A DNA stretch of 64,000 nucleotides. Source: a virus. Below are positions 1-64,000 of this stretch, piece by piece. The position numbers and the translations under genes were made by a program. The stretch is taken from positions 100,429-164,428 of the IMG/VR virus record IMGVR_UViG_3300032236_000718; one strand, written 5' to 3'. Each line of letters opens with the position of its first letter. Position 1 is the first letter of the stretch. The notes beneath the pieces are model-generated. The model was not told where the DNA came from and ran no database searches. It saw only the letters and a list, made by a program, of their open reading frames with translations.

Positions 1-219
1 CTTGACTCTGCTCTACCTGCAAATTCTGGTGGTACAGGTCTTAATACATATCTTGCTGGTGATATTATATTTGCTTCTGGTTCATACTCGGGCGGTGGAG
101 AATCATCTACAACTCTTACAACTCTATCTGTTCCGATTGCCGCAGCTAACGATCAGATTCTTATGATTAAAAACAACTTGCCAGCGTACTCTGATACGAT
201 TGATGGCGGAACATTCTAA
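1..219 (+). CDS. 3' end of tail fibre/structural protein (partial)
   Basis: Open frame 1 from window start: LPANSGGTGLNTY...GDIIFAS...IDGGTF*; GGTG and terminal DGGTF motifs typical of T4-like fibre proteins. Confidence 0.7.
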   Translation, partial: LDSALPANSGGTGLNTYLAGDIIFASGSYSGGGESSTTLTTLSVPIAAANDQILMIKNNLPAYSDTIDGGTF

Positions 220-231
220 TAGGAGAAGAAA

Positions 232-483
232 ATGGCAACAATCGCCGATCAAGTAACTGCCAATACAACTGTACAGACATCAGTAACGTCGACAGGTTAT
301 ATGGTAACAGAGATACACGAGGATGTAAGAAACAAGTCTGTACACGCTACAGTCGAGTTTGCACCATTTACTCGTGGATCTAGAAAAAAGACAATTGCTG
401 TCTGGGAAGGAACTGCATATGAAGCAGTTAGAGATACCTGGACCAATGCTGACCTACTAGCAAAGGTTGCTACCTTAGTTTAA
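232..483 (+). CDS. hypothetical protein
   Basis: 83 aa ORF, AGGAG SD upstream. Confidence 0.7.
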   Translation: MATIADQVTANTTVQTSVTSTGYMVTEIHEDVRNKSVHATVEFAPFTRGSRKKTIAVWEGTAYEAVRDTWTNADLLAKVATLV

Positions 484-505
484 CAGTGAATAGGACTATT
501 ATATC

Positions 506-721
506 ATGGATTCAGATTTTGTAAACCTTTATATTGAAAAACTTTCGGCTAGAGTCGAGTTAATGACAAAGAACGAGATCATATATCAAGTTCAACTCGA
601 CCTAGCCAAGAAAGCCGCAGCAGCCTTATCAGCAGATAATGAGGAGCTGAAGCAACAGATATATAAGCTTGAAGCCTCCTTAAATAAGAAAGCTTCAAAG
701 ACAACTAAGGAAGACTTTTAA
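506..721 (+). CDS. small coiled-coil protein
   Basis: 71 aa, heptad-like C-terminal half, AGGA SD. Confidence 0.65.
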   Translation: MDSDFVNLYIEKLSARVELMTKNEIIYQVQLDLAKKAAAALSADNEELKQQIYKLEASLNKKASKTTKEDF

Positions 722-754
722 CCCTCGGTTTCTACCGATTGATAGGGATGCCAG

Positions 755-3700
755 ATGGCTAGTAAGATTATTATCAGAAGGACTACGGTATCAGGAAGAA
801 CTCCTAATACAGTAGATCCTACCAACACACAGTTTATTAATACTGGAGAGTTGGCCCTCAACCTGACAGACAAGAAGCTATTCTCGTCTAACGGCACTTT
901 GTCGTTTGAGATCGGGTCTAATCTTACCAGCCTTGTAGTATCAAATACTATATTCCTAGGAAACAGTACAGTCAACACGACTGTAAATTCAAGCTCCATC
1001 TACATAGCTAACTCTACAGCTAATACCTTAATCAAGCCAGGTAATGCTGCACTATTTGGTTCGGTTATTCAGGTTGGTAACTCTACAGTAAACAGTGTCA
1101 TAACAAGTTCTGCTATTGCAGTCAATGGTGACTATGTAGCTACAAATAACTATGTACAGAACACATTTATTACAAATGTTACAGCCTATAGTGTATTTGC
1201 TCTGGCCGCAAACGTTACTAACTCTGTCGACGCAGTTATATCTAACACACTTAATGTAGCTAATAGTCTTTTTGTTAATACTACAGCTATAAGCATATCT
1301 AATAATATAGCTTTATACGCTAATGGCGAGTTTGGTGGATCAGGCACATTCTTATCATCAAATGGATCAGGTGTTTATTGGGCAGCAGCTGTAACACCAT
1401 CAGATCTATCAGTAAACTCAATAAGCATAACTGGTGGAAGATTAGCAGTAGGTAACTCACTAGTTAATGTAGAAATATCTAATAACTCTATTAAGATAGG
1501 TAACTCCACATCAAACATAGTTATTAACTCAACTATGATTATAGCTAATGGTTCTGCTGGTGGTAATGGAAACTATCTTACATCTAATGGAACATCCATA
1601 TATTGGACTTCATCTGTTACTCCAACAAATCTAACAGTAGACAATGTAGAAGTTAGTAATGGCCATGTATCTGTTGGAAACTCAACAGTAAACACAATAG
1701 TATCTAATACCGGTCTTATTGTAGGAAATAGTACAGTAAATTCTACTGTTAATTCAACATCATTTTCCGGTACTTCAAATAATGCATTGTATCTCGGTGG
1801 AAATAGTGTATCTACTATTCTTACGTATGCAAATAATAAAGCAGCAAATGCATATTCAAACGCAACAAGCTATGCTGATTATGCTGCTGAAAATGCCTAT
1901 TCAAATGCTGTCTCATATACTGATATTGTTGTGTCATCTAATGCTACAACAACTTACTCTAATTCAGTAGCATATACAGATATAGCTGTGGCAAATGCTT
2001 ACAGTAATGCTGTGACTTATACTAATAATAAGGCAGGAAATGCATATTCCAACGCGGTAACATATGCAGGAAATGCTGCTGCAAATGCCTACTCTAATGC
2101 AGTAAGCTATGCAGACCTAGCTGCAACAAATGCATATTCCAACGCGGTAAGTTATGCTAGTAATGTTGCTGGAAATGCCTATAGCAACTCAGTCACATAT
2201 ACAAATAATAGAGCTGCTAATGCATACTCTAATGCAGTCACATATGCCAGTTTAGCAGCTGCAAATGCATATACAAATGCAGTATCATATGCTGACTCAG
2301 CAGCAGCGACTGCTTACTCTAATGCAGTCACATATTCATCCAGCTATGCCGACTCTCACTCTGCAACTGCATACGCTAATGCTGTTTATAATGCTGGACT
2401 GTATGCAGCAAATGCATACAGTAATGCAATTGCATATGCAGGTTTAGCAGCGGCTAATGCTTACTCTAATGCTATATCTTATGCAGGAAGTGCAGCTACT
2501 AGTAATGCTGCTGCTGCATATGCTAATGCAGTCACTTATACAAATACTTACTTTGCACATCTTTCTGGGGCAACATTTACTGGTAATGTCGTAATATCAA
2601 ATACAGGACTTATAGCTAACGGCTCTATTGGCACCAACAAGCAGGTTCTACTAAGCAATGGATCATCCCCATACTGGGCAGCACTAGCTCCTGTCAGACA
2701 GAACTATACTGCTAACGGAACAGGAACTACCTATACAGTCTCTGGTGGATATACACCATATAATCTAGATGTGTATGTGAATGGTGTCAAGTTACTTAAT
2801 GGTATTGATGTAGACGTGTCTAACGGATCTATATTTACAACGACTTCAACATATCCTAGTGGAACTACAATCGACGTGTTAGGTCAGGTCCCGTACACGG
2901 GGGCACCCGGTTCTTATGTGTCTAAAGCTGGCGATACTATGTCAGGTACACTCACTGTTGGAACTACACAGATTGGTAGTAGTTTTATAAATGTGAACTC
3001 AGTCGCTTCAGGCTTAATACCTTCAACTAACCTAGCGTTTAGTTTGGGAAATACAACAAACCGCTGGAATGACTTATATGTGGGTTCTAACTCTATTATA
3101 TTCACAGACTCTTCTGGTGGTCCTGACCAATACTTAAAACTAGCTAACCAGGTTTTTAGTATAATTCAGGCTGGTACATCTAACTCGTATAATGCAAATG
3201 CCGGCTTTAATGCTGGTGGAATACTATTACAGAACTTTACTATAACACTATCAAACACTGCACACGACTTCCAGATAGGTGTCGATGCTGACACTGCAAA
3301 TGTTGTTATACATAGACCATTATTAATAGGTAACTCGACTGTCAATACTTCTATTAATGGTATATCTGTCTCTACAAATACTGCTAAAGTAAATTATATC
3401 TCTGCAAATGGAACTACGGGTGTTGTAGGTCAAGTCCTTTTATCTGGTGATGGTTCTTCTAATGTCTATTGGGGTGGAGTTAAGTCGAACACGGTTATTA
3501 TAGCAAACACGACCTATACTGCTACGGCTAATGATAAGTGGATGGGATTTACAGCTAACGTGTCGACATTGACTCTGCCTAATACACTTAATGGTGCTAC
3601 AGATGGTAAAGAATATCAAGTAGCCTGTATGGGCGGAGGCAGCAAATCAAACGTGATTATACAAGTCGAAACAGGAAGTACTTTATATGCCAACGGTGCG

Positions 3701-3772
3701 CAGTCTGTTCCTAATATTACTCTAGGAAGATTCATTTACATCAGTGGTGTCTGGTATGGTACAATAGGCTAA
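755..3772 (+). CDS. tail fibre protein with AYSNA repeat stalk
   Basis: N-terminal IIIRRTTVSGRTP...GELALNLTDKKLF fibre attachment motif; GNSTVN repeats; 11-aa AYSNA repeats; DVYVNGVKL module. Confidence 0.8.
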   Translation: MASKIIIRRTTVSGRTPNTVDPTNTQFINTGELALNLTDKKLFSSNGTLSFEIGSNLTSLVVSNTIFLGNSTVNTTVNSSSIYIANSTANTLIKPGNAALFGSVIQVGNSTVNSVITSSAIAVNGDYVATNNYVQNTFITNVTAYSVFALAANVTNSVDAVISNTLNVANSLFVNTTAISISNNIALYANGEFGGSGTFLSSNGSGVYWAAAVTPSDLSVNSISITGGRLAVGNSLVNVEISNNSIKIGNSTSNIVINSTMIIANGSAGGNGNYLTSNGTSIYWTSSVTPTNLTVDNVEVSNGHVSVGNSTVNTIVSNTGLIVGNSTVNSTVNSTSFSGTSNNALYLGGNSVSTILTYANNKAANAYSNATSYADYAAENAYSNAVSYTDIVVSSNATTTYSNSVAYTDIAVANAYSNAVTYTNNKAGNAYSNAVTYAGNAAANAYSNAVSYADLAATNAYSNAVSYASNVAGNAYSNSVTYTNNRAANAYSNAVTYASLAAANAYTNAVSYADSAAATAYSNAVTYSSSYADSHSATAYANAVYNAGLYAANAYSNAIAYAGLAAANAYSNAISYAGSAATSNAAAAYANAVTYTNTYFAHLSGATFTGNVVISNTGLIANGSIGTNKQVLLSNGSSPYWAALAPVRQNYTANGTGTTYTVSGGYTPYNLDVYVNGVKLLNGIDVDVSNGSIFTTTSTYPSGTTIDVLGQVPYTGAPGSYVSKAGDTMSGTLTVGTTQIGSSFINVNSVASGLIPSTNLAFSLGNTTNRWNDLYVGSNSIIFTDSSGGPDQYLKLANQVFSIIQAGTSNSYNANAGFNAGGILLQNFTITLSNTAHDFQIGVDADTANVVIHRPLLIGNSTVNTSINGISVSTNTAKVNYISANGTTGVVGQVLLSGDGSSNVYWGGVKSNTVIIANTTYTATANDKWMGFTANVSTLTLPNTLNGATDGKEYQVACMGGGSKSNVIIQVETGSTLYANGAQSVPNITLGRFIYISGVWYGTIG
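1820..2545 (+). repeat. coding tandem repeat, ~33 bp / 11 aa (AANAYSNAVxY)
   Basis: About 20 degenerate copies in the translation; boundaries approximate. Confidence 0.85.
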
Positions 3773-3806
3773 TAAATATGACAATAATAACGAGAGAGTT
3801 TAATTA

Positions 3807-6800
3807 ATGAGTCAGAACCAAAATTTAGGTACGTTTGCTGACTTCCTTTCGGTCAATACCAGCCCGAACACCATCTCGGTATCGGCACCGCTGACTATCG
3901 CAAACAATCTGACTGTTACTGGAACACTGACTCTCTCGGGTAACACAGTCATATCTGGTGCTAATAACCTTGTACTTCAATCTTCAGTATTGAGTCTTCA
4001 TACTCAAGCTAATCTCGCGCCTCTGACTTCAGATGATGGTCAGAATATTGGTATCGCATTCCACTACTATGACGGTTCAGATAGACAAGCTTTCCTTGCG
4101 AGAGTCGACACTACAGGCTATCTTGCATATTACAACACATCTACTGACGTATCACTAGGACCAGTATCTGGTACTGACCTTGGTACTATTCAGGCTGCAA
4201 GTTTTGTAGCCGGTAATTCAACGGTCTACACAATAACTAATGCAACAATTTTCAGCGGTACTGCTAATAATGCTAGCTACTTGAGCGGAAATACAGTATC
4301 AGATCTTCACACCTATTCTGATAATAAAGCTGCAAACGCATATAGTAATGCCGTAACATATGCTTCTCTTGCTGCTGCTAATGCCTACTCTAATGCTATA
4401 GCTTATGCAGGCACTGCTGCAACAAGTAATGCTGCACAGGCATACTCAAATGCTGTTGCTTATACAGACTTAGCAGCCGCTAATGCTTATAGTAATGCAG
4501 TAAGTTATGCCGCAAACGTTGCCGCTAATGCTTATAGTAATGCAGTAAGTTATGCTGGAAATGCAGCTGCGAATGCTTATAGTAATGCAGTAAGCTATGC
4601 TGGAAACGCGGCTGCAAATGCTTATAGTAATGCTATTGCTTATTCTGGTAATGCTGCTTTAGCATATGCTAATGCTGTTACATATGTAAATAATAAAGCT
4701 GCTAATGCTTATGCTAACGCGATAGCTTATTCTGGAAATGCTGCACAAGCATACTCAAATGCAACTACTTATGCAGATAATAAAGCTGCAAATGCTTATA
4801 GTAATGCTGTCACATATGCTGGTAATAAGGCGGATAATGCATATAGTAATGCAGTCACATACTCAAGTCTAGCTGCTGCTAATGCATATTCTAATGCAAT
4901 AAGTTATGCAGCTTTAGTTGCAGCAAATGCCTACTCAAATGCAATAAGTTATGCTGGAACTGCCGCAACTAGTAATGCCGCACAAGCATATTCTAATGCT
5001 GTTACGTATGCAGATAATAAAGCTGCAAATGCCTATAGTAATGCTGTTACATATGCTGGTTTGGCTGCCTCAAATGCATATACTAATGCTGTTTCCTATA
5101 CAGATAATAAAGCAGCTAATGCATATTCAAATGCTATAGCTTATTCAGGAAACGCAGTACAAGCATATACTAACGCAATATCTTATGCAGCAAATGCGTA
5201 TTCAAATGCTACAAGTTATGCAGACTTAGCCGCTGCAAATGCATATTCAAATGCTACAAGTTATGCAGCAAATGCTGCAGCAAATGCGTATTCAAATGCT
5301 ACAAGTTATGCATCTTTAGCTGCTTCAAATGCATATGCTAATGCAACTTCATATGCTAGTTTAGCCGCTGCAAATGCCTATTCAAATGCAATAGCTTATT
5401 CTGGTAATGCTGCTCAAGCATATGCTAATGCAATAGCTTATACCAACACAAATATAGCTCTTACTACTGGTACCACATTTACCGGTAACGTTATATTTAA
5501 TGCTAATATAGTTGCAAATACTCTAGTAGCTAATGGCTCGCTTGGCAATGTTGGTCAAGTATTAACTGCAAATAGCACTGGTGGGTTGTATTGGGCATCA
5601 GATCAATTTGTTGGGAATGTTGTAGCAAATATAGTAACATCTAATACTCTTACATCAAATCATGTTGTAGTTAATAATGATATATCGATTGTTAACGGAT
5701 CTTATAGCAATACAGCAATGTATAGTGATAGGATTTTTATAGGAAATGGTGATATTCAAACTACTGTTAATAGTACAACTTTTTGGGCTACTTTCAGTAA
5801 TACATCATCTCATGATGTTTATATCTCGTCTATTACATCATCAGGTGGTTATATAAATTCAACTGCTATTGGAATAAATCTTGAGCCTTTAATCTCATTA
5901 GGTATGAGCTGGAGTGATCGTAATGGTGGAGGTGGTGCACCAAGGTTCTTCCCACAAGGGTCGCCATATGCATTATCACAGAACTTATTTAATGTTAATG
6001 CCTCATTTATCCAATTAGGTAATAGCACGAACTATGTAAACTTTACAGTTGGAAATAATGCGCCAACTATCCAGTTTATTAGTCCTAGTGCAACAGGCGG
6101 TGGAATCACCATCAATCAATCTGGAATAAGTACTGGAAATAGTGTCTCTGGCACTGCTGCTAACACACAGGGTTTCTATATAAATGGAACTGAAGTTTAT
6201 GCAAGAAAGTCAGGCACTACATTTACAGGAAATGTTGGTTTCAACGCTAATATAGTTGCAACCAGACTTGTGGCAAATGGTGCTCTTGGCGGTAATAACC
6301 AAGTGTTAACATCAAACTCTACTGGTGGTCTTTTCTGGTCAGCTGGAGTTACAATCAATAATTTAGCAGCCGACTATATTAATATCGCGGTAGGTAATTT
6401 AACTGTAGGTAATACTACTGTTAATACGAGTGTATCAAACAATGGTGTACTTGTACAAAATGCTACTTCATCTTCTACATTAAATCTCTCTGGCCTGAAT
6501 ATAGGAAATGCTACTGTTAACGCTGTAATGAATAGTAGCACACTTTCAATAGCATCTGCTACTATTAATAATACCACGATAACTGGCAATCTAACTGTTA
6601 ATAATACACTTACGGTAACAGGTAATCTGGTACTTGCTGGATCAACCACATATATTAACTCCACTGTTATTACTACAAAAGATCTTAATATTATATTTGC
6701 AAACGGTGCAGCAAATAGTTTCTTAACAGATGGTGCTGGTATAGTAGCTGGAATATATGCTAATTTAGTATTTGATGATCCTACTACTTCTTGGCAGTCA

Positions 6801-8138
6801 AATGTAGGTATTACACCTTATAGTAATAATTTAAGTCTTGGTGCTGCAACTAAACTCTGGAATCTATATGCTAATCAGATTACATTAAATCAGATCATAG
6901 CAAATGGTTCTATGGGTAATGTAGGTCAAGTTCTTACATCAAATGGTACTAGCCTATATTGGGCATCTGACCAACTGGTTGGAAATGTTACAGCAAATCT
7001 AGTAACATCTAATACGCTGTCGGCAAATCATATTTTAGTTAATAATGATATAGCAATTGTTAATGGATCTTATAGTAACGTAGTAATTCGTAGCGATAGT
7101 GTCTTTGTTGGTAATTCAACTGTCAACTCTTCTATCAACTCTACTTCATTTACAGGTACATCATTTAATGCAAACAATGCAACCTATCTAAATGGAAATA
7201 CGGCAGCTACATTAATTAACTATGCAGCGAATGCATATAGTAATGCAATAGCATACTCTAATGCTGCACAAGCATATGCTAATGCTATTGCTTACACTAA
7301 TACAAATATTGTTCTTAAGACTGGAACTACATTTACTGGTGCTGTAACATTTAATGCTAATATAGTAGCTAACACGTTTGTTGCAAATGGTCTTCTTGGA
7401 AGTGTTGGTCAGGTATTAACTGCAAATAGTACAGGCGGACTATATTGGGCAACAGACACTAACGTAGCAAATGTCACGGCAAATGTTGTGACAACAAATA
7501 CTCTTTCTGCCAATCATGTTGTTGTAAATAATGACTTGTCAGTTGTTAATGGATCATATAGCAACTCTGCTATGTACAGTGATAGGATCTTTATTGGTAA
7601 TTCTACTGTTAACGCAACAGTTAATTCTACTGTATTTAGTGGAACATCGCTTAATGCAAACAATGCAACCTATCTAAATGGAAATACGGCAGCTACATTA
7701 ATTAACTATGCAGCAAATGCTTACTCTAATGCTATATCTTATACTAATACAAATATAGCTCTATTATCTGGAGCAACATTTACCGGTGTAGTGACTACTG
7801 TAGCTAATCTGGTTGTTAACTCTGCTATAATTGCAGGTGGTAGTAATGGAACTTTTGGACAAGTTCTTACATCAAACGGATCTAGCGGAGTTTATTGGTC
7901 TACAGTATCTGGCGGAGGTGGTGGAGGTAGTGTTAATACTGCTGCTACTTACGCGTTTACAAATACTACTACATCTGGTAATGCAACTTCAGGAGCTATC
8001 ACAACAGCCGGTGGTCTTGGCGTTGCAAATAACCTATATGTTGGAGGCAGAATGGGATTCTCTAATGCATCTAATATATCTGTAGTATATCAATTCTATA
8101 ATGCAAATACAAACTCACTTGATACGGCATTTGGATAA
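3807..8138 (+). CDS. long tail fibre protein with AYSNA repeats
   Basis: 1443 aa; >30 AYSNA-type repeats; GQVLTSNG...YW modules; ends FYNANTNSLDTAFG. Confidence 0.8.
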   Translation: MSQNQNLGTFADFLSVNTSPNTISVSAPLTIANNLTVTGTLTLSGNTVISGANNLVLQSSVLSLHTQANLAPLTSDDGQNIGIAFHYYDGSDRQAFLARVDTTGYLAYYNTSTDVSLGPVSGTDLGTIQAASFVAGNSTVYTITNATIFSGTANNASYLSGNTVSDLHTYSDNKAANAYSNAVTYASLAAANAYSNAIAYAGTAATSNAAQAYSNAVAYTDLAAANAYSNAVSYAANVAANAYSNAVSYAGNAAANAYSNAVSYAGNAAANAYSNAIAYSGNAALAYANAVTYVNNKAANAYANAIAYSGNAAQAYSNATTYADNKAANAYSNAVTYAGNKADNAYSNAVTYSSLAAANAYSNAISYAALVAANAYSNAISYAGTAATSNAAQAYSNAVTYADNKAANAYSNAVTYAGLAASNAYTNAVSYTDNKAANAYSNAIAYSGNAVQAYTNAISYAANAYSNATSYADLAAANAYSNATSYAANAAANAYSNATSYASLAASNAYANATSYASLAAANAYSNAIAYSGNAAQAYANAIAYTNTNIALTTGTTFTGNVIFNANIVANTLVANGSLGNVGQVLTANSTGGLYWASDQFVGNVVANIVTSNTLTSNHVVVNNDISIVNGSYSNTAMYSDRIFIGNGDIQTTVNSTTFWATFSNTSSHDVYISSITSSGGYINSTAIGINLEPLISLGMSWSDRNGGGGAPRFFPQGSPYALSQNLFNVNASFIQLGNSTNYVNFTVGNNAPTIQFISPSATGGGITINQSGISTGNSVSGTAANTQGFYINGTEVYARKSGTTFTGNVGFNANIVATRLVANGALGGNNQVLTSNSTGGLFWSAGVTINNLAADYINIAVGNLTVGNTTVNTSVSNNGVLVQNATSSSTLNLSGLNIGNATVNAVMNSSTLSIASATINNTTITGNLTVNNTLTVTGNLVLAGSTTYINSTVITTKDLNIIFANGAANSFLTDGAGIVAGIYANLVFDDPTTSWQSNVGITPYSNNLSLGAATKLWNLYANQITLNQIIANGSMGNVGQVLTSNGTSLYWASDQLVGNVTANLVTSNTLSANHILVNNDIAIVNGSYSNVVIRSDSVFVGNSTVNSSINSTSFTGTSFNANNATYLNGNTAATLINYAANAYSNAIAYSNAAQAYANAIAYTNTNIVLKTGTTFTGAVTFNANIVANTFVANGLLGSVGQVLTANSTGGLYWATDTNVANVTANVVTTNTLSANHVVVNNDLSVVNGSYSNSAMYSDRIFIGNSTVNATVNSTVFSGTSLNANNATYLNGNTAATLINYAANAYSNAISYTNTNIALLSGATFTGVVTTVANLVVNSAIIAGGSNGTFGQVLTSNGSSGVYWSTVSGGGGGGSVNTAATYAFTNTTTSGNATSGAITTAGGLGVANNLYVGGRMGFSNASNISVVYQFYNANTNSLDTAFG
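4310..5450 (+). repeat. coding tandem repeat, ~33 bp / 11 aa (AANAYSNAVxY)
   Basis: Many copies incl. near-identical GCTAATGCTTATAGTAATGCAGTAAGTTATGC units at ~4480-4640; boundaries approximate. Confidence 0.85.
7165..7714 (+). repeat. 64 bp exact direct repeat (7165-7228 and 7651-7714)
   Basis: TTAATGCAAACAATGCAACCTATCTAAATGGAAATACGGCAGCTACATTAATTAACTATGCAGC occurs twice in the fibre gene. Confidence 0.9.
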
Positions 8139-9763
8139 TGGCAGTTATTCCTGTTTCTAAATTATACTCAAATGGTACATTAGCTATAGCTAGTAATTTT
8201 GACGAGACTATATCTATCACACCATCAACTACAAAGACATATTCAAACGGAACTTTAGTATCAAGTTTCTTTGATGAGACTATGTCTATATCTCCATCAG
8301 TCTCGAAGCTATACTCTAATGGTGCTATAAGTGTTTCAGGTAAATTTGATGAGGTAACTAATAATCCTACCGTATTTGGAAGTTTAAATACTTTTTATAA
8401 TGATACTAATACTTGTATAATTTTACCAAATAGTAATAATTATAATTTTAGTACTGGTGATTTTACCTTTGAGACTTGGGTTTATCTTCATAATCCAATA
8501 TCAGCTAGTAGCCCCTATGGTGGTGGTATAGCTTCATTATCTTATCAATATGGTGCTTCAGGTCGTACATCATGGATCGCATCGCTTACTTATAATTCAG
8601 GTGATGCAAATTCTTCTTTCTTTACATTTGTTACAACGACAGATGGTAATTCAAATACATTAAATTCTAATGCATATTATTCTACACATACTACTCCAAT
8701 AAAAAGATCAAATTGGACGCATCTTGCTGCATCTAGATCCGGTTCAAATCTTTATCTATCTGTCGATGGAAATGTACAGTCTTTTACAATTAGTTCTGCT
8801 GCGTTATATAACAATAGTACTGACCCTTTTATTATTGGATCATATTCATATACATCTAGAAATTCTTCTCTTTTTATGTTTTTAGGTAAATTATCAAACT
8901 TAAAAATAGTTAAAGGAGCTGCACTATATACAAGTAATTTTACACCACAGCTTGTTCCTTCAACTGCAGACTCTAATACTGTGCTTTTACTAAATACATT
9001 ATATGTCGATCCGTTTAAAGACTCAAGCCAATATAATGTTACGTATACTAGTATTGGAAATACAACACCAGAATCCTTTACACCTTTTAATCCACCAGGA
9101 TATAATAGCATATATTGTAATTCAACTTCTGGTGCATTTAGTGTTATAACAAATGCTACACCATCTTTTCAATTAAATAATAGTGATTTTACTATTGAAA
9201 CTTATATATATCCAACATCTCTATCAAAAACAATTCTTGATACAAGAACTTCAAATACATCAATAAATGGAATAGTCTTACAGACAAGAGCTGGTGCAAA
9301 TATACAACTTACGGCAAATGGAACTAATTATTTTGGTTCAGGAGCAAATGTTATAACTAATACATGGAATCATGTGGCTGTAACAAGATCAAGTAATGTG
9401 TTTAGTGTATGGGTAAATGGTGTTAAAGCAATAACACAAAATCTAGGGGTTACTTTATCTGATCAGGCAAATTGGTTAATTGGTGCTGGGCAACCGGGTA
9501 CTTCTAATGGATATATTGGTGCTTATTTTAGTAATTTTAGGGTAGTTACAGGCCAGGCATTATATTCTAATACTTTTACACCTTCAACAAAACCACTATT
9601 ACCTATAGCTAATACAATCTTATTAACAGCACAGTCCAATAAGTATATAGATAATTCAACCAGTAATATAAATGTTATTGCAGTAAGCAATTCAATATAC
9701 AGCGATTTAGTCTCTAATAATCAACCCTTCAAGTTTGATTTTTCTAACACCGGTCTAAGCTGA
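8138..9763 (+). CDS. LamG/concanavalin A-like domain protein (2 domains), putative adhesin
   Basis: DFTFETWVY...WTHLAASR and DFTIETYIYP...WNHVAVTR; three N-terminal SNG...FDE repeats; TAATG coupling to upstream fibre. Confidence 0.8.
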   Translation: MAVIPVSKLYSNGTLAIASNFDETISITPSTTKTYSNGTLVSSFFDETMSISPSVSKLYSNGAISVSGKFDEVTNNPTVFGSLNTFYNDTNTCIILPNSNNYNFSTGDFTFETWVYLHNPISASSPYGGGIASLSYQYGASGRTSWIASLTYNSGDANSSFFTFVTTTDGNSNTLNSNAYYSTHTTPIKRSNWTHLAASRSGSNLYLSVDGNVQSFTISSAALYNNSTDPFIIGSYSYTSRNSSLFMFLGKLSNLKIVKGAALYTSNFTPQLVPSTADSNTVLLLNTLYVDPFKDSSQYNVTYTSIGNTTPESFTPFNPPGYNSIYCNSTSGAFSVITNATPSFQLNNSDFTIETYIYPTSLSKTILDTRTSNTSINGIVLQTRAGANIQLTANGTNYFGSGANVITNTWNHVAVTRSSNVFSVWVNGVKAITQNLGVTLSDQANWLIGAGQPGTSNGYIGAYFSNFRVVTGQALYSNTFTPSTKPLLPIANTILLTAQSNKYIDNSTSNINVIAVSNSIYSDLVSNNQPFKFDFSNTGLS

Positions 9764-9790
9764 TAAATATGGTGATCAAAGGATAAACAT

Positions 9791-12700
9791 ATGGCAAATC
9801 TACTAAGTGGCACTAGAATTTTTGGTACAGCAAACGTTGACACCCAGATCAACGTCAACACTTCTGTATTGAATGCTACCAGCCTGTTCATCGGTAACTC
9901 GACAGCAAATGCTACCGTCAACACGGTAGGTGTCTATATCGGTGGCGTGTTTCAGGGTGTTAATACATCTGCCCAGTATGCTTTCAGTAATACTATCACG
10001 TTTGGTAATGCCACAGTCAATGCTGCTATAAGCTCTAACTCTACAGTCACATCATTTAGTGGAACTGCAAACAATGCGTTAAACTTTGGTGGATATGGAT
10101 TATCAACATTTGTCACTAACTCACAGTTATCGACTACCCTGACAAACTATGTCAATACGACTGCAAACTTTACATATACCGGAACACAGACATTTAGTAA
10201 CTTAGCAACACATAATGCTAACGTTACTATCAATGCTGCAATTATTGCCGGTGGTAACTCCGGTCAAGCTGGTCAAGTATTAACATCAAATGGATCAGGT
10301 AACGTATATTGGTCGACTGTAACAGGAGGTGGCGGCGGTGGATCTGTAAACACTTCCGCACAGTATACCTGGACAAATACTCAGACATTTACTACTAACG
10401 TATTCTTCAGCAACCTTTCTATGGGTGCTACATCTAATAGTATTCTGTCATTAATTACCAAAGGATCCTTTAGTAATACATGGACTACTAATACTCCTAC
10501 TGGTTTTGCGGTAAAGCAAGGCCTAGTTGCTTATGCACCAACTAGTGGTAATACTGGTATCTTCTTAGCTAAGCCTGTTAATACTAATACATCTTACTAC
10601 TCAACTGATGGTGTTACTTGGTCGGCTGGTCCCACTATTGCAAATGCGGCAGGAACAACACTGGCAAATGCTAACATATTAGTATATGTTCCTAACCCAG
10701 TTTTAGGAGCTGCTACCGGTGAACCTCAGGGTAAATTTGTTTTAGGTGTAGGTAATACTACTCTTTATTATATCAACGTAACAAATGCTACTACTTCTGC
10801 AATAAATTGGAAAACATCTTCTGCTCCTGCAAACGTAACTTATATGGCATATGGTGCAGGAAGATTAGTAGCTTTAGTAAGTAATACTACAGTTTCTTCA
10901 TATACATCATCTGTAGATGCTAATACATGGAGTCCACAAACAAGCGCAGTCAATGGTCTTGGTAAATTTATAGCATACTATCCAGATTTATATGGTGGTA
11001 GATTTGTTGCGATGTTTGGTGGATATAGAATGGAAACATCTACTGATGGATACGCTATACCATCTGTTGGTTGGGATTATCTATCATTTAACGCTACAAC
11101 TCTAAGTACAAATGGTACAATTAATGCAACATCTCTTAATAGTCCAATAAGTTATAATCCTGTAACAGGAACATATCTAGGTGTTTCAAATAACTATATT
11201 TTTAGTTCTACTGATTTTGTTAATTGGACAATTGCAAACAATGGAGTAGCACAATGGTATTCACTTGGTTCATATGGTGGTTATAATCTCTTTACTGCAA
11301 ATAATACTGGTACCATATATGGTATAACAAATACAGTAAACACAGTAACTACAATTTATAGTTCACCTGGAATTAATGCTACATCTGGTCCTGCATTTAT
11401 ATCTACTCCTTATAGTCATACCATATTTGATAACTCTACTACTGGTAATAATATAAGCACATTTTCCTATGGAACAACCGTTATAAATCCACAGCAACGT
11501 GGATATATGGATAATATAATAATAGGTGAGTCTATCCCAACTAGAGGTCGTTTTAATGAACTCACTGCAGCTATATTAACTATTAATCCGGCTAGTTCCA
11601 ATACTTCTGTAGGTGGCTATACTCAAACAACTATTGGTGATGGTTTAACAATACAAGGTGGTGGTAGTACTTCTCTTACTGGTATTAGATTTGGTACATT
11701 TTATACTGGAGTTCCTGGAGGAGCCAACAGTAATATGACTGGTACTGGCTTTTTTGTCGGTAGCTCTACGACAAATGCATATCTATATAATACAGGATTA
11801 TATTTTAACCAGAATAATGCCACTGGAACAAACGGTCTCTTTAATACTTCTCAGATTTATATTAATCCGACAGCAGCAGCTAATAGTTCCGGAACAGGTG
11901 GCTTCTGGCTTAACCCGACAAGTGGATTATATTTAGGAAATACAGGTAGTAGCTTTGGCATTACACTATCAACTAGTGCTGGAGCTTATCTATATCTTGG
12001 ATCTACTACCCAGTCTACAACTGGTACTGGTGGTGCAATAGCAAATAACTCTACATATTTCTTTGGTAATAATACTATCAATGCATATATGACTGCTAAC
12101 TATTCAGGTGGTAACTTAGCACTAGTAATGCAAAACACAACTACTAATGCATATTTAACACCTAATACATTATTCATTGGTAATGCGAGTATTAATACTA
12201 CAGTTAATACGGTAGGAATTTATCTCAATCCTACTTCTGGTGCTAACACTACTGGTAATGGAGGTCTTTCACTAGATCCAATTAACGGTATGTTCTTTGG
12301 AAATAACACAATTAATGCTACACATAATACAAGTACTATAATACTTAATCCTACTTCTGGTGCTAACACTATTGGTACTGGTGGTTTATATATCAATACT
12401 GTTGGGCTGTTTATTGGTAACTCTACAGTTAATACTATTCAAAATACATCATCATTATCAATAAATCCTACTGCTTCTGCTAATACTACCGGTACAGGTG
12501 GTTTATATATCAACCCAACTACTGGAATCTTTATAGGAAATACTGGTGGAAATATAACATTTAACGTAGCTACTTCCGGCTCTCCAGTAGTTAACGTTGG
12601 AAATGGTGGTACTATAACTGTTGGAGGTGCTACTGTTACAACTACTGGTAATGGTGGGTTCTTAGCAAATAATACTACCTTACTTATTGGTAATAATATA

Positions 12701-13099
12701 ATTAATGCTCAGTTTACTGTATCTGCACTTTATATAAATCCAACATCAGCAGCTAATACGACAGGCAATGGTTCTCTATATGCTACAGCAACGTCTATAA
12801 ATCTTGGTAATAGTACGTCAAATGCTGTTATAAATACTACTGGTGTATATGTTAATGGTACTGCACTTATTAATAGTATTAATACCGCTGCACAGTATAC
12901 ATGGACAAACACTACTATATTCTCTAATACTACTGCATCTACAAATAACGTGTCAGGTGCAGTACAGGTTTATGGTGGTGTAGGTGTAAATGGTAATATA
13001 TATACTGCAGGTAGAATTGGTTACGCATCAGCCAACGTAAGTACCGCATATACTTTTTATAATGCTACAACTGGAACATTGGATACGGTATTTGGATAA
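9791..13099 (+). CDS. tail fibre protein
   Basis: 1102 aa N/T/G-rich; STDG/STD repeats; NPT..ANTTGTGG repeats; ends FYNATTGTLDTVFG. Confidence 0.75.
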   Translation: MANLLSGTRIFGTANVDTQINVNTSVLNATSLFIGNSTANATVNTVGVYIGGVFQGVNTSAQYAFSNTITFGNATVNAAISSNSTVTSFSGTANNALNFGGYGLSTFVTNSQLSTTLTNYVNTTANFTYTGTQTFSNLATHNANVTINAAIIAGGNSGQAGQVLTSNGSGNVYWSTVTGGGGGGSVNTSAQYTWTNTQTFTTNVFFSNLSMGATSNSILSLITKGSFSNTWTTNTPTGFAVKQGLVAYAPTSGNTGIFLAKPVNTNTSYYSTDGVTWSAGPTIANAAGTTLANANILVYVPNPVLGAATGEPQGKFVLGVGNTTLYYINVTNATTSAINWKTSSAPANVTYMAYGAGRLVALVSNTTVSSYTSSVDANTWSPQTSAVNGLGKFIAYYPDLYGGRFVAMFGGYRMETSTDGYAIPSVGWDYLSFNATTLSTNGTINATSLNSPISYNPVTGTYLGVSNNYIFSSTDFVNWTIANNGVAQWYSLGSYGGYNLFTANNTGTIYGITNTVNTVTTIYSSPGINATSGPAFISTPYSHTIFDNSTTGNNISTFSYGTTVINPQQRGYMDNIIIGESIPTRGRFNELTAAILTINPASSNTSVGGYTQTTIGDGLTIQGGGSTSLTGIRFGTFYTGVPGGANSNMTGTGFFVGSSTTNAYLYNTGLYFNQNNATGTNGLFNTSQIYINPTAAANSSGTGGFWLNPTSGLYLGNTGSSFGITLSTSAGAYLYLGSTTQSTTGTGGAIANNSTYFFGNNTINAYMTANYSGGNLALVMQNTTTNAYLTPNTLFIGNASINTTVNTVGIYLNPTSGANTTGNGGLSLDPINGMFFGNNTINATHNTSTIILNPTSGANTIGTGGLYINTVGLFIGNSTVNTIQNTSSLSINPTASANTTGTGGLYINPTTGIFIGNTGGNITFNVATSGSPVVNVGNGGTITVGGATVTTTGNGGFLANNTTLLIGNNIINAQFTVSALYINPTSAANTTGNGSLYATATSINLGNSTSNAVINTTGVYVNGTALINSINTAAQYTWTNTTIFSNTTASTNNVSGAVQVYGGVGVNGNIYTAGRIGYASANVSTAYTFYNATTGTLDTVFG

Positions 13100-16000
13100 T
13101 GACAATAACACCATATACACAATACATATACAAATATGATACAGCAAACTCTGCTATTTGGGACGCTTGGAACTTTTCAAATACAAACCCAACTAGTGTC
13201 GGCTCAAGTTATTGCTTAGAGTTTTTTGTTAACTTTCCAAATGGTATAGGTAATTTAGCTAGTGCCTCAGCTTTAGTAATTAATCCTGGCGTATATCCTA
13301 TATTACAAATAGCTATAGGAAATAATGGAATTGTATTTGCAGAAGCTGGATATGTTGGTGAATTTTGTAAGCATAATACACCAGTATTAGCAAATACGTG
13401 GTATCATTTTGCTTATATAGGAACAAATTCTGTTACGTATGCTTTTCAAAATGGTGTACCGCTTTTATGGTATACTGATGCGACCTTGACTACTCAGACA
13501 GCAACACCGACCCATGGTGGACCCGGCGGTGGCGGTGGATATAGCCAAAATGGAACACTAGCTCTTAATACCATGGGTGTTGGACCCAGTTCACCTAATA
13601 GCACAGTTTCTGCTGCAAATCTTGTTTTTAATATTAGTAATCTTAGGTTTACTAGGGGTCTAGCTAATCAATCATTATATCCTCTTACAGGATTTATTAC
13701 TCCAGTTTCAACTCTAACCGCAAGCAATACGGCAAATAACTGGACAGAAACACTATTATTTACAGATAGTGCTAATAATCTTTTAAATCAAGGTAGAGGT
13801 TCTGTAGTCAATTATAGTACTGGGTCGCCTACTATTGCTGTTGCTCCTGGACCTTTTAATAATACACTTCCAGTTTATAATTCACCATATCCTAATAATA
13901 CATTATTAAGTGCAAGTCTTTCATCAAACGGTGTTTACTATACTCCTTCATATTTTGATGAGGTTTCTGTAAGTACACCCGGATCAATAACATTTAACGG
14001 AAACAATCAGTTTCTATTTGTTGATTATAGTAATTCGCCAACCTTATTTAATTTTGGAACTGGAACTGTTGCTCCATATGTACCATTTTGTTTTGAGGCT
14101 TGGGTATATCCTACATCTTATACGAATAAATTTACAATAATAAACAGATATCTTATTCCTGGCGGTGCTAATCCTCCAGTATTTGCTTTTTATATCAATA
14201 GCGCAAATAATATAGTTTGGCAGTCATATGCATCAGGAACATTTACACTAAATCCAACTACACTAGCTCCACCATATTCTATACCATTAAACAGTTGGAC
14301 ACATGTCGCTTTAACTAGAGACAGTTCTGCAAACTATAAGATGTTTGTTAATGGTTATGTTGTGGCTACTACTACAAACACAGCAGCTACACTAGCAAAT
14401 ACAAATACTGAGAGCTTCATATATATAGGAAGAGCTCAGAACGCAAATCTTTCTTTTCATGCAACAGGATCACTAACAGGTCTAAGAGTAAGTTCTGGAA
14501 TACCAACTCCATATCAGACTACAAATACTACCATTGGGACTCGTATATTTACGCCATCAACGACACCCCCCAATACAATGGCAAATACAGTACTATTAAT
14601 TAATCCATATAGCCAGTTTCCAACAGATTCTAGTGGCACATATAGTAGACCAACTACTAATACATTTGGTTATAATACTAGAGTATTTAACTCTGTTAAT
14701 ACTATCTCTTCTGCTACTAATGTTAACGGTCCCGCTGCATTTTCCACTAATAGCCCATATGTAAAACCATCTTATGCTACATCAGTTTCTCCTAATAGTG
14801 CAGTATTTAAAGTAAAAGATACTATAGATGAAGTGTCTTTATCAACAGGAAGTATAGCTTTTAATAGAACCGGATATTTAAATGTCACTGATAGTCCAGT
14901 ATTAAGTCTTGCTAATCTTACTTTTACAATTGAGGGTTGGTTTAATACTACTGATACCACTACCGTAGCTCCACAAGTTATCATGGCTAGAGGACAGGCC
15001 AATGCTATAGTTAATAATACAGGAGGTGGATGGGCTATTATATATCATCCTTATTACGGTATTTTTATGTACTTTAATCAGTCGGGTCCTCAAAATCCAA
15101 TTAGAGTATATAATAGTGGTAATACGGGTTATGTTACAAGTAATACATGGTTTCATTATGCTGCAGTTGGAAATGGTACATCTATTTCTATGTACATAAA
15201 TGGAAATCAAATGATATCATTGCCTGGTTATTCTAATACTTCTTTACTAGGTATAGATCCTGGAGTTCCATTATATATAGGATATGATAGTGGAAATTCA
15301 TATCAAGCTAATAGTAATGGTATGATACAAGGATCTATATCAAACTTAAGAATATCAAATAATGTGGTATATACTGCAAACTTTGTTCCAAGCAAATTAC
15401 CATTTTATTCTAACTCCACAACACAATTTTTATTAAATTGTATTAATGCTAATACTATATACTATAGAGATGACTTAAATATTGTTACACCTGTTGGGAC
15501 AATATCATATAGTAATTCATCTCCATTTAATATAACACCAAACACTGCTTTAAGACTAACAAATACTGGAATGATACAAGTCAAGGGTGGAGTAGATGAG
15601 ACAACTATAAGTACTGGAAGTTTATATTTTAATAATACGGCTTTTAGATATGTGATGGTTCCCCCAAGTACATCGTATAATCTTGGTTCAAACAACTTTA
15701 CAATAGAAGGATTTGTATATTTTTCATCTTTTGATATAACTTCATCTAATCAAATTATAATTGAACAAAGGTCAAATAACAGTTATGCTACTGGTGACTG
15801 GCTTGTATATGCAACTAATAATAGTATAGTTTTTACCGGATATGATTATTCTAATTCATATGCGTCTGTAGTGGCTAGTACTGGCTTAGTTTCAAATAAT
15901 TGGTATCATTTTGCTGTCATGAGAAATGGCGCTACTATCGGTATGTATATAAATGGTATTCAAACACAGACAAATACTGCAGTAAATCTAGGTACTAATA

Positions 16001-17058
16001 ATAATAGAATAACTATAGGAGCAGATCAAGGAAGTACCGCTGCTAGATGGTTCTTAAATGGATATTTGAGTAATCTACGAATAATTAATGGCAGTTTAGC
16101 ATATAGTACACCTTCATTTACTGCTCCAGCATCTCCGCTTACTGCTATACCAAATACATCATTTTTAATGACTACACCATATAATTCAAATGAACTACTA
16201 AATGTTAGTAACAGTACCGTATATTATAGCTCAAATGGTTTTGCCAATTCATATATTGCATTTCCTATGTCTAGCCCTAATAATTATAATCTTTCTCCAG
16301 CTCCATTTAGTAATAATAATCCATTTGGAATAGCTCAAAAAGATATTCCAGGTTCAATATATGTTTCTACTAATAGCATGTTTTATGCACCAATTGTCGG
16401 TAAACCTGTAATAGGAACTGGTGACTTTACTATGGAGTGTTTTTGGCACCCGACATTATTAAATTATGCTGCTAATAATAGTTTTGTTACAAATATAATG
16501 GGAGTAACCGCTAGAATAGAATTAAACTGGGACGGTGGAACTAATACAATAGTTGTTGCTGTATCTACTACTGCAAACGTTCCAATATTGCAGGGTGGTG
16601 TCCCGGGACAAACTTCAAATGTTATAATAGGAACACCACCTAGTTCAAACTCTCTACTAAATACATGGAACCATGTAGCAATAAGTAGAACGAGTAATAC
16701 ACTTAGACTTTTTCTCAATGGAACTATGTTAGGTTCAACTACTGATAATAATAATTATATTAATGATTCTTATTATTGTTTTAATCAGGTTCTTACAAAT
16801 TATTCTGCATATATATCTAATTTTAGACATGTTATCGGAAGATCACTATATAATGCAGATACCAGTTTTACTCCACCCACAGCTCCATTAATAGCAGTAG
16901 CAAATACAGCTACATTGTATAACATGAATTATGGTGCAGGTTATTATAATGACACAATTAGTGGATTACCACTTATTAATATATATTCAAATGGTCAACC
17001 TATACAGGTATTTGGTAATAACTATTCATCTTTCTCACCAGTCGGTTCAACTATTTAA
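13099..17058 (+). CDS. multi-LamG domain protein (about 5 domains), putative adhesin
   Basis: Five FxxE.[WF]...NxWxH.A...[IL]SN[LF]R-type units; TAATG coupling. Confidence 0.8.
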   Translation: MTITPYTQYIYKYDTANSAIWDAWNFSNTNPTSVGSSYCLEFFVNFPNGIGNLASASALVINPGVYPILQIAIGNNGIVFAEAGYVGEFCKHNTPVLANTWYHFAYIGTNSVTYAFQNGVPLLWYTDATLTTQTATPTHGGPGGGGGYSQNGTLALNTMGVGPSSPNSTVSAANLVFNISNLRFTRGLANQSLYPLTGFITPVSTLTASNTANNWTETLLFTDSANNLLNQGRGSVVNYSTGSPTIAVAPGPFNNTLPVYNSPYPNNTLLSASLSSNGVYYTPSYFDEVSVSTPGSITFNGNNQFLFVDYSNSPTLFNFGTGTVAPYVPFCFEAWVYPTSYTNKFTIINRYLIPGGANPPVFAFYINSANNIVWQSYASGTFTLNPTTLAPPYSIPLNSWTHVALTRDSSANYKMFVNGYVVATTTNTAATLANTNTESFIYIGRAQNANLSFHATGSLTGLRVSSGIPTPYQTTNTTIGTRIFTPSTTPPNTMANTVLLINPYSQFPTDSSGTYSRPTTNTFGYNTRVFNSVNTISSATNVNGPAAFSTNSPYVKPSYATSVSPNSAVFKVKDTIDEVSLSTGSIAFNRTGYLNVTDSPVLSLANLTFTIEGWFNTTDTTTVAPQVIMARGQANAIVNNTGGGWAIIYHPYYGIFMYFNQSGPQNPIRVYNSGNTGYVTSNTWFHYAAVGNGTSISMYINGNQMISLPGYSNTSLLGIDPGVPLYIGYDSGNSYQANSNGMIQGSISNLRISNNVVYTANFVPSKLPFYSNSTTQFLLNCINANTIYYRDDLNIVTPVGTISYSNSSPFNITPNTALRLTNTGMIQVKGGVDETTISTGSLYFNNTAFRYVMVPPSTSYNLGSNNFTIEGFVYFSSFDITSSNQIIIEQRSNNSYATGDWLVYATNNSIVFTGYDYSNSYASVVASTGLVSNNWYHFAVMRNGATIGMYINGIQTQTNTAVNLGTNNNRITIGADQGSTAARWFLNGYLSNLRIINGSLAYSTPSFTAPASPLTAIPNTSFLMTTPYNSNELLNVSNSTVYYSSNGFANSYIAFPMSSPNNYNLSPAPFSNNNPFGIAQKDIPGSIYVSTNSMFYAPIVGKPVIGTGDFTMECFWHPTLLNYAANNSFVTNIMGVTARIELNWDGGTNTIVVAVSTTANVPILQGGVPGQTSNVIIGTPPSSNSLLNTWNHVAISRTSNTLRLFLNGTMLGSTTDNNNYINDSYYCFNQVLTNYSAYISNFRHVIGRSLYNADTSFTPPTAPLIAVANTATLYNMNYGAGYYNDTISGLPLINIYSNGQPIQVFGNNYSSFSPVGSTI

Positions 17059-17071
17059 CTAGGATTTTAAA

Positions 17072-17851
17072 ATGGGAAGACTTTTAGATGGCTCAAGAGT
17101 TTTTGGTGGTTTATCAGTAGACTATCAGATTAACGTCGGGTCTATTGGATCCACTAGTAATTCTTTTATTAGTATATCAAATAATACAGGAGCTGCACTT
17201 TATATATCAAATACTACTGCTAACGTGTATGTAGTCAACACTTCAGGAATATATGGTGTTTTATCTTCTCTCGGAAACATCACGGTAAATGCTACTACTT
17301 TATTTGTTGGTAATACTACAATTAATGCGACTGTTAATACAAGTTCATTGTCTTTAAATCCTATATCGGCAGCTAATACTACCGGTACAGGTGGTGCTGC
17401 AATGAGTTTAACAACGTTGTTTTTTGGTAATAGCACGATTAATACTACTCATAATACAAGCTCTTTAGTACTTAATCCAACTGCGTCTGCTAATACAACC
17501 GGTACTGGTGGTGCAACATTAGCAGCAACATCTATGTTTATAGGAAATAATACTGCAAATGCTATAATAAACACTGCAGGTGTCTATATTGGTGGTAAGT
17601 CTACTGCAGCAGCTACTGGTTACACAGTGCTTCCAAACGGTATTAAGATGAACTGGGGATCAATATCTGCAAATAGCTTGGGTGTGTCTGGTACATTTGC
17701 TAGTGCATTTACTACACTTTATAACGTAACAGTTAGTGGAACTGTTGGTACCGCATTTGTGTGGCTTAGCGGCGCAAATAATACTACGGCTACTGTCACT
17801 ACCAACAGCGCGACATCAAGTACAGTATACTATCACGCAATAGGAGTCTAA
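17072..17851 (+). CDS. short tail fibre protein
   Basis: N-terminus paralogous to ORF 9791; C-terminal GYTVLPNGIKMNWG...F...YHAIG fibre tip domain. Confidence 0.7.
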   Translation: MGRLLDGSRVFGGLSVDYQINVGSIGSTSNSFISISNNTGAALYISNTTANVYVVNTSGIYGVLSSLGNITVNATTLFVGNTTINATVNTSSLSLNPISAANTTGTGGAAMSLTTLFFGNSTINTTHNTSSLVLNPTASANTTGTGGATLAATSMFIGNNTANAIINTAGVYIGGKSTAAATGYTVLPNGIKMNWGSISANSLGVSGTFASAFTTLYNVTVSGTVGTAFVWLSGANNTTATVTTNSATSSTVYYHAIGV

Positions 17852-17852
17852 T

Positions 17853-18170
17853 ATGGCCATAACATATACGAGAACATATAGTAGCCCGATGGTCACTAAA
17901 GTTGGTGACTTATCAGACGTAGTTATATCATACCAGTGCTTAATTACTGGAGATGATGGTGAAGGAAATATTGTGTCTATAAACAACCGTGTTGATTTAC
18001 CGACAGTTAATCCAGAAGACTTTATTGTATACTCCAGTTTAACAAGGGAGATCTTTGATAACTGGACAGACGAGTATCTGAATGTCTCTACTATAGAAGA
18101 TGATATATCCAGGGCAATAGAATCGATTATAAATACTAGAGCAATTGAGCAGAAGGATCTTCCCTTCTAA
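17853..18170 (+). CDS. fibre-associated hypothetical protein
   Basis: 105 aa, DFIVYSSLT..W motif seen in small fibre-adjacent proteins. Confidence 0.55.
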   Translation: MAITYTRTYSSPMVTKVGDLSDVVISYQCLITGDDGEGNIVSINNRVDLPTVNPEDFIVYSSLTREIFDNWTDEYLNVSTIEDDISRAIESIINTRAIEQKDLPF

Positions 18171-18188
18171 TATATTATGGAGTAACTA

Positions 18189-18827
18189 ATGAGTGACCTT
18201 ATACAGTCCTTTCTACACTTCCCATCTCCAATCTATACTATAGAGAAACTTGAGTATCTAGATCAGACTAGAGATGTTTGTTATGAACATCTTCATGAGG
18301 CTAGAGAGAGGGATGACTTTAATGAGGTTTACCCACTTTATAATACAGGGAATATTAGTGATGATGAAAGACTAAGGTCACTCGCTGAGTTTATTCTAGA
18401 TAGCGCATGGAATATACTAGACAATCAGGGATATAATATGTCCCAGTTTGTGACAACTCTAAATGACTTTTGGTGTCAAGAACACCTTAAAGGTTCAGGT
18501 CACGAGAGACACATGCACGACTCTATAATAACTGGATTCTATTTTTTGGACTGTCCAGAGAATAGTTGTAGACTAAACATACATGACCCTAGATCAATTA
18601 AAGAATACTTAAGCCTTCCTGAAAAAGATAAGACACAGGGAACATATGCTAGTAATATACTTAATATAGATGCTGGTCCTGGTACTATAGTCTTTACTAA
18701 TTCTTGGCTACCACACTCATTTACTCGTAATGAGTCTAATGATCCTTTTAGAATGATTCACTTTAACATTGGTATACAATATGTCGGTGATAAACAAAAA
18801 GACCCTAATGCACCAGAAATAATATGA
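18189..18827 (+). CDS. putative 2OG-Fe(II) oxygenase (TIGR02466-like)
   Basis: FPSPIY start, HMH...ITGFYFL...DPR...FTNSWLPHS...RMIHFN. Confidence 0.8.
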   Translation: MSDLIQSFLHFPSPIYTIEKLEYLDQTRDVCYEHLHEARERDDFNEVYPLYNTGNISDDERLRSLAEFILDSAWNILDNQGYNMSQFVTTLNDFWCQEHLKGSGHERHMHDSIITGFYFLDCPENSCRLNIHDPRSIKEYLSLPEKDKTQGTYASNILNIDAGPGTIVFTNSWLPHSFTRNESNDPFRMIHFNIGIQYVGDKQKDPNAPEII

Positions 18828-19066
18828 AAAAGTATCTTATAAGGTTTAATAAGAGCCGAGGTAAATCTGGTAGGGGTACTAAAGACCATGTATGGAGAGT
18901 ATTTGAGGATGGAAAAGAATACATCTTTAAACATGTCCGAATAAATGTTCCAGTACACGATGAGGTTTCCGGAGACGGTCTGGGGAATGATGACTGGAAC
19001 TTTTGTTGTCATGGGATTATGACTATAGACAGGGAAACATCTACGGCCATCATTAACGCAGAATAA
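18824..19066 (+). CDS. hypothetical protein
   Basis: 80 aa ORF overlapping upstream stop (ATGA). Confidence 0.65.
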   Translation: MKKYLIRFNKSRGKSGRGTKDHVWRVFEDGKEYIFKHVRINVPVHDEVSGDGLGNDDWNFCCHGIMTIDRETSTAIINAE

Positions 19067-19067
19067 T

Positions 19068-19075
19068 TATAAATA
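19068..19075 (+). promoter_or_regulatory. T4-type late promoter TATAAATA
   Basis: Exact gp55 consensus upstream of fibre gene 19107. Confidence 0.75.
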
Positions 19076-19106
19076 GTCAAAATAATTCTGCGGGAAAGGG
19101 AACCAG

Positions 19107-22100
19107 ATGTCAGATAAAGATTTTGTCGTTAAGAATGGCCTAGTAGTAAACACAACCTTTACGGCCAACTCTACAGAGGTTCATATCGGTAATGCCACTG
19201 TTAACGCAGTCTTTACGTCACCTAACACAAACGTCCTAACATTAACTTTATCTAACTCGTCTGTTACGGGAACACTGACATCCGCTAACTATAGTGGTAC
19301 AGCTGCCAACTCGCAGCTTCTAAATAATCAACCCGGTTCTTATTACACTAATGCCACAAATATCAATGCCGGCACACTAGCCTGGGCATACCAAGCAGCT
19401 AACACTGTAAACACTACCGGTAACTTCACAATGACCGGTAATCTTAACTTTACTGCTACAAATAATTATTTTGGCAACTCATCAGTTAGCCCAACCATTT
19501 ATGTTAATACTATTAACTCTACGGCAAATGGAGTTACCGTTAATAATAGTCTCATTACTATTGGTAACTCATCTGTTAATGTACAGATTAATTCTACAAC
19601 TATTAGTGCGACTGCAAATAATGCATTGAATCTTGGCGGTCAACCACCAAGTTATTATACAAACGCGTCTAATATAAATGCTGGAACATTGCCATGGGCT
19701 TATCAAGCACTTAATACAGTCAATACGACTGGCGTCTTTACTATGGCAAATCTAACAGTGAATTCAACCTTTACTGTTACTAATGGTAGTGTGGCTACAG
19801 TATCTAACTCATCTGGTCTATATGCTCTATCAGGAAATGTTAAAACATCTTATCTAGAGACTACAGCTCTAGCTAACTTAGCCTGGGCTAATATCTCTGG
19901 TAATGTTTATATAGGTGGAAATGTTTACGTTTCAGGTAACTTTACTGCTACTGGTTCTGCGACTATTGTTAATACAGTTAGTATATCTACTAAAGATCAC
20001 ACAATTATATTGGCAGACGGATCAACAAGTGCTACTGCAGCAGATGCGTCTGGTATAGTCGTTGCTAATACCGATGCAACTACTGGTGCACTTGGTACAA
20101 CGTATGCTAACTTCTTATATAACGCTGCTAATAATGCATGGATGCCTAGTATCAACGTTGTTCCACAAACTACTGATGTTCAAAGTCTTGGTAGCGCCAC
20201 ACAGCTATGGCATAATCTGTACGGTAATAATATATACGGAACTTTACAGACAAACTCACAACCTAATATAGTAGCCGGTGATTCTCTTAAACTTGGTGGT
20301 GTACTAGCTGCTTTTTATGTACAGAATACAGATAGTCGTGTATTGTCTGGTAATCTTAACTTTACTGGATCAAATGTATTCTTTGGCAATGCTACACTTC
20401 AGGGTGCAGTATATTTTGGTAACTCGTCAGTAACTAATACGATTGTTAATGCTTCTGCTATCACACTTGGTGGAACTGGAACTTCTTTAGGTAACGTATC
20501 TGTCTCGTACTCTGGATTTATTGCTGGTAATACAACTGTTGCATCAAATGCTGTATTACTAATATCAAATACTTCTGGTGTTACAAGAGTTGGAGCTAAT
20601 GGTGCTTCTATTGGTGGTAACACATTACAAGTAGGTACTACACTATATGTAACACTTGCAGGTAATACAGGCTATGGTACATCTACACCTGCTGCGTTTG
20701 TCGAGATAGATAGTCCATTTGGAACAACTACTTCCAATAATTTATTCTTATATCAAAATTCTGCAACTGTTACTTCGGCCACATGGAACTCGTATCGCTA
20801 TATAACAACTGGATCTGCAAATACTACAGCATACCAGTTTAGACAGTTTAATGTCGGTCCTGGTGGTATCGGTATAGGATATGCTCCACCAACATCTGCT
20901 AGAGCTGCAACAGATGCTCTATATGTTGCTGGTAATACAGGATTTAATACTCAGACTCCTGGAGCTCTAGTAGATATTAACGGTACACTAAACGTGTCTG
21001 GTATGTCTAATATTGGCGGTCCAATCAGTGTTAATGGTGACGTGTCAGTCGGCTGGAGCAATGGTGTTATCAACTCGATATTTACATCGACTGGCGCTAC
21101 TACTCCATATTGGTCAAGCAATGCGTTTCTTAATGTCGTAAATGCAGTATCGATCGGATCAAATACCGTAACAACAGTTACACCTCCTGCAACCTTTACA
21201 TTCTCCGGTAATGCTACAGCTCTTACTGGAAACGTGAGCATATACTCTGCCACAGCATGGACAGGTTCTGTCACCGCTGGTGCTGGAACTATAACTATTC
21301 CTAGCGGCACTGCGTCTGTCACAGGATCCGGAACACAATTTACTAACTATATTCCTGGTACAGTTATTAGCTTAACTAATAATGCTAATACTGCATTAAA
21401 CACATACTATGCTATTAAGTCAATAACTAATAACACATTTATGACATTAAATAGCATAGTTCCCGCTCCTGGTGCTACTAGCGTGTCGTTCTGGACCGGC
21501 GGTCTAGATTTAAGAAACAGATTATTTGTTCCAGGAATTGCCAATCTCTTACAGACAGGTGATAAAGTCGTCTATAACGTAGGTGTCAATAATACAGCTA
21601 TAACCGGTCTGACAAACGCGACTACTTATTCGGTTCTGTGGGGTAACGCTACATCTATTGCTCTAGCTAATCCAACAATTGATGCACTATCACCTGTAAG
21701 TCTTCTTGCTGTAACTGCCACACCTCAACCTGGGCATAGTCTCACAATAAATTATCAGTCATCGGTGTCAATTAGTAATAATGGTGCTGGAGCTGCGGTG
21801 ATCGTTGTTGGTAATTCTACAGTTAATACAGTTGTTAACTCGAGTGCCTTTAGCGGTAACGCGTATAATATTACTCAGTTCCCTCTGAATCAGAGTGTTA
21901 ATACTTCCGGATCACCTACATTTGCCAATATAACATCTAGCACATCGATGAGAATTGGTGGATCATCTTCTGGATCTACACTTTATTTTGGTACTACTGC
22001 TGCAACAACTGCTAATCTATCATGGTCAACTGGCGGAGGTGTAGATACTCTTAACTTTGGTTCTAGCCAAGGTGCCGTCATGACAATTAATGGTACAGCT

Positions 22101-23141
22101 ACGGTTTTAACAAGCTGTAACTATGGTACATTTATAAGTCTAGCTTGGACAAATATAACCGGTAAGCCAACTAATGTTAGCTACTGGACAAATGATAGTT
22201 CATATGCAAATAGCACTAATGGATTTGGTATTAATGGTACAGCAGCTGCTGCTCCATGGTCTGGAATAACTGGTAAGCCTACAGCAGTAAGCTACTGGAC
22301 AAATGATAATTCCTATGCAAATAGTACTAATGGTGCTGCTATTAATGGTAATGCTTCAACTGCGACACTAGCAGCCAAGGCATCCACATTAGCTGCTAAT
22401 GGTGGTAATGGAACCGGTATGACTTTTAATTGGTCAGGACAAGCTGGTCAGCCAACATGGTTATGGGGAGGTGGTGATGGCGTAAATATGTATGTTTATA
22501 ATCCATCAAACTTTAACGTTAATAGTGCAGTATATTCAACACAGTTAACTGGATCACAACAAACAAATCCTATTTTAGGTTCTTCTTCACCATTAGCTAT
22601 GTCTGGAGATACTGCCTCGAGAGGAAGCTTCATAGCAAGATCTGGTGGTGCAGGTGACAATAACTTAGCTGGTATGACTTTCTGGAATGATTCTTATGCT
22701 ATTAAGTTAGGTGTTCGTAATGACGGTGTTTTTGGTCTAGGCGGTTGGTCAAGACCGGCATACTCGTGGTACTCTGATGCATCTGGTAATATGGTTGCTG
22801 CAGGTAACGTTATTGCATACTCTGATCCAAAACTTAAAGAGAATATTACACAAATTACCGACGCTGTAGGTATGATACAAAAGCTTGACGGAGTAAACTT
22901 TACTTGGAAAGAAGGGTATATACACACCGAATATAAAGCTGGTAAGAAAGATATCGGCGTTTTAGCTGATCAAGTAGAAGCTATTCTTCCAGAGATAATA
23001 TCAGACTCCGTAGTAGTCGACGGAGTATCATTTAAGATGGTTGCTTATGACAAGTTAATACCGGTTCTTATAGAGGCGATCAAGGAACTTAAGGCTGAGA
23101 TAGACGACCTAAAGAGTGATAAGAATAAAAGGAAGAAGTAA
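19107..23141 (+). CDS. long tail fibre with C-terminal intramolecular chaperone (peptidase S74)
   Basis: DFVVKNGL N-terminus; WSGITGKPT repeats; AYSDPKLKENI...GVLADQVE...YDKLIPVLIEAIKEL. Confidence 0.85.
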   Translation: MSDKDFVVKNGLVVNTTFTANSTEVHIGNATVNAVFTSPNTNVLTLTLSNSSVTGTLTSANYSGTAANSQLLNNQPGSYYTNATNINAGTLAWAYQAANTVNTTGNFTMTGNLNFTATNNYFGNSSVSPTIYVNTINSTANGVTVNNSLITIGNSSVNVQINSTTISATANNALNLGGQPPSYYTNASNINAGTLPWAYQALNTVNTTGVFTMANLTVNSTFTVTNGSVATVSNSSGLYALSGNVKTSYLETTALANLAWANISGNVYIGGNVYVSGNFTATGSATIVNTVSISTKDHTIILADGSTSATAADASGIVVANTDATTGALGTTYANFLYNAANNAWMPSINVVPQTTDVQSLGSATQLWHNLYGNNIYGTLQTNSQPNIVAGDSLKLGGVLAAFYVQNTDSRVLSGNLNFTGSNVFFGNATLQGAVYFGNSSVTNTIVNASAITLGGTGTSLGNVSVSYSGFIAGNTTVASNAVLLISNTSGVTRVGANGASIGGNTLQVGTTLYVTLAGNTGYGTSTPAAFVEIDSPFGTTTSNNLFLYQNSATVTSATWNSYRYITTGSANTTAYQFRQFNVGPGGIGIGYAPPTSARAATDALYVAGNTGFNTQTPGALVDINGTLNVSGMSNIGGPISVNGDVSVGWSNGVINSIFTSTGATTPYWSSNAFLNVVNAVSIGSNTVTTVTPPATFTFSGNATALTGNVSIYSATAWTGSVTAGAGTITIPSGTASVTGSGTQFTNYIPGTVISLTNNANTALNTYYAIKSITNNTFMTLNSIVPAPGATSVSFWTGGLDLRNRLFVPGIANLLQTGDKVVYNVGVNNTAITGLTNATTYSVLWGNATSIALANPTIDALSPVSLLAVTATPQPGHSLTINYQSSVSISNNGAGAAVIVVGNSTVNTVVNSSAFSGNAYNITQFPLNQSVNTSGSPTFANITSSTSMRIGGSSSGSTLYFGTTAATTANLSWSTGGGVDTLNFGSSQGAVMTINGTATVLTSCNYGTFISLAWTNITGKPTNVSYWTNDSSYANSTNGFGINGTAAAAPWSGITGKPTAVSYWTNDNSYANSTNGAAINGNASTATLAAKASTLAANGGNGTGMTFNWSGQAGQPTWLWGGGDGVNMYVYNPSNFNVNSAVYSTQLTGSQQTNPILGSSSPLAMSGDTASRGSFIARSGGAGDNNLAGMTFWNDSYAIKLGVRNDGVFGLGGWSRPAYSWYSDASGNMVAAGNVIAYSDPKLKENITQITDAVGMIQKLDGVNFTWKEGYIHTEYKAGKKDIGVLADQVEAILPEIISDSVVVDGVSFKMVAYDKLIPVLIEAIKELKAEIDDLKSDKNKRKK

Positions 23142-24010
23142 TGGCAACCTTACAAACTTCTGGTACAATATCTATAAGTGATATTAAGTCTGTATTTTCT
23201 TCTATTAATGCAAATGACTTAAATTCATATAGAGGAAAGCCATGGTATAGACCATCCGATGGTGCTACAGGGAACTTTCCTGTTGCTCCAGCATCTATAG
23301 GTATGTCCTGCTTTTATGGAAAGACACAGTTAAATGCAACAGTCACTATATCAACAAGTCAAAACAACGTAAAGATAAAGTGCTTAATACCGGGGTATGT
23401 TGCTGGCCAGACTACTGCTATTGTCACTGTTAATTCTGGTGTCTTTATAGGAAGTAGTAGTTCTGCTAATCCATCCATGTATCTCTGCTTCCAAGGATCT
23501 GATAATATCATTATTATTAATAATGGTAATATATTTGGTGCAGGTGGAGGTGGCGGATCTGGTGGTTACGGTGATGCGTCACCTCCTGGAGGGACTGGTG
23601 GAACTGGAGGAACTGCAATCTGCGCTACAAATGCTAGAGGCGGTGTTTCAATCATAAATAATGGGTATATCTCCGGAGGCGGAGGCGGCGGAGGCGGCGG
23701 AAGCGGTTATAAACTATTTAATGGTGGTTATTGTCAAAGTTATACATCGCATCAAGGATCTAGTGGATCAGGCGGTGCTGGAGTTGTTCCAGGCGGAGGT
23801 TCAAACGCAGGATTTACATATACAGGTGGAGGTAGAACAGGTGGTTGTGAATATGGTGGAGCAGGTGGTAACTTAGGTTTAGCGGGATCTCCTGGTGGTG
23901 GTACTTATCCTGGTGCTGGTGGCTGTGCAGGATATTATATAAAAGGAATAGCTAATCTGAAAGGCGGAGCACTTCAGGGAAGCGGAACAAAAGGCGGTAG
24001 AGTAGCATGA
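23141..24010 (+). CDS. glycine-rich fibre-tip adhesin (gp38-like)
   Basis: TSGTISISDI N-terminus; INNGNIFGAGGGGG and INNGYISGGGGGGGG loops; coupled to S74 fibre. Confidence 0.7.
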   Translation: MATLQTSGTISISDIKSVFSSINANDLNSYRGKPWYRPSDGATGNFPVAPASIGMSCFYGKTQLNATVTISTSQNNVKIKCLIPGYVAGQTTAIVTVNSGVFIGSSSSANPSMYLCFQGSDNIIIINNGNIFGAGGGGGSGGYGDASPPGGTGGTGGTAICATNARGGVSIINNGYISGGGGGGGGGSGYKLFNGGYCQSYTSHQGSSGSGGAGVVPGGGSNAGFTYTGGGRTGGCEYGGAGGNLGLAGSPGGGTYPGAGGCAGYYIKGIANLKGGALQGSGTKGGRVA

Positions 24011-24405
24011 AGACTTTAACATTTAAGATACTAGAGTATCTTGCAGAAACAAATTCTGTACTAGTTTCATATGCGTCAGACGAAACTGAGAAGACAGTCG
24101 ATGACTATCCTCCTGTTCATATAGAGCTATGCCATTTAAATGCTAGTACTGCTGAAGAATATTTAAAAGAAATAGCACGCGCCGGAAAAGGGCATGTTGA
24201 AAATATATTAATAAAAGAAAACTTTGCAAGAATAGCTGATACTAAGCTATCTTCTTTAATAGAATATGTAGGAAAACCGGTTACATTTAATACATCGGAT
24301 TTTATTATTACTCCTACAACTGTAGCACAACTAGTTAATAACAAAGTTGATGATAGCTTATTAATTGAAGATATATCAAATTCAAATACGGTGATTACAC
24401 TATGA
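24007..24405 (+). CDS. hypothetical protein
   Basis: 132 aa, ATGA overlap. Confidence 0.6.
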   Translation: MKTLTFKILEYLAETNSVLVSYASDETEKTVDDYPPVHIELCHLNASTAEEYLKEIARAGKGHVENILIKENFARIADTKLSSLIEYVGKPVTFNTSDFIITPTTVAQLVNNKVDDSLLIEDISNSNTVITL

Positions 24406-24977
24406 CTTTAGAGATAAGCAAATGCGTTATATTTAAAAAGTGTCAGATTTATTATGTTTATACGACAGTTCCACCCGGTGAAGAAGCAAAACTAGATCTA
24501 GATGATAAAGTAGATAAAACTAGATATCATAAAAGACATATTTTAGTATCTGGTAATTTAAAAAACGTTCATCCTGATTATAAATGGAATCATTGGGAAA
24601 CATCTGATGATAAAACATTATTAGTTTTTCCTGATGACACTATCAATATGTCAGGAACACATTATATTAATGATGGTAATATACCAGCTAAAGTATTATG
24701 CATACAGGCAATATCTGATAGTGTTAAAATAGACGATCAAATTGATAATCTGGAAAAATCAGTTGACTATGAGTTACTTAAGGGTAATGTATATTATATA
24801 GGTGTACCATTTATATTAAATGGTAAAACTATTTGTGAAAAGAATACAATAATAGGTTGTGAAAATTTAGGTGGTACTATAACACCAATGGATAATGGCC
24901 AGATAGTCAGATTTTTTGTTATTAATTCATCAAAAAGTGTATTTAAATACGACGAAGAAACAGGAATGATGGTGTAA
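24402..24977 (+). CDS. hypothetical protein
   Basis: 191 aa AT-rich ORF, ATGA overlap. Confidence 0.6.
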   Translation: MTLEISKCVIFKKCQIYYVYTTVPPGEEAKLDLDDKVDKTRYHKRHILVSGNLKNVHPDYKWNHWETSDDKTLLVFPDDTINMSGTHYINDGNIPAKVLCIQAISDSVKIDDQIDNLEKSVDYELLKGNVYYIGVPFILNGKTICEKNTIIGCENLGGTITPMDNGQIVRFFVINSSKSVFKYDEETGMMV

Positions 24978-24978
24978 G

Positions 24979-25719
24979 ATGACAGTCCCAACCTCCAGAG
25001 CAGCATTTGCTGAGTTTTGCCTACGTAAACTAGGCAAGCCAGTCATTGAGATCAACATAGATCCAGATCAAGTCGATGATCGTATCGACGAGGCTCTTCG
25101 CTATTATTGGGACTACCACTTTGATGGATCAGACAAAACATACTATAAGAAAATAGTCACACAAGATGATAAAGACAATAGATACATTACGTTACCAGAT
25201 AATATCATTGGTGCCGTAAATATCTTCCCTGTTGGACAGGCTCTTAATACTAATAACCTCTTCAATATACGATATCAGATCGCATTAAACGATCTATATA
25301 CACTCACTTCTGTCTCTATGGTCCCATACTATATGGCACTTACGCACATTCAATTCCTTGAACAGATGCTAGTTGGTCAGCAACCAGTCAGATATAATCG
25401 TCACATTAATAGACTCTATATAGATATGGACTGGAGTATTATAAATGTAGGAGATTATATTGTTGTTGAGGCTTATCAGATTGTAGATCCTGAGGTATAC
25501 TCAAGTGTATGGTCAGATCGTTGGCTGCAAAGATATGCGTCGTGCCTAATTAAGCAGCAGTGGGGAAACAATATCAAGAAATATAATGGCATGCAACTTC
25601 CTGGTGGTGTTAGCTTTAATGGTCAAGCTATATTTGACGAAGCTACTGAGGAGCGTAAGGAACTAGAGCAAGAGATGATCTTTACTTACAGCTTGCCTGT
25701 AGCCGATATGATCGGATAA
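24979..25719 (+). CDS. gp13: neck protein gp13
   Basis: CLRKLGKPVIEIN..DQV.DRIDEAL; KQQWGNNIKKY.GMQLPGGV. Confidence 0.92.
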   Translation: MTVPTSRAAFAEFCLRKLGKPVIEINIDPDQVDDRIDEALRYYWDYHFDGSDKTYYKKIVTQDDKDNRYITLPDNIIGAVNIFPVGQALNTNNLFNIRYQIALNDLYTLTSVSMVPYYMALTHIQFLEQMLVGQQPVRYNRHINRLYIDMDWSIINVGDYIVVEAYQIVDPEVYSSVWSDRWLQRYASCLIKQQWGNNIKKYNGMQLPGGVSFNGQAIFDEATEERKELEQEMIFTYSLPVADMIG

Positions 25720-25722
25720 TTT

Positions 25723-26466
25723 ATGGGTACTAATTTCTACTTTAATAATTTTGCTACGAGTGAAGAGCAGCTTCTCATCGAAGATCTCATCATTGAGTCT
25801 ATACGTATCTATGGCCAAGATATGTTATATATTCCGCGTAATCTTGGAAACTATGATGGTCTTTATACATCTGACGATCAGTCATATTATAACCAATCGT
25901 TCTCAGTCGAGATGTATATTAAGTCTGTTGATGGATTTGGTGGTGATGGTAGTTTCATGTCTAAGTTTGGCTTAGAGGTCAGAGACCAAGTCGTGTTCTC
26001 AATGGCTCAAAAAGTATTTAATGATGAGATTGGTGCATTTACTAACAAAGTGCGTCCCCAAGAAGGCGACCTTATATTCTTCCCGCTAAATGGAAGAATA
26101 TTCCAGATCAAGTATGTCAATAAGTTTGAGATGTTCTATCAATTAAATGCTCTACAAACTTGGGAGATGACATGCGAGCTGTTTGAGTACTCGGATGAGT
26201 TCTTTGATACAGGTATCGATGCTATTGACTCCATACAACAAAACTATAGCACTAACGTACTCAACTGGGGTATTCTTACAGAGGATGGTTATTATCTCAT
26301 CGATGAAGGAAATAATAACTATCTAGTACAAGAGAGTTATGCTGACTTTAATCTTCCTGGTCAGATTAACCAGGAACTTAAAGATGGATCGAATAATTAC
26401 CCAACAGGATCTAGCTCATTTATTGACTTCTCAGCAATGGATCCATTTAGTGATGGTACAGTATAA
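25723..26466 (+). CDS. gp14: neck protein gp14
   Basis: EQLLIEDLIIESIRIYG..MLYIPR; SKFGLEVRD; RPQEGDLIFFP. Confidence 0.92.
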   Translation: MGTNFYFNNFATSEEQLLIEDLIIESIRIYGQDMLYIPRNLGNYDGLYTSDDQSYYNQSFSVEMYIKSVDGFGGDGSFMSKFGLEVRDQVVFSMAQKVFNDEIGAFTNKVRPQEGDLIFFPLNGRIFQIKYVNKFEMFYQLNALQTWEMTCELFEYSDEFFDTGIDAIDSIQQNYSTNVLNWGILTEDGYYLIDEGNNNYLVQESYADFNLPGQINQELKDGSNNYPTGSSSFIDFSAMDPFSDGTV

Positions 26467-27296
26467 TGTTTAGACAAACTTTTTACTTCTCACTTATAAG
26501 AAAATATGTTACCTTGTTTGGCACACTGTTTGATGATGTTGCCATATCAAGAACAGATGGAAGCGGAACCATTAAACAGTTTATTAAAGTTCCTATTACT
26601 TATGCACAAAAAGATAAGATGCTAGCTAGGGTCTTACAAGATCCAAATATTCAAAAGCAGTCTGCTATGATCACCATGCCTGTCATGTCATTTGAGATGA
26701 CAGGACTATCATATGACTCAAATAGAAAGCTTCCGACTGTAAAGAGAGTTGCTGTAACAGATCCAACTAACGCTAATAACTTTAAGTATCAGTATAGTCC
26801 TGTCCCATATAATTTTAATTTTAGACTTTATATAGCAGTAAAGAATGTGGAAGACGGTACAAAGATAGTCGAGCAGATACTTCCATTCTTTACTCCTGAC
26901 TGGACAACTACAGTCCATCTTATTCCAGAGATGGATATAACTATGGATATACCAGTCATACTAAATTCTATAAGTCATGAGGATACATTTGATGGATCTT
27001 TTAGTGAGAGACAGCATATGACTTGGACTTTAGACTTTACTCTTAGAGGGTATCTCTATGGTCCAGTTAAGTCTGGAGCAATTATTAAGTTTGCTAATAC
27101 CAGCATATATGCTCCTGATGCAGCAATACCATCATCTATAGGTAATGTTACTCCTGCTACAACAACTATAATCCAACCTGGTCTTACAGCTAATGGCCAA
27201 CCGACATCTAATGCAGCAAATACTATAGATCCTAACTTGATAACTGCGACTACTAACTTTGGATTTATAACAACAACGACAGATCTTACAACATGA
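26466..27296 (+). CDS. gp15: tail sheath stabiliser/terminator gp15
   Basis: IRKYVTLFGTLF; PVPYNFNF; IVEQILPFFTP; YLYGPV. Confidence 0.92.
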   Translation: MFRQTFYFSLIRKYVTLFGTLFDDVAISRTDGSGTIKQFIKVPITYAQKDKMLARVLQDPNIQKQSAMITMPVMSFEMTGLSYDSNRKLPTVKRVAVTDPTNANNFKYQYSPVPYNFNFRLYIAVKNVEDGTKIVEQILPFFTPDWTTTVHLIPEMDITMDIPVILNSISHEDTFDGSFSERQHMTWTLDFTLRGYLYGPVKSGAIIKFANTSIYAPDAAIPSSIGNVTPATTTIIQPGLTANGQPTSNAANTIDPNLITATTNFGFITTTTDLTT

Positions 27297-27712
27297 CAGA
27301 CTCAAGTAATAATGATTCAATTGGCAAAGCATTAAATCTAGCACCAATGAATGACCAAGTGAGACAAATAGTGGCTAAGGCACAAGATGACAGTGCATTA
27401 GCTGACTTTAACATTGCTAGAACAAATATTCACGAGATTATGCAGAATGGAACTTATGCTATTGAGAAGCTATCCCAGATAGCCGATCAGAGTCAGCATC
27501 CCAGAGCTTTTGAAGTCCTAGGTGGTCTTTTTAAGACCATGCTAGATGCTAATAAAGATCTTATAGAGCTTCATAAGAAAATTAAAGATATACAGGGTGC
27601 TGATCAACCACATAATGAAGAAGCTAAAAACATAACAAATAATTTATTTGTTGGATCTACTGCTGAGCTTCAAAAAGCCATAGAGAACATGAAAAATGGA
27701 ACAACAAGTTAA
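27293..27712 (+). CDS. gp16: terminase small subunit gp16
   Basis: HPRAFEV and NNLFVGSTAELQK. Confidence 0.92.
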   Translation: MTDSSNNDSIGKALNLAPMNDQVRQIVAKAQDDSALADFNIARTNIHEIMQNGTYAIEKLSQIADQSQHPRAFEVLGGLFKTMLDANKDLIELHKKIKDIQGADQPHNEEAKNITNNLFVGSTAELQKAIENMKNGTTS

Positions 27713-29327
27713 GAGCTATAATGGTAATGCTCTTATAAAGCGTTCCAATCAAAAAATACAATTTGATGAACAAATGGTATCTGAGTACATTAAATGTGCT
27801 CAAGACCCTATATACTTTACAGAAAAGTATATGAAGATTATTAACGTCGATCATGGTCTCATGAGTTTTAAACTCTATGATTATCAGAAAAAGATGTTAT
27901 TATCTATGAAAGAAAATAGATTTAACATTATAGCTACTGCTCGACAGGCCGGTAAGTCTACAACTACCTGTGCTTTTATTTTATGGTATATCTTATTCCA
28001 GGCTGATAAGACTGTTGCATTGCTAGCAAATAAGGGAGAGACTGCCCGAGAGATTCTTGGTCGTATTCAGTTAGCATATGAGCATCTACCTAAGTGGCTT
28101 CAACAAGGTATCATTGAATGGAATAAAGGTTCATTTGTACTTGAGAATAATTCTAGAGTTATTGCTTCTGCTACATCAGCCGACGCCATACGCGGTTACT
28201 CTATTAATCTACTCTTCATCGACGAGGCTGCCTTTATTGAGAACTGGGATCAGTTCTTTACATCGGTTTATCCTACAATTTCTTCTGGTAAAGATTCTAA
28301 GATTGTACTCGTGTCCACACCTAATGGACTAAATCATTTCTATTCTACTTGGCAGAATGCTCAAGATGGAAAGAATGGATACAATCCTATTAGGGTTATG
28401 TGGTATGATGTTCCTGGTAGAGATGAGAAGTGGAAGCAAGATACCCTATCATCTATGAACTTTGATACCGAGAAGTTCGAACAAGAATATTGTGTCGAGT
28501 TTATGGGAAGTTCTGGCACGTTGATTGCCGGCTGGAAACTAAAGGAACTTGTAGCTAAGAACCATATACATGATAAGGATGGTCTGACAGTATACACTAT
28601 GCCTGAAGAAGGCCATATATACTCTATAGTCGCTGACGTATCCAGAGGTAAGGGTCTAGACTACTCTGCTTTTAGTGTCATAGACGTAACTAAGATGCCA
28701 TACGAGCAGGTCTGTGTATTTAGAAATAACTTCATAACACCGGCTGACTATGCCGAGTTTATATTTCAAATAGCTAAGAGATATAACAACGCGTCTGTCT
28801 TAGTTGAGATTAATGACATCGGTGAGCAGGTAGCCCACTCTCTCCACTCCGACTTCGAGTATGACAATCTCGTCTTCACGGAGAATGCCGGTAGAGCTGG
28901 TAAGAGAATCACGGCAGGTTTTGGCACTAATATTGACAAGGGTGTGAGAACAACTAAGCCGGTTAAGTCTGTTGGTTGCTCTCTTCTAAAACTATTAGTA
29001 GAACAAAACCAACTTATTATCAATGACTTTAGTACGATCAAGGAGCTCGGGACCTTCTCCAAGCATCTCAACAGCTATGAGGCAGAACCAGGGCATCATG
29101 ACGACTTGACCATGGGTCTTGTCCTATTTGCCTGGATGACAGAGCAGCAGTATTTCAAAGAATATACCAACATAAATACACTGATGAAGCTTAGAGATAG
29201 AACAGAAGAAGATATAATGAATGATCTAACTCCTTTTGGGTTCGTCGACGATGGGGACTCATTAGAAGTCATTGTCGACGGTCCGGTAAGGAATTGGCTT
29301 ATGAGTGATGAAAACCAATTTTTATAA
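27696..29327 (+). CDS. gp17: terminase large subunit gp17
   Basis: ARQAGKST Walker A, FIDEAAF Walker B, STPNG, DVSRG.GLDYS, HDDL. Confidence 0.96.
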   Translation: MEQQVKSYNGNALIKRSNQKIQFDEQMVSEYIKCAQDPIYFTEKYMKIINVDHGLMSFKLYDYQKKMLLSMKENRFNIIATARQAGKSTTTCAFILWYILFQADKTVALLANKGETAREILGRIQLAYEHLPKWLQQGIIEWNKGSFVLENNSRVIASATSADAIRGYSINLLFIDEAAFIENWDQFFTSVYPTISSGKDSKIVLVSTPNGLNHFYSTWQNAQDGKNGYNPIRVMWYDVPGRDEKWKQDTLSSMNFDTEKFEQEYCVEFMGSSGTLIAGWKLKELVAKNHIHDKDGLTVYTMPEEGHIYSIVADVSRGKGLDYSAFSVIDVTKMPYEQVCVFRNNFITPADYAEFIFQIAKRYNNASVLVEINDIGEQVAHSLHSDFEYDNLVFTENAGRAGKRITAGFGTNIDKGVRTTKPVKSVGCSLLKLLVEQNQLIINDFSTIKELGTFSKHLNSYEAEPGHHDDLTMGLVLFAWMTEQQYFKEYTNINTLMKLRDRTEEDIMNDLTPFGFVDDGDSLEVIVDGPVRNWLMSDENQFL

Positions 29328-29330
29328 ATA
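29323..29330 (+). promoter_or_regulatory. late promoter TATAAATA
   Basis: Consensus upstream of gp18. Confidence 0.75.
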
Positions 29331-29373
29331 ATAGAAAATAAACTCAAAGCCTTTTCCATGGAAGGAGACAAAG

Positions 29374-31494
29374 ATGGCATTTCAGCTTAGTCCTGGAGTA
29401 AACGTTACCGAGATCGACCTAACATCGATTGTTCCAGCAGTGGCTACCTCCACAGGTGCTATTGCCGGTATATTCAATTGGGGTCCGGTAAACGAGCGTA
29501 CTCTTATCGACACCGAGACAAAACTAGTATCAATATTCGGTCAACCAGACGCAACAAACTATGAGACATGGTTTACCGCATCTAATTTCCTATCATATGG
29601 AAATAGCTTGTATGTTGTTCGTGCCGCAAATACCAGTTCTACTGCACCTGCAAACACTGCAGCCAGAAACGCTTATGCAAATATCGGTACCGTATCAACA
29701 AATCCAGTCGTTTTAAATAAGACAGATTTTGAGAGCAAAATTGGTACATTTGACACTAACGTTATGTTTGTTGCCAAGTATCCAGGAGCCATGGGTGACT
29801 CCCTTACTGTGTCAGTTATTAATAGCCAAAATGTATACTCTTCAAACATATATGCAGCTGGATTAGCATCCCCTTCAGCTATCGATGTAACAGCTAACGT
29901 CTCGATCCAAGTTGGATCAAATACTGCAGTTGTTTACTTCAAAGCTAATACTTCTGCTAGTGTGACACAAACACAAGCTAATACCTTTGGTGCTGCGTTT
30001 GTTGCTAACTTGGCTATTGGCGATTATGTATCTGTAGGTAATGCTTCGATTGGAACACAACTCCTTCAAGTAGCAACTATTGGAACCCCAGCATTCGTTG
30101 TTGGTGGATCAAGTGATACAGCTTCTGCTAATATCACGTTTACAACACCATATAAGCTATCAACAAACTATAACACTGATGCTGCTACCAACCAGCTAAT
30201 TAAGCGCTCGTGGGAATATGCACCTGTTGTTGGTACAAATCTTAAGACATCAGATTATCAAGCAACTTATAATCCAAATATTATTGACGGCGTCCATGTG
30301 GTTGTTGTTGATACAAATGGAATGTTCTCTGGAGCACCAGGAACTATCTTAGAGACATATACAAATCTATCAAGAGCTACAGACGCTACAACTGTTGGTG
30401 GTGCAGGTAACTATTGGAAAGATGTTATTAATCAGACATCTAAATATGTCTGGGCTGTTAATGAGGCTATGGGTCTTGACTCAAATACTGCAATGAATCT
30501 TAATAGCAGTTCTATGACAAGAGCACTAACACTTAACTTTGTTGGTGGAACAAACGGTTTTACCGAGAGTACAGCTCCTCTATCAATCCTTGCAACAGGT
30601 TATGATAAGTTTGCATCATCTGAAGATGTTGATGTTGCCATGGTCCTTCAGGGTAAGCCAACAGGCGGTACTACTGTAGTAAATGGCCAAACAGTCAATA
30701 ACTTCCAGCTAGCTAACTACATCATCGATAATATCGTTGAAGTTAGAAAAGACTGTATTGCTCTCATTACACCAGATGATAATCTTGTCAAATCTAATCC
30801 AGGTGCTGAAGCTACTTCGCTAGTTAACTGGCGTGGTGCTCTTCATGATAGCAGCTATGCGGTTATGGACTCAGGATACAAGTATATGTACGATCGCTAC
30901 AATGACACGTATCGCTTTGTTCCAACAAATGGCGACATTGCTGGTCTCTGTGTACGCACAGACCATACACGTGATCCTTGGTGGTCGCCTGCCGGCTTCA
31001 ATCGTGGTCAGATCAAGAATCTTGTTAAGCTTCGTTATAATCCTTCGAAGGCTGATAGAGATCTTCTATACTCGCACAATATTAATCCAGTGGTTACATT
31101 CCCTGGTCAAGGAACAATCTTGTTCGGTGATAAGACACTTCAGTCTAAGGCTTCAGCGTTTGACCACATCAACGTTCGTCGTCTCTTCATCGTCCTAGAA
31201 AAGGCTATTGCTACTGCGGCTAAGTTCTTCTTGTTCGAGTTCAATGATGACTTTACAAGAGCACAGTTTAAGGCTCTAGTAAATCCATATCTAAGAGACA
31301 TTCAGGGACGTCGTGGTATCACTGATTACTCTGTAGTCTGCGATGCGACAAATAATACCGCTGAGGTTATTGATGGTAACAAGTTTATTGGCGACATCTA
31401 CATCAAGCCAGCCCGCTCCATCAACTACATACAGCTTAACTTTGTTGCTGTTCGTACTGGTGTTCAGTTCTCAGAAATCATCGGCAAGTTCTGA
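29374..31494 (+). CDS. gp18: tail sheath protein gp18
   Basis: SPGVNVTEIDL; PWWSPAGFNRG; INVRRLF; IYIKPARSINYIQLNFVA. Confidence 0.96.
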   Translation: MAFQLSPGVNVTEIDLTSIVPAVATSTGAIAGIFNWGPVNERTLIDTETKLVSIFGQPDATNYETWFTASNFLSYGNSLYVVRAANTSSTAPANTAARNAYANIGTVSTNPVVLNKTDFESKIGTFDTNVMFVAKYPGAMGDSLTVSVINSQNVYSSNIYAAGLASPSAIDVTANVSIQVGSNTAVVYFKANTSASVTQTQANTFGAAFVANLAIGDYVSVGNASIGTQLLQVATIGTPAFVVGGSSDTASANITFTTPYKLSTNYNTDAATNQLIKRSWEYAPVVGTNLKTSDYQATYNPNIIDGVHVVVVDTNGMFSGAPGTILETYTNLSRATDATTVGGAGNYWKDVINQTSKYVWAVNEAMGLDSNTAMNLNSSSMTRALTLNFVGGTNGFTESTAPLSILATGYDKFASSEDVDVAMVLQGKPTGGTTVVNGQTVNNFQLANYIIDNIVEVRKDCIALITPDDNLVKSNPGAEATSLVNWRGALHDSSYAVMDSGYKYMYDRYNDTYRFVPTNGDIAGLCVRTDHTRDPWWSPAGFNRGQIKNLVKLRYNPSKADRDLLYSHNINPVVTFPGQGTILFGDKTLQSKASAFDHINVRRLFIVLEKAIATAAKFFLFEFNDDFTRAQFKALVNPYLRDIQGRRGITDYSVVCDATNNTAEVIDGNKFIGDIYIKPARSINYIQLNFVAVRTGVQFSEIIGKF

Positions 31495-31522
31495 TAAATA
31501 AGAATAACAAGGAGAACGACAA

Positions 31523-32119
31523 ATGGCATCAGGTTTCAATATTAGTACCTTTAAGTCAAGAGGGCTAACATTTGGTGGTACTCGTCCAGCACTTTTCGAG
31601 GTATATCTTAATATTCCTGTCGGTGTCGGCGCAGATCAAACATCAGCTGACAAGTTCAGATTTACCTGCAGGGCAGCTCAGCTCCCTGCAGCAACCATCG
31701 GTAACGTAGAGATCCCTTACTTCGGACGTAGGGTCAAAGTTGCTGGTGACAGAACATTCGCAGACTGGACAGTCACGATCATGAACGACGAGGACTTCCT
31801 TGTTCGCTCGATGTTTGAAAAGTGGTCCAACTCGATGAATCGTCTTGAGTCAAACGTTCGTGACGTATTATATTCTCTTAATGAGAATGCATATAAGACT
31901 GACTTAACTGTCATTCAATACGGCAAGGATGGATCTCAGATTCGTGCATACGACATCATTGGCGCCTTCCCAACTAACGTTGACGCTATTGCTCTTGATT
32001 GGGATTCACAAAATCAGATCGAGACATTCACTACTACATTTACATATGATTATTGGCTACCTCGTGATGAGACCGTTAATCCTTATCTAGGACAGGCTAT
32101 CTCTCCTATCTCTACGTAA
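31523..32119 (+). CDS. gp19: tail tube protein gp19
   Basis: GGTRPALFEV; YFGRRVKVAGDRTFADWTVT; YDYW. Confidence 0.95.
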   Translation: MASGFNISTFKSRGLTFGGTRPALFEVYLNIPVGVGADQTSADKFRFTCRAAQLPAATIGNVEIPYFGRRVKVAGDRTFADWTVTIMNDEDFLVRSMFEKWSNSMNRLESNVRDVLYSLNENAYKTDLTVIQYGKDGSQIRAYDIIGAFPTNVDAIALDWDSQNQIETFTTTFTYDYWLPRDETVNPYLGQAISPIST

Positions 32120-32200
32120 TAGTAGAGTAGGTTTAGCCTCTTGATATATTATTTCAGGAAGGGGCTTGTATAACTAGCCACTTCCTTTTTGGAGAGCAAT

Positions 32201-33925
32201 ATGGAATTATTCGGTTTCGAGTTTAAGAGAAAATTACCTAACGACCCCATCGCTACGTTCGCTCCGAAAGAACAAGACGATGGGGCCGTAGTAGTTGCGG
32301 CAGGTGCAAGCTTCGGCACATACATCGATCTAGATGGTACAGTAAGAACAGAAGCAGAGTTAGTTACAAAATATAGAGAGATGTCCCTACAACCAGAAGT
32401 CGACGCGGCTGTCGATGAGATCGTCAACGAGACGATGGCAGTAGATGAAGACGATATCGTTGCTATTAACCTAGACAACATTGATATCAGTGATCCTCTG
32501 AAGAAAGCTATCAGAGAAGAATTTAAGAATATCCTTAACATCCTAGACTTTCAAAAGCACGCGTATGAGATCTATCGTCGTTGGTATGTAGATGGTAGAC
32601 TATACTATCACGTTCTTATTGATAAGAATGATCCTACGATGGGAATCAAGGAAGTAAGATATATTGATCCGCGTAAGATCCGCAAGGTACGTGAGATTCA
32701 AAAGCAGAAGGTGAAGGGTGACGTCACCAATGAGTCATACATACAAAAAGTACAGAACGAGTACTATGTATTCAATGACAAGGGATTTAACTACGGTAAT
32801 AAGACAGTTGGACCTGCAACATCGGGTCTAAAGATTGCTAAGGATGCAATCCTACACGTTACATCAGGCCTTACTGATACACAGGGAACTATGGTTCTCT
32901 CTTATATGCATAAAGCTATCAAGGCGCTAAACCAGCTGAGGACTCTGGAAGATGCGCTCGTCATCTACAGACTAGCTAGAGCACCAGAACGTCGTGTTTG
33001 GTACATCGACGTTGGTAACCTTCCTAAGATAAAGGCTGAGCAGTATCTAAAAGATATTATGACCAAGCACAAGAATCGTCTTATCTATGACGGCGCTACC
33101 GGTGAGGTTCGCGACGATCGTAAGTTTATGACTATGTTGGAAGATTACTGGCTACCACGTCGTGAAGGCGGTAGAGGTACAGAAGTCACTACACTTCCTG
33201 GTGGTCAGACACTCGGTCAGATGGACGACGTACTATACTTCCAAAAGAAACTTTATCAGACACTTAACGTTCCTATTAATCGCCTCAACTCAGACGCCTT
33301 GTTCTCACTCGGTCGTGCAACTGAAGTGACAAGAGACGAGCTTAAGTTTGATAGATTTATCTCACGCCTTCGCAATAAGTTTGCTGTCCTATTCACTAGA
33401 ATGCTTGAGAAGCAGCTAGTGCTTAAGCAAGTTATGTCTATAGAGGACTTTGATAATATCCAACAGGATATTAAGTATGACTTTGCTAAGGACAACTACT
33501 TCGCCGAGCTTAAGGATGGCGAGATGATTGAGAACCGTGTGAACCTAGTTCGCAATGTTCAAGAGTTCCTAGGTAAGTACTGGTCACACGAGTGGGCCCG
33601 TAAGAATATCTTGCATCAATCTGATGAGGACATCGAGGAGATGGATGAGCAGATTGACGAGGAGGCTAACTCAGGCGACGATCGCTGGAAGACTCCTATG
33701 GAGCAAGAGATGATGATGCAGGGAATGGGCGATCAGAGCCAAGACATGAATGGTCTTGCTGACGATGAAGCCACCGATGCCACTCCTGAGACTGACCAGC
33801 AAAATCAAAAGATAAGAGATGCTGAAGCTACTGTCAAGTTACTAGGTGCTAAGAAGGCAAATAGATCACTGCAGGATGAAGCTAAATATAAATCAGCAGT
33901 TCAAATCTTAGCAAAAAATAAATAA
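32201..33925 (+). CDS. gp20: portal protein gp20
   Basis: LEDALVIYRLARAPERR; MLEDYWLPRREGGRGTEVTTLPGG; start moved to ATG 32201 (GGAG SD). Confidence 0.96.
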   Translation: MELFGFEFKRKLPNDPIATFAPKEQDDGAVVVAAGASFGTYIDLDGTVRTEAELVTKYREMSLQPEVDAAVDEIVNETMAVDEDDIVAINLDNIDISDPLKKAIREEFKNILNILDFQKHAYEIYRRWYVDGRLYYHVLIDKNDPTMGIKEVRYIDPRKIRKVREIQKQKVKGDVTNESYIQKVQNEYYVFNDKGFNYGNKTVGPATSGLKIAKDAILHVTSGLTDTQGTMVLSYMHKAIKALNQLRTLEDALVIYRLARAPERRVWYIDVGNLPKIKAEQYLKDIMTKHKNRLIYDGATGEVRDDRKFMTMLEDYWLPRREGGRGTEVTTLPGGQTLGQMDDVLYFQKKLYQTLNVPINRLNSDALFSLGRATEVTRDELKFDRFISRLRNKFAVLFTRMLEKQLVLKQVMSIEDFDNIQQDIKYDFAKDNYFAELKDGEMIENRVNLVRNVQEFLGKYWSHEWARKNILHQSDEDIEEMDEQIDEEANSGDDRWKTPMEQEMMMQGMGDQSQDMNGLADDEATDATPETDQQNQKIRDAEATVKLLGAKKANRSLQDEAKYKSAVQILAKNK

Positions 33926-33934
33926 TTGGAGATT

Positions 33935-34126
33935 ATGATGACAGAATATACAACTAGCGACTTAGTGAAGTTCTCACTCGATCAAAAGCCTATCGAGTTC
34001 GAGGATGCATTTAAGTCTCTTATAACAGATAGAATAGCATCAGCCATCGACGATAAAAAGACAGAGATGGCTAAGACAGTTTTTAGCGGACAAGAAGAGG
34101 ACACAGCCGATGCCGAAGCAGCTTAA
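33935..34126 (+). CDS. putative prohead core protein (gp67-like position)
   Basis: Small acidic protein directly after gp20. Confidence 0.6.
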   Translation: MMTEYTTSDLVKFSLDQKPIEFEDAFKSLITDRIASAIDDKKTEMAKTVFSGQEEDTADAEAA

Positions 34127-35114
34127 GGACATCCTACAGGGTGTTAAGTCATCTAAGAAAGGACCTTTATCGACAGGTAAAGATCCAGGTGTCGACTATA
34201 AGCCAAAGGCTGGTGACGAGGATAAGTTCGTTGCCAAGCACGAGATCGAGGACCACGAGGATCGTGTAGGTAACGAGCCTAATGCAGGTACTAAGACTAA
34301 GTATGACTTAAACTTCTCTGATGAGAAGCGTCATGGCCACAAGAAGGGTGATGACAAGAAGGTCTACGAAGCAAAAAAAGCTGAGGACATGCAGTGCAAC
34401 CACTCTGCTAAAGGTGTTGCATGTCCGGTACACGGCATGGCAGAGTGCTATGATATGAAGACTATCAAAGAAGATGAACTAGATGAAGTGTCTTCTGATT
34501 CTCTTATGCGTTATAGACACGCAGCTGCTCCTGAGAGACGTGATCCTGAAAAAGGTGAAAAGCGTAAAGCTGGAATGAATCTTGCTCTAAAGAAAATTCT
34601 AGGCGGTGATGAACTCGGTAATAAACCAAAAGTAAAAGCTGCTGGTATGTCTAAGAAAGAAATGGGTGAAGATGTAGAGCTTGATGAAGTCTTAACTAAG
34701 TCGACAACTGCTGGTGAGACTATTCATGACTTTGTTCACTCAGATAATCCTAAGTTTGCTGGTAAGTCAAAAGAGAAGCGCAAGCAGATGGCTCTAGCTG
34801 CTTACTATAAGAAGCAGAATGAAGAGACAATTCAAGAGGCTGTTCCTCGCGGTGACTCTGATGGAGCCGAGGAGATGGTTAAGTCAGAGCTAAAGGCACT
34901 TGCCAACAAGGCAATGCACCTCGCTATGGCTATGCCGCAAGGAATGCACGTTGAGCCTTGGGTACAAGCCAAGATTGCTCAAGCAAAGAGTTATGTGTCT
35001 GATGTGCACGACTATATGATCTTTGGTGATCACCCTGATGAGGAAGATGAGCAAGCACCGGCTGACACACCAATGACATTTCCGTCGTCAACTGTAGACA
35101 CAGGTAGGATATAA
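34110..35114 (+). CDS. putative internal head/prohead protein
   Basis: Highly charged; repeated ELDE/IQE/VYE sites; between gp20 and gp21. Confidence 0.6.
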   Translation: MPKQLKDILQGVKSSKKGPLSTGKDPGVDYKPKAGDEDKFVAKHEIEDHEDRVGNEPNAGTKTKYDLNFSDEKRHGHKKGDDKKVYEAKKAEDMQCNHSAKGVACPVHGMAECYDMKTIKEDELDEVSSDSLMRYRHAAAPERRDPEKGEKRKAGMNLALKKILGGDELGNKPKVKAAGMSKKEMGEDVELDEVLTKSTTAGETIHDFVHSDNPKFAGKSKEKRKQMALAAYYKKQNEETIQEAVPRGDSDGAEEMVKSELKALANKAMHLAMAMPQGMHVEPWVQAKIAQAKSYVSDVHDYMIFGDHPDEEDEQAPADTPMTFPSSTVDTGRI

Positions 35115-35116
35115 GC

Positions 35117-35395
35117 ATGACTCACATTTTAAAGCCATTAGCATTAGAAGCAGTATGTAATACTATTACAACTAACACATATAATGCTGCTACTCTAGTC
35201 AGAGTCACAACAATTGGATCATCGACAGCTAGTCACCTTGTCACCTGCTACTATGCAAACAACTCAGCTAAATATAGCATCAGTGTTGTCGGTGGTCAAG
35301 AAGTTCTGCTAATTAAGAATCCAACAGACTATCTCTCATCTAATGCAACTGACTCATCTGTACAGGTAGTTCCTGTAGCATTCACCGGAGCATAA
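35117..35395 (+). CDS. hypothetical protein
   Basis: 92 aa ORF within head operon. Confidence 0.6.
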   Translation: MTHILKPLALEAVCNTITTNTYNAATLVRVTTIGSSTASHLVTCYYANNSAKYSISVVGGQEVLLIKNPTDYLSSNATDSSVQVVPVAFTGA

Positions 35396-35396
35396 G

Positions 35397-36065
35397 ATGA
35401 AGTTAATCACAGAGTTATTTGAGGAACTAGAGTATATCACCGAGGCTAGAGAGTCTGGTGAGAAAGAACACTATATACATGGTGTGTTCCTTCAGGCAAA
35501 TGTTAAGAACCGCAATGGTCGTCGCTACCCTGCACACATTATGGAAAATGAAGTTAATCGCTATATGGATGATGTCGTAAAGAAGTCACGTGCATATGGC
35601 GAGCTGGGTCACCCACAGGGTCCCAGCATTAATCTAGATCGCGTGTCTCATATTATTGTTGACTTACAAAGAGACGGCGACAATTGGATCGGTAAGGCCA
35701 AATTAACGGATACACCGATGGGTAACATAGCCAAGGGTCTAATGAAGTCAGGCGCTAATCTCGGCGTCTCGTCTCGTGGCCTTGGATCACTTAAGCCATC
35801 TAAGGATGGTGTGATGGAAGTTCAGAACGACTTCCGTCTTGCAACTGCAGCTGACATTGTCGCTGATCCATCTGCACCAGATGCTTATGTTAAGGGCATC
35901 ATGGAGAATGTAGAATGGCTATATGATCCTGTAAAGGATACATGGTTGGAAGAAAAATTAGACAACACGAAGAAGATGATTCATAAGATGAGCAAATCAA
36001 CACTCGATGAGAGTAAGATGGCGATCTTCGAGGACTATCTGAATTCTTTGGCGTTTAAGAGATAA
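35397..36065 (+). CDS. gp21: prohead protease gp21
   Basis: KNRNGRRY; GELGHP; GVSSRGLGSL; DIVADPSAPDA. Confidence 0.95.
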   Translation: MKLITELFEELEYITEARESGEKEHYIHGVFLQANVKNRNGRRYPAHIMENEVNRYMDDVVKKSRAYGELGHPQGPSINLDRVSHIIVDLQRDGDNWIGKAKLTDTPMGNIAKGLMKSGANLGVSSRGLGSLKPSKDGVMEVQNDFRLATAADIVADPSAPDAYVKGIMENVEWLYDPVKDTWLEEKLDNTKKMIHKMSKSTLDESKMAIFEDYLNSLAFKR

Positions 36066-36069
36066 TTTT

Positions 36070-36077
36070 TATAAATA
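36070..36077 (+). promoter_or_regulatory. late promoter TATAAATA
   Basis: Consensus upstream of gp22. Confidence 0.75.
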
Positions 36078-36104
36078 ATTACAAATTCTAGAAGGAGACC
36101 TTAA

Positions 36105-37172
36105 ATGTCTAACGAAAATACAGAGATTACAGAAGTGGAAGATACTGTTCTCGACGAGGGAACTGCCGCTGCTGATTCGCTACGTCCAGCTGCTCGCTCG
36201 GTTGCCGACCCTAAGTCGAAGATCGAAGTGATTCAACACGCTATTGGTCACATGCATGCCATGAAGAAGGAAGACCTTGTAAAGTGGTATCACGAGACAA
36301 TGGCTCAGTTTGGTCCTGGTAAGGATCACGGTGTTGGCAATCATGAAGCAAGCAATGAAGCTTCGATTCGCATGAAGCCATCACACGCTGTAAGCTCAAA
36401 GGGTCCAATGCCTAATATGCCTATGCCAAAGCTTGGTGTTAAGGAAGATGTCGAAGAGATGTTTGCTGGTCAAGATGATCTCTCGGAAGAGTTCAAGGAA
36501 AAGGCTACAACAATATTCGAAGCTGCTGTCAACGCTCGCGCGACTCTTGAGGTTGCACGTCTTGAGGAAGAGTATGAGCTCAGCCTCAATGAAGCTGTTG
36601 AGAGCATTATGGAAGAAGTAACAAACAAGGTAGACACCTATCTCGACTACGTAGTTGAGAACTGGATGAAGGAAAATGAAGTTGCTGTTGAGTCGACACT
36701 CCGCAATGAACTCGTTGCTGACTTTATCGAAGGTATGAAGGGTCTATTTGCAGAACACTATATCGATGTCCCACAAGACAAGGTAGATGTTCTCGAGACA
36801 ATGGCCGAGAAGGTCGAAGAGCTCGAGGGCAAGCACGACGCATTGATCGCCGAGAACGTAGAGCTTAAGAAAGCTTTCGTTGAGGTAGAGAAAGAGAGAC
36901 TATTAGATTCCATGATGGAAGACCTAGCTCTCTCGCAGCAAGAGAAGTTCGCCGCTCTCTCAGAGGGAATCGACTTTGATGGTGACTTAGGTACATATCA
37001 GAAGAAGCTCTCTATCATTAAGGAGAACTATTTCGGATCTGACAAGAAGGCACCTGCTTCTACAAATATTGTAGAAGAGACATTTGAAGGTGAGACTTCA
37101 ACTGAGACCGTACACTTAGACCCAACAGTCAGCAAGTACGTTCAGGCTATCTCGAGATCAATTAAAAAGTAA
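36105..37172 (+). CDS. gp22: prohead scaffold protein gp22
   Basis: LSEEFKEKATTIFEAAV; VDTYLDYVVENW; LFAEHYIDVP. Confidence 0.92.
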   Translation: MSNENTEITEVEDTVLDEGTAAADSLRPAARSVADPKSKIEVIQHAIGHMHAMKKEDLVKWYHETMAQFGPGKDHGVGNHEASNEASIRMKPSHAVSSKGPMPNMPMPKLGVKEDVEEMFAGQDDLSEEFKEKATTIFEAAVNARATLEVARLEEEYELSLNEAVESIMEEVTNKVDTYLDYVVENWMKENEVAVESTLRNELVADFIEGMKGLFAEHYIDVPQDKVDVLETMAEKVEELEGKHDALIAENVELKKAFVEVEKERLLDSMMEDLALSQQEKFAALSEGIDFDGDLGTYQKKLSIIKENYFGSDKKAPASTNIVEETFEGETSTETVHLDPTVSKYVQAISRSIKK

Positions 37173-37178
37173 CACTTA

Positions 37179-37186
37179 TATAAATA
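37179..37186 (+). promoter_or_regulatory. late promoter TATAAATA
   Basis: Consensus upstream of gp23. Confidence 0.8.
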
Positions 37187-37218
37187 AAATACGTCCTAGA
37201 TAAGAAAAGGAGACACTA

Positions 37219-38619
37219 ATGTATCTAGCTGAGGAAGTCCAAAAGAAGTGGCAGCCAATTCTGGAGCACTCGGATCTACCAAAGATCCAAGACCAGACAC
37301 GCCGCTCTGTAACTGCAGTAATGCTCGAGAACACCGAGCAAGCCGTCCGTGAAGCAAGTGCTCACGGTGGTTATTCAACCCTTAACGAAACCGTTTCGGC
37401 TACCCCTGTTAACTTCATGGGTACATCGAGCTCGGCAGCTGGCGCTGGTGGCATTGACACCTTCGACCCAGTATTGATCTCGCTCGTTCGTCGTGCAATG
37501 CCTAACCTCATTGCTTATGACATCTGCGGTGTTCAGCCAATGACAGGTCCAACCGGCCTTATCTTCGCAATGCGCTCGCGCTATGCTAACCAGACCGGCG
37601 GAAATGGCTATGCCAACCTCGCTGTTCAAGATAACGAAACCTTCTACAACGAAGTTAATACAGCGTTCTCGACTGGTACAAATGCTCTATCGGGTAACTC
37701 GACCTTCGGTCAGGGTGCATTCGGTACAATCCCAGGTCAGACAAACACCACCCCAATGGTGAACACTGCTACCTATAACACTGGTTCGGCTATCCCAACA
37801 GCTCTTGCTGAGTCGCTTGGTGTTGACTCTGGTAACAACTTCAACCAGATGGCATTCACAATTGAGAAGGTAACTGTCACTGCTAAGACACGTGCCCTCA
37901 AGGCTGAATACACCATGGAGCTTGCTCAGGATCTTAAGGCAATTCACGGCCTTGACGCTGAGACAGAGCTAACAAACATCCTCTCGTCTGAAATCCTTGC
38001 GGAAATCAATCGTGAAGTTGTTCGTACAATCAACATCACTGCTGTCTCTGGTGCTCAAGAAAACACAACAACTGCTGGTGTGTTCGATCTTGATACCGAC
38101 TCTAACGGTCGTTGGTCAGTTGAAAAGTTCAAGGGTCTTATGTTCCAGCTTGAGCGCGAAGCTAACCAAATTGCCAAGCAGACACGTCGTGGCAAGGGTA
38201 ACATCGTCATCTGCTCGTCGGACGTTGCTTCGGCTCTTCAGATGGCTGGTGTTCTTGACTACACACCTGCTCTTAATAGCAACAACCTACAAGTTGACGA
38301 CACGGGTAACACCTTCGCAGGTGTTCTAAACGGTCGCCTACGTGTTTACATTGATCCATATGCAATCGGTGGTAACTACCTCACCGTTGGTTATAAGGGT
38401 TCTTCGGCATTCGATGCCGGTCTGTTCTACTGCCCATACGTTCCTCTACAGATGGTTCGTGCGGTTGATCAGTCAACCTTCCAACCAAAGATTGGCTTCA
38501 AGACTCGTTACGGAATGGTTGCAAATCCATTCGCTGAGGGTCTTACCAAGGGCGCTGGCGAGCTTGCTTTCAATACTAACAAGTATTATCGCCGTATTGT
38601 TGTTAACAATCTTATGTGA
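37219..38619 (+). CDS. gp23: major capsid protein gp23
   Basis: DPVLISLVRRAMPNLIAYDICGVQPMTGPTGLIFA; ELAQDLKAIHGLDAE; FQPKIGFKTRYG. Confidence 0.98.
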   Translation: MYLAEEVQKKWQPILEHSDLPKIQDQTRRSVTAVMLENTEQAVREASAHGGYSTLNETVSATPVNFMGTSSSAAGAGGIDTFDPVLISLVRRAMPNLIAYDICGVQPMTGPTGLIFAMRSRYANQTGGNGYANLAVQDNETFYNEVNTAFSTGTNALSGNSTFGQGAFGTIPGQTNTTPMVNTATYNTGSAIPTALAESLGVDSGNNFNQMAFTIEKVTVTAKTRALKAEYTMELAQDLKAIHGLDAETELTNILSSEILAEINREVVRTINITAVSGAQENTTTAGVFDLDTDSNGRWSVEKFKGLMFQLEREANQIAKQTRRGKGNIVICSSDVASALQMAGVLDYTPALNSNNLQVDDTGNTFAGVLNGRLRVYIDPYAIGGNYLTVGYKGSSAFDAGLFYCPYVPLQMVRAVDQSTFQPKIGFKTRYGMVANPFAEGLTKGAGELAFNTNKYYRRIVVNNLM

Positions 38620-38652
38620 TTTAAAAAGATCTGGGTTAACCAGACAGAAACT

Positions 38653-38678
38653 AGGCGGCCTACGGGCCGCCTTTTTTT
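38653..38678 (+). terminator. rho-independent terminator after gp23
   Basis: AGGCGGCC-TACG-GGCCGCCT followed by T-run. Confidence 0.9.
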
Positions 38679-38756
38679 ATGTACATTACCGTAATAGTGT
38701 GTATAATAGGTATTAAGCCTCTGTGATAAATAGGTATACAATGACCGGAGACAAAT

Positions 38757-39278
38757 ATGTCAGCACTTGATAGTACCCCATTAAACAAGAACTTTTTAAG
38801 TCCACTTAACTTTGAGTTCTCGTTACAGAGGGCACCGCATCTTAACTTCTTCATTCAGTCGATTAATCTGCCAGGTGTCTCATTCATGAACCCGTTGCAG
38901 CCAACACCATTCTCAAACATCCCTCAGACGGGTGATAGACTATACTTTGACGACTTATCAGTTGTATATAAGGTCGATGAAGACTTACAGAACTATCTAG
39001 AAGTCTTTAACTGGATAACTGAGTTGGGATTCCCTGCAGACTTTACACAGTATCAGGCAATTGCTACCAAGTCAATAGCTTCAGGCACAGGACTTAGATC
39101 CGATATAACTCTTCTAATACAGAATAGCTTAAAGGTTGCTAACTTCCAAGTTAATTTTAGAGAATGTATTCCTGTCGCAATAGGACCGCTACAGTTTAGC
39201 TCTACTGATGATACTGTCAATTTTATGACATGTAGTGTTACCTTTAGATATATGTTCTACGAGTTAAGTAAAATATAG
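38757..39278 (+). CDS. gp3: tail tube terminator gp3
   Basis: NFLSPLNFEF; FFIQSINLPG; KVDEDLQNYLEVFNWI. Confidence 0.88.
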   Translation: MSALDSTPLNKNFLSPLNFEFSLQRAPHLNFFIQSINLPGVSFMNPLQPTPFSNIPQTGDRLYFDDLSVVYKVDEDLQNYLEVFNWITELGFPADFTQYQAIATKSIASGTGLRSDITLLIQNSLKVANFQVNFRECIPVAIGPLQFSSTDDTVNFMTCSVTFRYMFYELSKI

Positions 39279-39279
39279 T

Positions 39280-39308
39280 TGTACATTAATAATATTGTAT
39301 GATATAGT
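39280..39308 (+). promoter_or_regulatory. pre-replicative promoter TGTACA-N17-TATAGT
   Basis: Member of a repeated motif family; upstream of uvsY. Confidence 0.7.
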
Positions 39309-39349
39309 AAAACTATAATTACATTATGGTTGTCCCGGAGTAGTATAAA

Positions 39350-39784
39350 GTGAAGATTGAAGATATATTTGCATTATGGGAAGCCGATAGCAAGATTGAC
39401 CGTACCGAGTTGTCGGATGAGTCTTTAAAGATACCTCAGCTTCATCATAAGTATTATAAGATCTTTACAAATGAGAGACTCTTACTAAGAAAGCTTGAGG
39501 CTGACTCGAAGATACTAAAGTTAGAGAAGTATGAGTTCTACACTCAGGGTCACACTAAAGAGACTCAAGAGAAGGGATGGGAACTTCCTGCAAGAGGAAT
39601 GATTCTCAAGGCAGATCTTCCAATGTATATGGAGTCTGATAAAGAGATCATTGAGCTTAACCTTAAGATCGGTTATCAGTTAGAGAAGATAGAATTGTTA
39701 GAGAATATTATTAAGACTATTTCAAATCGTGGATTCCAGATTAAAAATGCAATTGATTGGAACAAATTTATTCAGGGCGGATAA
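39350..39784 (+). CDS. uvsY: recombination mediator UvsY
   Basis: WEADSKID; ESLKIPQLHHKY; RGFQIKNAIDW. Confidence 0.92.
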   Translation: MKIEDIFALWEADSKIDRTELSDESLKIPQLHHKYYKIFTNERLLLRKLEADSKILKLEKYEFYTQGHTKETQEKGWELPARGMILKADLPMYMESDKEIIELNLKIGYQLEKIELLENIIKTISNRGFQIKNAIDWNKFIQGG

Positions 39785-41226
39785 TGGAATTAATACAGTT
39801 AAAGAAGATTAATGAGACCTACAATAAGGTTATATGTGATCCTGGTGTAGCCTATGAGTTAAGAGAGCACTTTACGTTTGACGTTCCAGGTGCTAAGTTC
39901 ATGCCTGCATTTCGTAACAAGATGTGGGATGGGAAGATCAGACTATTCAATCATATGTCCTGCCAACTCTATGGTGGATTGAATATCTACCTAGAGAAGT
40001 TTTGTCGTGACCGTGGATATGAGTTAGAGTTCCTAGACGACTTTGCAGCAGAGAACTTTTCTCTTATGGATGCAGAGGAAGAAGTAAAGAGTTTTGATCT
40101 CGCTATACAACCTAGAGACTATCAAGTATCTGCATTTGCCCATGCTGTTCGTAATAGGAGAAGCATTCTACTATCACCTACAGGATCTGGAAAATCCCTA
40201 ATCATATATCTACTATTGAGACACTACATTGCGCGTACTCTTATCATTGTTCCAACTACTTCTCTTGTTAGTCAACTCGCTACTGACTTCAGGGATTATG
40301 GTTTTGATTCTGATAATGACGTTCATAGAATATATTCAGGACAAGATAAATGGTCAGATAGATGGATTACAATATCTACCTGGCAATCGATTTACAAACT
40401 TGATAAAGAGTTTTTTAAAAGATTTGACCTAGTCATAGGTGACGAGGTTCACTTATTCACAGCCAAGTCTCTGCAGTCGATTATGGCAAAGCTCGATCAC
40501 TGTAAGTATAGATTTGGATTGACAGGAACACTCGATGGTACCAAGACACATAGGTACGTGCTTGAGGGACTATTTGGTCCTGTCAAGAAGGTTACCACTA
40601 CAGCAGAGCTTATTGAAAATAAACACCTATCTAATTTTAGAATTAAAGCAATATTACTACAGTATCCACCAACTGTCAGGCAGATACTAAGTAATGCTGA
40701 CTACCAGACAGAGATGGACTGGCTTGTCAAGTGTGAGCAGAGAAATACATTTATTAAAAATCTTGCCCTTTCTTTGAAGGGTAACACACTTTTATTGTTT
40801 CAATATGTCGAGAAACATGGTAAGATACTATATGATGACTTAGCCAAGACAGGTCGTAAAGTATTCTACGTCGCAGGAAGTGTTGATGGTGAAGACCGTG
40901 AGGCTATTAGAAAGCTTGTAGAGTCAGAAGACAACTGTATTATTGTTGCCAGTTATGGAACATTCTCGACAGGCGTCAACATCAAAAGACTTCATAACAT
41001 CATCTTTGGATCTCCATCCAAGTCTAGGGTTAGAAACCTTCAGTCTATTGGTAGAGCATTAAGAACGGCAGATGATAAAGAAATGGCTACTCTATATGAT
41101 ATAGCCGATGATATGACTTATAAGAAGAAACAGAATACTACTTTAAAGCACTTCGCTGAGAGAATTAAGATCTATAATGAGGAGCAATTCAAGTACAAGA
41201 CCTATACAGTAAAGTTAGAGGTATAA
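39784..41226 (+). CDS. uvsW: DNA helicase UvsW
   Basis: SPTGSGKS; DEVH; STGVNIKRLHN; LQSIGRALR; start set at ATG 39784. Confidence 0.95.
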   Translation: MELIQLKKINETYNKVICDPGVAYELREHFTFDVPGAKFMPAFRNKMWDGKIRLFNHMSCQLYGGLNIYLEKFCRDRGYELEFLDDFAAENFSLMDAEEEVKSFDLAIQPRDYQVSAFAHAVRNRRSILLSPTGSGKSLIIYLLLRHYIARTLIIVPTTSLVSQLATDFRDYGFDSDNDVHRIYSGQDKWSDRWITISTWQSIYKLDKEFFKRFDLVIGDEVHLFTAKSLQSIMAKLDHCKYRFGLTGTLDGTKTHRYVLEGLFGPVKKVTTTAELIENKHLSNFRIKAILLQYPPTVRQILSNADYQTEMDWLVKCEQRNTFIKNLALSLKGNTLLLFQYVEKHGKILYDDLAKTGRKVFYVAGSVDGEDREAIRKLVESEDNCIIVASYGTFSTGVNIKRLHNIIFGSPSKSRVRNLQSIGRALRTADDKEMATLYDIADDMTYKKKQNTTLKHFAERIKIYNEEQFKYKTYTVKLEV

Positions 41227-41229
41227 TAA

Positions 41230-41790
41230 ATGACAGTCAAAGCAACTAGACCAAGAAAACACTATGTTAACAACAAGACCATGTATGAGGAAATGGTTAA
41301 GTACAAGGAAGCTTGTAAGTTAGCAGAGGAAGAAGGTCGACCAAGACCACAGATTCCAAGATATATAGGTGAGTGTCTGCTTCTTATATGTAAGAAGTTA
41401 TCGACGAAGCCTAACTTTATGAACTACTCTTACAGAGATGACATGATATCAGATGGCATTGAGAACTGTGTTGCCTCGGTTAGCAACTTTGATCCAACAA
41501 GAACACAAAACCCATTTGCTTACTTTACTCAGATTGCTTGGAATGCTTTCATTCGTAGGATCACAATGGAGAAGAAGCAATCTTATATCAAGCATAAGAA
41601 TTATCAGAATACATTCCTTATGGAAGATCATATGGATGGTGCAGTAATGAATACGAACGAGCATACTGATAATGTGATTAGAGCTTTTGAAGATAAGATT
41701 GCGGCAGCTAAACTTGAGAAGAAAAAGAAGTTGGAGATGGTTAATGAAGGTAGCACTGATAACGGACACACATTGGGGGATTCGCAATGA
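41230..41790 (+). CDS. gp55: late-transcription sigma factor gp55
   Basis: HYVNNK; YIGEC; PNFMNYSYRDDMISDGIENC; NPFAYFTQI. Confidence 0.95.
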   Translation: MTVKATRPRKHYVNNKTMYEEMVKYKEACKLAEEEGRPRPQIPRYIGECLLLICKKLSTKPNFMNYSYRDDMISDGIENCVASVSNFDPTRTQNPFAYFTQIAWNAFIRRITMEKKQSYIKHKNYQNTFLMEDHMDGAVMNTNEHTDNVIRAFEDKIAAAKLEKKKKLEMVNEGSTDNGHTLGDSQ

Positions 41791-42799
41791 CAACATCGCC
41801 TTCATTGACAACACCAAACGTTTCCTCGATGATATATTCTTCCCTACCCTACTTCGTGATGGGATCAGCGATGTGTGGCATCTGGGCGACTTGGTTGATC
41901 GCCGCAAATACATCAACTTTCTCACAGCTAAACGCCTTAGGGAAGATTTCCTAGAGCCACTCTATAAAAATAATATCAGCATGAAGATAATTGCTGGTAA
42001 TCATGATGTCTTTTATAAAAATACAAATGGTGTCAATGCATTAGACGAAATGCTGGCTGGAAAATATGGTGTAGAGATATATAAAAATCCTACTGAGATA
42101 AACTTTCATGGCACTAAGGTATTATTCTTACCATGGATAAATGATGAGAACCGTGAGGAGTCACTTAATGCCATTAAAACCACGCAAGCAAAAACTGTAC
42201 TTGGACACTTGGAGTTACAGGGCTTCGAGATGTTTCGAGGTAGTATTAACTCTCATGGAGACGATCCTAGTATTTTTGGCCGCTTCGATCGCGTCTTTAG
42301 TGGGCATTATCATCATCGTTCTACCAATGGTAATATTAGCTATCTTGGCAGTCATGCTGAGTTCACGTGGTCTGATTATGATGACCCTCGCGGCTTTCAT
42401 ATATTTGATACTGACACAGGCTCACTAGAGTTTATTCAAAACCCATACAATATGTTTACTAAGATATGGTATGATGACAGTAAAGACTTTAAGCCTACTG
42501 TTGATATTGATAAGATCAAGGGCAGAATAGTCAAGGTCATTGTAAAGAATAAGACTAATCCATACTTGTTCGATGTATTGATATCTAAGATTGAGGCAGC
42601 TCAGCCTCTCAATCTTCAGATCGTAGAGGATAATCTAAATCTAGATCTTGAGACTGATGATAATATTGTCAATGAGGCAGAGTCTACAATCGATATCTTT
42701 AAGAAATATATTGACCAAATAAATTCAGCTGGTGTAAATAAAGCTAGACTAGAGACTACAATTGTTAATCTATACAATGAGGCATTGAATATAGCATGA
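41744..42799 (+). CDS. gp47: recombination nuclease gp47 (Mre11-like)
   Basis: ITDTHWG; HLGDLVD; GNHD; SGHYH; ATG 41744 with GGAG SD. Confidence 0.94.
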   Translation: MKVALITDTHWGIRNDNIAFIDNTKRFLDDIFFPTLLRDGISDVWHLGDLVDRRKYINFLTAKRLREDFLEPLYKNNISMKIIAGNHDVFYKNTNGVNALDEMLAGKYGVEIYKNPTEINFHGTKVLFLPWINDENREESLNAIKTTQAKTVLGHLELQGFEMFRGSINSHGDDPSIFGRFDRVFSGHYHHRSTNGNISYLGSHAEFTWSDYDDPRGFHIFDTDTGSLEFIQNPYNMFTKIWYDDSKDFKPTVDIDKIKGRIVKVIVKNKTNPYLFDVLISKIEAAQPLNLQIVEDNLNLDLETDDNIVNEAESTIDIFKKYIDQINSAGVNKARLETTIVNLYNEALNIA

Positions 42800-44505
42800 T
42801 AGTTTTTAAGAAGATCCGTTGGAAGAACTTTCTTTCAACAGGTAATGTCTTTAGTGAGATAGAATTTAATAAGAGTAACACGACATTAATCATCGGAGAG
42901 AATGGTGCAGGTAAATCTACCATTCTCGACGCGCTGTCGTTTGCTCTCTTTAGTAAACCATTTCGTAAAGTTAATAAGCCACAGCTAGTCAACTCTATCA
43001 CTAAGAAAGAAGCAGTCGTCGAGGTAGAGTTTGATATTCACCCTCATAGCTATAAGATCGTTCGTGGACTAAAGCCAGGAGTCTTTGAGGTCTATCAGAA
43101 TGATAACCTCATCAACCAGTCTGCAGAGATGAAGGACTATCAAGAGATCTTAGAGAAGCATATTCTCAAAATCAACCATAAGTCATTCTGCCAAGTAGTT
43201 GTTCTTGGGTCTGCAACATTCCAACCGTTCATGCAGTTGCCTGGTGGACAACGCCGAGAGATCATTGAGGATCTATTAGATCTTCAGATCTTTACGACTA
43301 TGAATACACTTCTTAAGGATAAGATAACAACTAACAAGGATGCTATAGTCGAGGCTAATAGTCAGAAGAGACTTATCAACGAGAAGATGAGTCTTATCAG
43401 TGAGCATCTTAGGCAGATACAAAACAGCAATGACGCCATCATTAAAGATAAGATGGATCGTATTGCTACTACAAATGATAGTATTCAATCTCTTGATAAA
43501 GAGTATTGGTCTATAACTGCTGACATCAAGACTCTTCAGGACAGTATAGCCGATGAGCCATCTGTGTCTAAGAAGATAAATCAGCTATCGACACTAAAGC
43601 AGCGTATTGAGGCTAACTTAGATATCCTTAACAAGGATGTTAAGTTCTTCCACGAGTATGATAACTGCCCTACGTGTACTCAGCAGATCAACTCGGTCTT
43701 TAAGGCTGAGGCTATCGATACTAAGCAGGCAAAGATTGGTGATATCAAAGAAGGACTCGTGCAGTTATCATTAGAGTATGATAAAGTTAGTACGAGAATA
43801 TCAGAGGTGTCCGAGGTGCATGCTAGTATTAGCGATAAGAATTTAGAGTGTCATCGCATCAAGACAAAGATGGAGTCACTAGCTGCTTATCGTAAAGAGC
43901 TTCAGACAGAGATTGAGTCTATTGAGAAGACTAATGAGGAGATCGATGATAGTAAGCTTATTGAGTTACAAGCATCATTAACGTCTGTTATCAATGACTT
44001 GAAGGATAAAGAGGAAGAGAAGATCACACTTAATGCTGCGGCTTCCCTGCTTAAGGATGGTGGTATTAAGTCACGTATCATCAAGCAGTATATTCCTGTT
44101 ATCAATAAGCTTATTAACAAGTATCTAGCTGCTCTTGAGTTTGTCGTTCAGTTTGAACTCGATGAGGAGTTTAATGAGACTATTAAGTCAAGATTCCGTG
44201 ATGAGTTTAGCTATGCCTCATTCTCTGAGGGTGAGAAGATGAGGATTAACCTAGCTATCCTATTCACCTGGAGAGCTGTAGCTAAGCTTCGCAACTCTAT
44301 CAACACGAATATCCTAATCATGGATGAAGTCTTTGACAGCTCGCTTGACTCTACAGGCATTGAGGAGTTTATGAAGATATTAAATCAACTGACTGTCGAC
44401 ACTAATACTTTTATCATTAGTCATAAGTCAGACCAGATCGGTGATAAGTTTGAGAATGTAATTAAGTTTGAGAAGAACCAGAACTTTAGTAGGATTGCAA
44501 AATGA
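42796..44505 (+). CDS. gp46: recombination ATPase gp46 (Rad50-like)
   Basis: GENGAGKST; CPTC zinc hook; FSEGEK; MDEVFDSSLD; ISH. Confidence 0.95.
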   Translation: MIVFKKIRWKNFLSTGNVFSEIEFNKSNTTLIIGENGAGKSTILDALSFALFSKPFRKVNKPQLVNSITKKEAVVEVEFDIHPHSYKIVRGLKPGVFEVYQNDNLINQSAEMKDYQEILEKHILKINHKSFCQVVVLGSATFQPFMQLPGGQRREIIEDLLDLQIFTTMNTLLKDKITTNKDAIVEANSQKRLINEKMSLISEHLRQIQNSNDAIIKDKMDRIATTNDSIQSLDKEYWSITADIKTLQDSIADEPSVSKKINQLSTLKQRIEANLDILNKDVKFFHEYDNCPTCTQQINSVFKAEAIDTKQAKIGDIKEGLVQLSLEYDKVSTRISEVSEVHASISDKNLECHRIKTKMESLAAYRKELQTEIESIEKTNEEIDDSKLIELQASLTSVINDLKDKEEEKITLNAAASLLKDGGIKSRIIKQYIPVINKLINKYLAALEFVVQFELDEEFNETIKSRFRDEFSYASFSEGEKMRINLAILFTWRAVAKLRNSINTNILIMDEVFDSSLDSTGIEEFMKILNQLTVDTNTFIISHKSDQIGDKFENVIKFEKNQNFSRIAK

Positions 44506-44684
44506 AGAAGACATGGTTTACAGACGTGAAGGAAGATGAGAATGGTGAGTTGTTTATTGAGTTGCCAGAAGATCTCTTAAAGGAGATGGGATGGGGAGAT
44601 AACACTGCTTTGTGGTGGGAAGTCGACCAGATTAAGAATACAGTTACACTAAGCGCAAAGGATCCTGAAGATGAAATTGGTTGA
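44502..44684 (+). CDS. AbrB/MazE-like small DNA-binding protein
   Basis: GELFIELPEDLLKEMGWGDN pattern. Confidence 0.6.
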   Translation: MKKTWFTDVKEDENGELFIELPEDLLKEMGWGDNTALWWEVDQIKNTVTLSAKDPEDEIG

Positions 44685-45144
44685 GGAGAATGATCCTATT
44701 CTTACTAAGGTATGTGAGAAGTTTGACTTTACAGAACCACCGGTGGATCCAATAGAACTTGCACAAGATCTTGTTAGGCTCTTGCACGAGCGTAATGGAA
44801 TAGGAGTCTCGGCTAATCAGGTAGGGCTTCCATATCGTGTGTTTGCACTACGCGGTTCTCCTGAAAACTTCGTATGCTTTAATCCTAGGATAGTGGATGT
44901 TTCTTCTGAGACGAATCTCTTAGAGGAGGGGTGTCTGACATATCCTGGTCTCTTTGTAAAGATAAAGAGACCGAGACACATCAAGGTCAGGTTCCAAACT
45001 CCTAATGGTGACACTAGGACCGAGACATTTGTGGGCATGTCTGCTAGGGCATTCCAGCACGAGATGGACCATCTGGATGGTATTATCTTCTATAACCGGG
45101 CAAATAAGTATCACCGGGATTTAGCCTTCAAGCGCCGAAAATAA
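44671..45144 (+). CDS. def: peptide deformylase
   Basis: GIGVSANQVG, EGCLT, QHEMDHLDG. Confidence 0.93.
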   Translation: MKLVEENDPILTKVCEKFDFTEPPVDPIELAQDLVRLLHERNGIGVSANQVGLPYRVFALRGSPENFVCFNPRIVDVSSETNLLEEGCLTYPGLFVKIKRPRHIKVRFQTPNGDTRTETFVGMSARAFQHEMDHLDGIIFYNRANKYHRDLAFKRRK

Positions 45145-45147
45145 CTG

Positions 45148-45176
45148 TGTACAAATACTGGATCATGTGATACCAT
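45148..45176 (+). promoter_or_regulatory. pre-replicative promoter TGTACA-N17-TACCAT
   Basis: Motif family member, intergenic. Confidence 0.6.
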
Positions 45177-45201
45177 AATAATGGAGCAATAGGAGGCGAC
45201 C

Positions 45202-45753
45202 ATTAATATCTTTTATGTGGACCATGATCCAGTCAAGGCAGCCCAGAGTCTGGTAGACAAACATGTCGTCAAGATGATACTGGAGTCTGCCCAGTTGTTA
45301 TCAACAGCCCACCGTGTACTCGATGGTGAGATGAAAATCGTTGACAAGTACGTTGACGGCTCTTTCCCACCGCGCTATCGTAAGACAAAGCAGTGGGCAC
45401 TACCTGACAACCGTGAGGCTATCATGTATAAGTCTACACATGTCAACCATCCATCTGCGATCTGGTGCCGTGAGTCTGTTGAGAACTACACGTGGTTGTC
45501 TGACCATTTATTTGGTCTACTAGATGAGTACACCTACCGGTATGGCAAGAAGCATAAGTGCTCAGAGATGGCCATAGACCTGCAATCACCTCCTTTTAAT
45601 CTAAAAGCCTGGGACTGGACACCTATGCCGTCAGCTATGGCTGACGAATATAAAATTAGCAATGACCCATGTACAAATTATAGAAACTATTATAAGATGG
45701 GAAAGTCAAGCTTACATAAGTGGACTAAGAGGGATAAACCCGAATGGCTATGA
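45202..45753 (+). CDS. pyrimidine-dimer DNA glycosylase-like protein (DenV-related family), ATT start
   Basis: (M)NIFYVD...DKHVVKMILESAQLLSTAH; HVNHPSAIW; YRNYY; AGGAGG SD precedes ATT 45202. Confidence 0.75.
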   Translation: MNIFYVDHDPVKAAQSLVDKHVVKMILESAQLLSTAHRVLDGEMKIVDKYVDGSFPPRYRKTKQWALPDNREAIMYKSTHVNHPSAIWCRESVENYTWLSDHLFGLLDEYTYRYGKKHKCSEMAIDLQSPPFNLKAWDWTPMPSAMADEYKISNDPCTNYRNYYKMGKSSLHKWTKRDKPEWL

Positions 45754-45950
45754 CCCGAGAGGAAGAACTACACGCTAGGTCTAGGGAGTTATCACAACCT
45801 ATACACCAGCAGATTATGATGTGTGATAACGAACAAGATGTGGTGTTACTAGCTTCTGCAATGCTTAGTTTCTCGATCCATATACTGGATCAACACTATG
45901 GATTTGAAGCTAGAAATGCTTTATTACAATCAATGATGAAAGTGGGGTAA
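45750..45950 (+). CDS. hypothetical protein
   Basis: ~66 aa, ATGA overlap. Confidence 0.55.
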   Translation: MTREEELHARSRELSQPIHQQIMMCDNEQDVVLLASAMLSFSIHILDQHYGFEARNALLQSMMKVG

Positions 45951-45952
45951 GA

Positions 45953-46351
45953 ATGTCTAAAGATTGGGTTGCAGATATATTTCGAATGCATAAGCACTAT
46001 GGTGTGCACAAAGTAGTTGACGCTCTGGATAATGAAATGCTTCATAAGTTTCTAGAGTTCCGCTATAGCTTCCTCGATGAGGAGATGAAGGAACTTCGCT
46101 CAGCAGAGAATGCTGATGATGCAGTTGATGCCTTGATCGATCTCTGTGTTGTTGCTATTGGGACACTAGATGCTATGAATGTGGATGCTCACGCAGCATG
46201 GGATGCAGTTCACCAGGCAAACATGAATAAAAAAGTCGGCATCAAGGAGTCGCGTCCTAATCCATTAGGTCTGCCGGATCTTATTAAGCCTGAGGGTTGG
46301 GTTGCACCTTCGCATGAGAACAATCTAGGGTACTTTAAAAAGGTCTACTAA
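45953..46351 (+). CDS. MazG-like/all-alpha NTP pyrophosphohydrolase
   Basis: EEMKEL...DALIDLCVVAIG...VHQANMNK...KPEGW. Confidence 0.8.
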   Translation: MSKDWVADIFRMHKHYGVHKVVDALDNEMLHKFLEFRYSFLDEEMKELRSAENADDAVDALIDLCVVAIGTLDAMNVDAHAAWDAVHQANMNKKVGIKESRPNPLGLPDLIKPEGWVAPSHENNLGYFKKVY

Positions 46352-46352
46352 G

Positions 46353-46925
46353 ATGACTATTAATGACTTTGCTAAAGAGATTCCATTGGGTAAATGGATC
46401 TATCTAGAAAAGACTGAAGAAACTGAGAACTTTATTAAAAAGAAAACTGATGATATTTTTAATAATCCAGTAACACGTCATGGAAGAGAATACGAAGAAG
46501 TCTATAATTCTACTAAAAAAATGCTGATTGAGTATGCTTTAGCAAAGTATGATGCAAACTTTATCTTAAACACTAAAGAGCATAATAAGTTTGATCCAGA
46601 CACGTATGCATATGATCTTACTCATGCTCCTAGCGGAATAACTATTGAGATAAAAAGATTTGGAGAGTCTGATAATTTTAAATGGTTTTCTTATCCTAAG
46701 AAAGCTTTAAATACTTTCTTAAAAAATCTTGATATAATAGATGTCCTTATTTGTGGAAAACTTAAGGAAAATAAAGCTAACAACAGCTATGAAGTAAAGT
46801 TTATGTTGGTAGCAGATGCTAAGTCTTTTAAAAAATATATGAAAACATCTGTGTACAAAAGTGAAGATATAATTTATAGTCACTATAACGCCGCCAAAAA
46901 TGGCGACTGTGTATTCAACATCTAG
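46353..46925 (+). CDS. hypothetical protein, possible PD-(D/E)XK nuclease
   Basis: AT/Lys-rich; E...YDL...IEIKR pattern. Confidence 0.45.
   Translation: MTINDFAKEIPLGKWIYLEKTEETENFIKKKTDDIFNNPVTRHGREYEEVYNSTKKMLIEYALAKYDANFILNTKEHNKFDPDTYAYDLTHAPSGITIEIKRFGESDNFKWFSYPKKALNTFLKNLDIIDVLICGKLKENKANNSYEVKFMLVADAKSFKKYMKTSVYKSEDIIYSHYNAAKNGDCVFNI
46852..46880 (+). promoter_or_regulatory. pre-replicative promoter TGTACA-N17-TATAGT
   Basis: Motif family member upstream of ORF 46934. Confidence 0.65.
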
Positions 46926-46933
46926 GAGTCAAC

Positions 46934-47278
46934 ATGTCAGACAATGAATCAGTTATTATCCTTCAAGAATGTATCGCTCTTCAACAAGCCAAGTCACAAG
47001 ACTATCAAAACCCTAACTCTAATGTGGTTCAGGCCATGCACTATCGTCGTGGTGTAGACTCTATCCATGACATCATGCAAGGCAAGCTCTACCGTGCACA
47101 GTCTCTTCTCGAGTCTGGTCGTGCAGACTCTGCTAACTTTGAGTCTCTTGAGGATACCTATAAAGACCTCATCAACTATGCATCGTTTGCAGTAGCTTGG
47201 CTTCGTGGTGGTATTCCTGGCCAAGATCTTAATCGTGACATGTTCAATAACAAGGTAGTCACTGATGCACACTCGTAA
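46934..47278 (+). CDS. nucleotide-modification-associated domain protein (Nmad1/DUF1599-like)
   Basis: AKSQDY...K..R...ESLEDTYKDLINYA. Confidence 0.65.
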   Translation: MSDNESVIILQECIALQQAKSQDYQNPNSNVVQAMHYRRGVDSIHDIMQGKLYRAQSLLESGRADSANFESLEDTYKDLINYASFAVAWLRGGIPGQDLNRDMFNNKVVTDAHS

Positions 47279-47921
47279 CTATGTAGGTGATATACGCAGG
47301 TCTTTTTGGTCATTAAAAAAACACGAGATGTTTGTAACAGATAAGACTGGCGTCAAGATGCTTGAGATCGTCAATGCGTCATTCATTGCTGACGAGCCCA
47401 GTATATTTGGCAAAGTCAACTATGATTATGTGATGCGTGAGTTGCAATGGTACGAGTCGCAGTCGTTGAATGTCAATGATATTCCTGGTGGTACTCCTGC
47501 TATCTGGCAACAAGTATCTGATCCAGATGGTTGGATTAACTCTAACTATGGTTGGTGTATCTTTTCACCAGATAATGGTGAGCAGTATCACAATGTCCTT
47601 GACGAGCTTAAGCGTAACCCTGACTCTCGTCGCGCTACAATGATCTATACAAGACCAAGCATGTGGTCTGACTATAACAAGAATGGCATGTCTGACTTTA
47701 TGTGTACTAACACAGTGCAGTATCTTATACGTAACGACAAGCTACATAGTGTTGTACAAATGCGTTCAAATGATGTAGTATATGGATACAAGAATGATTA
47801 TGCTTGGCAGCAGACCGTACTAGGAAAGCTGTCTACTGACTTAGGTATTGAGATCGGTGACATTCACTGGAATGTAGGGTCTCTTCACGTATATGAGCGA
47901 CACTTTGACCTCGTTCTCTGA
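47265..47921 (+). CDS. gp42: dCMP hydroxymethylase (T4 gp42-like thymidylate synthase homologue)
   Basis: DKTGVK; INSNYGW; DSRRATMIYTRPSM; MSDFMCTNTVQYLIR; MRSNDVVYGYKNDYAWQ with the Asp specificity residue; WNVGSLHVY. Confidence 0.88.
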   Translation: MHTRNYVGDIRRSFWSLKKHEMFVTDKTGVKMLEIVNASFIADEPSIFGKVNYDYVMRELQWYESQSLNVNDIPGGTPAIWQQVSDPDGWINSNYGWCIFSPDNGEQYHNVLDELKRNPDSRRATMIYTRPSMWSDYNKNGMSDFMCTNTVQYLIRNDKLHSVVQMRSNDVVYGYKNDYAWQQTVLGKLSTDLGIEIGDIHWNVGSLHVYERHFDLVL

Positions 47922-48378
47922 GAGTTGGATGAAGAAGTACTTGGACCTAGCCGGTCATATTGCCGGCTGGTCTAAGGATCCGAGCACTAAAGTTGGTGCT
48001 GTGGCTGTCGGCCGTGACGGTCAGATCCTGTCACAGGGTTACAATGGTTTCCCGCGTGGTATCAAGGACTCATATGAACGCCTTATTAATCGTGAGGAAA
48101 AGTATAAGTTTGTTGTTCATGCTGAGATGAACTGCATCTACAATGCAACACTAAATGGTATAAGTCTTCGTGATGCAGACCTATATGTGTATGGTCTACC
48201 GGTCTGTTCTGAGTGTGCTAAGGGAGTTGTGCAAGTTGGAATTAAACGTGTCTTCATGTGTTACCCGGCAGAGATTGGAGAGAAGTGGAATGATTCGTTC
48301 AAAGTCACATCAGCCATCTTCCAAGAAGCTGGAGTGTCCGCGCGTGCTGATAGTGGGGATAAATCCCTCTTCGTCTAA
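47893..48378 (+). CDS. cd: dCMP deaminase
   Basis: SKDPSTKVGA; GYNGFPRG; HAEMN; PVCSECAK. Confidence 0.92.
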   Translation: MSDTLTSFSESWMKKYLDLAGHIAGWSKDPSTKVGAVAVGRDGQILSQGYNGFPRGIKDSYERLINREEKYKFVVHAEMNCIYNATLNGISLRDADLYVYGLPVCSECAKGVVQVGIKRVFMCYPAEIGEKWNDSFKVTSAIFQEAGVSARADSGDKSLFV

Positions 48379-48700
48379 GAAAGCAGATCCTACAATAACA
48401 TTAAAGAGACTATATCAATGGACTGACAGCCTCGGGCTGCAGTTCTTTTCTTTTGTGAACTGCATTAATAAGCCAGGCGCGTACTCATTCAAAGATGTTG
48501 ACTTTGACTTCCTGTCGACGTGTGCTCAAGGATATGACAAGGTAATATCTCTTGGTAACTTTCCTTCTCGCGCACTAAATAAGCTCGGTATAGAACACTT
48601 TGTCATGCCTCATCCATCAGGACTAAATAGAAAGCTTAATGACAAACACTATGAGCTCTCTATGTTAGAGCATTTGAAGGAATACCTTAATGAGCATTGA
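48344..48700 (+). CDS. minimal uracil-DNA-glycosylase-superfamily protein
   Basis: LIVGINPS and MPHPSGLN motifs; GTG 48344 with GGAG SD preferred to 48170. Confidence 0.6.
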   Translation: MLIVGINPSSSKKADPTITLKRLYQWTDSLGLQFFSFVNCINKPGAYSFKDVDFDFLSTCAQGYDKVISLGNFPSRALNKLGIEHFVMPHPSGLNRKLNDKHYELSMLEHLKEYLNEH

Positions 48701-49874
48701 GACGACTCAATACTATGACGAGTTCATCCGCTACTTCCACTTAGCAGCTGAGCAGCAAGAGAAGTGCAACACATCAACTAAACCACCATACGGTATGATA
48801 GATCATGCAGTCTCTGATATGGGTGACGACTTACTACACTATGTGACACTATATGACGTCGTTGAGCGTAAGTTAGCCGGCTTCTCACAGATAATGAATG
48901 ACTGCTTCTATGGATGGACTGAAGAGCACCCATACTGGAAGAAGATGGAAGCCGGCATGGTAACCGCACAGCGTGATGCTGTGGCGAAGGCGTGGACAGG
49001 CAAGCACTCTGACTTCTCTCTGCCTGAATGGCTTTATATCTTTATCTTACACCGTGTTACTGGTTCTGCTATTAACTACGCTACTCAGCCATCTGGCTAT
49101 CACAATACGATTCTTCCTGTGTTATGTAATGCCAAGAGCATCGAGGACATGGTAAAGATGCTAAACAACTATGACCGCTCTTTCTATACATCAGTAGGTT
49201 ATCAGTTTCCTGCATTCCCTAAGCCGCCTGCTGGCTCCAAGTACAAGCGTGGCGGCGACTACTTCTTGTCTGAGTACGCACCGCGACTCGCTCGTGAGTT
49301 AGCTGAGTGGCTACAGCGATCAAATGCTAAGAAAGATCTTCGCGAGATTGGCGAGTTTATGTTTGATTGGAATCGTCGCAATGGTTTACGTGTCTATCAG
49401 TTCCAATATGCTGCAGTTCTTGCTGACATTGCTGATTGGTACCCGCAATACGTTAATCTAGACTCGATGTTTTATTATGGCACAAATGCTGTAGAGTGCA
49501 TAAACTATCTAGCTGTTCCAACTAAGAAGATGAACCAGATGGAATTCCTAGATAAGGTAATGGAGAAGATATATGAAGACACCAATTCCGTTCCGTATAA
49601 CGCGGAAGACGTCTGCTGCGACTTCATCAGATGGGTCGAAAACTACGTCCGCCCCGGCGCGCACTACGACCATCTGGACTTCGACGGAGTCTGGTCATCG
49701 TGTAGGATTAAGGATCACCCGTACGGAAGACAAAAGGCTATGCTCGACCTTAATCTCGTCAGCACCTTTAACGGAATGACTGCACACCCATCTGATGACT
49801 ATATAATCAAGAAAGCAGGTCTATCTGTTGAGCAGTATAAAGAGATGGTGAAGGGATTAAACTATGTCTCATGA
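48690..49874 (+). CDS. putative amino acid:DNA transferase (aGPT-Pplase-like helical glycosylase fold)
   Basis: FQY..V.ADI...YGTNA..C...NAEDVCCDFIRW resembles the GPGA/E..LCE motifs of this family; neighbourhood. Confidence 0.6.
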   Translation: MSIETTQYYDEFIRYFHLAAEQQEKCNTSTKPPYGMIDHAVSDMGDDLLHYVTLYDVVERKLAGFSQIMNDCFYGWTEEHPYWKKMEAGMVTAQRDAVAKAWTGKHSDFSLPEWLYIFILHRVTGSAINYATQPSGYHNTILPVLCNAKSIEDMVKMLNNYDRSFYTSVGYQFPAFPKPPAGSKYKRGGDYFLSEYAPRLARELAEWLQRSNAKKDLREIGEFMFDWNRRNGLRVYQFQYAAVLADIADWYPQYVNLDSMFYYGTNAVECINYLAVPTKKMNQMEFLDKVMEKIYEDTNSVPYNAEDVCCDFIRWVENYVRPGAHYDHLDFDGVWSSCRIKDHPYGRQKAMLDLNLVSTFNGMTAHPSDDYIIKKAGLSVEQYKEMVKGLNYVS

Positions 49875-50751
49875 TACACACGTCATCGATGGTATTAATA
49901 AAGATGCTAGACTCTATCCTGGTTGCACTATTGAGGAAGCTAGAGACTATTACCTATCTCTAGCAGAGGGATGGACACCTTACAATCCTGATCCTGTAGT
50001 CGTCGTTCATGATGGTGTTCGTGTAGTGCGTGATGACATGATCGTAGGCACTAAGACACGTGCTGGAGATCTTCTTATGTCAAAGACAAACTATGACACA
50101 ATAGTATACTCACAACCACGTACAGGTCTTGCTGGAGTTTCTATCTTAGATGCTGCTCGTCGTCATAGCAAGAAGGTTGTCTTGTTTATGCCAGCAGCCA
50201 AGCAAATATCTCTTCATCAAGCATGCTGCATCGAGCAGGGTGCTATACCTATATTTAAGCGTATCGCTGCTATGCCTAATCTAAATAAGTATGCAAAAGA
50301 ATGGGCTGATGAAAATAATGCTTTCTTTGTTCCACTAGGTCTTAGACACGAGTTGGCTACAGCTGGTATTGTTCACGCTGCTTCTACTATTGAGCCACCT
50401 GATCGCGTGTATGTTGCAACATCAACCGGGGTACTATCGCGAGCACTTCAGATTGCATGGCCAAAAGCCAAGTTTACTTCTATCGCTGTCGCCCGCAATC
50501 TCAAAGAAGGTGAGCTAGGAAGAGCACAGGTGATATCTGAGCCATTAGACTTTAATGCTCCAGAGAAGCCAGAGAATATGCCACCATTTCCTGCTATCTC
50601 TACGTATGATGCAAAAGTCTGGAAGTATATTCCTAAGAATACGGGTGAGAATATTTTAATGTGGAATGTTGGACCAGATCCTGTTTTACAAAATCCGTGT
50701 ATATATAATACAGTTGACTCATATCGTGATTGGGATAAAAATATACAATGA
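49864..50751 (+). CDS. PLP-dependent enzyme, fold type II
   Basis: VRDDMIVGTKTR (PLP lysine); FVPLG; VATSTGVL; YDAKVW; MWNVG. Confidence 0.78.
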   Translation: MSHDTHVIDGINKDARLYPGCTIEEARDYYLSLAEGWTPYNPDPVVVVHDGVRVVRDDMIVGTKTRAGDLLMSKTNYDTIVYSQPRTGLAGVSILDAARRHSKKVVLFMPAAKQISLHQACCIEQGAIPIFKRIAAMPNLNKYAKEWADENNAFFVPLGLRHELATAGIVHAASTIEPPDRVYVATSTGVLSRALQIAWPKAKFTSIAVARNLKEGELGRAQVISEPLDFNAPEKPENMPPFPAISTYDAKVWKYIPKNTGENILMWNVGPDPVLQNPCIYNTVDSYRDWDKNIQ

Positions 50752-51788
50752 GAGCTCTTCTAGCTTCGCCTTTTGCGACTATATCAAATAATCCAGCATC
50801 ACACCGTGCTGCTCAAGCTGTGATCTATGCAGACCAGATTAAACAGTCTGGTGTCGATATCACAGTTAATATGGCAGGAGACAATTATTATGAAGACTTT
50901 AATAAGTTTGACGTCCTCTACGTTTATCATGGCAATGATTGGGGTGGCACTCTTAACCTTTTCGGGGGGCTCTCTGATACTCCTGTTGTCGATAATCTTA
51001 TTAATCTCTCAAAGTTCAAAGGTACAGTCTTCTCGCTAGTCATTCCATTCCCTGACTACTATCAAATGGTAGCAAAGCGCATGGAGGGAAACGGTAATAT
51101 TGATCCCAAGTGGAATCAAGTCAATTGGGATAATATCAAGCGCATGGTCAATGCACCAGTGATTGATCCTAATAAGCTATCAATCTATCGTAAAGCTGCT
51201 ATCGGTGATAGTCATGCAATCTGCATGTATCGTCCAGGATGGATGATAAACTCAGTTCCATTCAAGACACTACATGGAGCACTAAAGCAGGGACTTAAGT
51301 CATTCTTACCAATACCAAATGTTGAGTATGATGAGTTGGAATTCTATTTCGGAAACATCGATATTCGCCACCATCTCATGAGACAGACAGACCCTGATCC
51401 TGCTACTGCGACTATAAATCTGGTTCGTAGATATTTTGATCAGGCAAAAGAATTTAACACTAATGTAAAGATCTACGAGCCTCTTCCTATTGAGGATGTA
51501 TCTCGTAAGCTTCCAAAGACTGGATACTATAAGGGAACTCCTTACTATGGCACGTGGGAAGAAAGGACTGCTATACGTAAGATCTTTATAACAGAGTGTG
51601 AGAAACAAGAGACAGATAAAGTAAAACTATATAGATGGAATCGCCATATGATTAACAGTAAGGGAGAACTAGACTTTAAGTTTATGGAGAAGCCTAAGTC
51701 TGTTCACTTGTCACGTGAACACTATCCACACTGGCAAGGCTTAGAGTATAACAATATAGTAGTGAATGGATTGAGTGAGTTTATATGA
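50748..51788 (+). CDS. SGNH/GDSL-like hydrolase or acyltransferase
   Basis: IGDSH (block I), FGNIDIR (block III), SVHL (block V). Confidence 0.6.
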   Translation: MRALLASPFATISNNPASHRAAQAVIYADQIKQSGVDITVNMAGDNYYEDFNKFDVLYVYHGNDWGGTLNLFGGLSDTPVVDNLINLSKFKGTVFSLVIPFPDYYQMVAKRMEGNGNIDPKWNQVNWDNIKRMVNAPVIDPNKLSIYRKAAIGDSHAICMYRPGWMINSVPFKTLHGALKQGLKSFLPIPNVEYDELEFYFGNIDIRHHLMRQTDPDPATATINLVRRYFDQAKEFNTNVKIYEPLPIEDVSRKLPKTGYYKGTPYYGTWEERTAIRKIFITECEKQETDKVKLYRWNRHMINSKGELDFKFMEKPKSVHLSREHYPHWQGLEYNNIVVNGLSEFI

Positions 51789-51799
51789 TGGAGAATAAT

Positions 51800-52267
51800 A
51801 TGGATTATTTTAATGATGCTGCTGTAGGTGCTATCGGTGCAGTAGGATCTAATAGTGTTAATGTACTAGGAACACCCGGATTTGGTCTTGGTGCAAATGG
51901 ACCAGCAATGTATTCTACTGGACCTAAAGAAGGATATGTTGAGACAGATATTGACATGACTTTTAATATAACAAAAGTAGAGGTATCTAAAACTATTGAG
52001 TATAAGTACAATGAAAGTGTGTACATAACTGAGATTTTAGAGTATATTAATAATACATATGGCGAGCATTACTCGCAGAACAAGTTTCAAGCCACAGAGT
52101 TTATTATTGACTCTGGCCATGGTACTGGCTTCTGTATGGGCAACGTCATGAAGTATGCCCAACGTTATGGCAAGAAGGGTTCTCCAGCCGACTGGAGAAA
52201 AGATCTAATGAAAGTGATTCACTATGCTATTATGCAATTGCATGTACATGACAAGGAGACTAAATAA
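51800..52267 (+). CDS. DUF3310-like protein
   Basis: TYGEHYS...GFCMGNVMKYAQRYGKKG...DLMKVIHYA. Confidence 0.75.
   Translation: MDYFNDAAVGAIGAVGSNSVNVLGTPGFGLGANGPAMYSTGPKEGYVETDIDMTFNITKVEVSKTIEYKYNESVYITEILEYINNTYGEHYSQNKFQATEFIIDSGHGTGFCMGNVMKYAQRYGKKGSPADWRKDLMKVIHYAIMQLHVHDKETK
52020..52048 (+). promoter_or_regulatory. pre-replicative promoter TGTACA-N17-TATATT
   Basis: Motif family member, intragenic, upstream of 52267 and gp45. Confidence 0.6.
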
Positions 52268-53118
52268 TGGAAATTAATATTCCGATCGAGGAACTTCGTA
52301 AGCGCAAGCTATTCCTCGCTACACCTATGTATGGTGGACAATGTGCTGGTATGTTTGCGAAGTCTATTGCCGACCTCTCTGCACTCTGCACCAACTATGG
52401 TATCCCGCTTCAACTCTATTTCCTATTCAATGAGTCGTTGATCACTCGCGCGCGTAACTATTGCGTAGACGAGTTCATGCGCTCTGAGGCAGAGCATCTT
52501 ATGTTCATCGACTCTGACATTGGGTTTAATCCACATGATGTTATCGCTCTCATGGCACTTCAAGCACAAGAGCCAGAGAAGTACAACATTATTGGTGGAC
52601 CATATCCTAAGAAGTGCATTAGCTGGGAGAAGATTAAGTTGGCAGTAGATAAGGGACTCGCTGATGAGGATCCAGGTCAACTCGATCGCTACGTAGGTGA
52701 CTATGTGTTCAACCCTAAGCAGAACACTGGATCGATTGCTATTGGTGAACCTTGTGAAGTTCTTGAGATCGGCACGGGCTTTATGATGATCACCAAGGAT
52801 GCTTGTAAGAAGTTTGTTGAGGCATATCCTCAGTATAGCTATCGTCCTGACCATGTTCGCACTGAGGCGTTTGACGGATCACGCGAGATCATGCAGTTCT
52901 TCCAAGCTGAGATCGATCCTAAGTCTAAGCGCTACCTCTCAGAAGATTACTGGTTCTGTCAGAAAGTCCAAGAGATTGGATTGTCTACATGGTTCTGCCC
53001 ATGGATGAAACTGCAACACGTTGGATCATATATCTTTGGTGGATCGCTCGCTGATCTTGCACAGATCGGTGCGTCCGCTACTGCTGACCCTGAAGCACTG
53101 AAAAAGAAAAAGAAGTAA
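52267..53118 (+). CDS. GT-A fold glycosyltransferase-like protein
   Basis: ATPMYGG; NESLITRARN; FIDSDI (DxD); GTGFMMI; YLSEDYWFC. Confidence 0.75.
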   Translation: MEINIPIEELRKRKLFLATPMYGGQCAGMFAKSIADLSALCTNYGIPLQLYFLFNESLITRARNYCVDEFMRSEAEHLMFIDSDIGFNPHDVIALMALQAQEPEKYNIIGGPYPKKCISWEKIKLAVDKGLADEDPGQLDRYVGDYVFNPKQNTGSIAIGEPCEVLEIGTGFMMITKDACKKFVEAYPQYSYRPDHVRTEAFDGSREIMQFFQAEIDPKSKRYLSEDYWFCQKVQEIGLSTWFCPWMKLQHVGSYIFGGSLADLAQIGASATADPEALKKKKK

Positions 53119-53133
53119 GGAGTATACTATATT

Positions 53134-53817
53134 ATGAATAACGTGAAGTTTGATACTAAGACGGTTAATGTTCTAAAGAGTTTTTCGCAGATCAACCCGT
53201 CCATGTTGTTCAAAGAGGGAGACACCATCACTACGGTGTCTCCACTCAAGAACATCTTTGCTCGCGCTACTGTGCCAGTTAATTTCACAAAGAGGTTTGC
53301 TGTCTATAGCTTAAGTCGTTTCTTGAATACTATGTCATTGTTCAACGACCCAACGATCACTGTCACAGATCGTTTCGTTACTATCACTGATAGCTCCAAC
53401 ACTAAGAATGTAAACTACACTGTTGCGGAAGAGTCGACCATTCCTATGCCTTCGACTAAAGAGCCAAACTTCCCTGAAGGTGAAGTTAAGTTTACGTTGA
53501 CTATCGATAGCATCAAGGACATCGAGCGCGCTCTGGGTATCTTAAATCTATCTGAGATCGCAATCACTGGTGATGGCGCTAATCTTACAATGAAGGCAGT
53601 CGATGTGTCTAATCCATCTGGTGACACATACACGGTCACACTAGGACAGACCGATCGTACCTTTAATGCAGTGTTCAAGCCAGAGAACTTTGCTGTACTC
53701 TCAAAGAGTATCACAAATGCTTATGAGGTAGATCTCTCTACTCGTGGCTTTGCACACTTTAAGTCACCAGAGTTAGAGTACTGGATTGCTACCGAGGCAG
53801 TGTCAACCTTTAACTGA
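53134..53817 (+). CDS. gp45: sliding clamp gp45
   Basis: LKSFSQINPS; FAVYSLSRFL; YWIATE; upstream of clamp loader. Confidence 0.88.
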   Translation: MNNVKFDTKTVNVLKSFSQINPSMLFKEGDTITTVSPLKNIFARATVPVNFTKRFAVYSLSRFLNTMSLFNDPTITVTDRFVTITDSSNTKNVNYTVAEESTIPMPSTKEPNFPEGEVKFTLTIDSIKDIERALGILNLSEIAITGDGANLTMKAVDVSNPSGDTYTVTLGQTDRTFNAVFKPENFAVLSKSITNAYEVDLSTRGFAHFKSPELEYWIATEAVSTFN

Positions 53818-53828
53818 TTGGACGTTAG

Positions 53829-54770
53829 ATGAGAGAAGACTTTCTTTGGGTAGAGAAATATCGTCCTAAGACTATTGCCGACACTATTCTACCGGCTGAG
53901 CTAAAGGCGACGTTCCAGCAGTTTATAGATCAGGAAAACATTCCTAATCTTATTCTTGCTGGAAGTGCTGGTGTTGGCAAGACAACAGTTGCTCGAGCTA
54001 TGCTCGAGCAACTAGGTTGTGACTACATCATTATTAACGGATCTATGAATGGCAACATTGACACGCTCAGAAATGATATCCTCAACTTCGCCTCAAGTGT
54101 ATCACTATCAGGCGGACGAAAGTATGTTATTCTCGATGAGGCGGATTACCTTAACGCTAACTCCACCCAGCCTGCACTCCGTAACTTCATGGAAGAATTC
54201 TCAAGAAACTGCGGGTTTATTCTCACGTGTAATTACAAAAACCGAATCATCGAGCCACTTCACTCTCGCTGTTCAGTTATAGACTTTAAGATCAGTAAGT
54301 CTGACATGGCTAAGTTAGCTGGTCAGTTCTTCAAGCGTGTTGAGAATATATTAACCACTGAGAATGTTACCTTTGATAAAGCAGTTGTCGCTGAGGTTAT
54401 CAAGAAGCATTTCCCTGACTGGCGCCGTGTACTCAATGAGTTGCAACGCTACTCGGCTACTGGTTCTATTGACTCGGGGCTACTGACTAACTTTGGACAA
54501 CTGTCACTCGACGAGCTCATCAACCTGTTAGCAGATAAGAACTTTACTGCTATACGTAAGTGGGTAGGTGAGAATATTGACAATGATCAGGGTGCTATCT
54601 TCCGCAAGATCTATGACACGGCTGCTAACTTCTTGACACCACGTGGTATGGCAATGGCGGTCGTCATTCTTGGTAAGTATCAGTATCAGGCTGCATTCGC
54701 AGCAGATCCTGAGATTAACCTGATGGCTTGTCTGACAGAGATCATGATTGACTGTGAGTTTGGTAAATGA
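53829..54770 (+). CDS. gp44: clamp loader large subunit gp44
   Basis: LWVEKYRP; GSAGVGKTT; ILDEAD; SRC. Confidence 0.96.
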   Translation: MREDFLWVEKYRPKTIADTILPAELKATFQQFIDQENIPNLILAGSAGVGKTTVARAMLEQLGCDYIIINGSMNGNIDTLRNDILNFASSVSLSGGRKYVILDEADYLNANSTQPALRNFMEEFSRNCGFILTCNYKNRIIEPLHSRCSVIDFKISKSDMAKLAGQFFKRVENILTTENVTFDKAVVAEVIKKHFPDWRRVLNELQRYSATGSIDSGLLTNFGQLSLDELINLLADKNFTAIRKWVGENIDNDQGAIFRKIYDTAANFLTPRGMAMAVVILGKYQYQAAFAADPEINLMACLTEIMIDCEFGK

Positions 54771-55141
54771 GTCCATTTGATATTGTGGGTGACATTAACT
54801 CCAGTAAGAAGGGGTTAATCAACGATACTAATGAGAAGGACTATAACGCATGGATAGTTAACAAGGCCTTCTCATACTTTCCTGACACAATCCTACATGC
54901 CCAAGAGATGAATACCAAAGCACACTTGGATAACAAGATGCAGCATGACTATCTTATGGGGTCAATCCGAAAGGGTAAGAGGTTCTCTAAGTGGGCCAAG
55001 AAGGATAAGGATGAAGATACTCTGGCTGTTCAGGAGTTCTTCAGCTACAATAGGGAGAAGGCCAAGACCGCATTAACGATCTTGTCTAAAGACCAGCTAA
55101 AAGCTATCAAAAGGGAGCTCAAAGTAGCTAAAGAATTCTAA
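54767..55141 (+). CDS. gp62: clamp loader small subunit gp62
   Basis: NKAFSYFPDTI..AQEMN; RKGKRFSKW. Confidence 0.92.
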   Translation: MSPFDIVGDINSSKKGLINDTNEKDYNAWIVNKAFSYFPDTILHAQEMNTKAHLDNKMQHDYLMGSIRKGKRFSKWAKKDKDEDTLAVQEFFSYNREKAKTALTILSKDQLKAIKRELKVAKEF

Positions 55142-55183
55142 AAGAATAAATATCGGCATAATAACAATAATAATGAGGTTGCT

Positions 55184-55582
55184 ATGTCGATATTAGAATC
55201 ATTAGTGGAAGTGAGAATTGGTGAAGAGGAAGACTTCCTAAAGATCAAAGAGACTCTAACTCGTATTGGCGTAGCCTCGCGTAAAGAGAAGAAGCTCTAT
55301 CAATCCTGCCATATCCTACACAAGCAAGGCAAGTACTATATCGTACACTTCAAGGAGCTGTTTGCCCTTGATGGTAAGCCAACAAACATAAGTGACGAGG
55401 ATCTTGGCAGACGAAACACGATCGTGCAGTTACTTGCCGAGTGGGAACTGATAATGGTCGTAGAGCCTAAAAAGTGCAGTGAGCCTAAGACCTCATTAAG
55501 CCAGATAAAGATTCTTCCTTACAAAGAGAAGAATGAGTGGGAATTAGTAACCAAGTATAACATAGGTCGTAAGAAGACCTAA
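55184..55582 (+). CDS. regA: translational repressor RegA
   Basis: DFLKIKETLTRIGVAS; LYQSCHILHKQGKYYIVHFKELFALDG. Confidence 0.96.
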   Translation: MSILESLVEVRIGEEEDFLKIKETLTRIGVASRKEKKLYQSCHILHKQGKYYIVHFKELFALDGKPTNISDEDLGRRNTIVQLLAEWELIMVVEPKKCSEPKTSLSQIKILPYKEKNEWELVTKYNIGRKKT

Positions 55583-55596
55583 GCTAGGACTTCTAT

Positions 55597-55929
55597 ATGA
55601 TGTTTAAATTCTTTCAAAAGAAACCAAAGACCGAGGCCGAGATACAACTCCAGCAGATTAAAGACCTGCTATATCCTCCGATGGAGGAGGGAGAGATGGA
55701 CGGCATCAAGTATCTTGTCGACTACTCTGTTGACCAGAATCTTGAGGCAGCACTCGTCGACCTTGAAGAAGGTCACAATGACGAGGCGTGCAGAAACACG
55801 ATACGCAAGGTAGCCAAGAAGCTCTATGACATTAGACTACTCATGGATGCCTACACCCACAAGCTGGATAAGAACATCAAGTATGTTATAGTAGACGACG
55901 TGAGGGCTATGGACGATGGACAACATTGA
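55597..55929 (+). CDS. hypothetical protein
   Basis: 110 aa ORF with AGGA SD. Confidence 0.6.
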   Translation: MMFKFFQKKPKTEAEIQLQQIKDLLYPPMEEGEMDGIKYLVDYSVDQNLEAALVDLEEGHNDEACRNTIRKVAKKLYDIRLLMDAYTHKLDKNIKYVIVDDVRAMDDGQH

Positions 55930-56134
55930 TAAATTAATTGACTCATTGGAGAAGATGATCGAGGCCAAGGATGACATGTGGCAAGAGGATCAGTTCTGTA
56001 ACTACCATGAGGTACGCAAGGTACGCGAGGAGAGGTATAATCCTTCCAAGAAGGAAGTAAGGAACCTGCTGGAGGCTGTCATCAAGGACACGGTCAGGGA
56101 AATGTTCAAGAACCGGATCAAGCACAATTTGTGA
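55916..56134 (+). CDS. hypothetical protein
   Basis: 72 aa ORF overlapping upstream gene. Confidence 0.6.
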   Translation: MDNIDKLIDSLEKMIEAKDDMWQEDQFCNYHEVRKVREERYNPSKKEVRNLLEAVIKDTVREMFKNRIKHNL

Positions 56135-56143
56135 AAATAGTTG

Positions 56144-56172
56144 TGTACATAATGTCAGAACCATGCTATATT
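56144..56172 (+). promoter_or_regulatory. pre-replicative promoter TGTACA-N17-TATATT
   Basis: Motif family member, intergenic. Confidence 0.75.
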
Positions 56173-56197
56173 AAGAATATAAGCAATGGAGATGATC

Positions 56198-56374
56198 ATG
56201 GACCAAGTTGATATCCAAGCCCAGGACAAGTCTGGCGTATGGCGTACGTATCACACCACCGAGAATAACTCTCAGAAGGTCCTATCAGAGATGCAGTCTC
56301 TGAAGCGTAATTTACCTGAATTTCGTGTGCGTGCCGTGGATAAAAATGGCCGTATTGTTGATATTTTAGGTTGA
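56198..56374 (+). CDS. hypothetical protein
   Basis: 58 aa from ATG 56198 with GGAG SD. Confidence 0.65.
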   Translation: MDQVDIQAQDKSGVWRTYHTTENNSQKVLSEMQSLKRNLPEFRVRAVDKNGRIVDILG

Positions 56375-56379
56375 AGTTG

Positions 56380-56387
56380 TATAAATA
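56380..56387 (+). promoter_or_regulatory. late promoter TATAAATA
   Basis: Exact consensus; predicted +1 near the ATG at 56393. Confidence 0.7.
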
Positions 56388-56392
56388 AAACT

Positions 56393-56500
56393 ATGAAACA
56401 CTATACTCAGGAACTACACATGGTACACCAACCGAAACCAATTACAGTCTGCATGCTCGGTAATACCGAATACGCACGCTCATGGGGTAGTACCGCCTAG
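56393..56500 (+). CDS. putative attenuator leader peptide (35 aa)
   Basis: MKHYTQELHMVHQPKPITVCMLGNTEYARSWGSTA*; stop codon lies inside the antiterminator strand. Confidence 0.6.
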   Translation: MKHYTQELHMVHQPKPITVCMLGNTEYARSWGSTA

Positions 56501-56527
56501 TCACATCTCACATTGTTGGGTTTGACT

Positions 56528-56561
56528 AGGGCAGGAAAAAAGATTCCTGCCCTTATTTTTT
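56528..56561 (+). terminator. conditional intrinsic terminator (attenuator 1)
   Basis: AGGGCAGGAA/TTCCTGCCCT stem plus T-run; competing helix 56496-56503/56523-56530. Confidence 0.85.
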
Positions 56562-56564
56562 ATG

Positions 56565-56593
56565 TGTACATAACCTTGATAGTGGTTTATATT
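56565..56593 (+). promoter_or_regulatory. pre-replicative promoter TGTACA-N17-TATATT
   Basis: Predicted +1 near 56600, the 5' end of the large ncRNA. Confidence 0.75.
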
Positions 56594-56599
56594 AAGAAT

Positions 56600-57353
56600 T
56601 CAGGCAGCTCCTCCCTGAGTATAAGAGGAGCCCCTGGCTGGTACTGGCGAAAAACGCAGGTGGTTTCCAGCAGGGCAGAAGAGAGTTATCTCTTCATGGA
56701 TACTACACAGGGTACCGTGCATGGACGCATGTACTAATGGATGATAGGGCCATCTTGCCATCCTAAGACAACCTGATCAATGGCTGAGGAAGGGAAGCAC
56801 CCGACTCCGAAATTCGATTTTATGTAGTATCTTTGAAGAGATAATTGTTGTTTCGCTTATACAGGAGACTAATAGTGCGGAGTAATTAACCGAAACTGTA
56901 AACAAATAGGCTGGTGGAAGGGTGATGTATGAGCACCGCTCGGTCGGGAAGCGGCTGATCCTGAGGTTGGGTTTGATTCCCATGGTTTGTGTATTCTGTA
57001 TAAGCGTAACAACAATTTTGGACGGTATTGGCCAGTACGCTGATATCTGTATTCCCTGGCAGGAGTACGAACGAGGGATGCCAGTCCCTCTAGTAGCCAA
57101 ATAATTAATTCAAGAGACGTGTGGTCTACCACCCCATCGAACCTGTAGACATCTAGCCCTGCACTTATACGCCTGATGATTGCCTGTGATGGCATGAAAC
57201 ACCTCGGTGTCGCGTGGAGAAGCCCAAGCAGGGGAATAACTGGCTTCCTAGGATGGGGAACTTATTGTAGCAGTATGGCACTGCTTGTGAAGCACCTACG
57301 GAGATGGTAGGAATGCAGTCGGGCTTCATGCCGGTCTAACAAAACAAATGCCA
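56600..57353 (+). ncRNA. large, highly structured multi-pseudoknot ncRNA (~755 nt)
   Basis: No credible ORF; many long-range helices (e.g. 56686-56707/56823-56844, 56843-56866/56994-57017, 56600-56605/57171-57176). Confidence 0.75.
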
Positions 57354-57362
57354 AACTATTTT

Positions 57363-57436
57363 GCTGCCTTAGCTCAATGGTAGAGTACTGGATTGTGGCT
57401 CCGGAGACAGTGGTTCGATACCACTAGGCAGTACCA
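57363..57436 (+). tRNA. tRNA-His(GUG), no G-1, A73
   Basis: Cloverleaf, GTG anticodon, encoded CCA. Confidence 0.93.
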
Positions 57437-57439
57437 AAG

Positions 57440-57596
57440 AATTGCAGGTGTGGAAGCCTGTAATTACCTTCCCAGTTGTCCGTATAGCTTGGGGAAGGAT
57501 ATAGTCCGAGGGCGACTAAAGCTCCTCTTTATACGGACGTGACCCTTTGTCCTAAACCTGTCGGCACGTAGATCGACGCTGGAAGGAGTAACCAGC
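57440..57596 (+). ncRNA. structured pseudoknotted ncRNA candidate
   Basis: CCTTCCC/GGGAAGG stem whose loop GTCCGTATA pairs with TATACGGAC (57530-57538). Confidence 0.5.
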
Positions 57597-57608
57597 AATG
57601 AATTTTTT

Positions 57609-57696
57609 GGGGTGGCTGCTCAGATGGCGGATGGGCACCGGACTGTAAATCCGGCACATAGATACGCAGTTGGTTCGAATCCAACCCGCCCCACCA
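57609..57696 (+). tRNA. tRNA-Tyr(GUA)
   Basis: CCGGA-CTGTAAA-TCCGG arm, long variable region, CCA. Confidence 0.9.
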
Positions 57697-57705
57697 AAAT
57701 AACTG

Positions 57706-57734
57706 TGTACATATATCGATGTGCATGCTATATT
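57706..57734 (+). promoter_or_regulatory. pre-replicative promoter TGTACA-N17-TATATT
   Basis: Motif family member. Confidence 0.75.
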
Positions 57735-57775
57735 ATAAAAGTAAGGCATGGTGCCTTTATTATGGAGAAAGTGAA

Positions 57776-57970
57776 ATGTCTAAAGCAGAACGCGTACTTA
57801 ATGCCCTCTTGAATGGTCAGCAACTCTCAACAAAGCAGATCTCGACCCGTTATAAGGCAGCTAACCCAGCAGACGTGATCTATAAGATCCGTAACTGGGG
57901 TTACGAGGTCTCGTTGAATAAACAAAAGACTTCTTCTGGTACTTCATTCAAGTACTCAATCGCAGTCTAA
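57776..57970 (+). CDS. small winged-helix/HTH-like protein
   Basis: RVLNALLNGQQLSTKQI..RY...NP..VIYKIRNWGY; GGAG SD. Confidence 0.65.
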   Translation: MSKAERVLNALLNGQQLSTKQISTRYKAANPADVIYKIRNWGYEVSLNKQKTSSGTSFKYSIAV

Positions 57971-57994
57971 TACGTTAAGCTCCATCTCGGATGT

Positions 57995-58023
57995 AAAGAG
58001 GGGCTTAACGGCCCCTCTTTTTT
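57995..58023 (+). terminator. conditional intrinsic terminator (attenuator 2)
   Basis: AAAGAGGGGC-TTAACG-GCCCCTCTTT plus TTT; competing 11 bp helix 57973-57983/58000-58010. Confidence 0.85.
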
Positions 58024-58030
58024 ATTCTGA

Positions 58031-58106
58031 GAACGCTTAGCTCAGTTGGTAGAGCACAGGTCTTTTAAACCAGTGGTCGTGGGTTCGAACCCCACAGCGT
58101 TCACCA
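58031..58106 (+). tRNA. tRNA-Lys(UUU)
   Basis: Cloverleaf, CTTTTAA loop, CCA. Confidence 0.92.
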
Positions 58107-58112
58107 AAGTTT

Positions 58113-58218
58113 GCTTCCATGAACTAATTGCTTCTAGTACTGGTACCGGAAAAAAGCATTGCACAAGTTCTCCTCGTCGTGGGGAGCATGTAGGTTGGAA
58201 TCCTACTGGAAGCTACCA
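58113..58218 (+). ncRNA. tRNA-like element with ~40 nt D-loop
   Basis: GCTTCCA/TGGAAGC acceptor, GTAGG-TTGGAAT-CCTAC T arm, non-canonical anticodon loop. Confidence 0.55.
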
Positions 58219-58219
58219 T

Positions 58220-58295
58220 GGACACTTAGCTCAGTTGGTAGAGCAGGAGACTCTTAATCTCTTTGTCGCAGGTTCGATCCCTGCAGTGTCTACCA
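58220..58295 (+). tRNA. tRNA-Lys(CUU)
   Basis: Cloverleaf, CTCTTAA loop, CCA. Confidence 0.94.
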
Positions 58296-58411
58296 AATTC
58301 TATCCACGCACTGGTGCACCAGTTGCCCGCATCGCTCAGTAGATAGCTACTACAGAGGTCTGGAAGCAAATCGTGGAAGAAGGCGCCGATGGGTGAGGTG
58401 CCACCAGTTTC

Positions 58412-58488
58412 TGGCGCATAGCTCAGCTGATTAGAGCACACGACTGATAATCGTGAGGTCGATGGTTTAAATCCATCTGTGCCAACCA
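58412..58488 (+). tRNA. tRNA-Ile(GAU)
   Basis: CACGA-CTGATAA-TCGTG arm, CCA. Confidence 0.92.
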
Positions 58489-58492
58489 ATAC

Positions 58493-58569
58493 GCGACGTT
58501 CTTCTAATGGAATAGGAATCCTCCCTTTCAAGGAGATCAATATCGGTTCGAGTCCGATACGTCGCACCA
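58493..58569 (+). tRNA. tRNA-Glu(UUC)
   Basis: CTTTCAA loop, TTCGAGT T loop, CCA. Confidence 0.9.
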
Positions 58570-58571
58570 GT

Positions 58572-58648
58572 CCGGGCGTAGCGCAGTCTGATAGCGTACT
58601 TGATTTGGAGTCAAGGGGTCGTAGGTTTGAATCCTACCGCCCGGACCA
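58572..58648 (+). tRNA. tRNA-Pro(UGG)
   Basis: CTTGA-TTTGGAG-TCAAG arm, CCA. Confidence 0.92.
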
Positions 58649-58659
58649 ATAAATACATA

Positions 58660-58766
58660 TGGCGGGCTCACCTGTGGAAAATGTACCCGCCACCGCCGGA
58701 GCGAAATGGTGAGATGGGCTGCTGCCGCGGGGTTTGTTAGTTTTCCTGACACACAAAAAACTAACA
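58660..58766 (+). ncRNA. pseudoknotted ncRNA candidate
   Basis: TGGCGGG/CCCGCCA, CTCACC/GGTGAG, TGTTAGTTTT/AAAACTAACA; AATAAATA late-like promoter at 58648. Confidence 0.5.
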
Positions 58767-58773
58767 CTAATTT

Positions 58774-58849
58774 GCTCCCATCATCTAGCGGCCTAGGATA
58801 CCCGCCTCTCACGCGGATCACAGGGGTTCAAATCCCCTTGGGAGCACCA
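58774..58849 (+). tRNA. tRNA-Glu(CUC)
   Basis: CTCTCAC loop, CCA. Confidence 0.92.
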
Positions 58850-58858
58850 AAATAGTTA

Positions 58859-58887
58859 TGTACATATATGCACGACTGATATATAGT
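58859..58887 (+). promoter_or_regulatory. pre-replicative promoter TGTACA-N17-TATAGT
   Basis: Motif family member upstream of tRNA-Asn. Confidence 0.72.
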
Positions 58888-58904
58888 AAGAATATAGAGT
58901 TTAT

Positions 58905-58979
58905 TTCGTGGTGGCGCAGCGGTAGCGCAGTTGACTGTTAATCAATTGGTCGTAGGTTCGAATCCTACCCACGGAGCCA
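58905..58979 (+). tRNA. tRNA-Asn(GUU)
   Basis: CTGTTAA loop, G73, CCA. Confidence 0.94.
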
Positions 58980-59112
58980 TTTAGGTTGATCTCTTAATAG
59001 ATCCGCGAGAGTCATGGTCAGCTCTCAGTATCGGGAGGGTCTGGATGGAAACACTGGATCGTAATCTGCTGGCGTTTTAGCCAGCCTCCCGCCCAGTTTC
59101 TAGGAGTTAGTC

Positions 59113-59412
59113 ATGAAGTATATGGTGGATATCGATAATACAATCTGCGTCACTGAAAACCGTGACTACGAGAACTCTGTTCCTATCCAACATCGCATAG
59201 ACTATCTAAATCAACTCTTTGATGAAGGTAATGAGATTCATTACTGGACCGCTAGAGGTACTACTAGCGGCAAGGATTGGAATCATCTAACCATGTATCA
59301 GTTAAATGTGTGGGGATGTAAATATACATCTGCAAGAGTTGGTAAACCAGACTATGATGTTTGGATTGACGACAAGGCAGTTAACGACAGAGACTTCTTT
59401 CCACCCTTTTAG
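59113..59412 (+). CDS. HAD-superfamily phosphatase-like protein
   Basis: VDIDNT (DxDxT), WTARG, GKP.YD.WIDDK. Confidence 0.78.
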   Translation: MKYMVDIDNTICVTENRDYENSVPIQHRIDYLNQLFDEGNEIHYWTARGTTSGKDWNHLTMYQLNVWGCKYTSARVGKPDYDVWIDDKAVNDRDFFPPF

Positions 59413-59486
59413 CCCAAATAGCACAGCGGTAGTGCAATCGCCTTGTAAGCGATAGGTCGGGAGTTCAATCCTCTCTTTGGGCACCA
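59412..59486 (+). tRNA. tRNA-Thr(UGU)
   Basis: ATCGC-CTTGTAA-GCGAT arm, CCA. Confidence 0.93.
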
Positions 59487-59590
59487 TTTTGATCTAGGTA
59501 CCATTAGCCCACCCAGTGTCGACCATGTTTGGTGGAGCTTGTCGCAATCCTAGACAACATTCGAGCCAAGACGTGAGGCTCAGCTTATTT

Positions 59591-59667
59591 GAGGTAGTGC
59601 GTAGGAATGGTGACTACAGCGTCTGCAAAACGCGATTATATGGGTTCGAATCCCATCTACCTCTCCA
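59591..59667 (+). tRNA. tRNA-Cys(GCA)
   Basis: CTGCAAA loop, U73, CCA. Confidence 0.88.
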
Positions 59668-59673
59668 ATATCT

Positions 59674-59750
59674 GGCCTGTGAGTCGGCACGGTGAAGACG
59701 CTAGCCTGTCACGCTAGAGATGAGGGGATCGTTACCCCTACAGGTCGCCA
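59674..59750 (+). tRNA. tRNA-Asp(GUC)
   Basis: CTAGC-CTGTCAC-GCTAG arm, G73, CCA; atypical T loop ATCGTTA. Confidence 0.88.
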
Positions 59751-59758
59751 TATAAATA
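59751..59758 (+). promoter_or_regulatory. late promoter TATAAATA
   Basis: Consensus upstream of ORF 59787. Confidence 0.65.
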
Positions 59759-59786
59759 TATCATGAAACTAAATTGGAGTTATAAC

Positions 59787-60170
59787 ATGTCAGATAATGC
59801 TAGCATTGAACAAGCCCTTAAGACTGCTCTAGACACATTGGCCAAGACACCTATTAATCCTTCTGCACAAGCACTTAGCACAGATCCCGTTCCACCAGAG
59901 CATCACTTAGAACTCATTGGTAATGTGGCAAATATTGTTGACTATGTCACTACAGAGGTGGCAAAGCACAAGCAGCTTCTTAATATTCTTGAGACATTTA
60001 ACTCTAAGCTAAGTGACAGCCACTCTATCCTTAGCAATAAGGTTGTTGCTAATGTTGTAGAAGCAGAGAAGAAGAAGTGGTATCAACTGACCACCGCTCA
60101 CAAGATCGAGGTAGTCATCGTGGTAGTTCTTGCAGCTGTTGCAGTCTCTATCTTTAAGTTCCTACTCTAA
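59787..60170 (+). CDS. hypothetical protein with C-terminal membrane anchor
   Basis: VVIVVVLAAVAVSIFKFLL tail; GGAG SD before ATG 59787. Confidence 0.65.
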   Translation: MSDNASIEQALKTALDTLAKTPINPSAQALSTDPVPPEHHLELIGNVANIVDYVTTEVAKHKQLLNILETFNSKLSDSHSILSNKVVANVVEAEKKKWYQLTTAHKIEVVIVVVLAAVAVSIFKFLL

Positions 60171-60171
60171 T

Positions 60172-60245
60172 ATCAGTGAAGTGTTACGGTAGCACGACGG
60201 TCTCCAAAACCGCAAGCTAGGGTTCGACTCCCTACACTGGTGCCA
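60172..60245 (+). tRNA. tRNA-Trp(CCA)
   Basis: CTCCAAA loop, G73, CCA. Confidence 0.9.
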
Positions 60246-60246
60246 T

Positions 60247-60270
60247 CTCCTATAAATACGTTTATAGGAG
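60247..60270 (+). promoter_or_regulatory. late promoter embedded in an SD-sequestering hairpin
   Basis: CTCCTATAAA-TACG-TTTATAGGAG contains TATAAATA (60251-60258) and the AGGAG SD of ORF 60277. Confidence 0.8.
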
Positions 60271-60276
60271 TACATC

Positions 60277-60936
60277 ATGGCTAAGATCGGGGTATACAAG
60301 CATCATCCTTACTGTTCCGAAAACAGTGCTTCAGGCATCAGAGATGCTTTGGACCACTTTCATATTTGCCACTACTTCGATGAGACAGACATAACTCTGT
60401 CATTTCTCAAACAATTTGATCTAGTAGTTTTTCCTGGTGGTCTCGGGGATGCAGGCAAGTTTAATGAGATTTTTCATTGGAGAAATGCTGCTATCGTTAA
60501 CGAGTATGTAGAGTCCGGAGGAAAGTATCTTGGAATATGCATGGGTGCTTACTGGGCTGGTTCTAATTATTTTGATATTATCAACGGCATAGATACCGTA
60601 CAATATATCAAGAGACCAAATGCTGACATAACAAGAAGTTACGGCACAGTCGCAGAAGTCGAATGGCTTGGCGATAAAAAAGAGATGTACTTTTATGATG
60701 GTTGTGCTATAATAGGACCTGGAAATTACGACACAATAGCAAAGTATAAGAACGATGATCCTATGGCTGTTATACAGGGAAATGTCGGGCTTATAGGTTG
60801 TCATCCGGAGTCTGCCAAGTACTGGTATGATACATGGTCATATATGCCATCTAAGTGGCACAACAGAGAGCACTACTTCTTATTAAGAGATTTTGTCAGA
60901 AGAATGTTAGGATACTATGATGGAAGTAACATTTGA
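60277..60936 (+). CDS. class I glutamine-amidotransferase-like (BPL-N type) protein
   Basis: FPGG; GGKYLGICMGAY; GCHPE (Cys-His-Glu triad). Confidence 0.8.
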   Translation: MAKIGVYKHHPYCSENSASGIRDALDHFHICHYFDETDITLSFLKQFDLVVFPGGLGDAGKFNEIFHWRNAAIVNEYVESGGKYLGICMGAYWAGSNYFDIINGIDTVQYIKRPNADITRSYGTVAEVEWLGDKKEMYFYDGCAIIGPGNYDTIAKYKNDDPMAVIQGNVGLIGCHPESAKYWYDTWSYMPSKWHNREHYFLLRDFVRRMLGYYDGSNI

Positions 60937-61126
60937 GGATTTATTACTCTGGGAAGGCATTAGCCTTATTGATAGTATGGTTGCAGTTGGATTTGCAAAG
61001 AGTAAGTCTGAGGCACGTAGAATGATAGAGCAGGGTTCTATTAAAATAGACGATATAAAAGTAACTAACCTAAAGGCTGTACTACTGTTCAGCCCAGATA
61101 AGACTAAGCACTGTGTAGTGCATTAA
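60917..61126 (+). CDS. stand-alone S4 RNA-binding domain (TyrRS C-terminal-like)
   Basis: GFAKSKSEARRMIEQGSIKIDDIKV. Confidence 0.78.
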   Translation: MMEVTFEDLLLWEGISLIDSMVAVGFAKSKSEARRMIEQGSIKIDDIKVTNLKAVLLFSPDKTKHCVVH

Positions 61127-61127
61127 C

Positions 61128-61204
61128 GGATTCGTAGCTCAACTGAACAGAGCGCCGCGCTACGAACGCGGAGGTTAGAGGTTTGAGTCCTCTCGGGTCC
61201 TCCA
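61128..61204 (+). tRNA. tRNA-Arg(ACG)
   Basis: CCGCG-CTACGAA-CGCGG arm, CCA. Confidence 0.92.
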
Positions 61205-61220
61205 TAATAAGGGGTACACC

Positions 61221-61691
61221 ATGAAGAAGATTAATATAGAAGAAGTAAAAGAGTTCATCGCAGCTCAGTCTCCAGAGACAAAGATCTATATTGGTGGTGA
61301 CTCCGAACGCTTTAACATGAAGGGCCTGTGGTACGCAGACTACACGCTTGCTGTAGTCGTGCACTATGGTGGTAATCGTGGCTGTAAGATATTTGGTGAG
61401 GTGCAGCGCGAGCGTGACTTTGACCAGCAAAAAGACAAGCCACGCCTTAGACTTATGAACGAAGTCTACAAGATAGCTGACCTCTACATGAAACTAGATG
61501 AGGTACTGGAGGATAGATATGTGGAAGTGCATCTTGATATTAATCCAGATGATCATCACGGATCAAGTTGCGTTATCAATGAGGCAACAGGATATATTCG
61601 TGGAATGTGCAATGTTGTTCCTCTTGTTAAGCCAAATGCTTTTGCTGCTAGTTATGCCGCAGATAGGCTTAAAGAGATACTAGCAGCTTAA
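61221..61691 (+). CDS. YkuK-like RNase H-fold protein
   Basis: KIYIGGDS; RLMNEV; EVHLDIN; KP.AFAASYAAD. Confidence 0.8.
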   Translation: MKKINIEEVKEFIAAQSPETKIYIGGDSERFNMKGLWYADYTLAVVVHYGGNRGCKIFGEVQRERDFDQQKDKPRLRLMNEVYKIADLYMKLDEVLEDRYVEVHLDINPDDHHGSSCVINEATGYIRGMCNVVPLVKPNAFAASYAADRLKEILAA

Positions 61692-61706
61692 GATATATAG
61701 AGATAT

Positions 61707-61781
61707 GCGGATGTAGCTCAGTGGTAGAGCGCAACCTTGCCAAGGTTGATGTCGAGGGTTCGACCCCCTTCGTCCGCTCCA
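61707..61781 (+). tRNA. tRNA-Gly(GCC)
   Basis: CAACC-TTGCCAA-GGTTG arm, U73, CCA. Confidence 0.95.
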
Positions 61782-61797
61782 ACATAAAGGAAGACAC

Positions 61798-61917
61798 GTG
61801 TACAAGATGTTTAAAAGACTAGATAGAGTATTTGATTTTATAATCAAGATACTCTGGTTTGTACTCTTGTGCAAGTGGCTTGTAGGTGATCTTGATATCA
61901 AGACACTTATTCACTAA
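61798..61917 (+). CDS. small hydrophobic peptide (39 aa)
   Basis: GTG start after AAGGAA; FDFIIKILWFVLLCKWLV; fills the gap between the Gly tRNAs. Confidence 0.45.
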   Translation: MYKMFKRLDRVFDFIIKILWFVLLCKWLVGDLDIKTLIH

Positions 61918-61919
61918 TT

Positions 61920-61994
61920 GCGGGTGTAGCTCAGTGGTAGAGCTTCAGTTTTCCAAACTGACTGTCGAGGGTTCGATCCCCTTCGCCCGCTCCA
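61920..61994 (+). tRNA. tRNA-Gly(UCC)
   Basis: TCAGT-TTTCCAA-ACTGA arm, U73, CCA. Confidence 0.95.
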
Positions 61995-61997
61995 GAA

Positions 61998-62121
61998 TTC
62001 GGTAGGCAGTGTAATACATACGGTCATGAGTCGCTCTCATGGCGTGGTCGGGGAGGAAAGGTTCCTCATAACCATGGGAACCCGTGCACTGAAAAGAGGA
62101 TGCATACTCGTTCCTACCGAA
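61998..62121 (+). ncRNA. multi-branched ncRNA candidate
   Basis: Closing stem TTCGGTAGG/CCTACCGAA with several internal helices. Confidence 0.55.
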
Positions 62122-62139
62122 CTAATTTAGGAGTTTATT

Positions 62140-62907
62140 ATGATTTGGATCTTTAATAAAAAGAAGAAAATAAAGATAGATATCTTTACATATGATGAAG
62201 AAGCACTTCAGCATGCTCCTATATTAAAAGCACAACACTATATTCCAGAATGGTGGAAAAAACTACCAGTTACAAGTAAGAAGTATAATAATATCAAAGA
62301 AGCAGAAGAGGTTATGATCTTTGATAAAATAAAAAATGCAAATATGAAAAGATGTTTTGGGTTTGTTGAACTCTATAAAAGGGGATTTATACTACCTAGC
62401 TGGTCAGACTTTACATTTGATGTCAATAAAGAAAAAATAGCATATACATATATGCGTGGTAGAGAACCTAGCTTTCATAGTAAAGACCAATTCGAGGGTG
62501 CATTTACAGACTTCTCCCATATTAAGTTAGTCACACCGTGGTTTATAAGAGAGAAGAGCGGTATTAACTTTATATTTAAGGGTGATGTATGGAACAACCA
62601 TAATCAAAAGTTTCATATAGTAGACGGTATAGTACGATATGATGTATTATCTTCTACTAATATTAATATGATGTTTCCAAAATTAGATTACCCATATAAA
62701 ACAGTTATTAATTTTGGAGATCCTCTTATACATATAATTCCACTTGTTCCTGATGATGTAGAGATAGAATTCGATATGCATCTTAGAACAATAGAAGAGT
62801 GTAGAAATAGTATCGATGCTATTGCATTGACGAGAGCAGGTGGACCGCCGAGTGTTATAAAGTTTTTAAATAAAACAAAAAAGAATTCTGGCAAATGTCC
62901 ATTCTAG
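62140..62907 (+). CDS. hypothetical protein, paralogue A
   Basis: PEWWKKLP...ELYKRG...HIKLVTPWFIREKSG...FGDPLIHIIPL. Confidence 0.75.
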   Translation: MIWIFNKKKKIKIDIFTYDEEALQHAPILKAQHYIPEWWKKLPVTSKKYNNIKEAEEVMIFDKIKNANMKRCFGFVELYKRGFILPSWSDFTFDVNKEKIAYTYMRGREPSFHSKDQFEGAFTDFSHIKLVTPWFIREKSGINFIFKGDVWNNHNQKFHIVDGIVRYDVLSSTNINMMFPKLDYPYKTVINFGDPLIHIIPLVPDDVEIEFDMHLRTIEECRNSIDAIALTRAGGPPSVIKFLNKTKKNSGKCPF

Positions 62908-62916
62908 AGGTAGATA

Positions 62917-63657
62917 ATGTTTATCTTTAATAAAAAGAAAAAGATAGTTGTCGACTGCTTTACATATAATATAGCAGCTTATGATTTTGTACCTATTGTA
63001 AATAGTTACGAGTGTGTTCCTGATTGGTGGATGTCTCTTCCACATAAAAATAAAGACTTCAGTAATACAAGAAAAGTCTCTATGATACGCGAGAGACACC
63101 CTGATATAGTTAATATGAGAGACTCATATGAGTTTACTGAATTATATAAGAGGGGAATAGTAATAAGAAGCTGGTGTGATCTATTCATTGAGTGCCATAC
63201 AAATGGTAAGATTGGATATGTCTATAGTAACGGTTTATCTCCTACTATAAATGTAAAAAGCCATTATGGAACTGGATTTAAGAACTATCATAATATTAAG
63301 TTGTCTTCTCCATGGTTTCTTAGGGAAAAGACTGGTCTTCCATTTTTAATGACCGGTTGTGGGTGGAACCTAGATGACTTACCAATAAGCATTTTAAATG
63401 GTGTAACTAATTTTAATGTATCTTGTAATACGGATATCGATACAATAATTCCTATTCCAAAGATAGAAACTAGTAAAATAAATATTGAGTTTGGAAGACC
63501 TCTACTGCAGATCATTCCACTAGATAGTGATACTGATTTTGAGTTTAAGTGTCACTATACTACTAAAGAAGAGTGCTTAAAGCTTCAGAGCTTATCTAGA
63601 AGCTTTTTTGGTGGTTCACTGTCTGCATTTAAGTTTTTAAATAGATCGCGCGTGTGA
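62917..63657 (+). CDS. hypothetical protein, paralogue B
   Basis: PDWWMSLP...ELYKRG...IKLSSPWFLREKTG...FGRPLLQIIPL. Confidence 0.75.
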   Translation: MFIFNKKKKIVVDCFTYNIAAYDFVPIVNSYECVPDWWMSLPHKNKDFSNTRKVSMIRERHPDIVNMRDSYEFTELYKRGIVIRSWCDLFIECHTNGKIGYVYSNGLSPTINVKSHYGTGFKNYHNIKLSSPWFLREKTGLPFLMTGCGWNLDDLPISILNGVTNFNVSCNTDIDTIIPIPKIETSKINIEFGRPLLQIIPLDSDTDFEFKCHYTTKEECLKLQSLSRSFFGGSLSAFKFLNRSRV

Positions 63658-63724
63658 CGGAATTGGTATACGTACTAGTCTTAGAAACTAGGTTCTGGGG
63701 GTTCAAGTCCCTCCATGCGCACCA
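63648..63724 (+). tRNA. tRNA-Leu(UAG), short variable loop
   Basis: CTAGT-CTTAGAA-ACTAG arm, A73, CCA. Confidence 0.9.
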
Positions 63725-63740
63725 AATTTAGGAGAACCAT

Positions 63741-63911
63741 ATGGATGAGGAGATGGAGAAAGAAGACTTCTCTATTGCATTCTGGGAATGGTTTGATTCC
63801 CTAGCTCGTGTAGAGAAAGAGAGATTCTGGAACTACGGAGCCGATATGGCTAAGATATACTTTTACAATAAGTATTGGGTTAAGAGAAAGGCTACCTTAG
63901 CACAGTGGTAG
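63741..63911 (+). CDS. hypothetical protein (56 aa, aromatic-rich)
   Basis: AGGAG SD; FWEWFD...FWNY...YFYNKYW; stop inside tRNA-Thr. Confidence 0.6.
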   Translation: MDEEMEKEDFSIAFWEWFDSLARVEKERFWNYGADMAKIYFYNKYWVKRKATLAQW

Positions 63912-63965
63912 TGCACATCATTGGTAATGATGAGGTCGACAGTTCGATCCTGTCAGGTAGCACCA
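63891..63965 (+). tRNA. tRNA-Thr(GGU)
   Basis: CATCA-TTGGTAA-TGATG arm, CCA. Confidence 0.94.
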
Positions 63966-63966
63966 T

Positions 63967-63992
63967 AAAAAAGGGGAGCCGAAGCTCCCCTT
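63967..63992. terminator. intrinsic terminator, best T-tract on the - strand (possibly bidirectional)
   Basis: A-run then GGGGAGC-CGAA-GCTCCCC then TT. Confidence 0.75.
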
Positions 63993-64000
63993 AATATAAG

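What the first reader, a model, noticed from the sequence alone, without database searches (positions are those of the whole stretch)
45953..53118. Possible new DNA hypermodification pathway: cytosine hydroxymethylase paired with thymidine-hypermodification-type enzymes
Seen: contiguous, mostly overlapping genes for a MazG-like NTPase, Nmad1-like protein, thymidylate synthase homologue, dCMP deaminase, mini-UDG, aGPT-Pplase-like protein, fold-II PLP enzyme, SGNH protein, DUF3310 and a GT-A protein. The synthase closely follows T4 gp42 (MSDFMCTNTVQYLIR; RSNDVVxGxxNDYAWQ) and has Asp where dUMP-specific enzymes have Asn. Known: characterised amino acid:DNA transferase plus PLP-enzyme pathways (ViI, M6 types) act on 5hmdU, while T4 5hmC is glucosylated. 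Inference: either an amino-acid/amine adduct on 5hmC, or 5hmdCMP deaminated to 5hmdUMP by the adjacent deaminase. No P-loop 5hmU-DNA kinase is visible in this window, so activation chemistry may differ or be encoded elsewhere.
Basis: partly seen in the sequence, partly recalled or inferred. Interest (0 to 1): 0.8.

Follow-up and report, generated by a model that had tools for sequence, protein, structure and literature searches.

The report
Kinase-less hydroxymethylcytosine DNA hypermodification cassette
An uncultured T4-like phage makes hydroxymethylcytosine as T4 does, but instead of T4's sugar-adding enzymes it carries three enzymes related to those that attach amino acids to thymine in other phages, with an esterase-type enzyme where the usual DNA kinase would be, so its DNA probably carries a cytosine modification nobody has described.

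Summary
Eleven tightly packed + strand genes lie at 45953-53118 of a 164-kb, about 99% complete T4-like phage genome.

- **Synthase:** 62% identical to T4 gp42 and 27% to the RB69 5-hydroxy-dCMP synthase. It keeps every residue that marks a dCMP hydroxymethylase.
- **394-aa gene:** a new clade of the aGPT-Pplase/AADT superfamily. Its best solved match is PaMx11 gp46 (Z 10.1), and it keeps the essential Glu-x3-Cys pair.
- **295-aa gene:** a homologue of the M6 gp52 PLP decarboxylase; Lys64 aligns with gp52 Lys36.
- **346-aa gene:** a T4-BGT-like N-terminal half joined to an intact SGNH esterase/acyltransferase domain. In other phages it is fused to the 394-aa protein, just as P-loop 5-hmU DNA kinases are fused to their helical domain.
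- **Kinase:** the genome has no P-loop DNA kinase.

The trio travels with Asp-type synthases in hundreds of metagenomic loci and in an unrelated PolA-type phage. The likely product is an amine-bearing, amino-acid-derived adduct on 5hmC; the chemistry is inferred, not shown. The deamination-to-5hmU alternative is disfavoured, because the genome has ThyX and many relatives lack the deaminase. This scan reached the same reading of this cassette on at least eight other genomes. I found no published description.

The parts
45953..46351 (+). MazG-like NTP pyrophosphatase; candidate dCTPase (the role of T4 gp56)
   Evidence: PF01503 at 5e-8 and phrog_671 at 2e-20. Found upstream of the synthase in 48 of 80 related loci, and beside the module in the unrelated phage L098. 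The substrate is inferred.
46353..46925 (+). 190-aa protein; weakly resembles DenB, the T4 endonuclease IV that cuts cytosine-containing DNA
   Evidence: phrog_1360 at 1e-5 only, and no Pfam hit. Found in only 8 of 80 related loci. Low confidence.
46934..47278 (+). Nmad1 / DUF1599 (nucleotide modification associated domain 1)
   Evidence: PF07659 at 5e-6 and phrog_1485 at 1e-12. Found in 56 of 80 related loci.
47265..47921 (+). dCMP hydroxymethylase of the T4 gp42 type (5hmdCMP synthase)
   Evidence: 62% identical to T4 gp42 and 27% to RB69 gp48. It has Cys147, Asp144 (E. coli L143 position), Asp170 in MRSND (E. coli D169 kept) and Asp178 (E. coli N177 position). All 61 clade homologues share these residues. 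The residue rule comes from PMC13326640.
47893..48378 (+). dCMP deaminase; probably supplies dUMP to the phage's ThyX
   Evidence: PF00383 at 1e-17 and phrog_174 at 1e-39. ThyX lies at G000:C1:27611-28186. The deaminase sits between synthase and C in 37 of 63 loci.
48290..48700 (+). Small UDG-superfamily protein with MUG/TDG-like motifs (VGINPS, MPHPSG); start codon uncertain (the ORF opens at 48170)
   Evidence: PF03167 at 2e-4, below the cut-off. Motifs read. Found in 20 of 63 loci. The role is inferred: keeping U or 5hmU out of the DNA.
48690..49874 (+). C: glycosylase-fold, Glu/Cys enzyme of the aGPT-Pplase (AADT / HMUDK_hel) superfamily; a new clade
   Evidence: AF2 model pLDDT 95. VIA Z 10.1 to PaMx11 gp46/PUGT 8z2n (211 residues, rmsd 3.9), followed by HhH glycosylases. 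Atlas TM 0.72 to an HMUDK_hel-bearing cluster and 0.61-0.65 to a cluster named as an AADT. E306 and C310 are at least 90% conserved. No Pfam hit.
49864..50751 (+). D: fold-type II PLP enzyme, homologue of the DNA-bound amino-acid decarboxylase M6 gp52
   Evidence: phrog_7093 at 1.4e-32 over the full profile length. M6 gp52 is the core of that family at 2e-159. hhalign probability 94.5%, with K64 aligned to gp52 K36. K64 is invariant. A homologous domain in phage R6L passes PALP.
50748..51788 (+). E: two-domain enzyme with a T4-BGT-like N-terminal half plus a catalytically intact SGNH domain; stands where the DNA kinase would be
   Evidence: AF2 pLDDT 90. The SGNH fold scores Z 13.3 to 2hsj, and all top 50 matches are SGNH. 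G153-D-S155-H, G177, G202-N203-I-D and H320 are invariant. The N-terminal half against T4 BGT gives hhalign 62.6% at 7e-5. E is fused to C-like domains in P0157, P0158 and Aeromonas phage 31 ORF233c.
51785..52267 (+). F: DUF3310 protein; shares the domain of the P-loop-less T7 gp1.7 nucleotide kinase; candidate kinase
   Evidence: PF11753 at 3e-10, plus several 'nucleotide kinase' PHROGs. T7 gp1.7 carries DUF3310 at 5e-23, and BLASTP gives 48% over 33 aa. PMC10700055 links DUF3310 to the kinase. Found in 51 of 80 loci.
52267..53118 (+). G: GT-A-like putative glycosyltransferase (D82-S-D84); its membership of the module is doubtful
   Evidence: phrog_1574 at 1e-58. Weak Anp1 and GT21 Pfam hits at 0.01. 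An Atlas neighbour is named a nucleotide-diphospho-sugar transferase. Homologues occur in phages that lack the module.

Best explanation
The cluster combines a T4-style pre-replicative route to 5-hydroxymethylcytosine with a three-enzyme post-replicative module. That module most likely turns 5hmC in DNA into an amine-bearing, amino-acid-derived adduct.

**Supported by sequence and structure comparison**
- The synthase is a gp42-type dCMP hydroxymethylase.
- C has the fold and the Glu/Cys catalytic pair of the enzymes that displace a leaving group from the C5-methylene of 5-hmU in DNA.
- D is a homologue of the PLP decarboxylase that trims DNA-bound amino acids.
- E is an intact SGNH acyl-hydrolase/transferase joined to a T4-BGT-like half, and it is fused to C-type domains in other phages.

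**Inferred**
1. The MazG-like enzyme destroys dCTP, and the DUF3310 protein or a host kinase phosphorylates 5hmdCMP.
2. After replication, E works with C and activates the hydroxymethyl group, probably by O-acylation rather than phosphorylation.
3. Cys310 of C attacks C6 and the leaving group departs.
4. An amino-acid side-chain nucleophile adds to the exocyclic methylene.
5. D removes the carboxylate.

The product would be a cationic base such as an aminoalkoxy- or aminoalkylamino-methylcytosine that blocks nucleases.
For: **Synthase.** It is 62% identical to T4 gp42. It has Asp at the E. coli N177 and L143 positions, and it keeps D169. D169 distinguishes hydroxymethylases from the D169N 5-hydroxylases (rule from PMC13326640). 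All 61 clade homologues share these residues.

**C.** The best solved match is the amino acid:DNA transferase PUGT (Z 10.1). Atlas neighbours carry HMUDK_hel or ADDT. The conserved E306-x3-C310 matches the essential PUGT pair E243-x3-C247.

**D.** It matches phrog_7093, the M6 gp52 family, at 1e-32, and K64 aligns with K36.

**E.** The SGNH fold scores Z 13.3, with invariant Ser, Gly, Asn and His.

**Fusions.** E and C form one polypeptide in several 50%-identity cluster representatives, and an E-like domain is joined to an HMUDK_hel-like domain in Aeromonas phage 31.

**Linkage.**
- Of 53 loci with enough downstream DNA, 50 have D and 52 have E.
- Of 46 loci with enough upstream DNA, 45 have the synthase.
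- The same MazG, E, D and C set with an Asp-type synthase occurs in a PolA-type phage.

**Kinase.** The genome has no P-loop kinase apart from PhoH, no HMUDK_hel match and no T4 gp1 homologue.
Against: - No chemistry has been measured: the phage is uncultured and no reads could be examined.
- C matches neither Pfam ADDT nor HMUDK_hel. Profile comparisons with PaMx11 and M6 members are insignificant.
- For an all-helical protein, Z 10 is only moderately above the next group, the AGOG glycosylases at 8.7.
- SGNH enzymes are mostly hydrolases. No acyl donor is evident, and the block V Asp is missing.
- Many relatives carry a second paralogue, C', which also has Glu-x3-Cys. The window lacks it, so the division of labour between C and C' is unclear.
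- A PLP decarboxylase needs a free alpha-amine. This restricts which linkages are possible, and none has been tested.
Confidence: 0.6

Rival explanations
1. 5hmdCMP, or 5hmC in the nucleotide pool, is deaminated to 5hmdUMP by the adjacent deaminase. The module would then modify 5hmU, as in ViI or M6.
For: A dCMP deaminase overlaps the synthase gene. The closest characterised relatives of C and D act on 5hmU derivatives. A deaminase also sits near the module in two unrelated contigs.
Against: - The phage has ThyX, so the deaminase has the ordinary T4-like job of feeding dTMP synthesis.
- The deaminase is absent from between synthase and C in 26 of 63 related loci.
- No 5-hmU DNA kinase or HMUDK_hel match is present.
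- T4 itself pairs gp42 with such a deaminase (PMC2993671; my own knowledge of T4 cd).
Confidence: 0.07
2. The final modification is a sugar. E (BGT-like half) and/or G (GT-A-like) would glycosylate 5hmC, while C and D serve another purpose or add a second decoration.
For: - The E N-terminal half resembles the T4 BGT N-terminal domain: Pfam 0.057, Foldseek 1qkj at 2e-4, hhalign 62.6%.
- G has a DxD motif and GT-A leads.
- Every known 5hmC or 5hoC decoration is a glycoside (PMC13326640).
Against: - E lacks the nucleotide-sugar-binding half; an SGNH domain takes its place.
- G occurs in Sinorhizobium, Synechococcus and Pelagibacter phages that lack the module, and in only 54 of 80 loci.
- The genome has no T4 BGT homologue.
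- This reading does not explain the gp52-type PLP enzyme or the E-C fusions.
Confidence: 0.12
3. E together with C makes a terminal O-acyl (for example acetyl) or other ester on 5hmC. No amino acid is transferred, and D acts on a small-molecule donor rather than on DNA.
For: - The SGNH catalytic residues are intact.
- The window has only one glycosylase-fold gene, whereas 41 of 72 relatives have two.
- Aeromonas phages 31 and 44RR2.8t have the E-helical fusion but no D homologue.
Against: - D is nearly always linked to C and E, in 50 of 53 loci.
- D is homologous along its whole length to a decarboxylase that acts on DNA-bound amino acids.
- A D-like domain is fused to a DNA methylase-type protein in phage R6L.
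Confidence: 0.12
4. C is a DNA glycosylase used in repair, base excision or anti-defence, and E is an unrelated esterase. The neighbourhood would then reflect nucleotide-metabolism clustering only.
For: After PUGT, the next structural matches are 8-oxoguanine and 3-methyladenine glycosylases (Z 8.7 to 5). A UDG-like gene lies next door.
Against: - Conservation centres on the Glu-x3-Cys pair typical of the transferases.
- E and C are fused in several lineages.
- The trio moves together between unrelated phage types.
Confidence: 0.05

Closest known systems
Thymidine hypermodification pathways of phages M6, ViI, PaMx11, PhiW-14 and SP10: 5-hmU DNA kinase, amino acid:DNA transferase, then PLP decarboxylase or other tailoring enzymes (PMC8989533, PMC11472151)
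   Same: - A TS-family hydroxymethylase makes the precursor base.
- A glycosylase-fold enzyme carries an essential Glu/Cys pair.
- D is a gp52-type fold-II PLP enzyme (same PHROG family; Lys aligned).
- The activating enzyme is fused to a helical domain.
- MazG, Nmad1 and deaminase genes lie alongside.
   Different: - The base is cytosine: the synthase has Asp, not Asn, at the specificity position.
- There is no P-loop kinase. An SGNH/BGT-half protein occupies the kinase's place and its fusion position.
- C fails both the ADDT and HMUDK_hel Pfam models.
- There is no radical SAM or flavin partner.
T4 5hmC pathway (gp56, gp42, gp1, cd, alpha- and beta-glucosyltransferases)
   Same: - The hydroxymethylase is 62% identical to gp42.
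- A dCMP deaminase is present, with a MazG-type candidate dCTPase and a weak DenB-like gene.
- The genomic setting is the same, next to genes 45, 44, 62 and regA.
   Different: - No alpha- or beta-glucosyltransferase and no gp1 dNMP kinase were found.
- ThyX replaces td.
- Only the N-terminal half of E recalls BGT.
5-hydroxycytosine arabinosylation pathway of RB69 and DLP3 (PMC13326640)
   Same: Both are T4-like phages with a gp42 homologue and no glucosyltransferases, which decorate cytosine through another route.
   Different: - Those synthases carry D169N and use flavin to make 5-hydroxy-dCMP. The window enzyme keeps Asp and is only 27% identical to RB69 gp48.
- The window has no arabinose-nucleotide genes and no GT-B transferases.
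Aeromonas phages 31 and 44RR2.8t, ORF233c (795 aa, uncharacterised)
   Same: - Residues 1-330 are 32-33% identical to E.
- The C-terminal half is HMUDK_hel-like, with an E-x-x-C-C motif like that of C.
- These phages have gp42 (62% identical to the window's) and no glucosyltransferases (PMC2993671).
   Different: - E and the helical domain form one polypeptide.
- No D (PLP) homologue is present.
- The neighbouring gene encodes a Na+/solute symporter.
- The DNA chemistry of these phages is not reported in the papers I searched.

Membership tests
T4 gp42-type dCMP hydroxymethylase | Thymidylate-synthase fold with the catalytic Cys | tested here: met
   PF00303 at 2e-19. Cys147 is invariant in the alignment with T4 gp42.
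T4 gp42-type dCMP hydroxymethylase | Asp at the E. coli ThyA N177 position (dCMP rather than dUMP) and an acidic residue at the L143 position | tested here: met
   Asp178 (in NDYAWQ) and Asp144 (in SDFMC). All 61 clade homologues are the same. The rule is from PMC13326640.
T4 gp42-type dCMP hydroxymethylase | Asp kept at the E. coli D169 position (Asn marks 5-hydroxy-dCMP synthases) | tested here: met
   The window and T4 have MRSND, while RB69 gp48 has MRSQN.
T4 gp42-type dCMP hydroxymethylase | Produces 5hmdCMP from dCMP and methylene-tetrahydrofolate | not testable with these tools
   This needs an enzyme or in vivo assay.
Amino acid:DNA transferase (AADT; Pfam PF18724 ADDT; aGPT-Pplase clade 2) | Match to the family profile | tested here: not met
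   No Pfam hit even at E 10, and 0 of 50 family members hit ADDT. hhalign against PaMx11 gp46 and M6 gp51 gives about 1% probability. PaMx11 gp46 itself scores 1.6e-27.
Amino acid:DNA transferase (AADT; Pfam PF18724 ADDT; aGPT-Pplase clade 2) | Two-bundle, HhH-glycosylase-like all-helical fold | tested here: met
   VIA Z 10.1, rmsd 3.9 over 211 residues to 8z2n. The next 26 matches are all HhH glycosylases or QNG1. Atlas TM is 0.61-0.65 to a cluster named as an AADT.
Amino acid:DNA transferase (AADT; Pfam PF18724 ADDT; aGPT-Pplase clade 2) | Essential conserved Cys with a neighbouring Glu near the C-terminus | tested here: met
   E306 and C310 are at least 90% conserved across 50 sequences and have the same spacing as PUGT E243/C247. 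I could not obtain a residue-level structural superposition.
Amino acid:DNA transferase (AADT; Pfam PF18724 ADDT; aGPT-Pplase clade 2) | Works downstream of a P-loop 5-hmU DNA kinase | tested here: not met
   There is no HMUDK_hel match. The only spare Walker-A protein is PhoH. There is no homologue of PaMx11 gp49.
5-hmdU DNA kinase helical domain (Pfam PF18723 HMUDK_hel) | Match to the family profile | tested here: inconclusive
   The window protein gives no hit. One of 50 relatives hits at 0.01, and the Aeromonas fusion hits at 0.0036. The nearest Atlas clusters carry the family in 11-36% of members.
5-hmdU DNA kinase helical domain (Pfam PF18723 HMUDK_hel) | Follows, or is fused to the C-terminus of, the enzyme that activates the hydroxymethyl group | tested here: met
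   C-type domains follow E-type domains in one polypeptide in P0157, P0158 and others. The partner is an SGNH protein, not a kinase.
M6 gp52 / ViI gp226 PLP-dependent decarboxylases of DNA-bound amino acids (phrog_7093) | Full-length profile match | tested here: met
   phrog_7093 at 1.4e-32 over positions 8-279 of 279. M6 gp52 scores 2e-159 in the same family. hhalign probability is 94.5% over 215 columns.
M6 gp52 / ViI gp226 PLP-dependent decarboxylases of DNA-bound amino acids (phrog_7093) | Lysine for the internal aldimine (gp52 K36) | tested here: met
   K64 is invariant in GTKTR and aligns with gp52 K36. The K36 assignment is from PMC8989533.
M6 gp52 / ViI gp226 PLP-dependent decarboxylases of DNA-bound amino acids (phrog_7093) | Decarboxylates an amino acid attached to a DNA base | not testable with these tools
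   This needs a biochemical assay.
SGNH hydrolase / acyltransferase superfamily | SGNH fold | tested here: met
   Residues 140-330: Foldseek 7e-7 and VIA Z 13.3 (167 residues, rmsd 3.0) to 2hsj. All top 50 matches are SGNH proteins.
SGNH hydrolase / acyltransferase superfamily | Block I Ser, block II Gly, block III Asn and block V His | tested here: met
   G153-D-S155-H, G177, G202-N203-I-D and H320 are invariant in 30 sequences, including 7 fusion proteins.
SGNH hydrolase / acyltransferase superfamily | Block V Asp three residues before the His (DxxH) | tested here: not met
   That position is Lys317. The invariant Glu314 may substitute for it.
T4 beta-glucosyltransferase (GT-B) | N-terminal acceptor (DNA) domain | tested here: inconclusive
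   PF09198 at 0.057. hhalign gives 62.6% at 7e-5 over 65 columns, including NLFGG against NFFGG. Foldseek gives 1qkj at 2e-4 with TM 0.32.
T4 beta-glucosyltransferase (GT-B) | C-terminal UDP-glucose-binding Rossmann domain | tested here: not met
   The C-terminal half is an SGNH domain.
T7 gp1.7-type nucleotide kinase (DUF3310) | DUF3310 domain | tested here: met
   PF11753 at 2.6e-10. T7 gp1.7 scores 4.5e-23.
T7 gp1.7-type nucleotide kinase (DUF3310) | Similarity over the rest of gp1.7, and kinase activity | tested here: inconclusive
   Only 33 residues align by BLASTP (48% identity, 2e-7). Activity cannot be tested here.
GT-A glycosyltransferase (protein G) | Profile match and DxD motif | tested here: inconclusive
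   Anp1 at 0.01 and Glyco_transf_21 at 0.013, both below cut-off. D82-S-D84 is present. One Atlas neighbour is named a nucleotide-diphospho-sugar transferase.

The most novel reading that the evidence does not exclude
A widespread family of aquatic phages activates 5-hydroxymethylcytosine in DNA by O-acylation instead of phosphorylation. An SGNH enzyme would replace the DNA kinase. A new clade of glycosylase-fold Cys enzymes would then install an amino acid, which a gp52-type PLP enzyme decarboxylates. The result would be the first amino-acid-derived hypermodified cytosine and a new way of activating a DNA base for group transfer.
Probability: 0.3. Interest if true: 0.85.

Novelty: new variant of a known kind. 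Interest (0 to 1): 0.75.

Why it matters
In the papers I read, every decoration described on 5hmC or 5-hydroxycytosine is a sugar, and the amino-acid-derived hypermodifications are all on thymine.

This cassette would extend amino-acid chemistry to cytosine and would use a non-kinase activation step. It is abundant:
- 555 IMG/VR loci encode a relative of the 394-aa protein.
- More than 900 homologues of that protein and more than 1,400 of the SGNH protein turn up in the metagenomic protein search.

So a large share of aquatic T4-like phages may carry DNA that standard sequencing, restriction and CRISPR tools read or cut differently. The enzymes could become tools for selective labelling of 5hmC. 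The related fusion protein in the cultured Aeromonas phages 31 and 44RR2.8t, whose hmC decoration was noted as unknown in 2010 (PMC2993671), offers a tractable entry point.

Tried and rejected
- **Cultured relatives.** Megablast of the cluster and tblastn of the 394-aa protein against 50,697 phage records gave no match.
- **PDB by sequence.** phmmer of C, E and G, and an hmmsearch with the C profile, gave nothing. D gave only a chance-level hit, then cysteine synthases at E 0.1 with a profile.
- **Foldseek on C.** Alone it gave no match at E 0.001 or better; the aligner's second look was needed.
- **Profile comparisons.** C and C' against PaMx11/M6 ADDT and HMUDK_hel pairs were insignificant. 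A1 against the Aeromonas C-terminal half aligned only 22 columns.
- **Complex prediction of E with C.** It returned 'no answer' with score 0.00. This counts neither for nor against binding.
- **Promoter and terminator scan.** Counts were at chance level. T4-type middle and late promoters are not covered by that tool.
- **5-hydroxycytosine (RB69-type) chemistry.** I considered it and rejected it on the D169 rule.
- **ThyA-type second synthase.** None was found in the genome.
- **C' paralogue elsewhere in the genome.** None was found.

Full report
**Setting**

The window is the last 64 kb of a single 164,428-bp viral contig that CheckV rates about 99% complete. It is a T4-like phage.
- Upstream of the cluster lie a gp46-type SMC/Rad50 ATPase, a peptide deformylase and a DenV-like gene.
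- Downstream lie the sliding clamp gp45, the clamp loader gp44/gp62 and RegA.
- No cultured phage shares the DNA.

**Observation**

Eleven + strand ORFs fill 45953-53118. Their junctions overlap by 1 to 29 nt or lie at most 8 nt apart. The exception is the UDG-like ORF, whose start is uncertain.

| ORF | Assignment | Evidence |
|---|---|---|
| 45953-46351 | MazG-like | PF01503 |
| 46934-47278 | DUF1599/Nmad1 | PF07659 |
| 47265-47921 | TS homologue | PF00303 |
| 47893-48378 | dCMP deaminase | PF00383 |
| 48290-48700 | UDG superfamily | PF03167, sub-threshold |
| 51785-52267 | DUF3310 | PF11753 |

Three ORFs have no Pfam family: C (394 aa), D (295 aa) and E (346 aa). G (283 aa) gives only weak GT-A hits.

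**The synthase makes 5hmC, not 5-hydroxycytosine or 5hmU**

tblastn finds gp42 homologues of T4-like phages at 63-68% identity. A 2026 paper showed that the gp42 homologues of RB69, DLP3 and others are flavin-dependent 5-hydroxy-dCMP synthases. They are diagnosed by Asn in place of E. coli ThyA Asp169. Asp at the N177 position and an acidic residue at the L143 position are shared by both kinds (PMC13326640).

In my alignment the window enzyme is 62% identical to T4 gp42 and 27% to RB69 gp48. It reads MRSND like T4, where RB69 reads MRSQN. It has Asp178 and Asp144 at the other two positions. All 61 homologues in related loci show the same signature. The 28-residue C-terminal tail of T4 gp42 is absent, but it is also absent in nearly all clade members aligned, so the gene is not truncated.

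**C is a new clade of the aGPT-Pplase superfamily**

- **Abundance.** C has more than 900 metagenomic homologues and 142 cluster representatives at 50% identity. It has no Pfam or PDB sequence match.
- **Fold.** An alignment-based AlphaFold model is confident (pLDDT 95). The best solved match is the 5-phosphomethyl-dU glycinyltransferase PaMx11 gp46/PUGT (Z 10.1, 211 residues, rmsd 3.9). AGOG, Ogg, AlkA and MutY glycosylases and QNG1 follow.
- **Atlas neighbours.** Viral clusters carrying HMUDK_hel or named as amino acid:DNA transferase give TM 0.72 to 0.61. The language-model search gives the same neighbours.
- **Motif.** The family conserves E306 and C310 in at least 90% of members. The spacing and C-terminal location match PUGT E243/C247. 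That pair is the metal-binding Glu and the Cys that attacks C6, and mutagenesis showed both to be essential in M6 gp51 and ViI gp247.
- **Limit.** The kinase-associated helical protein PaMx11 gp50 also has the motif (EHTLCEF). I therefore cannot place C in one family rather than the other, and profile-profile tests against both fail.

**D is a gp52-type PLP enzyme**

- D matches phrog_7093 along its full length at 1.4e-32.
- M6 gp52 is the experimentally shown decarboxylase of DNA-bound C-alpha-glycinylthymine, and it is the core of that family at 2e-159.
- hhalign gives 94.5% probability over 215 columns. It aligns the invariant K64 with gp52 K36, the predicted aldimine lysine.
- A D-like domain in Erythrobacter phage R6L passes Pfam PALP and is part of a large DNA-methylase-annotated protein.

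**E stands where the kinase would be**

The model (pLDDT 90) has a C-terminal SGNH domain at residues 140-330. It scores Z 13.3 to 2hsj, and all top 50 matches are SGNH esterases, thioesterases or O-acetyltransferases. Ser155, Gly177, Asn203 and His320 are invariant. The N-terminal half resembles the acceptor half of T4 beta-glucosyltransferase only weakly.

Several 640 to 790-aa proteins join an E-type domain to a C-type domain:
- P0157 is 34% identical to E (E-value 2e-54).
- P0158 is 30% identical to E (E-value 1e-36).
- The 795-aa ORF233c of Aeromonas phages 31 and 44RR2.8t joins an E-like half to a half with a sub-threshold HMUDK_hel hit and an E-x-x-C-C motif.

This is the architecture of 5-hmU DNA kinases (P-loop domain plus HMUDK_hel), with the kinase swapped for an SGNH enzyme.

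**Linkage**

IMG/VR holds 555 loci encoding a relative of C. The 80 I fetched share this order:

gp46, deformylase, MazG, Nmad1, synthase, (deaminase), (UDG), C, (C'), D, E, DUF3310, G, gp45

| Loci considered | Result |
|---|---|
| 53 with at least 4.5 kb downstream of C | 50 have D, 52 have E |
| 46 with at least 3 kb upstream of C | 45 have the synthase |
| 63 with both synthase and C | 37 have the deaminase between them |
| 72 with both C and D | 41 carry C' between them |

C' is a 331-aa paralogue of C that keeps E-x3-C. The window's genome has none.

An unrelated PolA-type phage contig has MazG, E-like, D-like and C genes plus a synthase reading SCD...KNDY, so it too is cytosine-specific. 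Another contig has the E-C fusion beside a deaminase, a dUTPase_2 protein, a 293-aa gene and a TS homologue. A third has the fusion beside a D homologue.

**Kinases and the deaminase**

- The whole genome has no HMUDK_hel match.
- The only Walker-A proteins are the helicase, gp46, gp44 and PhoH.
- There is no homologue of T4 gp1, of the RB69 nucleotide kinase or of PaMx11 gp49.
- The DUF3310 protein shares its domain with the P-loop-less T7 gp1.7 nucleotide kinase (PMC10700055). It is a candidate 5hmdCMP kinase, but only 33 residues align.
- The genome encodes ThyX. The deaminase therefore most simply feeds dTMP synthesis, as cd does in T4.

**G**

G is GT-A-like, with a DSD motif, weak Pfam hits and an Atlas lead. 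Its homologues occur in Sinorhizobium, Synechococcus, Caulobacter and Pelagibacter phages that lack the module. I do not count it as a core part.

**Mechanism**

Fold, motif and homology are shown. The chemistry below is inferred.
1. 5hmC enters the DNA as in T4.
2. E, acting with C, activates the hydroxymethyl group. O-acylation is the simplest reading of an intact SGNH site.
3. Cys310 of C adds to C6, the leaving group departs, and a nucleophile from an amino acid adds to the exocyclic methylene.
4. D needs a free alpha-amine, so the amino acid should be attached through its side chain (serine as in ViI, or ornithine or lysine). Decarboxylation would then leave a primary amine.

**Rivals**

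The rivals are deamination to 5hmU, glycosylation, a terminal acyl ester, and a plain glycosylase. Each is weighed in its own section of this report.

**Novelty**

Full-text searches found no report of an SGNH enzyme, or of an AADT-type and PLP pathway, acting on 5hmC. This scan has reached the same reading on at least eight other genomes. I consulted those notes after forming mine, and they agree with it.

- the D169 test against the new 5-hydroxycytosine chemistry
- ThyX in the same genome
- the K64/K36 alignment with gp52
- the DUF3310 kinase lead
- the C' presence and absence counts
- the Aeromonas phage model system

Noticed in passing
L019:14129-15325 (also L049:6737-7933 and L081:14354-15562): Some relatives carry a 398-aa C5-cytosine DNA methyltransferase gene (PF00145, 5e-18) inside the cassette, between E and the DUF3310 gene. 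This is odd for phages expected to replace cytosine with 5hmC.
   Followed up: partly
L014:4165-5160 and 41 other related loci; absent from the window: A 331-aa paralogue of the 394-aa protein (C') sits between C and D. hhalign probability is 92%, and E287-x3-C291 is invariant. The window's genome has none. It may mark two chemical variants of the pathway.
   Followed up: partly
L001:5408-6931 (Aeromonas phage 31 ORF234c): A Na+/solute symporter gene (PF00474, 7e-53) lies directly upstream of the E-helical fusion gene ORF233c. It might import a substrate for the modification.
   Followed up: no
G000:C1:27611-28186 (outside the window): The phage encodes a flavin-dependent thymidylate synthase, ThyX (PF02511, 6e-43), rather than a T4 td-type enzyme.
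   Followed up: partly
window 48170-48700 versus 47893-48378: The UDG-like ORF overlaps the deaminase gene by 88 nt (start at 48290) or up to 209 nt (start at 48170). The true start is unresolved. The protein has MUG/TDG-like VGINPS and MPHPSG motifs.
   Followed up: no
L088 (Erythrobacter phage vB_EliS_R6L gp1, spanning the record origin): A PALP domain 30% identical to the window's PLP enzyme is part of a large protein annotated as a DNA modification methylase. This suggests other DNA-directed uses of the PLP family.
   Followed up: no
L024:13417-14499: A 360-aa gene with no Pfam family is inserted between D and E in one sub-lineage.
   Followed up: no
H54, Stenotrophomonas phage vB_SmaS-DLP_6, 29740-30594: A cultured T4-like phage has a 65%-identical homologue of the GT-A-like protein G but no homologue of C. 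It could be used to test what G does on its own.
   Followed up: no

Follow-up and report, generated by a model that had tools for sequence, protein, structure and literature searches.

It has long been asked why phages carry large arrays of tRNA genes (PMC10264068). The analysed stretch of DNA (the window, 64,000 nucleotides) is the last 64 kb of a contig of 164,428 bases from an uncultured T4-like phage, with the sliding clamp, clamp loader and RegA just upstream; the genome encodes 28 tRNAs covering 19 amino acids, including tRNA-Asp and without tRNA-Phe. A short ORF followed by an intrinsic terminator stands ahead of the array. With a probability of roughly 0.7, we consider this ORF to be the leader of a transcription attenuator coupled to the ribosome, one that samples almost every amino acid, reports the general speed of decoding and governs mainly the late read-through into the array.

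About 37 bases are repeated at both contig ends (window 63971-64000 and G000 1-37), so that the genome is probably circularly complete, with the tRNA array going on at G000 2371-6388, where six more tRNAs are found. A two-piece tmRNA, scoring above the Rfam alpha_tmRNA cut-off, was observed outside the window at G000:C1:58249-58599, with the motif TATAAATA near its 5' end, and represents a further investment in translation rescue. As this tmRNA is of the alphaproteobacterial type, the host is probably an alphaproteobacterium.

The features of the leader region and first array genes given below for the window (56144-58020) lie on the plus strand. The T4-type late promoter motif TATAAATA (56380-56387) is followed by an ORF of 35 codons, running from a putative leaderless ATG at 56393 to the TAG at 56498-56500, and every literal statement of the preliminary description on these elements was correct on rechecking. 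Its remark that there is no Shine-Dalgarno (SD) sequence holds for ATG 56393 and fails for a second in-frame ATG at 56420, which has AGGA (56409-56412; whole element 56409-56422) 7 nt upstream and would give a 26-codon leader; the SD duplex energy is -4.3 kcal/mol for this start versus -1.3 kcal/mol for the first ATG. The second start is kept where the first is frameshifted or lost: a 1-nt deletion in the L331 group, seen in five assemblies, breaks the frame of the first ATG and leaves the second intact, and the first ATG is lost in L407/L430. Translation probably begins mainly at ATG 56420. Leaderless initiation is probably possible as well, since the full-length frame of L349 has only the +1 ATG; the late promoter lies 4-5 nt ahead of an in-frame ATG in six sequence groups. 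The leader ORF has a usable start, either SD-led or at +1, and a conserved frame, and the within-group pN/pS values of 0.22-0.61 (0.22 in the window's own group), together with a third-position bias, indicate coding (purifying) selection.

Upstream of the leader, a conserved hypothetical gene of 58-62 aa without a Pfam family (56186-56374) is the usual neighbour and served as a marker, and a sigma70-like (early/middle) promoter lies at 56144-56172; as no terminator separates this promoter from the leader, it can also feed it. The exact peptide sequence of the window forms a singleton cluster, and exact 14-mer scans of viral contigs returned only chance matches and the known close copies.

The leader peptide had been described as using 18 amino acids (no Asp or Phe) and 27 distinct codons, and both counts are correct on rechecking. 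The "pan-codon" character drawn from them was not borne out, because 27 codons are at chance level (uniform random mean 26.8; shuffle P 0.30). The presence of 18 amino acids in 35 codons is by itself borderline (P 0.04-0.06); counted from the SD-led ATG 56420, the same 18 are found in 26 codons (P 0.004-0.013). All of them are held by a putative sensing core of 20 codons, His12 to Trp31 (56426-56485), in which only Pro and Thr are repeated, and the feature that marks amino-acid-specific attenuators, namely a series or clustering of codons that specify one to three amino acids, is absent.

In the related peptides, 18-20 amino acids were counted in 24 of 24 cases, whereas gene windows average 13-16 and shuffles 14-17.5. 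Every group (100%) contains Cys, versus 17% of gene windows; the figures are 90% versus 29% for Trp and 80% versus 37% for His; Arg and Pro are likewise far commoner in leaders, and the usual gaps are Phe (absent in about half of the groups) and Asp (absent in a third). Among short ORFs, at least 17 amino acids were found in 12 of 13 with both a late promoter and a terminator, versus 544 of 7276 with neither. The order of residues differs between groups and Cys ranges from -8 to -30 relative to the stop, meaning that composition, not order, is kept. Since a G..P..W pattern is common to the groups, which are probably homologous, the product of their P values (4e-12) overstates their independence. 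Synonymous codon spread across the family is 287, versus 269 from phage usage and 282 under uniform choice (P 0.18), and the window's own leader shows no excess. These data indicate that the trait under selection is amino-acid coverage, not codon number. Residues appearing for the first time are missing from the end of the ORF: in ten representatives, the last three codons hold 0 versus 7.0 expected, and the last four hold 1 versus 9.6, although base pairing places a constraint of its own on these final codons and is a partial cause of the three-codon boundary.

The leader codons were also compared with the anticodons of the phage tRNAs, and 15 of 26 were matched (13.7 expected), with no excess over chance. 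The Phe codon and tRNA-Phe are both absent in the window's genome and in L482 (10 kb seen), and both are present in L479 and L359; L483 has the Phe codon but lacks tRNA-Phe in the 10 kb seen, and the matching between leader and tRNAs also fails for Asp and His. In the sister phage L479, tRNA-Phe lies at 8335-8410 (compared with window 60245-61128), together with the Phe codon in its leader.

The relatives were collected by starting from a conserved ncRNA motif with which the array begins, amino-acid diversity not being a criterion. This census gave 28 distinct leader loci with 24 peptides in about 10 sequence groups, one locus (L338) being identical to the window. All of these loci have an ORF of 26-46 codons whose stop codon pairs into the terminator base, ahead of the ncRNA/tRNA array. 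The nucleotide sequences of L324 and L319, at the same locus, are very different, yet the plan is the same: a late promoter, an ATG at about +1, a second ATG with an SD, 35 codons, and a stop codon within the 5' arm of a hairpin, the 3' arm of which takes up the terminator base. A blind scan for the leader plan without a diversity filter recovered seven groups encoding 18-19 amino acids; of its two low-diversity calls, one was the wrong frame of a true member. Where a terminator stands ahead of the ncRNA motif, the ORF in front of it is usually the leader or a helix-turn-helix (HTH) gene; many loci have no terminator. In cultured phages, a DNA search found no related element, and the upstream neighbour gene was absent; the HTH homologues of DLP_6 and Melnitz are not beside tRNA arrays, and the tRNA array of DLP_6 has no leader in front. 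As a separate observation, L019 carries at 5941-6110 a 38-codon ORF with all 20 amino acids, unlike the other leaders in sequence, whose stop lies 29 nt ahead of a terminator with a predicted antiterminator, 490 nt ahead of 15 tRNAs.

The pairing between the stop codon and the terminator base was counted with the stop codon as anchor. The stop codon and its partner change together (TAG:CTA, TGA:TCA, TAA:TTA), all 72 of the 72 cells at positions -2 to +3 are paired, and the register is the same in 11 of 12, allowing for the longer terminator stem of L324; compensation between columns is significant in one of four testable groups (P 0.013). The preliminary description had suggested looking upstream of tRNA arrays in relatives for a conserved short ORF with its stop codon inside a covarying antiterminator, and had staked its idea on the ORF and alternative helix being conserved; both are seen at the 28 loci, where this covarying stop pairing goes together with the coding selection noted above. 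Antiterminator strength, expressed as an energy z-score against tail-shuffled controls, averages -3.3, with 20 of 28 loci below -2; for ordinary terminator-bearing gene ends, the corresponding values are -0.5 and 1 of 28. A competing antiterminator that a ribosome at the stop would cover is found at the family level, the overlap in the window being small. The attenuator reading is thus supported by the relatives.

In the window, the antiterminator H2 (56493-56535; core 56496-56503/56523-56530, -13.5 kcal/mol; -15.0 kcal/mol when extended) competes with an intrinsic terminator that lies between the leader and the regulated genes (56528-56563 with its U-tract; 10 bp, 56528-56537/56544-56553, -17.3 kcal/mol). 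The 8-bp helix and the 10-bp terminator with its T-run were as described before, and the proposed bulged extension appears as pairs of 56493-56495 with 56532, 56534 and 56535 when the RNA is folded up to the terminator 5' arm. H2 joins the stop-codon U (56498) to the first nucleotide of the terminator (56528) and, by holding 56528-56530, leaves a terminator of 7 bp (-9.1 kcal/mol). The perfect overlap is limited to these 3 nt plus the three bulged pairs, and the equilibrium minimum-free-energy (MFE) fold of the window RNA shows both helices side by side; its antiterminator z is about -1 (P 0.16), and its group is among the weakest of the family.

A footprint model, in which a ribosome is masked on the RNA and the pairing probability of the terminator base is computed, gave P=1.0 for the outermost terminator G-C pair with the A site no more than three codons away from the stop. 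With the A site farther away, the probability of the same pair is 0.5-0.8 in the window and falls to 0.0-0.2 in several relatives. As this computed switch point matches the boundary beyond which no new residues appear, the sampled residues sit where a stall would matter; the amino-acid content is very broad and confined to the region where a stall leaves the antiterminator free. The earlier claim that stalling at almost any codon allows read-through is consistent with the model for the 20-codon core and not for the last three codons, where termination is predicted. In the ribosome-free RNA of the window, 56418-56425 competes for the H2 extension and the probability of the terminator base remains 0.42. 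The terminator wins at equilibrium in some members (L402 and L324), which suggests that the switch rests on folding kinetics. A small hairpin, H1, at the Gly-Asn codons (56457-56469) is a candidate RNA polymerase pause hairpin, and a small hairpin lies 20-66 nt ahead of the stop in 12 of 13 representatives; the stability of the coding region against synonymous recoding is not significant (mean z -0.6).

Based on these elements, the attenuator may be pictured as follows. RNA polymerase would start at the late promoter or read in from upstream, and a ribosome would use the SD to initiate at ATG 56420 or, on late transcripts, begin leaderless at 56393, as conservation of the two starts suggests. 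During fast decoding, the ribosome within three codons of the stop is computed to cover the 5' strand of H2, so that the 10-bp terminator can form and transcription would end near 56560. A ribosome lagging at any point of the 20-codon core would allow H2 to form first and hold the base of the terminator 5' arm, and polymerase would read into the ncRNA block and tRNA-His/Tyr and past a second switch into the remaining array. From the sequence we infer translation in vivo, polymerase pausing, the direction of regulation and the natural signal, for which tRNA cleavage, a shortage of amino acids and other damage to ribosomes are all compatible with the sequence.

What the leader would control is limited by a downstream promoter and the second switch (57970-58020). 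The sigma70-like promoter TGTACA-17-TATATT (56565-56593), which the preliminary description had named as a bypass, lies directly after the terminator and is matched in 26 of 28 members, and is hence a family trait; it could reduce the switch to a minor role. T4-type phages shut off host promoters. The position of this promoter suggests that the switch matters most likely late in infection, when host-type promoters would be silent and tRNAs would be topped up if translation falters; the simplest reading is that the array would be expressed early unconditionally and late only on demand. The read-through into the ncRNA/tRNA array proposed earlier fits the first gated block (56600-57696), which contains structured ncRNA cassettes without an Rfam match, tRNA-His (57363-57436) and tRNA-Tyr (57609-57696), as well as the HTH gene after it; it does not extend beyond, unless the terminator at 57995-58020 is also passed. 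This gene encodes a 64-aa winged-HTH protein (PF14090) and is followed by a second antiterminator/terminator pair (57776-58020 in total). The two terminators, at 56528 and 57998, are the only ones found in about 15 kb of array, and no promoter was recognisable for the six tRNAs that follow the second.

In 30 of 38 relatives, the end of the HTH gene forms a stop-coupled antiterminator/terminator (z below -2), its last codons pairing with the terminator arm; in the window, the competing strand begins just past the stop and is weak (z -1.3). This arrangement was seen at window 57776-58020 and in L013, L034, L042, L046, L363, L450, L451 and others, and an ordinary HTH gene may serve as a sensor ORF. 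On balance, we slightly favour the wider proposal that a trp-type attenuator has become, in phages, a gauge of the whole translation supply, with a leader selected to include almost every amino acid once, which would open the tRNA array when any tRNA or amino acid becomes limiting, for example under a host anticodon-nuclease defence, and which would form a two-step, demand-driven cascade with the HTH switch.

The same stop-coupled geometry in front of ordinary HTH genes of 64-93 aa raises the alternative of a generic translation-coupled terminator, which senses only the timely arrival of a ribosome at the stop (upon initiation failure, ribosome shortage, repression or uncoupling), the amino-acid richness being inherited or incidental. 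The apparent homology of the leader peptide groups and the chance-level match to phage anticodons would also agree with it. We regard this alternative as unlikely, because all 24 peptides keep their broad content despite differing order and sequence, with rare residues strongly over-represented, and because the ribosome-free RNA of groups 9 and 10 favours the terminator (P 0.65-0.97), so that an untranslated leader would not open. Lower still is the probability of a nascent-peptide arrest sensor, in which G..P..W stalls the ribosome with a ligand, or of a functional small protein acting in trans like peTrpL. Against these speak the variable spacing of G..P..W, the coincidence of G..P with the strands of a small hairpin, the absence of Trp in L324 and the lack of a Pfam family; as to arrest motifs of the TnaC and ErmCL type, the peptides show the loose G..P..W pattern, which H1 partly explains. 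The points in their favour are a pN/pS below 1, a Trp 4-10 codons ahead of the stop in 9 of 10 groups, and the existence of trans-acting leader peptides in alphaproteobacteria (PMC7298713).

A stand-alone late small RNA of about 170 nt was our first working idea and was what the window alone suggested; it was dropped because divergent relatives keep the frame and the switch. Together with a constitutively leaky terminator, in which H2 and the 7-bp terminator coexist, it is now judged marginally more improbable than the peptide-based explanations: the whole leader RNA folds well (z -3.4) with both helices side by side, the codon usage of the ORF is unlike that of phage genes (bottom 2.5%) and the downstream block owns a promoter, but the frame, the SD or +1 ATG, the stop register and the amino-acid content are kept while the nucleotides diverge, and there is no Rfam family match. 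Least probable of all, in our estimate, is that the switch works with the adjoining ncRNA cassettes, or occlusion of the adjacent promoter, as its main target instead of tRNA supply. The cassettes lie 90-290 nt past the terminator in all members, partly because they were used as the search anchor, and the second terminator follows two tRNAs later in the window; yet tRNA genes are found 400-1400 nt downstream wherever the contig is long enough, and a broad amino-acid sampling fits the broad tRNA set of this phage.

Several known systems are comparable with the ribosome-coupled attenuator proposed here. The hisL, thrL, multivalent ilv and pheST leaders are leader-peptide transcription attenuators that serve amino-acid operons. 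Compared with the trp/his/thr/ilv type, the phage leader has no single-codon run and contains 18-20 amino acids mostly once each, lies behind a T4-type late promoter, would gate tRNA and ncRNA genes instead of enzymes, and uses the stop codon itself, always in one register, for pairing with the terminator base; the genes behind it are ncRNAs and tRNAs, not genes for making or charging a sensed amino acid. T-box riboswitches also control an antiterminator through tRNA status, in their case by binding one uncharged tRNA directly and without translation, whereas the phage leader would be translation-based, and the Rfam scan of the leader locus found no match to a T-box or other cis-element. The likeness to trpL of E. 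coli and S. meliloti (PMC6614838) lies in the short translated ORF, the alternative antiterminator and terminator helices, the termination once the ribosome reaches the stop with read-through on lag, and, in some members of the phage family, a ribosome-free fold that favours termination. The leader is a real, conserved element, predicted to work like trpL-type attenuators but without being amino-acid-specific.

The antibiotic-responsive transcription attenuators ermK, mef/mel, bmrCD, vmlR and lmo0919 (reviewed in PMC5418344) are similar in that a stall in a short leader ORF favours the antiterminator and read-through, although most need drug-specific stalling and control resistance genes, in contrast to the broad composition and the tRNA array of the phage leader. 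The closest functional analogue is the Anabaena trn operon, a supernumerary tRNA array switched on when translation is impaired, which is induced by translational stress through the repressor TrcR (PMC8421152, PMC10272220); there, a DNA-binding repressor acts at initiation, and here a cis-acting ORF/RNA switch would act at termination. The countering of host tRNA depletion by phage tRNAs (PMC10264068) is the likely purpose of the gated tRNA genes, and a keyword search of that source showed no passage on the control of phage tRNA expression. In the literature searched, which covered few subscription papers, no published leader-peptide or attenuation control of phage tRNA genes and no all-amino-acid leader were found.

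If the proposed mechanism is true, a sensor that opens the array only on decoding failure would provide direct genetic evidence for a role of these tRNAs as a conditional rescue and not as a constant codon supplement, and the role of phage tRNAs becomes testable with a 180-nt reporter. Attenuation would then extend from the sensing of one amino acid to overall translation capacity, and the element might be used as a portable biosensor of tRNA damage or starvation.

Several further observations were made in the array. A conserved long stem, starting with TCTCTTCATGGATAC, closes structured inserts that differ between phages, are interchangeable and are sometimes in tandem (window 56686-56844 and 56843-57017; L002, L004, L006, L007, L319, L340). 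Stem and inserts at 56686-57017 have no Rfam match; the stem looks like a processing stalk for swappable small RNAs, and the 'giant RNA' may be a string of such cassettes. In blastn, the part of the ncRNA block at 57150-57242 showed weak similarity to regions without annotation in Mycobacterium abscessus prophages (73%) and in Klebsiella/Escherichia phages (83% over 53 nt, E 7e-4). Matches above the cut-off to Rfam Atu_At1, a Rhizobiales sRNA, adjoin tRNA genes in L359 (5279-5385) and L387 (9875-9982) and are possibly tRNA-adjacent artefacts. ARAGORN predicted tRNAs with TTA and CTA anticodons in the array of a relative (L480 3586-3660 and 5483-5557), which are possible stop suppressors or decayed tRNAs. 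Finally, stand-alone genes for S4 / TyrRS C-terminal-like domains occur within the tRNA array (window 60917-61126; L482 and L483), with two copies in L482.

Follow-up and report, generated by a model that had tools for sequence, protein, structure and literature searches.

What is transcribed from a stretch of phage DNA that begins at a promoter, holds no conserved open reading frame and runs straight into a set of tRNA genes: one very large RNA, or several small ones? The stretch in question is 56600-57353 of the window, as the whole 64,000 nucleotides analyzed are called here, which form the end of a virus record of 164,428 bases (IMG/VR IMGVR_UViG_3300032236_000718, positions 100,429-164,428). 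A reading made from the letters alone (hereafter the sequence-only reading) saw a single ornate RNA of 755 nt with long-range helices and several pseudoknots, either a relative of GOLLD and ROOL RNAs or a new class of that kind. Homologues and an Rfam search uphold its description of the stretch as non-coding, structured, pseudoknotted, conserved and uncatalogued. Where it saw one molecule shut by long-range helices, relatives reveal six locally folding modules, and it is very probable indeed that the stretch is a modular array composed of a leader (A), two cassettes (B and C) and three further modules (D, E, and F).

The Phage and Its tRNA Operon

Judged by its major capsid protein, which is 69% identical to that of Stenotrophomonas phage DLP-6 and 64% to that of Pelagibacter phage Mosig, and also Sinorhizobium phage phiM12, the phage is a T4-like myovirus. 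In the genome 28 tRNAs were called, along with a permuted tmRNA (genome 58259-58647, outside the window), and the tRNA-His lacks G-1. From the permuted tmRNA and this tRNA-His, we take the host to be probably alphaproteobacterial. The array forms the non-coding 5′ part of a tRNA operon, whose landmarks are as follows:

56528-56561, + strand: intrinsic terminator that ends the upstream unit and insulates the array
56565-56593, + strand: phage sigma-70-type promoter (-35 TGTACA, 17 nt, -10 TATATT)
57363-57436, + strand: tRNA-His(GUG), the first tRNA
57609-57696, + strand: tRNA-Tyr(GUA)
57995-58026, + strand: first intrinsic terminator 3′ of the promoter

The TGTACA promoter from which the proposed RNA was said to start is a genuine motif, since the same layout (TGTACA, 17 nt, TAnnnT) occurs in 30 copies on the + strand of the genome compared with one or two at other spacings, and we infer a +1 near 56600. 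The region leads into a tRNA array, as had been claimed, and no terminator is found at 57353, the first one downstream of the promoter being that at 57995. Cleavage by RNase P at tRNA-His would define the 3′ end of a 760-nt leader; such a precursor may be what is left of the single-RNA idea. The open reading frames within 56600-57353 are not conserved among relatives. Ahead of the upstream terminator, within 56380-56500, a 35-codon ORF lies downstream of a T4-type late promoter; it keeps its length and several residues in three related contigs (L008, L233, and L238), and probably represents a genuine small gene or a leader peptide. Further downstream, a 69-aa ORF among the tRNA genes (60917-61126) weakly matches the C-terminal part of tyrosyl-tRNA synthetase.

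One RNA or Several?

The single-RNA model has two points in its favor: all 11 of the complementarities it named exist, and the whole region folds with a z of -2.1. Long-range pairing of this kind is, however, about as frequent in shuffled sequence. For 6-, 7-, and 8-mers there are 43, 11, and 4 perfect stems whose strands lie over 150 nt apart, compared with 32.6, 7.7, and 1.9 in shuffles, and the five short long-range pairs of the model are at chance level and unconserved. Homologues refute each of them. The partners of the 56641 and 56670 strands (at 57031 and 57156, respectively) are found in one of 29 complete arrays, namely the window, and those of 57191/57325 occur together in the window only. 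The partners of the two hexamer pairs (56600/57171 and the loop pair 56619/57165) recur in 6/28 and 4/28 arrays, which is about chance for hexamers. The closest relative (L008/L232, with a RegA 99% identical) lacks 56849-57263 and with it the 3′ partner of four of these pairs and the 5′ partner of the fifth. The strands concerned form local pairs instead, with compensatory changes; that at 56670, for example, pairs with 56632. Covarying helices, or the core of a hammerhead ribozyme (57168-57216), compete with three of the pairs; that core overlaps two of them, and the hammerhead, although complete, was missing from the pairing list.

The local pairings on that list fared differently. The hairpin 56607/56625 (GCTCCTC/GAGGAGC) and the T-arm mimic within the second long arm are backed by homologues, as are the long arms 56686-707/56823-844 and 56843-866/56994-57017, which also exceed chance (two observed, compared with any at all in 1/100 shuffles). 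Strong covariation supports the GTCTAC hairpin 57124/57145 and its pseudoknot 57132/57252. The GAGGGA hairpin with its loop pairing to 57056 is local and conserved, with little covariation.

No module matches Rfam 15. The window region gave no family at gathering score, and non-tRNA matches up to E = 10 were all at chance level; the models for group I/II introns, RNase P, tmRNA, HDV-like, twister, and pistol families did not match, and neither hammerhead-free loci of module E nor 13 related array loci contained a non-tRNA family within the array. The region is like GOLLD and ROOL in being a large structured non-coding stretch that adjoins phage tRNAs and has several pseudoknots. It is unlike them in matching no model and in having a shuffled array in place of a conserved long-range architecture or universal domain, and it does not belong with them. 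Comparison thus largely refutes the single-RNA model, which we consider extremely improbable.

The Leader and the Cassettes

The array consists of the following modules, with a seventh (G) on the same transcript beyond the limits originally drawn:

56600-56684, + strand: module A, leader; hairpin 56607-13/56625-31 followed directly by stem 56632-41/56667-75 with an inner hairpin
56686-56844, + strand: module B, cassette; shared 21-22 bp stem 56686-707/56823-844 around a multi-stem cargo
56845-57015, + strand: module C, second stem-bracketed cassette; tRNA-like cargo
57016-57100, + strand: module D, closed three-hairpin RNA with complementary loops 57056-61/57079-84
57117-57258, + strand: module E, pseudo-symmetric double-pseudoknot RNA
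57168-57216, + strand: type I hammerhead, within E
57266-57353, + strand: module F, directly ahead of the first tRNA; closing helix 57276-80/57349-53 and three inner hairpins
57440-57600, + strand: module G, structured RNA between tRNA-His and tRNA-Tyr

Module A shows two-sided changes at 10/20 pairs among 20 distinct homologues, a level reached in 0/500 shuffles and far above that of slid controls. It occupies the slot that boxA has in related arrays. Bacterial rrn operons use boxA to recruit the Nus complex, and their leader-trailer helices are substrates of RNase III (PMC10250234). A boxA-like 12-mer matching alphaproteobacterial rrn leaders lies 29-82 nt ahead of the first arm in all 12 of the A-less arrays first examined; of a larger set, 40 have A only, 22 have boxA only and none has both, while the seven remaining comprise four with a degenerate boxA, one with a divergent A (by eye) and two chance hits. 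The window itself has leader A but lacks boxA. In L009 a cargo 98% identical to that of B stands behind boxA, and leader type therefore switches among close relatives. It is possible, if rather doubtful, that A is an antiterminator doing the job of boxA by another route, perhaps like that of HK022 put (PMC9378689). As with put RNA, A consists of two adjacent stems at the extreme 5′ end of a nascent phage transcript; the likeness is one of layout only, and polymerase binding by A is putative.

Module B has 30 distinct homologues and two-sided changes at 14/42 pairs, including three of the five in a pseudoknot (56749-53/56780-84) that the sequence-only reading did not list. For A and B, fits to SRP, RNase P, and riboswitch RNAs were compared by eye and dropped. 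The cargo of module C has a D-loop-like segment and a T-arm (56968-56982) but no CCA end. Its T-loop is the canonical TTCGA in four of six distinct homologues and degenerate in the window and L217; covariation is weak, the copies being too alike to show much. A bacterial Y RNA was considered for C, which has no Rfam match, and the phage genome contains no TROVE, RtcB, or RNase III gene; Y RNA, RNA-repair, and phage RNase III ideas were ruled out on these grounds. The arms of both B and C exceed 17 bp, the length taken as the mark of an rrn-type bracketing helix.

Module D (folding z -3.1) is mostly invariant, with one covarying pair. Module F has two-sided changes at 5/18 pairs, and module G, with nine distinct homologues, at 9/22; the latter matches nothing in Rfam.

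Exchange of Modules Among Relatives

Scanning viral and metagenome contigs by pattern turned up 70 distinct candidate arrays, of which two are chance hits. Module order was counted in the 52 that extend to a tRNA; these arrays are related to one another and were found by their arm and leader patterns, and the counts are accordingly biased and non-independent. They show 29 different orders, that of the window (A-B-C-D-E-F) occurring once. No module is universal: B is present in 27 arrays, F in 21, D in 17, C in 6, and E in 2. Each array has one to four cassettes of 80-180 nt, closed by an imperfect stem of 21-27 bp across the family whose arms repeat from cassette to cassette. About 85 cassettes share this long stem around at least 11 types of cargo, which are RNAs of 35-130 nt varying in number and type. 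A T-arm is present in 16 of these cassettes and tandem identical hairpins in five.

The closest relative, L008/L232, keeps 56380-56703 at 98%, carries a different cargo in the first stem, returns to the window sequence within the 3′ arm, and continues from there at 57264. The breakpoints of the cargo swap lie within both arms, and C-E were lost at a 5-nt microhomology. By this comparison the modules fold locally and are gained, lost, and exchanged independently, and the arms of the closing stem recur as direct repeats at the points of exchange. T4-type phages are known to shuffle cassettes by way of repeats (Arbiol et al., 2010, PMC2839356). The present arrays resemble those PeSL cassettes in that a T4-like genome exchanges variable modules at stem-loop repeats. 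PeSLs, however, are promoter-terminator units that shuffle protein genes, whereas here the repeats are arms of RNA helices and the cargoes are RNAs within one transcript. A CRISPR-like reading, in which arm-linker-arm hairpins would be the repeats, was rejected because covariation links the two arms on either side of a cargo and not those on either side of a junction.

Might the modules nevertheless stay joined? They could form a modular scaffold in which the long stems remain uncut and act as clamps, holding each domain so that it can fold and be presented, with the hammerhead cut as the only internal break and RNase P releasing the leader. No terminator or RNase P site lies between modules, the cut at tRNA-His would free about 760 nt, and GOLLD likewise varies in its 5′ region and in some cases contains tRNAs (10.1101/2024.12.08.627333). 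However, not one module is common to all 52 arrays; no conserved pairs between modules are found among the arrays compared, and the stems have the lengths of RNase III helices. We therefore regard a lasting scaffold as quite unlikely and favor release of the modules as separate RNAs.

Among GenBank phages no match was found to modules A-D or to another such array, only to E and to the hammerhead; two cultured phages, Microcystis phage Mwe-JY26 and Arthrobacter phage Constance, have E. The literature searched, which excluded most subscription journals, contained no published description of these RNAs.

Module E and Its Hammerhead

Module E was found in 95 distinct copies, spread over unrelated phages and the genomes of bacteria from several phyla; the pattern used for genome contigs was loose, 17/120 stretches proving to be true copies. 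The pairs ranking highest by APC-corrected mutual information over the 95 copies outline four helices (57124-29/57145-50, 57132-38/57252-58, 57157-62/57228-33, and 57219-24/57242-47). Two of these are crossed pseudoknots in which the loop of each half pairs with the tail of the other. The base preceding a conserved CGUG is the same in both halves in 92/95 copies, with or without a hammerhead, the window being an exception, and this identity points to a fold with two-fold pseudo-symmetry. E is without an Rfam model, even where its copies lack the hammerhead, and twister, pistol, and HDV-like fits for its outer part, compared by eye, were dropped. Weak phage matches to the region all fall within 57150-57243.

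The hammerhead occupies the linker of E in 71/95 copies, the other 24 having a linker of 2-21 nt. In the window its full core is present (CUGANGA and GAAA with an NUH triplet, 57173-57211), enclosed by three stems that show covariation: stem I 57168-72/57212-16, core 57173-79, stem II 57181-84/57191-94, GAAA 57196-99, and stem III 57199-202/57207-10, with cleavage predicted after C57211. CUGANGA is conserved in 70/71 homologues and the triplet is GUC in 48 and GUA in 18; stem I is paired in 69 of the 71 and stem III has at least 3 bp in every one. The 10.1-11.1 position closing stem II is U-U in the window and in 17/71 copies, and U10.1-U11.1 is described as a natural and best-tolerated mismatch of hammerheads (Perreault et al., 2011, PMC3088659). 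Folded alone, the hammerhead sequence forms a three-way junction; in E folded alone without pseudoknots, the favored structure breaks it. The ribozyme is likely to be active.

With type I hammerheads of phages and prophages (Perreault et al., 2011; RF00163) it shares the full core, three stems and a GUC site, and its U10.1-U11.1 mismatch is a variant described among them. It differs from RF00163 members in scoring below the Rfam thresholds and in lying inside the linker of an RNA with two pseudoknots, which is itself hammerhead-free in 24/95 copies. Unlike in known hammerheads, the 3′ strand of stem I is also the conserved start of the second half of E. A recent preprint describes a cluster of divergent hammerheads under Rfam thresholds, and gives no detail tying that cluster to E. 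A related U-U hammerhead in a different pseudoknotted frame is seen in Klebsiella phage vB_KoxiM_BaqKoxi (L003:1450-1600), within a 1.5-kb unannotated stretch after the tRNAs.

Theta (HDV-like) ribozymes likewise are self-cleaving RNAs within phage tRNA operons, where they process tRNAs (PMC10879173). The hammerhead belongs to a different ribozyme class and does not abut a tRNA end. Could the modules nonetheless act only in cis, adjusting tRNA output through processing or attenuation, with no part to play as free RNAs? The location at the head of a tRNA operon, a cut that needs no protein, the placing of A at the +1 in the position of boxA, and the theta precedent are all compatible with this. 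The predicted cut, however, is 150 nt from tRNA-His, E lies near tRNAs in only 25/95 copies (its other neighbors are mixed, often packaging and head genes), and regulation would have no need of interchangeable cargoes within one stem. A purely cis-acting role is thus very unlikely.

E is present in just two of the 52 arrays of this clade, and copies 88-91% similar are found in unrelated phages (L116 and L100); it is therefore a portable insert. Such portability, the lack of a fixed gene partner among the neighborhoods of E copies, and the absence of C, D, and E from most relatives are also what would be seen if selfish or near-neutral RNA modules accumulated at a site of frequent recombination downstream of a strong promoter, with the stems doing no more than shielding the tRNA operon. 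No mobility gene is linked to them, however, and the compensatory changes and invariant unpaired bases of A, B, and E indicate selection on structure, which makes an accumulation of passengers improbable. Selected small RNAs, freed from a common transcript, remain the preferred reading.

Proposed Processing and Function

On balance we favor an rRNA-operon-like transcript head that carries a variable array of small RNAs, cut apart by RNase III, the hammerhead, and RNase P, the products being candidate decoys or mimics. Host RNA polymerase would start near 56600 and read through to the tRNAs, with boxA or leader A keeping it from terminating early. Host RNase III would then cut the long closing stems and free the cargoes of B and C, a step that is somewhat likely. 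The hammerhead would cleave after 57211 and split E into its two halves, and RNase P would cut ahead of tRNA-His, freeing the tRNA. The outcome would be a set of stable small RNAs differing from strain to strain, and these may serve as decoys or mimics that counter host defense proteins of the RNA-binding or tRNA-cutting kind.

The resemblance to a bacterial rrn leader extends to the promoter, the long stems around each RNA, the co-transcribed tRNAs, and the boxA-like 12-mer in 22 related arrays. In contrast to an rrn leader, the cargoes are variable, uncatalogued RNAs, the window has leader A in place of boxA, and cutting is here a prediction. The array thus resembles the rrn operon in layout and PeSL shuffling in its exchange, and is a member of neither group.

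A decoy or mimic role is favored because the content turns over between near-identical phages and because the cargoes include tRNA mimics and repeated hairpins. On this anatomy and variability, a counter-defense role is a serious candidate that falls a little short of an even chance. Antisense action on the phage's own genes was set aside, just one 14-nt complement being found. A bolder version pictures an integron-like RNA arsenal of promoter, antiterminating leader, and swappable stem-bracketed decoys or inhibitors, each directed at a different host protein, with E as a new RNA class (a ligand sponge or ribozyme of two-fold pseudo-symmetry) matured by the hammerhead into two pieces; in this full form we think it unlikely.

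Small RNAs in a phage tRNA operon have a counterpart in the stable RNAs C and D of T4, which are located in its tRNA cluster. A function has long been lacking both for the small stable RNAs of phage tRNA clusters and for prophage hammerheads. With variants that differ in the presence or absence of modules, a shared processing stem and a predicted hammerhead cut, the function of both kinds of RNA becomes testable here. What looked like a giant RNA resolves into one operon containing at least seven uncatalogued RNA families, with folds backed by covariation and a clear rule of exchange. If the cargoes are decoys, RNA-based counter-defense would be far wider and more modular than is now known.

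Further RNAs of Related Arrays

The second-commonest cargo, of about 95 nt, is not in the window (L004:1285-1430, - strand, and 23 more copies); it has covarying stems and conserved purine-rich internal loops, and no Rfam match. At the array heads of L215, L217, L236, and L011 the cassette consists of two tandem copies of one small hairpin, the layout of a protein sponge. More recurring modules lie 3′ of the cassettes in L224, L231, L235, and L238, among them a tRNA-like RNA without CCA, and L224 also has a short hairpin RNA in tandem repeat after its cassettes. Outside the array, the tRNA region of L217 (9875-9982, - strand) matches the Rhizobiales sRNA Atu_At1 above the Rfam gathering score, which is possibly the reverse strand of a tRNA-like gene.

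Follow-up and report, generated by a model that had tools for sequence, protein, structure and literature searches.

The window analysed here covers the final 64 kb of a virus record of 164,428 bp from a T4-like phage, with genes for a T4-type clamp, a clamp loader and RegA; the phage has no close relative among cultured phages. We counted 29 tRNA/tmRNA genes in the phage genome. The phage encodes a permuted, two-piece tmRNA, the tag of which is of the alphaproteobacterial type (G000:C1:58259-58647, outside the window), and the phage tRNA-His has T at position -1 and A73. Together, these sequence traits, which we take to be alphaproteobacterial signatures, point to an alphaproteobacterial host. 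The tRNA array of the window contains non-coding stretches (56600-57353, 57440-57596, 58113-58218, 58300-58410, and 58650-58770), some of which look structured and none of which matched an Rfam family at gathering score.

The locus under study, with all features on the + strand, starts with a predicted sigma70-type promoter (TGTACA-17-TATATT, 57706-57734) directly ahead of a 64-codon gene (57776-57970; stop codon TAA at 57968-57970). This type of promoter motif has about 25 occurrences in the genome, and a promoter-like site is found at the same place in the relatives. The 5' UTR contains a small predicted hairpin (57743-57757), which recurs with a different sequence in most relatives, and a Shine-Dalgarno motif, GGAG (57764-57767), which most of them also have. 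The gene, near which regA is located (55184-55582), had been described as an HTH-like ORF ending at 57970; these coordinates hold, and the product matches the winged-helix family HTH_39 (PF14090) above the Pfam gathering cut-off (26.3 versus 21.3 bits). Its AlphaFold2 model (pLDDT, 92.8) consists of three helices and a beta hairpin (HHH-EE), and the nearest folds are winged helices, none of them at E <= 0.001. The gene differs from that of locus L025 by nine synonymous codon changes and one non-synonymous change. Translation of the gene is suggested by the Shine-Dalgarno motif and by conservation.

Two nucleotides past the stop codon begins the 5' strand of an antiterminator (57973-57987), followed by the loop CGGATGTAA (57988-57996), which is common but not invariant among the relatives. 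The next segment (57997-58010) is at the same time the 3' strand of the antiterminator and the 5' stem and loop of an intrinsic terminator (57995-58023), with the hairpin at 57995-58020 and the T-run at 58018-58023. The original prediction had proposed 11 bp with one G-U pair between 57973-57983 and 58000-58010, the latter being part of the 5' stem and the whole loop of the terminator. Both statements agree with the coordinates (the G-U pair is T57981-G58002), and three further pairs (57985-57987 with 57997-57999) extend the helix to 14 bp. Since the shared segment comprises the 5' stem and the whole loop of the terminator, the two structures are mutually exclusive, and they are nearly equal in energy (antiterminator, 57973-58010, -18.3 kcal/mol; terminator hairpin, -18.0 kcal/mol). 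An 11-bp run appeared in 0.29% of spacer shuffles (P = 0.003), and the antiterminator duplex has a z score of -4.7. Among the nine terminator-like sites of a genome scan, the strongest antiterminator is the one described here (z = -4.2; next, -2.1), and a search of the phage genome with our model R1 returned a single copy of the switch. Rfam searches in gathering and E-value modes matched only tRNAs and thus no known family for the switch. A T-box would have a specifier stem with a UGGN bulge, and a riboswitch would have a conserved aptamer in front of its expression platform; both were rejected on the basis of the missing Rfam family at gathering score, the start of the element 2 nt after the stop codon, and the variable loop. 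The last point also disposed of ideas that require an invariant loop, i.e., a CsrA-like site or tRNA pairing.

Downstream, the region 58031-58849 encodes tRNA-Lys(UUU), a tRNA-like RNA, tRNA-Lys(CUU), tRNA-Ile(GAU), tRNA-Glu(UUC), tRNA-Pro(UGG), and tRNA-Glu(CUC). As had been noted, tRNA-Lys(UUU) (58031-58106) begins just past the T-run, which ends at 58023. The next sigma70-type promoter is located at 58859, and a motif scan detected neither a sigma70-type nor a late (TATAAATA) promoter between the switch and this position; the switch therefore stands ahead of six tRNAs and the tRNA-like RNA. A terminator scan found no other terminator within 56565-57995, so that transcripts from upstream promoters also meet the switch.

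Protein searches and one motif search, the matches of which were all recovered independently by the protein searches, provided 137 distinct 3' regions of HTH_39 genes, most of them with a terminator shortly after the stop codon. Protein-only searches yielded 26 distinct variants of the switch, with the antiterminator always located 0 to 6 nt past the stop codon of an HTH_39 gene and with proteins of 64 to about 89 aa. In the alignment of these 26 variants, 90.5% of the antiterminator cells are paired (0 of 500 shuffles as high; slid controls, 36-64%), 7 of the 13 pairs have changes on both sides, and RNAalifold predicts the helix unprompted. Four of the eight terminator pairs compensate, and column 39 co-varies with its partner in both helices. 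Apart from column 39, the most telling changes concern the pairs of the terminator loop (columns 9-49, 10-48, 13-45, and 14-44), because the terminator does not constrain its own loop. The covariation check that had been proposed thus revealed compensatory and G-U changes in both helices. The RNA is 69-92% identical compared to 34-56% for the protein, and five of the eight relatives compared combine 80-92% RNA identity with 36-56% protein identity. The element of the window shows 88-92% identity to its counterparts in L031, L119, and L123, the proteins of which share 39-41% identity with ours and are 21 aa longer. Of five loci added later, three have the switch (47-62 bits), one has a decayed form, and one lacks it; generic terminators score 23-39 bits with model R1, and scores under about 40 are therefore uninformative. 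The antiterminator is decayed in L242 (L242:3820-4410), which has an additional tRNA-Lys(UUU) upstream of its HTH gene. We are highly confident that the element is a real, conserved RNA switch.

The two arms also form an inverted repeat beside the gene of a DNA-binding protein, which might suggest an operator of the HTH protein, or an accidental match to the G-rich stem of the terminator, instead of an RNA switch. However, changes from C-G to U-G in 11, 7, 4, 5, and 7 sequences at five pairs keep the RNA pairs but break the DNA symmetry; their frequency argues for RNA pairing rather than a DNA palindrome. In addition, the spacing of the arms varies, and the shuffling result speaks against chance. 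Hence, we regard this explanation as barely credible. An antisense promoter across the element was likewise rejected, since the spacing is not kept in the relatives.

About 100 HTH_39 relatives lack such an RNA. The HTH_39 relatives in the cultured phages DLP_6, Melnitz, and HTVC008M have neither the switch nor tRNAs. The exact motif was absent from GTDB genomes, in which a loose pattern retrieved four generic terminators with weak pairing, and a sequence look-up in other genomes found no look-alike. In IMG/VR, every match of the loose pattern at -10 kcal/mol or better is located behind an HTH_39 gene, and the others are generic terminators. The frequent absence of the RNA bears on the possibility that the HTH protein, RegA, or a host factor sets the switch by binding the antiterminator or its loop, which would result in a timed or autoregulated tRNA block. 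Such a protein would be at hand, as the linked gene encodes a winged helix and regA lies nearby, and the loop CGGATGTA is kept in most variants, including those with 39-41% protein identity. Nevertheless, the loop differs in L038/39/43/47, L126/127/129, L136/161, L197/198, and L241, in which the helix is kept, and together with the many HTH_39 genes without the RNA, this makes control by a protein unlikely. A separate small hairpin of variable sequence lies between stop codon and terminator in the switch-less group of L051, L057, L075, and L228.

The distribution of the antiterminator follows what lies behind the terminator. With fixed thresholds for an antiterminator and L038 refiled by eye, it is present in 24 of the 30 loci with a tRNA or structured RNA directly downstream, and visible weaker antiterminators exist in two of the six misses (L047 and L127). 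None of the 29 loci with a promoter directly after the terminator has one, nor has any of the remaining 17 loci. This pattern would be expected if read-through is required only for tRNAs that lack their own promoter. A weak tree of 86 columns requires eight changes, of which at least three are forced by well-supported branches; because of the shared ancestry of the loci and the poor resolution of the tree, the locus counts are not independent, and no P value is given. L210, L143/L172, L242, and L244 are exceptions with a terminator directly before RNA genes and no usable antiterminator, while L135 and L245 have retained the antiterminator but have a poor or lost T-run. The latter two would fit a fixed valve, i.e., an antiterminator that weakens the terminator by a set fraction and holds the ratio of tRNA to HTH mRNA constant without any signal. 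The nearly equal energies of the two structures and the loci L067 and L070, which appear to read through into tRNA genes via a poor T-run, are also in line with it. Yet a weak T-run would be cheaper than a covarying helix of 13-16 bp kept across proteins about 35-40% identical, and the helix lies inside the reach of the terminating ribosome in every variant. A valve of this kind therefore seems rather unlikely.

The interpretation that we favor with moderate confidence is a ribosome-coupled transcription attenuator, the leader of which is a complete, conserved protein gene and which would gate the six tRNAs. A polymerase coming from the promoter at 57706, or from promoters upstream, would transcribe the HTH gene, and a leading ribosome that keeps pace would come to sit on the stop codon and hold the first 5-10 nt behind it single-stranded. 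The lower part of the antiterminator could then not close over the terminator loop, the terminator would form, and the transcript would end near 58024. With a ribosome that falls behind, that stalls at any point of the gene, or that fails to load, the 14-bp antiterminator would form first, and the polymerase would read on into the six tRNA genes, tRNA-Lys being the first.

Folding models are consistent with this scheme. In a model of the nascent RNA, the antiterminator is complete once 58008-58010 have emerged and holds until about 58016, and the terminator takes over only when the RNA is free through 58018. At the point of termination, the last bases of the stem are still in the RNA-DNA hybrid, so that free RNA should read through. 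The footprint of the Escherichia coli ribosome reaches 5-10 nt past the stop codon. When 5-7 nt are held single-stranded in the model, the helix falls from -18.3 to between -11.7 and -9.2 kcal/mol, and the terminator can nucleate by 58014. With the last 2 nt of the stem withheld, the modeled probability of the terminator in the window is 0.00 for free RNA and rises to 0.90 and 1.00 when 5 and 7 nt, respectively, are blocked; the corresponding medians over 24 variants are 0.01, 0.90, and 1.00. These values come from equilibrium models, not from kinetics. When all of the 3' stem is available, most variants favor the terminator at equilibrium (median probability, 0.92), and read-through would consequently rest on kinetics. 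The comparison of folding with and without a ribosome block, as originally suggested, thus predicts that blocking 5-7 nt past the stop codon flips the RNA to the terminator.

The geometry fits as well, since the helix is within reach of a terminating ribosome in all variants. Proximity to the stop codon is not independent evidence, however, because any antiterminator must fit where the terminators of switch-less relatives also sit (21-27 nt from the stop codon). In most variants, the G-C core of the terminator starts 25-29 nt from the stop codon. A ribosome at the stop codon represses E. coli terminators closer than about 27 nt (PMC4824070), which implies that it is present there during transcription. 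At a distance of 25-29 nt, the terminator should accordingly be left mostly undisturbed by a ribosome that reaches the antiterminator. Ribosome-dependent attenuation is known to work in the alphaproteobacterium Sinorhizobium meliloti (PMC7968998). Of the logic first proposed for the locus, the conserved two-state element placed for a ribosome at the stop codon has stood, and the arguments from lysine codons and from a second copy have not.

The first of these arguments concerned the input. The seven lysine codons counted in the ORF are correct (two AAA and five AAG), but 15% of the 64-codon windows of the genome have seven or more. Lysine accounts for 8.1% of HTH_39 codons with the switch and 8.1% without it, AAA makes up only 18% of the lysine codons, and tRNA-Lys follows the HTH_39 gene in switch-less relatives as well. 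Nor are the amino acids of the gated tRNAs enriched in the leader gene, in which K, I, E, and P amount to 14 of 64 residues (22% versus 20% genome-wide). A dedicated sensor of lysine or tRNA-Lys, with stalling at lysine codons as the tuned input, could be seen in the first intact downstream tRNA, which is tRNA-Lys in 24 of 26 variants, and in the larger number of lysines among the final 20 codons when the gene has the switch (1.88 versus 0.95). This excess stems from a few clade-specific columns, though; there are no lysine runs, and the last lysine lies 6-20 codons from the stop codon. Positional specificity would moreover call for a protector (1:2) hairpin, and the antiterminator strand paired with the final 60 nt of the ORF no better than with synonymous recodings of them (mean z = +0.59). 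We consider a tuned lysine sensor quite improbable, even if PrrC and AriB target tRNA-Lys(UUU) and infection is rescued by phage copies of this tRNA (PMC11555353, PMC11464382).

In the absence of both a protector hairpin and a codon bias, the proposed attenuator is probably codon-agnostic, and any stall, lag, or block of initiation would open it. Loss of the host tRNA-Lys would still be one effective trigger, since every relative has 5-10 lysine codons. The attenuator might be part of an anti-defense feedback, a tentative idea that we hold to be possible rather than probable: anticodon nucleases (e.g., PrrC or AriB) would stall translation, the phage would read the speed of host ribosomes on an ordinary gene of its own, and a block with a cleavage-resistant tRNA-Lys(UUU) at its head would be turned on. 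This tRNA has a U31-A39 pair, C41, and an A28.A42 mismatch in the window, and 25 of 27 relatives lack U39, most having A39 or C39. A39 and C41 are also found in the tRNA-Lys of phage T5, in which these substitutions abolish or reduce the cutting of tRNA-Lys(UUU) by AriB (PMC12409363). By analogy, cleavage resistance of the tRNA in the window is a lead only.

The second argument was that the same geometry occurs twice in the array. The first site (56496-56553) is no clean copy: its upstream hairpin competes for no more than the outer 3 bp. The terminator core forms with a probability of about 1 under every modeled condition, whether or not a ribosome block is included. A predicted promoter directly follows at 56565. 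Due to the unaffected core and the promoter, this site cannot serve as a replicate, and the relatives make the case instead. It comprises a 26-codon ORF followed by the hairpin and terminator (window positions 56420-56553) behind a late promoter at 56380. The ORF uses 18 of the 20 amino acids, as do 0.3% of the genome windows, and it may well be a leader judging from its sequence. In L016, the ATG that lies further upstream (56393) is not in frame, which identifies the 26-codon form as the conserved one. DNA searches with this leader gave only near-identical copies.

The proposed attenuator resembles those of the trp/his type (E. coli trpL/hisL/pheL; S. meliloti trpL-trpE(G) [PMC7968998]) in its translated ORF, stop-adjacent antiterminator, and intrinsic terminator, and in the sign of regulation, with fast translation leading to termination and a lagging ribosome to read-through. 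As in that class, a terminator lies ahead of genes without a promoter in between, a conserved, mutually exclusive antiterminator is present, and the stop codon places the ribosome on its 5' strand. In contrast to the short leader peptides enriched in the sensed codons, the leader is a conserved winged-helix gene of 64-89 aa without a run of sensing codons, and no protector hairpin was found, so that no superattenuation is expected; the output consists of tRNA genes in a phage instead of an amino acid operon. Lacking the short, codon-biased leader and the protector hairpin, the switch is not a member of the trp-type class. Antibiotic-responsive attenuators that depend on ribosome stalling include vmlR and lmo0919. 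In attenuators of this kind, as in that of mef/mel (PMC4335068), slowed translation of an upstream ORF likewise opens genes that support translation, but those systems employ short arrest peptides and resistance proteins in Firmicutes, and the output here is tRNA. Stop-proximal repression and coupling of the pyrBI type (PMC4824070) share the principle that the position of the ribosome at the end of an ORF decides on termination, with the opposite sign: the ribosome breaks the terminator there and would break the antiterminator here. A pyrBI-type attenuator was rejected, as the terminator core lies at or near the limit of about 27 nt (PMC4824070) and the modeled block favors the terminator. The tRNA region of T5, which acts against host defense, likewise encodes a tRNA-Lys(UUU) with A39/C41 (PMC11555353, PMC11464382, PMC12409363); a strong promoter is credited in T5-like phages, and the accessible parts of these papers describe no conditional switch, in contrast to the candidate switch presented here. 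A literature search covering mainly freely accessible papers found no published account of the attenuation of phage tRNA genes.

These observations bear on the question of why phages carry tRNAs and whether they are produced constantly or on demand. A conserved switch of 55 nt behind a gene of 64 codons is a small, clonable test of on-demand tRNA supply. If the proposed mechanism is true, the 3' terminator of a normal gene becomes a sensor of translation by the addition of one complementary strand. As the family holds both states, a plain terminator with a promoter and a switch without one, this change can be studied.

The relatives show further peculiarities downstream of the HTH_39 gene. Immediately behind the terminator, many have a long hairpin RNA, constant in its base stem and variable at its top (about 50-200 nt; L119:709-805, L025:3618-3713, and L032:4960-5056, as well as L038, L131, L143, L241, L242, and L244), and weaker copies occur elsewhere in the arrays (L016:1903-2043). 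It had no Rfam match, was not found at the corresponding place in the window, and is possibly a processing stem of the RNase III type. Pairing of the antiterminator loop with this RNA was rejected, given the lack of covariation and the absence of the long stem from the window. In L031 (4150-4790) and L123 (840-1470), the long stem is directly followed by a tRNA-like 5' half, and an intact tRNA-Lys(UUU) lies about 630 nt further on; in L152, the terminator is directly followed by a broken Lys-like gene. L244 (562-590) has a plain hairpin about 4 nt past the HTH stop codon with a short T-run, which a ribosome would repress and which possibly follows the opposite logic. Finally, a match to Atu_At1 above the Rfam gathering score is located between two tRNAs of the array in L032 (5777-5884, minus strand).
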